DNA of 15,564 nucleotides from Pseudomonadota bacterium (GTDB lineage: Bacteria > Myxococcota > JACRCW01 > JAFGSX01), in NCBI GenBank assembly GCA_043821645.1, contig JBDRCO010000032.1, forward strand, positions 1 to 15,564, given 5' to 3'. A model generated the notes under the pieces. It saw only the letters and a list, made by a program, of their open reading frames with translations, was not told the DNA's origin and made no database searches. A program made the translations under genes and the position numbers. Shown piece by piece: positions 1 to 15,564 of the stretch (its first letter is position 1; each line of letters starts with the position of its first letter).

Positions 1-442
1 GGTAGCCCTTGGTGGAGAAGGTCCAGCGGAAGGGCAGCAGCGGTGCGCCCTTGTCGTCGGTGAAGCCTTGCATGGTGGCGTTGTTGAGCCACACCACGTA
101 CAACCGCGCCGGCTCGAGCGTGACCTGCAGCGAGGCGGACATGCCGTCCGGGGCAAAGCTCGGCGAGCCGATGACCTGCGGACTGGTCGCCTCGGACTCC
201 TTGACCCAGGACCAGCCCTCGACGCTCATCGTGCGATCGAAGGTGACCAGCAATGTGCGCTCGCCGGGCTCCAGGTCCTTGGCGAAGTTGGCAGGATCGA
301 CCGCGGCCACCATGGGTGGTGCATCACCGGGATCCATGGGCAGCAAACCGGGCATGGGTGCTGCCGTGGGATCCTCGCTCTTCTTGGGACAGCCCGGTGC
401 CAGGACGAGCAGACCCACGACGACGAGGAACAGAGGACGCAT
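1..442 (-). CDS. Lipoprotein with probable bacterial Ig-like domain (SbsA/Big_5-like); 3' end runs off the window
   Basis: Absent from the ORF track because it has no stop in the window. ATG at 442 follows GGAG. Manual translation: MRPLFLVVVGLLVLAPGCPKKSEDPTAAPMPG...PPMVAAVDPANFAKDLEPGERTLLVTFDRTMS...GFTDDKGAPLLPFRWTFSTKGY. Lipobox-like LAPGC; the 'P.N.A.D...VTFD..M...D..G.PL....WTF.T' pattern resembles Big_5 domains. Confidence 0.75.
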   Translation of the reverse strand, partial: MRPLFLVVVGLLVLAPGCPKKSEDPTAAPMPGLLPMDPGDAPPMVAAVDPANFAKDLEPGERTLLVTFDRTMSVEGWSWVKESEATSPQVIGSPSFAPDGMSASLQVTLEPARLYVVWLNNATMQGFTDDKGAPLLPFRWTFSTKGY

Positions 443-586
443 GAGAACTCCACACCCAAGGCCGGGAGGCCCCTTCGACCGCTGTTGTATCCCGGGCAGG
501 GCAGTGCGACAACGACGACAGGACGCGGCTGACGCGTCCATGACAGGCCAGGCGCAGACAGCGTGGTCGCTGGCGCGGGGGGGGGC

Positions 587-856
587 ATGAAAAAGATCTG
601 CGGGCTCGCGATCGCGCTGCTGGCGCTGCCATCGGGCTGCGCCCTCGCGTACTACGTCCACGCCAAGGAGGACAAGCTGCGCACCGACGCCATGACGTCG
701 ACGCGCTGCCAGGACGTGGAGATCCTGGAGCACGACGACGAGAACGCGCGCGTGCGCGCCTGTGGCGGTGCCGTCTGGAGCTGCCACTTCAACAAGCTCA
801 CCGAACCCACGGGCCCCCTGTCGACCCACCACGGGCAATGGGTCTGCGAGCTGTGA
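587..856 (+). CDS. Small Cys-rich lipoprotein, hypothetical (89 aa)
   Basis: MKKICGLAIALLALPSGC is a basic-hydrophobic signal peptide with a lipobox-like PSGC. The mature part has four more Cys. Host-like GC3 codon use; ends in tandem TGA TGA. An alternative in-frame GTG lies at 563. Confidence 0.75.
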   Translation: MKKICGLAIALLALPSGCALAYYVHAKEDKLRTDAMTSTRCQDVEILEHDDENARVRACGGAVWSCHFNKLTEPTGPLSTHHGQWVCEL

Positions 857-937
857 TGAACTTGTCCAGGTCCTGTCCGGTCGCTACATCGACACCAGTC
901 ACGGCATCCCCCGCAGGCGATGCACGAAGAGGATGAC

Positions 938-1420
938 ATGACCCACGGCGTGTACAACTTCGAGGTCAAGACCATCAGCGGCGAGTTTCAGTCGCTGGAT
1001 CACTACCGTGGTCAGGTCCTGGTCATCGTCAACGTGGCGAGCAAGTGCGGCTTCACGCCCCAGTACACGGGGCTGCAGGCGCTGTACGAGAAGCACCGCG
1101 AGCGCGGTCTCACCATCCTGGGCTTTCCCTGCAACCAGTTCCTGGCCCAGGAGCCCGGCGACGAGAAGGAGATCCAGACCTTCTGTTCGACCACCTACGA
1201 CGTGAGTTTTCCTCTGTTCTCCAAGATCGAGGTCAATGGCCAGGGCACGCACCCGCTGTTCAACCACCTCAAGGCCGCCGCTCCAGGTGCGCTGGGCAGC
1301 CAGTCCATCAAGTGGAACTTCACCAAGTTCCTGATCGATCGCGAGGGCAAGGTGCTCAAGCGCTACGCCCCCAGCACCACGCCCGAGGAGATGGAGAAGG
1401 ACATCGAGGCCCTGCTGTAG
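938..1420 (+). CDS. gpx: Glutathione peroxidase family protein (Cys-type, probably thioredoxin-dependent)
   Basis: Motifs VNVASKCGFTPQY, LGFPCNQF and IKWNFTKFL. Peroxidatic codon is TGC (1046-1048); candidate resolving Cys in FCSTTY. GAGGA precedes ATG 938. Confidence 0.95.
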   Translation: MTHGVYNFEVKTISGEFQSLDHYRGQVLVIVNVASKCGFTPQYTGLQALYEKHRERGLTILGFPCNQFLAQEPGDEKEIQTFCSTTYDVSFPLFSKIEVNGQGTHPLFNHLKAAAPGALGSQSIKWNFTKFLIDREGKVLKRYAPSTTPEEMEKDIEALL

Positions 1421-1422
1421 CG

Positions 1423-2250
1423 TCACGGCGCCGTGCGCGGATCCCAGCCAGTGACCAGTCCCTCCTCGAGGCCATCGAGTTCGGTCATGGCGTCCGCATC
1501 GAGTGTCCAGCTGAACAGATCTGCGTTCTCGGCGATGCGCTCGGGTCGGGTCGACTTGGGCAGCACCACCAGGTCGTGCTGCAGAGCCCAGCGCAACAGG
1601 ACCTGGGCTGGAGTTCGGCCGCAGCGTCTGGCCACCTCGACCACCCCCGGGTGAGCCAGGCGCCGTCCCTTGGTCAGCGAGCTGTAGGCCTCGACCACGA
1701 TACCCAGCGTGGCGCACTTGGCGCGCACCTCGCGCTGCTGCAAGAAGGGACTGACCTCGATCTGGTTGACCGCGGGGGGCACCTGCGCCTTCGCCAGCAG
1801 CTCGTCGAGGTGGTGGGTCATGAAGTTGCTCACGCCGATGGCGCGGGCGCGGCCTTCGCTGAGGATGCGCTCGAGGGCACGCCAGGAGTCGAGACGCTTA
1901 CCCGGCACGGGCCAGTGCAGCAGGTAGAGATCCACGCTATCGAGGCCCAGCCGCTGCAGGCTCTGGTCAAAGGCTTCCAGCGCCTGGTCGTAGCCCTGGT
2001 TGTCGTTCCACAACTTGGTGGTGACGAAGATCTGATCCCGCGGCAGGCCTACCTCGCGGATGGCCTGCCCCACGTCTGCCTCGTTGTGGTAGATGCGCGC
2101 GGTGTCGATGTGGCGGTAGCCCTGGCGCAGGGCCTCGGCCACGGCACGCTGCGCCTCGCCGCCGCGGGCTGCGCGAAACACCCCCAGACCCAGGCGCGGC
2201 ATGCGCACGCCGTTGTTCAGGGTCACCAGCTCGGCGGGAATGATGGCCAT
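1423..2250 (-). CDS. Aldo/keto reductase (DkgA/2,5-diketo-D-gluconate reductase-like)
   Basis: LNNGVRMPRLGLG, GYRHIDTARIY, FVTTKLW, DLYLLHWP, IGVSNF and LPKS motifs give the D-Y-K-H catalytic tetrad. AGGAG precedes ATG 2250, which is preferred over the longer ORF-track start. Confidence 0.95.
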   Translation of the reverse strand: MAIIPAELVTLNNGVRMPRLGLGVFRAARGGEAQRAVAEALRQGYRHIDTARIYHNEADVGQAIREVGLPRDQIFVTTKLWNDNQGYDQALEAFDQSLQRLGLDSVDLYLLHWPVPGKRLDSWRALERILSEGRARAIGVSNFMTHHLDELLAKAQVPPAVNQIEVSPFLQQREVRAKCATLGIVVEAYSSLTKGRRLAHPGVVEVARRCGRTPAQVLLRWALQHDLVVLPKSTRPERIAENADLFSWTLDADAMTELDGLEEGLVTGWDPRTAP

Positions 2251-2398
2251 GTCAGGCTCCTGTGGTGATGCGGAGGCGTGGGCTCGCTGGAGCTCACGCC
2301 GGGCCACCGTGAGATCCTGGATATAGAGCCTGCGCATGAAGCGTGCACTGCGGGGGCATACATGCGCACTCTGGCGCGCGTGCTGCTGTGCCAGAAGG

Positions 2399-2427
2399 AG
2401 GGGACTGGCACTTACTATTACATTTTA
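2399..2427 (+). repeat. Left inverted repeat AGGGGACTGGCACTTACTATTACATTTTA
   Basis: Read directly; one mismatch (T vs A at repeat position 18) relative to the right copy. Confidence 0.95.
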
Positions 2428-2524
2428 TTTTCTTTATTTTACATGGCGATGGCTGCAGACAGGTCCTCCGCCAAGCCCGAGCCCCGTCCGGCGTCTGGTG
2501 CGGTGCTATGCGAACTGGAGAGGG

Positions 2525-3433
2525 CTACTGCAGCTCGCGCAGCGCGATCAAATTGCGGATCCAGTCTGCGAGCTCGGCATCTTGTGGGCGGCGCCGGTTG
2601 ACGTCGTGAATGGCCTTGGCCACCGCTCCTGTCGTCATGGCCAGTGCCTGCGCCACCTCGGCCTGGCTGACCTTGCCCTCGTTGAAGAGCCACCAGGCCG
2701 CCACCAGGCGTTCACGATTGCCGCGGCGACCGCGGCGAGGGGTGCGCAGGTCTCCCGGGCGGGCGCCCGTCACGGTCAGCACCTGCTCGAGACGAGGCGC
2801 CAGGTCGACCGCAGGCACGGGACGCATGGGCGCCGCCAGGGCGGTGTGGGGCGCGCGCCACAGGGTCTGCTCGAAATCTTCCGGCAGGGCACTGCGCTTG
2901 AGCTGGAGTGCCCGCATGTGAGCCCGGTAGCCCGCATGGCCACCGAACAGTGAGAGCAACTCGTCGCAGCGCATCCAGTCTGGTGGCGAGTGCGTCCCGG
3001 CGTAGTACTCGTGGCTGGTCCAACCCGCGTCGCCAGGTTCATGGACGAGGCGGGCCCGCACCGGATTCAAGTGGACGTAGCTCAGGAGTGTTCGCCAGTA
3101 AACGTCTTTCTCGACCACGCGGTTGCGGTATCGACCCTTGAACACCGGACCGTCCCAGTGGAAGCGCTGATTGAGGAAACGAGCGAAGTCACCGTCGAGA
3201 TAGCGCACGGCGTCGCCGAGCCGGCCGCGCTGGGCGCGAAGCAGCAGATGGTAGTGGTTGGGCATCAGCGCGAAGCCATGTACCTCGACGCCGAAGCGCC
3301 TGGGCAGCTGCCGCAACAGGTCGATGAAGCAGCCGCAGCTCACCTCGTCGAGGAAGATGGGTTGGCGGCGGGCTCCCCGATTCATGACGTGGTGACGGGC
3401 ACCCGGATAATCGATGCGCGCGGTGCGTGGCAT
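2525..3433 (-). CDS. REP-associated-type tyrosine transposase (Y1_Tnp HUH domain) with C-terminal helix-turn-helix, 302 aa
   Basis: N-terminus MPRTARIDYPGARHHVMNRG.RRQPIF; HUH motif in LMPNHYHLLL (HYH at 3248-3256); GPVFKGRY; catalytic Tyr candidate in SYVHLNPVRA (3077-3079); WTS motif; C-terminal SQAEVAQALAMTTGAVAKAI HTH. An alternative GTG start lies at 3439. Confidence 0.92.
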   Translation of the reverse strand: MPRTARIDYPGARHHVMNRGARRQPIFLDEVSCGCFIDLLRQLPRRFGVEVHGFALMPNHYHLLLRAQRGRLGDAVRYLDGDFARFLNQRFHWDGPVFKGRYRNRVVEKDVYWRTLLSYVHLNPVRARLVHEPGDAGWTSHEYYAGTHSPPDWMRCDELLSLFGGHAGYRAHMRALQLKRSALPEDFEQTLWRAPHTALAAPMRPVPAVDLAPRLEQVLTVTGARPGDLRTPRRGRRGNRERLVAAWWLFNEGKVSQAEVAQALAMTTGAVAKAIHDVNRRRPQDAELADWIRNLIALRELQ

Positions 3434-3440
3434 GGGCACC

Positions 3441-3468
3441 TTTGTAGCAAGAATGCGCGATCAGTAAA
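3441..3468 (-). promoter_or_regulatory. Candidate sigma70-type promoter for the transposase (TTTACT-N16-TACAAA with extended -10 TG)
   Basis: Minus strand reads TTTACT gatcgcgcattcttgc TACAAA ggtgccc ATG. Both hexamers are imperfect matches. Confidence 0.35.
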
Positions 3469-3493
3469 ATGTAATTGTAAGTGCCAGTCCCCT
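3465..3493 (-). repeat. Right inverted repeat (minus strand AGGGGACTGGCACTTACAATTACATTTTA)
   Basis: Plus strand reads TAAAATGTAATTGTAAGTGCCAGTCCCCT; 31 nt separate it from the transposase ATG. Confidence 0.95.
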
Positions 3494-3521
3494 GTGGAAA
3501 TATCTGAAAAGTCAAGATAAA

Positions 3522-3908
3522 TCAGGCTGGATTCTTTTTCCGCTGCTCGGCCCGGGCCAGAAACTCCTGCCAGTCTTTCTGCTGCAGTTCGGCGATGCGG
3601 CGGTGGATGTCGTCATGGCTGAAGCCGAGTTTCTGCTGCATCACCTGCCAGCCGATCTCGATGGCGTCTTGCCACTTGCCCTCGTCGGCGCGCGGGTTGA
3701 GATTGCCCGGGAACAGCGGCTTGCCCGCATCGTCGAGCATGAAGTCCGGCAGTTCGTTGTGGCGCGACAGGGGCACCAGGGCGAGCATGTGAAGGTGCTC
3801 TTCCAGCTCGTCATCCTGCTGGTCCTCGTACAGTGCACGCGCACGGTCGACGACCTTGTCCTGGGCGTACCAGCGTTCGATGGCTTCGCGTTCCCTGTCG
3901 CTCAACAT
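3522..3908 (-). CDS. Hypothetical protein, 128 aa, charged and probably alpha-helical
   Basis: GGAGG precedes ATG 3908 (MLSDREREAIERWYAQDKVV...RKKNPA); host-like codon use. It is the C-terminal part of the 434-aa ORF-track call, whose upstream part is largely antisense to tag. Confidence 0.8.
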   Translation of the reverse strand: MLSDREREAIERWYAQDKVVDRARALYEDQQDDELEEHLHMLALVPLSRHNELPDFMLDDAGKPLFPGNLNPRADEGKWQDAIEIGWQVMQQKLGFSHDDIHRRIAELQQKDWQEFLARAEQRKKNPA

Positions 3909-4139
3909 GCGTCCTCCGCATCGCCACCGCCGACGTTTGCGGCGCGGCGACGATGAAACGATGGGAGAACGCAGGGCGTCCGATGTCAAGTGCTGGGGCT
4001 CCGTATTGGCTGCTCGAGGCAAAGGAACAAGGGTGGGTGGCGCCCGACGTCTTGCCCTCCTTGCTCCTGGCTCTGGCCAGCGATAGGTGGACAGCGCAGA
4101 GATGTGCGACCTGCCGCAGCGCTGCGCCCGAGGGAGGTC

Positions 4140-4778
4140 ATGGCCGCTTCGTCCCCCGCCCTGATCACGGGCGCCGATGGGATCCGACGCTGCTTCTGGG
4201 CGGTGTCCGCGCCCGAGTACGCGGCCTACCACGACGACGAGTGGGGCCAGCCCACCACAGACGACACGCGCCTGTTCGAGAAGATCTGCCTCGAGGGCTT
4301 TCAGGCCGGCCTGAGCTGGCTCACCATATTGCGCAAGCGCGAGGCTTTTCGCGAAGCTTTCGCGGGTTTCGACGTCGAGAAGGTGGCGAAGTTTGGTGCG
4401 CGGGACGTGCAGCGCTTGCTGGGCAATGCGGGCATCGTGCGCCACCGCGGCAAGATAGAGAGCACCATCCACAACGCGCAGCGTGCCCTGGACCTGAGAG
4501 CCGAGTGTGGCTCCCTGGCCGCCTACTTCTGGCGCTTCGAGCCTGACGCGGCGACGCGGCCGAAGCGCATCACCCGCGCCAAGCTGATGACCATGGCGAC
4601 CAGCCCCGAGTCCATCGCCCTGTCCAAGGACCTCAAGCGGCGCGGCTGGACCTTTGTCGGTCCGACCACGGTCTACGCCTTCATGCAAGCCATGGGGCTG
4701 GTGAACGATCACCTCGAGGGCTGTGCGGCGCGCGCGCGGGTCGAGGCCGCCCGGCGGCGCCTGAAGCGACCGCGCTGA
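4140..4778 (+). CDS. tag: DNA-3-methyladenine glycosylase I
   Basis: RCFW, YHDDEWG, LFEKICLEGFQAGLSWLTILRKR, GIVRHRGKI and FVGPTTVYAFMQAMGLVNDHLEGC (Zn-ligand Cys/His pattern). GGGAGG precedes ATG 4140. Confidence 0.97.
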   Translation: MAASSPALITGADGIRRCFWAVSAPEYAAYHDDEWGQPTTDDTRLFEKICLEGFQAGLSWLTILRKREAFREAFAGFDVEKVAKFGARDVQRLLGNAGIVRHRGKIESTIHNAQRALDLRAECGSLAAYFWRFEPDAATRPKRITRAKLMTMATSPESIALSKDLKRRGWTFVGPTTVYAFMQAMGLVNDHLEGCAARARVEAARRRLKRPR

Positions 4779-4860
4779 GGCCGGGCGCCGGATCGCGGTG
4801 GCGCGCGCGGATTGGCTGCGCGACACTGCACCGCGGTGCCTTCTTGCGGGAGTTCACGCC

Positions 4861-7146
4861 ATGCGCAGCTTGCTCGTCGTCCTGCTGAGCCTCGGGGCAT
4901 TCGGCTCGTGCCAGTGCGAGCCCGATCCCGTTCCGACCCTGGTCGACGTGGTGGACCTGGTCGATCCCTTCATCGGCACCGGCGGCGGCGGCTACAGCCA
5001 GGCCCAGGCCTTTGTTGGCGCCACGCTGCCCTTTGGCATGGTGAAGCCCGGCCCGGACAGCTCGGGTCCCCTGCTGGGGAGCACGGGTTTCGCTCACACC
5101 GCGGGCTACTGGTACCACGACGACCACATCGACGGCTTCAGCCTGCTGCACTTTCATGGCACCGGCGTCGAGGACTACGGCAACTTCCTGTTCATGCCCA
5201 CCCTGGGCGTCGACGCCAGCAAGACCAGCGAGAGCGGCTACCGCCAGTTCTTTCGTCACTCGCGCGAGCAGGCCTCGCCGGGCTACTACCAGGTGCAGCT
5301 CGAGGACCTCGGCGTCGATGTCGAGCTGACCGCGAGCCTGCACGCAGCGGTGCAGCGCTACAGCTTCGCCGCAGGCAGCGTGGAGCCCGCGGTGGTGGTG
5401 GACCTTGGGCATGGCCTGGGGCGCACGGGCTGCGTGGACAGCGAGGTGCAGTGGGATGCGTCGGCGGCGGAGCTGAGCGGTCGCATGCGCAATGCGGGAC
5501 GCTTCACCGGCGAGGACCGCGCCTTTGACGTCTACCTCTCGGCGCGTTTCGAGCCCGCCCCTGTGTCCGTGCAACTGTTTCGCGATGGCGAGCTCCTCGA
5601 CGGGGTGGCCAGCGCCACCGGTGTGCGCAGCGGTGCCCTCGTCCGCTTCGCCGACGGCACGCGGCACGTCCTGGTGCGCGCCGGGGTCTCCTACATCGAC
5701 GTGCAGGCCGCGCGAGGCAACCGCGCCGAGGTGGATGGCCGCAGCTTCGACGCCGTGCACGAGGACGCCCGGACGCGCTGGCGCGAGCTGCTGATGCGGG
5801 TCGAGATCGAGGGCGGCAGCGACGCCGAGCAGCGCATCTTCTACACCGCGCTGTACCACAGCCTGCTCATGCCCACGACGATGAGCGAGGCCGACGGCCG
5901 CTCCGTGGGCCTGGACAGGCAGGTGCACGACGACGCGGGCTTCGTCTACCACTCGGACTTCTCGATGTGGGACACCTACCGCACCCTGCATCCGCTGCTC
6001 GGTCTGCTCTATCCGGACAAGCAGCGTGACCTGTCGCGCACCTTGCTGGCGATGGCCGCGCAGCACGGCGCCCTGCCGCGCTGGCCCCTGGCAGTCAACG
6101 AGACCGGCACCATGCTGGGTTCGCCGGCGAGCATCATCCTCGCCGACAGCGCAGCGCGCGGTGTCGTGGACTTCGATCTGCCGGCGGCGCTCGATGCCAT
6201 GGTGGCCGACGCCGACGGCGTGGCCGGGCGCAGCATTCGCGGTGGCGTGGCGCAGTGTCTGGCCGCGGGCTATTGCCCGGCGGACCAGGTCGGTCGAGGC
6301 GTGGCCAACACCCTGGAGTACGCCTGGGCCGACTTCGCCATCGCCAACCTGGCGCGGCAGCTGGGTGACGACGGGATAGAGGCGCGCTTCCGGTCGCGGG
6401 TGGGTGGCTACGCGGGGCTGTGGGATCCCACCGAGCAGTTCCTGCGCGGCCGCAATGCGGATGGTTCGTGGTCGCAGCAGCCCTTTGACCCCGAGGTGTG
6501 GACCGAGGACTTTGCCGAGGGTAACGCCTGGCAGTACCTGTGGGCCACGCCTTTCGATGTGCCAACCTTTGCGGCGCTGTTTGGCAGCGTCGACGCCATG
6601 CTGGACAAGCTGGATACCTTCTTCGAGCTCAGCGAGGCCACGCCGCGGCCCATGCTGGTCGAACCTTTCTCGGGCTACGACCTGTACTACTGGCACGGCA
6701 ACGAGCCCGACATCCACGCCGCCTACCTGTACGCCCTGGCGGGCCAGCCAGGCCGCGGCGCGCGCTGGATAGACTGGGTGCGCCGTAGCAAGTACAGCGA
6801 CGGCCCCGACGGACTGGACGGCAACGACGACGCTGGCACCCTGTCGTCCTGGTACGTGTTCAGCGCCCTGGGCCTGTACCCACTGGCGGGCTCGGACGTC
6901 TACGTCGTGGGCACGCCGCTGTTCAAGCGCGCGGTGCTGCACCTGGCGGGCGGCGACCTGGTGATCGAGGCCCCTGCCGCCGACGCCACACATCTGCAGG
7001 TGCAGGGCCTGGGGCTGCATGGCCAGCCGCAGCGCACGCCCTATCTTCGGCACGCGGATCTTGCTCAGGGTGGCAGCCTGCAATTCACGATGGGCGCGGG
7101 TTCGTCGAGCTGGGGCGAGGGCGAGCCGCTGGACCTGTCGCGCTAG
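4861..7146 (+). CDS. GH92 family glycoside hydrolase (alpha-mannosidase-like), secreted or lipoprotein
   Basis: VDPFIGTGG, GATLPFGMV, ASPGYY, FYTALYH, SMWDTYRTLHPLL, TLEYAWAD, EGNAWQY, HGNEPDIH and GNDDAGTLSSWYVFSALGLYP. Signal peptide ends in GSCQC; GGGAG precedes ATG 4861. Confidence 0.95.
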   Translation: MRSLLVVLLSLGAFGSCQCEPDPVPTLVDVVDLVDPFIGTGGGGYSQAQAFVGATLPFGMVKPGPDSSGPLLGSTGFAHTAGYWYHDDHIDGFSLLHFHGTGVEDYGNFLFMPTLGVDASKTSESGYRQFFRHSREQASPGYYQVQLEDLGVDVELTASLHAAVQRYSFAAGSVEPAVVVDLGHGLGRTGCVDSEVQWDASAAELSGRMRNAGRFTGEDRAFDVYLSARFEPAPVSVQLFRDGELLDGVASATGVRSGALVRFADGTRHVLVRAGVSYIDVQAARGNRAEVDGRSFDAVHEDARTRWRELLMRVEIEGGSDAEQRIFYTALYHSLLMPTTMSEADGRSVGLDRQVHDDAGFVYHSDFSMWDTYRTLHPLLGLLYPDKQRDLSRTLLAMAAQHGALPRWPLAVNETGTMLGSPASIILADSAARGVVDFDLPAALDAMVADADGVAGRSIRGGVAQCLAAGYCPADQVGRGVANTLEYAWADFAIANLARQLGDDGIEARFRSRVGGYAGLWDPTEQFLRGRNADGSWSQQPFDPEVWTEDFAEGNAWQYLWATPFDVPTFAALFGSVDAMLDKLDTFFELSEATPRPMLVEPFSGYDLYYWHGNEPDIHAAYLYALAGQPGRGARWIDWVRRSKYSDGPDGLDGNDDAGTLSSWYVFSALGLYPLAGSDVYVVGTPLFKRAVLHLAGGDLVIEAPAADATHLQVQGLGLHGQPQRTPYLRHADLAQGGSLQFTMGAGSSSWGEGEPLDLSR

Positions 7147-7199
7147 ACCTGGTTCCGGCGGCTTGAACTCGGTCCACATCGTCGTCGTCGCGCCGCCGC

Positions 7200-8060
7200 T
7201 CAGTTCTTGATGAAGGTGCCCTGGGCCAGGTCGCGCAGGGCCTGCTGTATCTCGTCGCGGGTGTTCATGACAAAGGGTCCGTGCCGGGCAATGGGCTCGC
7301 CCAGGGGCTTGCCCGAGAGCAGCAAGAAGCGCGCGGCGCTGTCGCCGGTCTGGGCCGCGAACAGGTCGCCGTCGCCGAGCAGACACAGCTGTGTCGCGCC
7401 GATCTGCTGGCCCGGTGCGGCGTCGTCGCCGCCGAGCACGGCCTCGCCCTCGAACAGGTAGGCCAGGGCGGTGTGCCCGGCCACGATGGGTTGTGTGAAG
7501 CGCGTGCCCGGGGGCATGGTGACGTCCAGGTACTCGGGCGCGGCGTAGATCTCGGTCACGGCGCCGGTCACGCCGTCGACGGAGCCGGCGATGACGCGCA
7601 CCTGCACCCCGTCGTCGCGCTTCACCACGGGGATGCGCGCGCTTGGCACATCCTGGTAGCGCGGTCGGGTCATCTTGAGCCGGGCCGGCAGGTTGACCCA
7701 GATCTGAAAGCCGTCGAGGCGACCCTGGTCGCGCCGGGGCATCTCCTCGTGCAGGATGCCACTGCCCGCGGTCATCCACTGCACGTCACCGGGGCCCACC
7801 ACGCCAGCGTTTCCCATGCTGTCCTTGTGCGCCACCCGGCCACCCAGCATGTAGGTCACGGTCTCGATACCGCGGTGCGGGTGCATGGGAAAACCCGCGA
7901 TGTAGTCCTCGGGCTTGTCCGAGCCGAAGTGATCGAAGAGCAAGAAGGGGTCCACGTAGTCCAGGCGCTGCGTGGCGATGCTGCGGCGCAGGCGCACGCC
8001 AGCGCCCTCGATCACGGCCTGGGGAATGATGCGGTCGGTGACTGGTCGGATGCGTGTCAT
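7200..8060 (-). CDS. Pirin family protein (bicupin)
   Basis: EGAGVRLRR, DPFLLFDHF, GFPMHPHRGIETVTY, VQWMTAGSGILHEEMP, QIWVNLP and GPFVMNT. GGAGG precedes ATG 8060. Confidence 0.96.
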   Translation of the reverse strand: MTRIRPVTDRIIPQAVIEGAGVRLRRSIATQRLDYVDPFLLFDHFGSDKPEDYIAGFPMHPHRGIETVTYMLGGRVAHKDSMGNAGVVGPGDVQWMTAGSGILHEEMPRRDQGRLDGFQIWVNLPARLKMTRPRYQDVPSARIPVVKRDDGVQVRVIAGSVDGVTGAVTEIYAAPEYLDVTMPPGTRFTQPIVAGHTALAYLFEGEAVLGGDDAAPGQQIGATQLCLLGDGDLFAAQTGDSAARFLLLSGKPLGEPIARHGPFVMNTRDEIQQALRDLAQGTFIKN

Positions 8061-8182
8061 GAGGACCTCCTGCCGCAGGATGGACAGTCCCTCGCCATCT
8101 AGTGCAGGAGTGAACCGGGGGCCAGCGGAGCCCCGTTGGCCAGGTCAGGCGGCGCCAGGTGGGAAATGCCGCGGGTGCGTCG

Positions 8183-8563
8183 TCAGGAGATCAGGGCGCG
8201 CAGCGACAGGTGACCGACCCACACCGCCAGCACGCCGACCACGACGCTGGCGAGCACGTTGAGCAAGGCCAGGCCGTGCTGCTCGCTCTGCATCAGGGTC
8301 AAGGTCTCGTGGCCAAAGGTGGAGAAGGTGGTGAACGAACCCAGCAGGCCAACCACCAGCAGCAGTCTCAGCTCCGTCGACAGGCCCGCGCGCGACTGCA
8401 CCAGGGCCATCAGGGCGCCAATGATCAGGCAACCCACCAGATTGACGAACAGGGTACCCAGCGGGAAGCCGTGGCTGGCAAAGCGTTGCACCAAGGTGCT
8501 GGTGCCGTAGCGCAGCACCGCGCCCACAGAGCCACCGAGGCCAACGAGGAGCAGGGTTTTCAC
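8183..8563 (-). CDS. crcB: Fluoride efflux channel CrcB/FluC
   Basis: GGSVGAVLRY, FPLGTLFVNLVGC and GLLGSFTTFSTF; four hydrophobic segments. GTG 8563 follows GGAG and gives 126 aa, a typical size. Confidence 0.95.
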   Translation of the reverse strand: MKTLLLVGLGGSVGAVLRYGTSTLVQRFASHGFPLGTLFVNLVGCLIIGALMALVQSRAGLSTELRLLLVVGLLGSFTTFSTFGHETLTLMQSEQHGLALLNVLASVVVGVLAVWVGHLSLRALIS

Positions 8564-8726
8564 GTGATCGACTCCAGCAAGGGCGGTCGAGGCGCGGGTC
8601 TCGACCACGGGGACAGGTGCTGCTGAATAGCGAATTGTGCGACAAACAGCCAGCTCCTGCTCTGCGTGCGGGCCGCTTCGCATCGCGGCGCACCCTCGCC
8701 TATGCTGGTTCGTCGAGGAGGTTCGC

Positions 8727-9302
8727 ATGCTCCGCTATCGCCGACTGTCCCCTGAGCTGTGGCCAGACCTCGAACGCCTGTTCGGCCCCCGCGGCGCCTG
8801 TGGGGGCTGCTGGTGCATGTGGTGGAGGGTCGCGCGCGGCGGCCAGCTGTGGGAGCAGACCAAGGGCGAGACCGCGCACCGCCAGCTCAAGAAGCTCGTC
8901 GTGGGTGGTCAGGCGCGCGGCATCCTGGCCTACCGCGACGACGAGCCCGTGGGCTGGTGCAGCCATGGGCCGCGGGTCGACTTTCCGCGCCTCGAAACGG
9001 TCAAGGCCTACCGCCGCGATGATGCCCAGCGCGTGTGGTGCGTGAACTGCTTCTTCATACCGCGCGCCGAGCGCGGTCAGGGGCTGGCGACGGGCCTGTT
9101 GCAGGCGGCCCTGGAGGCCATGCGCGACGAGGGCGCGGCCGTGGTCGAGGCCTACCCTGTGCTCGACACCGCGGCCGGCAAGCGCCAGGCCGACGCCTTT
9201 GCCTGGACCGGGCCTCTGGTGCTGTTCGAGCGCGCCGGTTTCGTCGAGGTGCAGCGCCTGTCACCGCGCAAGCCGCTGCTGCGGCTGACGCTCGCGAGCT
9301 GA
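8727..9302 (+). CDS. GNAT family N-acetyltransferase
   Basis: CFFIPRAERGQGLATGLL acetyl-CoA-binding motif A, VVEAYP, FERAGF and an N-terminal CGGCWCMWWR. GAGGAGG precedes ATG 8727. Confidence 0.9.
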   Translation: MLRYRRLSPELWPDLERLFGPRGACGGCWCMWWRVARGGQLWEQTKGETAHRQLKKLVVGGQARGILAYRDDEPVGWCSHGPRVDFPRLETVKAYRRDDAQRVWCVNCFFIPRAERGQGLATGLLQAALEAMRDEGAAVVEAYPVLDTAAGKRQADAFAWTGPLVLFERAGFVEVQRLSPRKPLLRLTLAS

Positions 9303-9314
9303 GTCGCTTCCGTC

Positions 9315-10505
9315 TCAGAACCCGTTCTTGAGCTGGTGCGTGACCAGGCCTGCGTTCTGGTCTGCCAGCATCCCGGCGCCGTCGAGCCAGGTGCGCGCGG
9401 CGCTGTCACCGCGCAGGATGAGATCGACAAAGGCGGTGAGGTAGCGCCGGGTCAGGCGCCGCGTGACTTCGGGATCGTCGCTGCCGGCGGAGCAGGCCGA
9501 GCAGGTCAGGCCGCAGGCCGGGTTGTCGAGGAAGGACATGTGATTGGCGCCCAGCACGGTGATCTCGAGGGCGGGAGAGGTGGCGTGGGTGTAGTAGGCG
9601 TCGAAGTTGTCTGCCGCGGGGGCGCAGGGCTGACACATGAACCCCGTGCAGGTGGCGTTGGTGGTCTCACCGAGCAGGACGATGGGTACGGCGATCTGGT
9701 CCATCCGCTCCGGCGTCACCGACGGGTAGTCCGGCCCGGGTGAGGACAGCGGTCCGCCCGCGCTGTCGACGGGGTCCACGCCGAACACGGCGCGCACCCG
9801 GGCGTCGGTGGTGGCGCGCAGCAGCGCGATCTTGCCACCCATGGAGTGGCCGGCGAGGGCGATACGGGAGGCGTCGAGGGCACCGTCGAGGGCACCGCCA
9901 CCGGCGTTCTGCGTTGTCAGCCAGTCCAGCACCAGTCCGGTGTAGGTGGCGAGCTCTGCGTGGGTGGGCCCGCCGAGCAGGGCTGTGGGCAGGTCGAGCA
10001 GGACGGTCAAGAAGCCGTGGCTGGCCAGATGCTCGCCGTAGGAGGTGTACAGAGTGCTGGCGAGCTGGAAACCCGGCAGCAGCACCACGGCAGGAGCCGT
10101 CTGTGCGCCGTCGGGGATGAACAGTGTGATGCCGACCTGGCGTCCGCTGGTGCCACCTGGCACGTCGAGACTGTGGGTGCTCTCGCCAAAGGTGAAGCTC
10201 CCGGGGTCTTCCGGTCGGGCGCCCACGTCCGCGGCATCCCAGGGGCTGATCGCATCGCGCTGGCTGCTCGCGTCGACGCTGGTGCTGGTGTCCGCGGGGG
10301 CGCTGTCGAACCCGCTGCCCACATCCGCGGGCGCGTTCAAATCACCCGCCGTGCCCGAGTCCTGCACCGCGTGATCCGGCGCTGCGGTGTCGCCACTGGA
10401 GGCGTCGAGCGCGCCCGCGTCGTCGTCCAAAACTGGAATCCCGGGGCAGGCGACGAGCGCCAGGGCGGTCAGCGCAGGCGCCAGGGCTGATCGACACGGT
10501 TTCAT
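9315..10505 (-). CDS. Alpha/beta-hydrolase lipoprotein, chlorophyllase-like
   Basis: Signal peptide with LVAC lipobox; D/S/A/G-rich linker of about 75 aa; HLASHGF, GHSMGG nucleophile elbow, GVDPVD, PCAP and HMSFLD. GGGAGG precedes ATG 10505. Confidence 0.88.
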   Translation of the reverse strand: MKPCRSALAPALTALALVACPGIPVLDDDAGALDASSGDTAAPDHAVQDSGTAGDLNAPADVGSGFDSAPADTSTSVDASSQRDAISPWDAADVGARPEDPGSFTFGESTHSLDVPGGTSGRQVGITLFIPDGAQTAPAVVLLPGFQLASTLYTSYGEHLASHGFLTVLLDLPTALLGGPTHAELATYTGLVLDWLTTQNAGGGALDGALDASRIALAGHSMGGKIALLRATTDARVRAVFGVDPVDSAGGPLSSPGPDYPSVTPERMDQIAVPIVLLGETTNATCTGFMCQPCAPAADNFDAYYTHATSPALEITVLGANHMSFLDNPACGLTCSACSAGSDDPEVTRRLTRRYLTAFVDLILRGDSAARTWLDGAGMLADQNAGLVTHQLKNGF

Positions 10506-10523
10506 CTTCGCCTCCCTGGTTTA

Positions 10524-10551
10524 TATCTACCGATCAGAAGAATAGTGTCAA
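10524..10551 (-). promoter_or_regulatory. Candidate sigma70 promoter for the hydrolase gene (TTGACA-N16-TAGATA)
   Basis: Perfect TTGACA on the minus strand (10546-10551) followed by AT-rich TAGATATAAA just ahead of the RBS, in an otherwise GC-rich region. Confidence 0.5.
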
Positions 10552-10673
10552 GGGCCATCCTCTGGTCGCCGGATCGCAGGAGACCAGTGTCGACGTCAGG
10601 GGCCGCGGTGGCCCGGCCCGGGCCAGTGTGCTATAGGGTTGCACCACACGACGCACACAGGGGCACCCGTCAG

Positions 10674-13093
10674 ATGGATCTGCACGTCTGCATCCACGGT
10701 CATTTTTATCAGCCACCGCGGGAGAACCCCTGGCTGGAGGCCGTGGAGCAGCAGGACAGCGCCTACCCCTACCACGACTGGAACGAGCGCATCACGGCGG
10801 AGTGCTACGGGCCCAACACGGCCTCGCGCATCCTCAATCCCGACGGCCGCATCGTCGGCATCATGAACAATTACTCGCGCATCAGCTTCAACTTCGGGCC
10901 CACCCTGCTGGCCTGGCTGGAGCGCGAGCAGCCCGCGGTGCACGCCGCCATCCTCGAAGCGGACCGCATGAGCCAGGCCCTGCACGGCGGCCATGGTAGC
11001 GCCCTGGCGCAGGTCTACAACCACATGATCTTGCCCCTGGCGTCGAGCCGGGACAAGCGCACCCAGGTCGTCTGGGGCATACGCGACTTCGTGCACCGCT
11101 TTGGTCGCCAGCCCGAGGGGATGTGGCTGAGCGAGACCGCCGTCGACACCGAGAGCCTGGAGTTACTGGCCGAGCACGGCATCCGCTTCACCATCCTGGC
11201 GCCGCGCCAGGCCCAGGCGGTGCGCTCCCTGGCCGGCGGGGAGTGGCGCGACGTCGGCGGCGAGCGCATCGACCCCACGCGCCCCTACCTGTGCCGCCTG
11301 CCCTCGGGGCGCAGCATCGCGCTGTTCTTCTACGACGGGCCGGTGTCGCGGGCCCTGGCCTTCGAGAACCTGCTCGAGAACGGTGAAGTGCTGGCCCGCC
11401 GCATCCTGGATGCGGGGCGTGCGGGGCAGGGACCGCGCCTGGCCCACATCGCCACCGACGGCGAGACCTACGGCCACCACCGGTCCCAGGGCGAGATGGC
11501 GTTGACCTACGGCCTTCATCACATCGAAAGCAAGGGCCTGGCGCGCATCACCATCTATCCCGAGTACCTCGAGGCCCATCCGCCCAGTGACGAGGTGCGC
11601 ATCGTCGAGGACAGCTCCTGGAGCTGCGTGCACGGCATCGAGCGCTGGCGCCGCGACTGTGGCTGCAACTCGGGCATGCACGACGGCTGGCATCAGCGCT
11701 GGCGACAGCCCCTACGCGAGGCCCTGGACTGGTTGCGTGACGAGCTGGATCCCCTGTTCGAACAGCGGGCCGGCGAGTTGCTGCAGGATCCCTGGGCCGC
11801 GCGCGACGACTACATCGAGGTGGTGCTGGATCGTTCTCGAGCCTCGGTGGCGGGCTTTCTCGACCACCGGGCGCGGGCGCCCATGGCGCCGCACGAGCAG
11901 GTGCGCGCCCTGAGCCTGCTGGAGATGCAGCGCAACGCCATGCTCATGTACACCAGCTGCGGCTGGTTTTTTGACGAGCTGTCGGGCCTGGAGACGGTGC
12001 AGGTACTCAAGTACGCCAGTCGCGCCCTGCAGCTGGCAACCAGCGCTGGAGGTCCGGATCTCGAGGCGCGCTTCGTCGAGCATCTGCGCCAGGCTCCCAG
12101 CAACCTGCCCGAGCATGGCGACGGTGCCGTCATCTACGAGCGCCTGGTGCGTCCGGCCCGCGTCGGTGCCCAGCGCGTGGCCGCGCACTACGCGATCAGC
12201 TCGCTGTTCAGTGACGGCGAGATGCCCGAGCACCTGTACGCCTACAGCGTGCAGGCGAGCGGCGCGCAGTCGCTGCACGCGGGCAAGTACCGCCTGGCCC
12301 TGGGCACGCTGCGGGTGCAATCCGACCTGGTGTGGGAGTGGCGCGACCTGATCTACGCCGTGCTGCACCTCGGTGATCAGAACGTGAGCGGCGGCGTGCG
12401 CGTGCTGCGCGACGACGAGGACGCGCAAGCCGTGCTGGACGATCTGCGCCAGGCCTACGAGCGTGGCGACGTGCCGGCCACCCTGCGCCGCCTGGATCGC
12501 CACTTCGGCGGCGAGACCTACACCCTGTGGCACCTGTTCCGGGATCAGCAGCGGGCCATTTTGGATCGCATCTTCGAGGGCGCCGAGAACCAGATCGAGG
12601 CCTTCTACCGCAGCGTCTCGCAGGAGCACTACCACCTGCTTCAAACCCTCATCGACCTCGGTCGGCCGCCTCCGCCCATTTTCAAGGCCACTCTCGAATT
12701 CGTGCTTGGGCGCGACCTGCGCGCCTGCGTCGAGACCTCTCCCCTCGACGCGCAGCGCTTCGATCAGCTCATCGCCGAGGTGGAGCGCTGGCAGGTGACC
12801 GTGGATTCCAGCGCCCTGGGCTTGCTGGGGAGCCGGCAGATCGACGCGCTGACGGCCCGCCTCGCTGACGAGCCGCTGGACGACGCCCTGCTCGACGAGA
12901 TCGTCACCCTGATGCGCGCCTACCAGCGCCTGGAAGCGCCCCTCAACCTGTGGCGATCCCAGAACACTCTGTACGAGATCGGCATCCAGCAGTTCTTTCT
13001 GCGCAGCAAGATGGCCGAGCGCGGCGACGACCTGGCCTCGCGCTGGGTCGCGCGCTTCAAGGAGGTCGCGAACCTGTTCGAAGTGAGGTTCCA

Positions 13094-13097
<4 letters not shown>
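10674..13097 (+). CDS. GH57 family glycoside hydrolase with DUF3536-type C-terminal region
   Basis: IHGHFYQPPRENPW, SFNFGPTLL, YNHMILPL, GMWLSETAVD, ATDGETYGHH, SWSCVHGIERW and MYTSCGWFFDE. ATG 10674 chosen from the family N-terminus. Confidence 0.92.

Positions 13098-15564
<2,467 letters not shown>

What the first reader, a model, noticed from the sequence alone, without database searches (positions are those of the whole stretch)
2399..3493. HUH (RAYT-like) transposase with HTH tail enclosed by 29-bp terminal inverted repeats: candidate unusual mobile, invertible or domesticated system
Seen: AGGGGACTGGCACTTACWATTACATTTTA occurs in inverted orientation at 2399-2427 and 3465-3493 (28/29 identical), enclosing only an intact 302-aa Y1 transposase. 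The flanks (...CCAGAAGG | GTGGAAAT...) show no direct duplication, there is no tnpB, and the repeats are not themselves palindromic. Established: IS200/IS605 elements have subterminal hairpins rather than TIRs, classic RAYTs are flanked by palindromic REPs, and TIRs are the hallmark of DDE elements. Inference: the extra HTH may let this HUH enzyme recognise dsDNA inverted ends, giving a TIR-bounded HUH transposon, a self-inverting cassette, or a domesticated gene that spreads non-palindromic repeats. Host-like codon use suggests long residence. I cannot confirm from sequence alone that the family is undescribed.
Basis: partly seen in the sequence, partly recalled or inferred. Interest (0 to 1): 0.85.

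Follow-up and report, generated by a model that had tools for sequence, protein, structure and literature searches.

The report
Tyrosine transposase gene with inverted-repeat family
This is a single-copy gene for a DNA-cutting tyrosine (HUH) enzyme boxed in by two inverted 29-base repeats that also occur as hairpin-forming pairs elsewhere in the genome, an arrangement already described in 2013 as a "TIRtron", so it is a new example of a known but little-studied kind.

Summary
A 29-nt inverted repeat (28/29) at 2399-2427 and 3465-3493 encloses one intact 302-aa Y1/HUH gene.

The claim that this is undescribed does not hold.
- Di Nocera et al. 2013 (PMC3733652) named RAYT-like genes flanked by long terminal inverted repeats "TIRtrons", and their enzymes "TIRYT". 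Many of those repeats begin GGGGWSAS.
- Quentin et al. 2018 (PMC6006769) equate TIRYT with TnpA-Y1 subclass 2.1, which has a C-terminal DnaA-like or HTH domain.

Every feature I could test fits.
- HUH and Tyr are conserved.
- The N-terminal half folds like E. coli RAYT and the tail like DnaA domain IV.
- The arm begins AGGGGACTG.
- 54 of 72 homologue loci from many phyla have flanking inverted repeats.

In this roughly 7-Mb Myxococcota-like genome the arm occurs 23 times:
- the pair around the gene;
- nine intergenic doublets of 135-138 bp;
- three solo arms.

Most likely the enzyme acts in trans on hairpin-forming doublets, as in RAYT/REPIN systems. That mechanism is inferred, not shown.

One oddity remains. 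The arms are about 90% identical, but the AT-rich interiors of the doublets are unrelated in sequence while fixed in length.

This scan has reported the same kind of element in at least 39 other genomes.

The parts
2399..2427 (+). Left terminal inverted repeat (arm), on the 3' side of the minus-strand gene. It begins AGGGGACTG.
   Evidence: The same arm occurs 23 times in the genome. Conservation is sharp over about 28 nt.
2428..2524 (-). 97-nt non-coding spacer between the stop codon and the left arm. It is longer than in most relatives, where the arm overlaps the gene's 3' end (median -7 nt).
2525..3433 (-). TIRYT gene: 302 aa from ATG 3433 (304 aa from GTG 3439). HUH is H62-Y63-H64 and the catalytic Tyr is Y121, in P0001 numbering.
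3056..3400 (-). Y1/HUH catalytic core, approximately residues 14-128.
   Evidence: Pfam Y1_Tnp covers residues 16-123. The fold matches E. coli RAYT 4er8_A and the IS608/ISDra2 TnpA structures. H62, H64 and Y121 are invariant in 46 sequences.
2531..2800 (-). C-terminal helical DNA-binding domain, approximately residues 214-303, resembling DnaA domain IV. I inferred the range from the model's helices; the search did not print it.
   Evidence: Helices. Foldseek hits 3pvp_B (TM 0.81) and 1j1v_A (TM 0.85). HTH Pfam families in relatives.
3434..3464 (-). 31-nt leader between the right arm and the ATG. The consensus scan found no promoter here.
3465..3493 (-). Right terminal inverted repeat (arm), upstream of the gene.

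Best explanation
This is a TIRtron. A single-copy gene for a TIR-associated tyrosine transposase (TIRYT, TnpA-Y1 subclass 2.1-like) sits in an ordinary chromosomal intergenic site, between an aldo/keto reductase gene on one side and a small unknown ORF and a 3-methyladenine glycosylase gene on the other. It is bracketed by 28-29-nt inverted arms.

The same arm forms a small genomic repeat family: nine intergenic doublets of 135-138 bp and three solo arms.

Proposed mechanism, inferred by analogy with IS608/ISDra2 TnpA and the E. coli RAYT:
1. When DNA is single-stranded, for example on the lagging-strand template, the two arms of a doublet pair into a 28-bp stem.
2. The HUH/Tyr core cuts and rejoins single-stranded DNA at the foot of that stem.
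3. The DnaA-domain-IV-like tail holds the double-stranded stem.
4. Doublets are thereby excised, copied or inserted in trans, without target duplication.

The gene-bearing unit would form such a panhandle rarely because its loop is 1037 nt. That fits its single copy.

Shown here: the anatomy, the fold, the conserved catalytic residues, the repeat family, one recent doublet duplication with unrelated flanks, and the family-wide link between gene and TIRs.

Inferred only: the cleavage sites, strand specificity, the role of the HTH tail, and whether the system is still active.
For: Protein:
- Pfam Y1_Tnp at E 5e-8. The best NCBIfam hit is REP_Tyr_transpos.
- H62, H64 and Y121 are invariant in 46 aligned relatives.
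- The model has pLDDT 92.
- Its N-terminal half matches E. coli RAYT 4er8_A (E 1.2e-6, TM 0.73), then the ISDra2/IS608 TnpA structures.
- Its tail matches DnaA domain IV: 3pvp_B (TM 0.81) and 1j1v_A (TM 0.85).

Repeats in this genome:
- The arms match 28/29 and are not expected by chance.
- There are 23 arms at 6 or fewer mismatches, and nine doublets, all intergenic.
- Reversed-pattern controls gave 0 matches.
- Doublets fold as ssDNA hairpins with z of -6.9 and -8.3.
- Two doublets on contig C5 are 99% identical with unrelated flanks. The doublet as a unit has therefore been copied.

Across the family:
- 54 of 72 homologue loci with adequate flanks have inverted repeats of 17 or more matches, against 5 of 72 in a direct-repeat control.
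- 35 of those 54 carry GGGGWS.
- 14 of 20 loci from phylum relatives have such repeats.
- In genome G024, four 138-bp doublets and one 125-bp doublet have a conserved interior that keeps the first 12 and last 13 codons of a TIRYT. They are deletion derivatives of a TIRtron bounded by the same arms.

Literature: TIRtron/TIRYT and subclass 2.1 are described with exactly these features.

Copy number: the gene is single copy here.
Against: - No biochemical work on any TIRYT turned up. Only 2 works in the library hold the word, so the mechanism rests on analogy.
- The arm alone has no hairpin, unlike the substrates of every solved Y1 enzyme.
- The protein scores below NCBIfam's RAYT cut-off (63.8 against 80 bits).
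- The arm matches GGGGWSAS at 7 of 8 positions only.
- Eight of the nine doublet interiors are unrelated to one another. Simple recent copying by the enzyme does not explain this.
- No empty site or polymorphism could be examined.
- 18 of 72 homologue loci showed no inverted repeat with my 9-nt-seed method.
Confidence: 0.8

Rival explanations
1. The whole 1095-bp unit is an autonomous IS-like element that still transposes itself. The doublets are its MITEs, meaning non-autonomous deletion derivatives. On this reading the system is a selfish element, not a domesticated one.
For: - The G024 doublets retain the 5' and 3' ends of a TIRYT gene between the same arms, so TIR-to-TIR units have behaved as elements there.
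- G031 carries at least 6 full-length relatives, each with its own TIR variant.
- The family's distribution is patchy: 5 of 40 related genomes.
Against: - There is one copy only in this 7.07-Mb, 94.7%-complete genome.
- The nearest protein in 5.8 billion is 52% identical.
- GC3 is host-like.
- The only pair of identical gene-bearing copies seen (G031:C87, 1010 of 1010) is a tandem segmental duplication that includes 454 bp of upstream DNA. It is not a transposition.
- The G000 doublets show no trace of gene ends (best blastx E 0.022 against an 11-protein set).
Confidence: 0.25
2. The system is fully domesticated and the arms are binding sites. The protein, through its DnaA-like tail, binds pairs of arms held about 108 bp apart, centre to centre. 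It acts as an architectural, regulatory or replication-linked factor. Transposition is no longer the function.
For: - The arms are about 88-91% identical, while the sequence between and outside them is unconserved.
- Doublet length is held to 135-138 bp in nine of nine doublets despite unrelated interiors.
- Interiors are AT-rich: GC 0.41, against 0.62 just outside.
- This pattern points to constraint acting in place on each copy.
Against: - The catalytic HUH and Tyr residues are invariant. That argues that cutting and joining is retained.
- Doublets sit in convergent, divergent and co-directional gaps, with no consistent relation to genes.
- One doublet was recently copied to a new site.
Confidence: 0.1
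3. The arms belong to a MITE mobilised by a DDE transposase. Two copies, or one that was split, happened to capture a Y1 gene.
For: TIRs of about 28 nt with a short interior are typical of DDE-dependent MITEs.
Against: - The link between gene and TIRs is family-wide, across many phyla: 54 of 72 loci, with a shared GGGGWS outer end.
- No target-site duplication flanks the window unit or the nine doublets.
- No other gene lies inside the unit.
Confidence: 0.03
4. The unit is an invertible cassette (phase switch) that flips between the two arms.
For: There are only two facts in its favour: the repeats are inverted, and they enclose a gene together with its upstream region.
Against: - No solved or studied Y1/HUH enzyme that I know of inverts double-stranded DNA (from recall, not from a call).
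- The interior holds only the enzyme gene, so flipping would switch nothing else.
- The assembly shows one orientation.
- Doublets with 77-80-nt interiors have nothing obvious to switch.
Confidence: 0.03

Closest known systems
TIRtron / TIRYT (Di Nocera, De Gregorio & Rocco 2013, BMC Genomics 14:522, PMC3733652; passages read)
   Same: - A RAYT-like Y1 gene is flanked at short distance by long, non-REP terminal inverted repeats.
- The outer end is of the GGGGWSAS type; here it reads GGGGACTG.
- The arm family is 'moderately abundant' and occurs as singles, dimers and clusters.
- The HUH motif and catalytic Tyr are present.
   Different: - It is a new host lineage: an uncultured Myxococcota-like genome, according to earlier notes and to the names of homologues.
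- One position of the 8-mer motif differs.
- The 3' arm lies 97 nt from the stop codon instead of overlapping it.
- The doublets have a fixed length of 135-138 bp with unrelated AT-rich interiors. I did not see that detail in the passages read; the figures and supplements of that paper were not seen.
TnpA-Y1 subclass 2.1 (Quentin, Siguier, Chandler & Fichant 2018, BMC Genomics 19:475, PMC6006769; abstract and passages read)
   Same: A Y1 core plus a C-terminal HTH extension of Bac_DnaA_C/HTH_23/HTH_28 type. The authors equate this subclass with TIRYT and give the TIR consensus GGGG[AT][CG]A[CG].
   Different: - I could not run their subclass HMMs, so the assignment is by architecture only.
- They report finding no REP-like sequences near these genes. 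Here the flanking arms do form a genomic repeat family.
RAYT-REPIN systems (Nunvar et al. 2010, recalled only; Bertels & Rainey 2011, PMC3116915, listing and abstract only; E. coli TnpA-REP structure 4er8)
   Same: - A single-copy Y1 gene is flanked by inverted copies of a repeat.
- That repeat is dispersed in intergenic DNA as hairpin-forming doublets.
- The closest solved structure is the E. coli RAYT.
- The system probably works the same way.
   Different: - The arms are not palindromic and carry no GTAG tag (direct reading of the arm).
- The protein is about twice as long, with a DnaA-like tail.
- It scores below the NCBIfam RAYT cut-off.
- There are tens of copies, not hundreds.
- Doublet interiors are not conserved.
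IS200/IS605 family (IS608, ISDra2 TnpA)
   Same: The HUH/Y1 catalytic fold, and no target duplication.
   Different: - There are no subterminal hairpins and no tnpB.
- It has TIRs instead.
- NCBIfam transpos_IS200 scores 13.6 bits against a cut-off of 55.
- The gene is single copy.

Membership tests
TIRtron / TIRYT (Di Nocera 2013) | The encoded protein is a RAYT-like Y1 enzyme with an HUH motif and a catalytic tyrosine. | tested here: met
   Y1_Tnp at E 5e-8. H62, H64 and Y121 are invariant in 46 sequences. The fold matches 4er8_A.
TIRtron / TIRYT (Di Nocera 2013) | The gene is flanked by long terminal inverted repeats that are not REP hairpins. | tested here: met
   29-nt arms matching 28/29. 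An arm alone has a minimum free energy of 0 kcal/mol.
TIRtron / TIRYT (Di Nocera 2013) | A GGGGWSAS motif in the TIR. The paper reports it for some TIRs, not all. | tested here: inconclusive
   The arm reads GGGGACTG, matching 7 of 8 positions; the GGGGWS part is met. Among homologue loci with inverted repeats, 35 of 54 have GGGGWS and 16 of 54 have the full 8-mer.
TIRtron / TIRYT (Di Nocera 2013) | The arms may form a genomic family of single, dimeric or grouped copies. | tested here: met
   23 arms: 9 doublets, 3 solo arms and the pair around the gene. They cluster on contigs C29, C5 and C118.
TnpA-Y1 subclass 2.1 (Quentin 2018) | A C-terminal HTH extension of Bac_DnaA_C / HTH_23 / HTH_28 type. 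| tested here: met
   Fold matches to DnaA domain IV at TM 0.81-0.85. HTH_23 in 10 of 46 relatives and HTH_28 in 2 of 46. The window protein itself has no significant Pfam HTH hit.
TnpA-Y1 subclass 2.1 (Quentin 2018) | Placement in the authors' MCL/HMM subclass and tree. | not testable with these tools
   Their subclass profiles and reference sequences are not on hand.
Classical RAYT / REP (REPtron) | The flanking repeats are short palindromes (REPs), typically GTAG-tagged. | tested here: not met
   The arm does not fold, and neither strand of the arm contains GTAG.
Classical RAYT / REP (REPtron) | The protein reaches the NCBIfam REP_Tyr_transpos equivalog cut-off. | tested here: not met
   63.8 bits against a cut-off of 80.
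Classical RAYT / REP (REPtron) | A single-copy gene whose flanking repeat is dispersed as hairpin-forming doublets (REPIN-like). | tested here: met
   One copy. Nine doublets fold as hairpins.
IS200/IS605 | Subterminal hairpins at asymmetric ends, a protein that reaches the transpos_IS200 cut-off, and usually several copies. | tested here: not met
   13.6 bits against a cut-off of 55. The ends are symmetric TIRs. The gene is single copy.

The most novel reading that the evidence does not exclude
The doublets are not decaying MITEs. They are maintained in place.

Each roughly 28-nt arm is kept at about 90% identity, with sharp boundaries. The 77-80-nt interior may take any sequence, provided it stays AT-rich and keeps its length.

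This would mean one of two things:
- The TIRYT continually rewrites or homogenises individual arms, so the arm, not the doublet, is the unit it copies.
- The host selects arm pairs at fixed spacing as easily extruded hairpin or cruciform sites, bound by the DnaA-like tail.

Either would be a persistent, domesticated HUH system with a cellular role.
Probability: 0.15. Interest if true: 0.6.

Novelty: new member of a known kind. Interest (0 to 1): 0.27.

Why it matters
TIRYTs are common: 1162 relatives of this protein at E <= 0.001, and inverted repeats around homologues from many phyla. Yet I found no experimental work on them; only two works in the searched library hold the word.

This locus adds a clean, single-copy Myxococcota-like example with a small, fully listed repeat family. 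Together with the deletion-derived MITEs in a relative, it shows that the TIR-to-TIR unit behaves as an element.

It gives concrete substrates, namely the 28-nt arm and the 135-138-nt doublets. With them one could test how an HUH enzyme that normally reads hairpins deals with inverted ends, and what the DnaA-like tail does.

It does not change what is known in kind.

Tried and rejected
1. Empty-site test. The two neighbour proteins (aldo/keto reductase and 3-methyladenine glycosylase) had no match in the three closest held genomes, G001-G003, at E <= 1e-30 and <= 1e-20. No orthologous site could be compared.

2. The same arm in relatives. An 18-nt core with 1 mismatch was found in 0 of 40 other genomes.

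3. A shared 434-aa ORF next to an arm, both in the window and on C112, looked like a conserved partner. The two are unrelated (blastp E > 1), and the window ORF is largely spurious.

4. Twin identical TIRtrons in G031:C87 looked like proof that the whole unit transposes. They are a tandem segmental duplication that includes 454 bp of upstream DNA.

5. Traces of gene ends inside the G000 doublets: none credible (best E 0.022).

6. A promoter in or next to the upstream arm: none on the gene's strand by the consensus scan. There is only an outward-facing -10-like hexamer at the inner end of the left arm.

7. The idea that single arms inserted at a measured distance into local DNA. It is disfavoured because interior GC is 0.41, against 0.62 immediately outside.

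8. No metagenome scan for the arm was made. The nearest protein relative anywhere is 52% identical, so conspecific DNA seemed unlikely to be on record.

9. The supplements and figures of the two key papers were not read. Figure 9 and Additional file 5 of PMC3733652 list the described TIRYTs and could show whether a Myxococcota member, or fixed-length dimers, are already listed.
Full report
**Observation**

The window is a whole 15,564-bp contig (C32) of a 7.07-Mb, 140-contig, 94.7%-complete genome. A 29-nt inverted repeat lies at 2399-2427 (+) and 3465-3493 (-). It matches at 28 of 29 positions, with 1037 nt between the arms. The degenerate 29-mer matches only these two places in the window, and none of 200 dinucleotide shuffles gave two matches.

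The only credible gene between the arms is on the minus strand, at 2525-3439 from GTG. The ATG at 3433 gives 302 aa, identical to database entry P0002. The flanks show no direct duplication. A single arm has no secondary structure as ssDNA: its minimum free energy is 0, and all 200 shuffles fold at least as well.

**The protein**

- Pfam gives Y1_Tnp (E 5.3e-8, residues 16-123) and no significant HTH; the best is KORA at E 0.15.
- NCBIfam's best model is REP_Tyr_transpos, at 63.8 bits and below its 80-bit cut-off. transpos_IS200 scores 13.6 bits against 55.
- In an alignment with 45 relatives of 39-52% identity, H62 and H64 (the HUH motif), Y121, H123, N125 and P126 (the Y-x-H-x-N-P helix) are invariant.
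- An AlphaFold2 model from that alignment has mean pLDDT 92.2.
- Foldseek against the PDB puts the E. coli REP-associated tyrosine transposase first (4er8_A, E 1.2e-6, TM on target 0.73). The ISDra2, IS200 and IS608 transposases follow.
- The C-terminal helices match DnaA domain IV: 3pvp_B (TM 0.81, rmsd 1.9 over 89 columns) and 1j1v_A (TM 0.85).
- Among the 46 aligned proteins, 45 match Y1_Tnp, 10 HTH_23, 8 MarR_2, 5 Sigma70_r4 and 2 HTH_28 at E <= 0.01.

The 'HUH enzyme with an HTH tail' is thus confirmed, at the level of fold.

**The repeats in the genome**

With up to 3 mismatches the 29-mer occurs 19 times in the genome, and the reversed-pattern control 0 times. With up to 6 mismatches it occurs 23 times:
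- the pair around the gene;
- nine inverted doublets on contigs C5 (two), C9, C29 (three), C53, C112 and C118;
- three solo arms, at C5:49788, C29:11227 and C118:16826.

The two solo arms on C29 and C118 have no recognisable partner within 1.5 kb.

The doublets measure 138, 138, 136, 137, 138, 135, 137, 137 and 135 bp. All lie between genes, in convergent, divergent and co-directional gaps alike. Two that were folded as ssDNA form long hairpins, with z of -6.9 and -8.3 against shuffles. All nine fold this way with RNA parameters.

The gene itself is single copy. The only other Y1 hits in the genome are three paralogues of 25-31% identity. These belong to a different type and have no flanking inverted repeats.

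**The family**

The protein has 1162 relatives at E <= 0.001 in the large protein collection. The closest is 52% identical. Source names include 'REP element-mobilizing transposase RayT' and 'transposase [Myxococcales bacterium]'.

Among 40 related genomes, 5 hold a homologue at E <= 1e-20. In the 20 loci fetched from these, 14 have the gene bracketed by inverted repeats of 20 or more matching bases. The common form is GGGGTC, then ten variable bases, then a TTGACA-like inner part. The other six showed none with a 10-nt seed.

In a second, named sample of 80 loci from many phyla (Thermodesulfobacteriota, Verrucomicrobiota, Acidobacteriota, Planctomycetota, Actinomycetota, Omnitrophota and others), 72 had at least 100 nt on both sides. 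Of those 72:
- 54 have inverted repeats of 17 or more matches. A direct-repeat control gave 5, all of them palindromic arms.
- 35 of the 54 carry GGGGWS, and 16 carry the full GGGGWSAS.
- The rate is 46 of 56 for open frames of 270 aa or more, and 8 of 16 for shorter ones.

So the flanking repeat is a property of the family, not of this locus.

**Evidence that the TIR-to-TIR unit is an element**

In genome G024 one arm type forms four 138-bp doublets and one 125-bp doublet, with conserved interiors and unrelated flanks. Those interiors still encode the first 12 and the last 13 residues of a TIRYT like that of G031:C54. blastx places them at positions 1-12 and 305-317 of 317, with E of 2e-3 and 3.6e-4 against an 11-protein set. 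They are therefore internal-deletion derivatives of a gene-bearing unit.

In G000 the two doublets on C5 are 99% identical, while their flanks differ from the first base outside the arms. That is one recent copying event of a doublet.

A counter-example had to be discounted. Two 100%-identical gene-bearing units in G031:C87 (1010 of 1010) are a tandem segmental duplication that also repeats 454 bp of upstream DNA. They are not a transposition.

**What is known**

Di Nocera et al. 2013 (PMC3733652; passages read) describe RAYT-like genes 'flanked by TIRs'. They name the units TIRtrons and the enzymes TIRYTs. They note a shared GGGGWSAS motif, and report 'moderately abundant families of TIRs', many 'organized as REPs in dimers or clusters'.

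Quentin et al. 2018 (PMC6006769; abstract and passages read) place 20 of the 26 described TIRYTs in TnpA-Y1 subclass 2.1. Its C-terminal extension resembles Bac_DnaA_C, HTH_23 or HTH_28. They state that the subclass 'probably corresponds to the TIRYT'.

The window's arm begins (A)GGGGACTG, which is 7 of 8 positions of the motif. Every defining feature I could test is met, except that one motif position and the formal subclass placement, for which the authors' profiles are not on hand. By contrast, the features that define classical REP/RAYT (palindromic, GTAG-tagged repeats; the NCBIfam cut-off) and IS200/IS605 are not met.

A full-text search for 'TIRYT' returns only these two works, and I found no experiment on any member. 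Earlier reports of this scan reached the same classification for look-alike loci in at least 39 other genomes. None concerns this protein.

**How it most likely works**

The catalytic residues are conserved and the closest solved structures are ssDNA-hairpin-processing Y1 enzymes. I therefore take the enzyme to cut and rejoin single-stranded DNA.

A single arm cannot fold, so the structured substrate must be the two arms paired. That is easy for a 137-nt doublet and improbable across the 1037-nt loop of the gene-bearing unit. This fits nine doublets against one gene copy. The DnaA-domain-IV-like tail is a double-strand binder and could hold the 28-bp stem. All of this is inference.

The behaviour resembles RAYT/REPIN systems even though membership of that family fails.

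**What remains odd**

- Conservation across the 23 arms is sharp. Information content is high over about 28 nt and falls to background within three bases on either side. Mean pairwise identity is 0.88, or 0.91 over positions 2-28.
- The interiors, in contrast, are unrelated. In 36 pairwise comparisons against shuffles the median z is 0.7. Only 3 pairs exceed 3: the C5 twins, and weak similarity among C29:14201, C29:17030 and C112.
- Yet the interiors keep their length (77-80 nt) and are AT-rich: GC 0.41, against 0.62 in the 60 nt outside and 0.672 genome-wide.
- The low GC argues against the idea that interiors are captured local DNA.

Old copies whose arms, length and composition, but not interior sequence, are under constraint in place is the simplest reading. 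Whether that constraint comes from the enzyme (arm homogenisation) or from the host (a function for arm pairs) cannot be told from one genome. This is the basis of the novel reading, which I rate at 0.15.

**Context and limits**

The neighbours are ordinary chromosomal genes: glutathione peroxidase, aldo/keto reductase, the unit itself, a small ORF without a family, 3-methyladenine glycosylase, GH92, pirin, CrcB, GNAT, an alpha/beta hydrolase, GH57 and an alpha-amylase-family gene.

No empty site could be examined, because the three closest held genomes lack detectable orthologues of the neighbours. No reads were available to test inversion or circles. The figures and supplements of the two key papers were not seen.

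**Verdict**

This is a new member of the TIRtron/TIRYT kind, with a modest open question about how its arms are maintained.

Noticed in passing
G000 contigs C3:61257-61661, C63:72706-73110, C128:7446-7826 (loci L021-L023): Three paralogous Y1/HUH genes, 25-31% identical to the window protein and about 300 aa long, with a different, mutually conserved Cys/Arg-rich C-terminal region. They have no flanking inverted repeats. They may belong to one of the non-REP subclasses of Quentin et al. 2018.
   Followed up: partly
window 2389-2410: The left arm's first bases pair with the host flank (TGCCAG ... CTGGCA) into a 6-bp hairpin (ssDNA -5.1 kcal/mol, z -2.9). This is not seen at other copies, so it is probably local chance or a trace of the insertion site.
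   Followed up: partly
window 2422-2449 (minus strand): A promoter-like match whose -10-like hexamer is the inner end of the arm, reading outward. Every arm would carry this outward-facing hexamer. No promoter-like site was found between the upstream arm and the gene's start.
   Followed up: no
window 3522-4826 (minus strand): The 434-aa ORF next to the right arm is mostly an artefact: it overlaps the 3-methyladenine glycosylase gene (3990-4778, +) on the opposite strand. Only its last roughly 126 codons (3522-3902) look like a small real gene, with no Pfam family.
   Followed up: partly
G000 C29:11227-21906; C5:45614-49982; C118:16798-18281: Arms cluster. There are seven arms (three doublets and a solo) within 10.7 kb on C29, five within 4.4 kb on C5 and three within 1.5 kb on C118. 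This suggests local hopping or a preferred region.
   Followed up: no
L045-L049 (G024), L058 (G031:C199): 138-bp MITE-like doublets in another Myxococcota-phylum genome keep the first 12 and last 13 codons of a TIRYT gene. A 178-bp doublet in G031 keeps a longer 3' coding piece. This amounts to a deletion series running from TIRtron to doublet.
   Followed up: yes
L036/L038 (G031:C87:23980-26454): Two 1010-bp TIRtrons, identical at 1010 of 1010 positions and 454 bp apart. They turn out to be a tandem segmental duplication (the spacer repeats the upstream DNA), or possibly an assembly artefact.
   Followed up: yes
L050 (G024:C14) and L054 (G031:C65); L025 and L029: Two different genera share an almost identical arm type. 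It surrounds their TIRYT genes and also forms doublets of 102 and 96 bp with unrelated interiors. This is the same 'conserved arms, free interior' pattern as in the window's genome.
   Followed up: partly
flanks of doublets, G000 and G024/G031: The DNA just outside many arms is purine-rich on the left and pyrimidine-rich on the right. It often repeats a partial GGGGA-type block (in G024/G031...GGGGAAT|GGGGTC... and ...GACCCC|ATT...). The symmetric unit may therefore extend a few bases beyond the conserved arm, or the insertion site may itself be symmetric.
   Followed up: no
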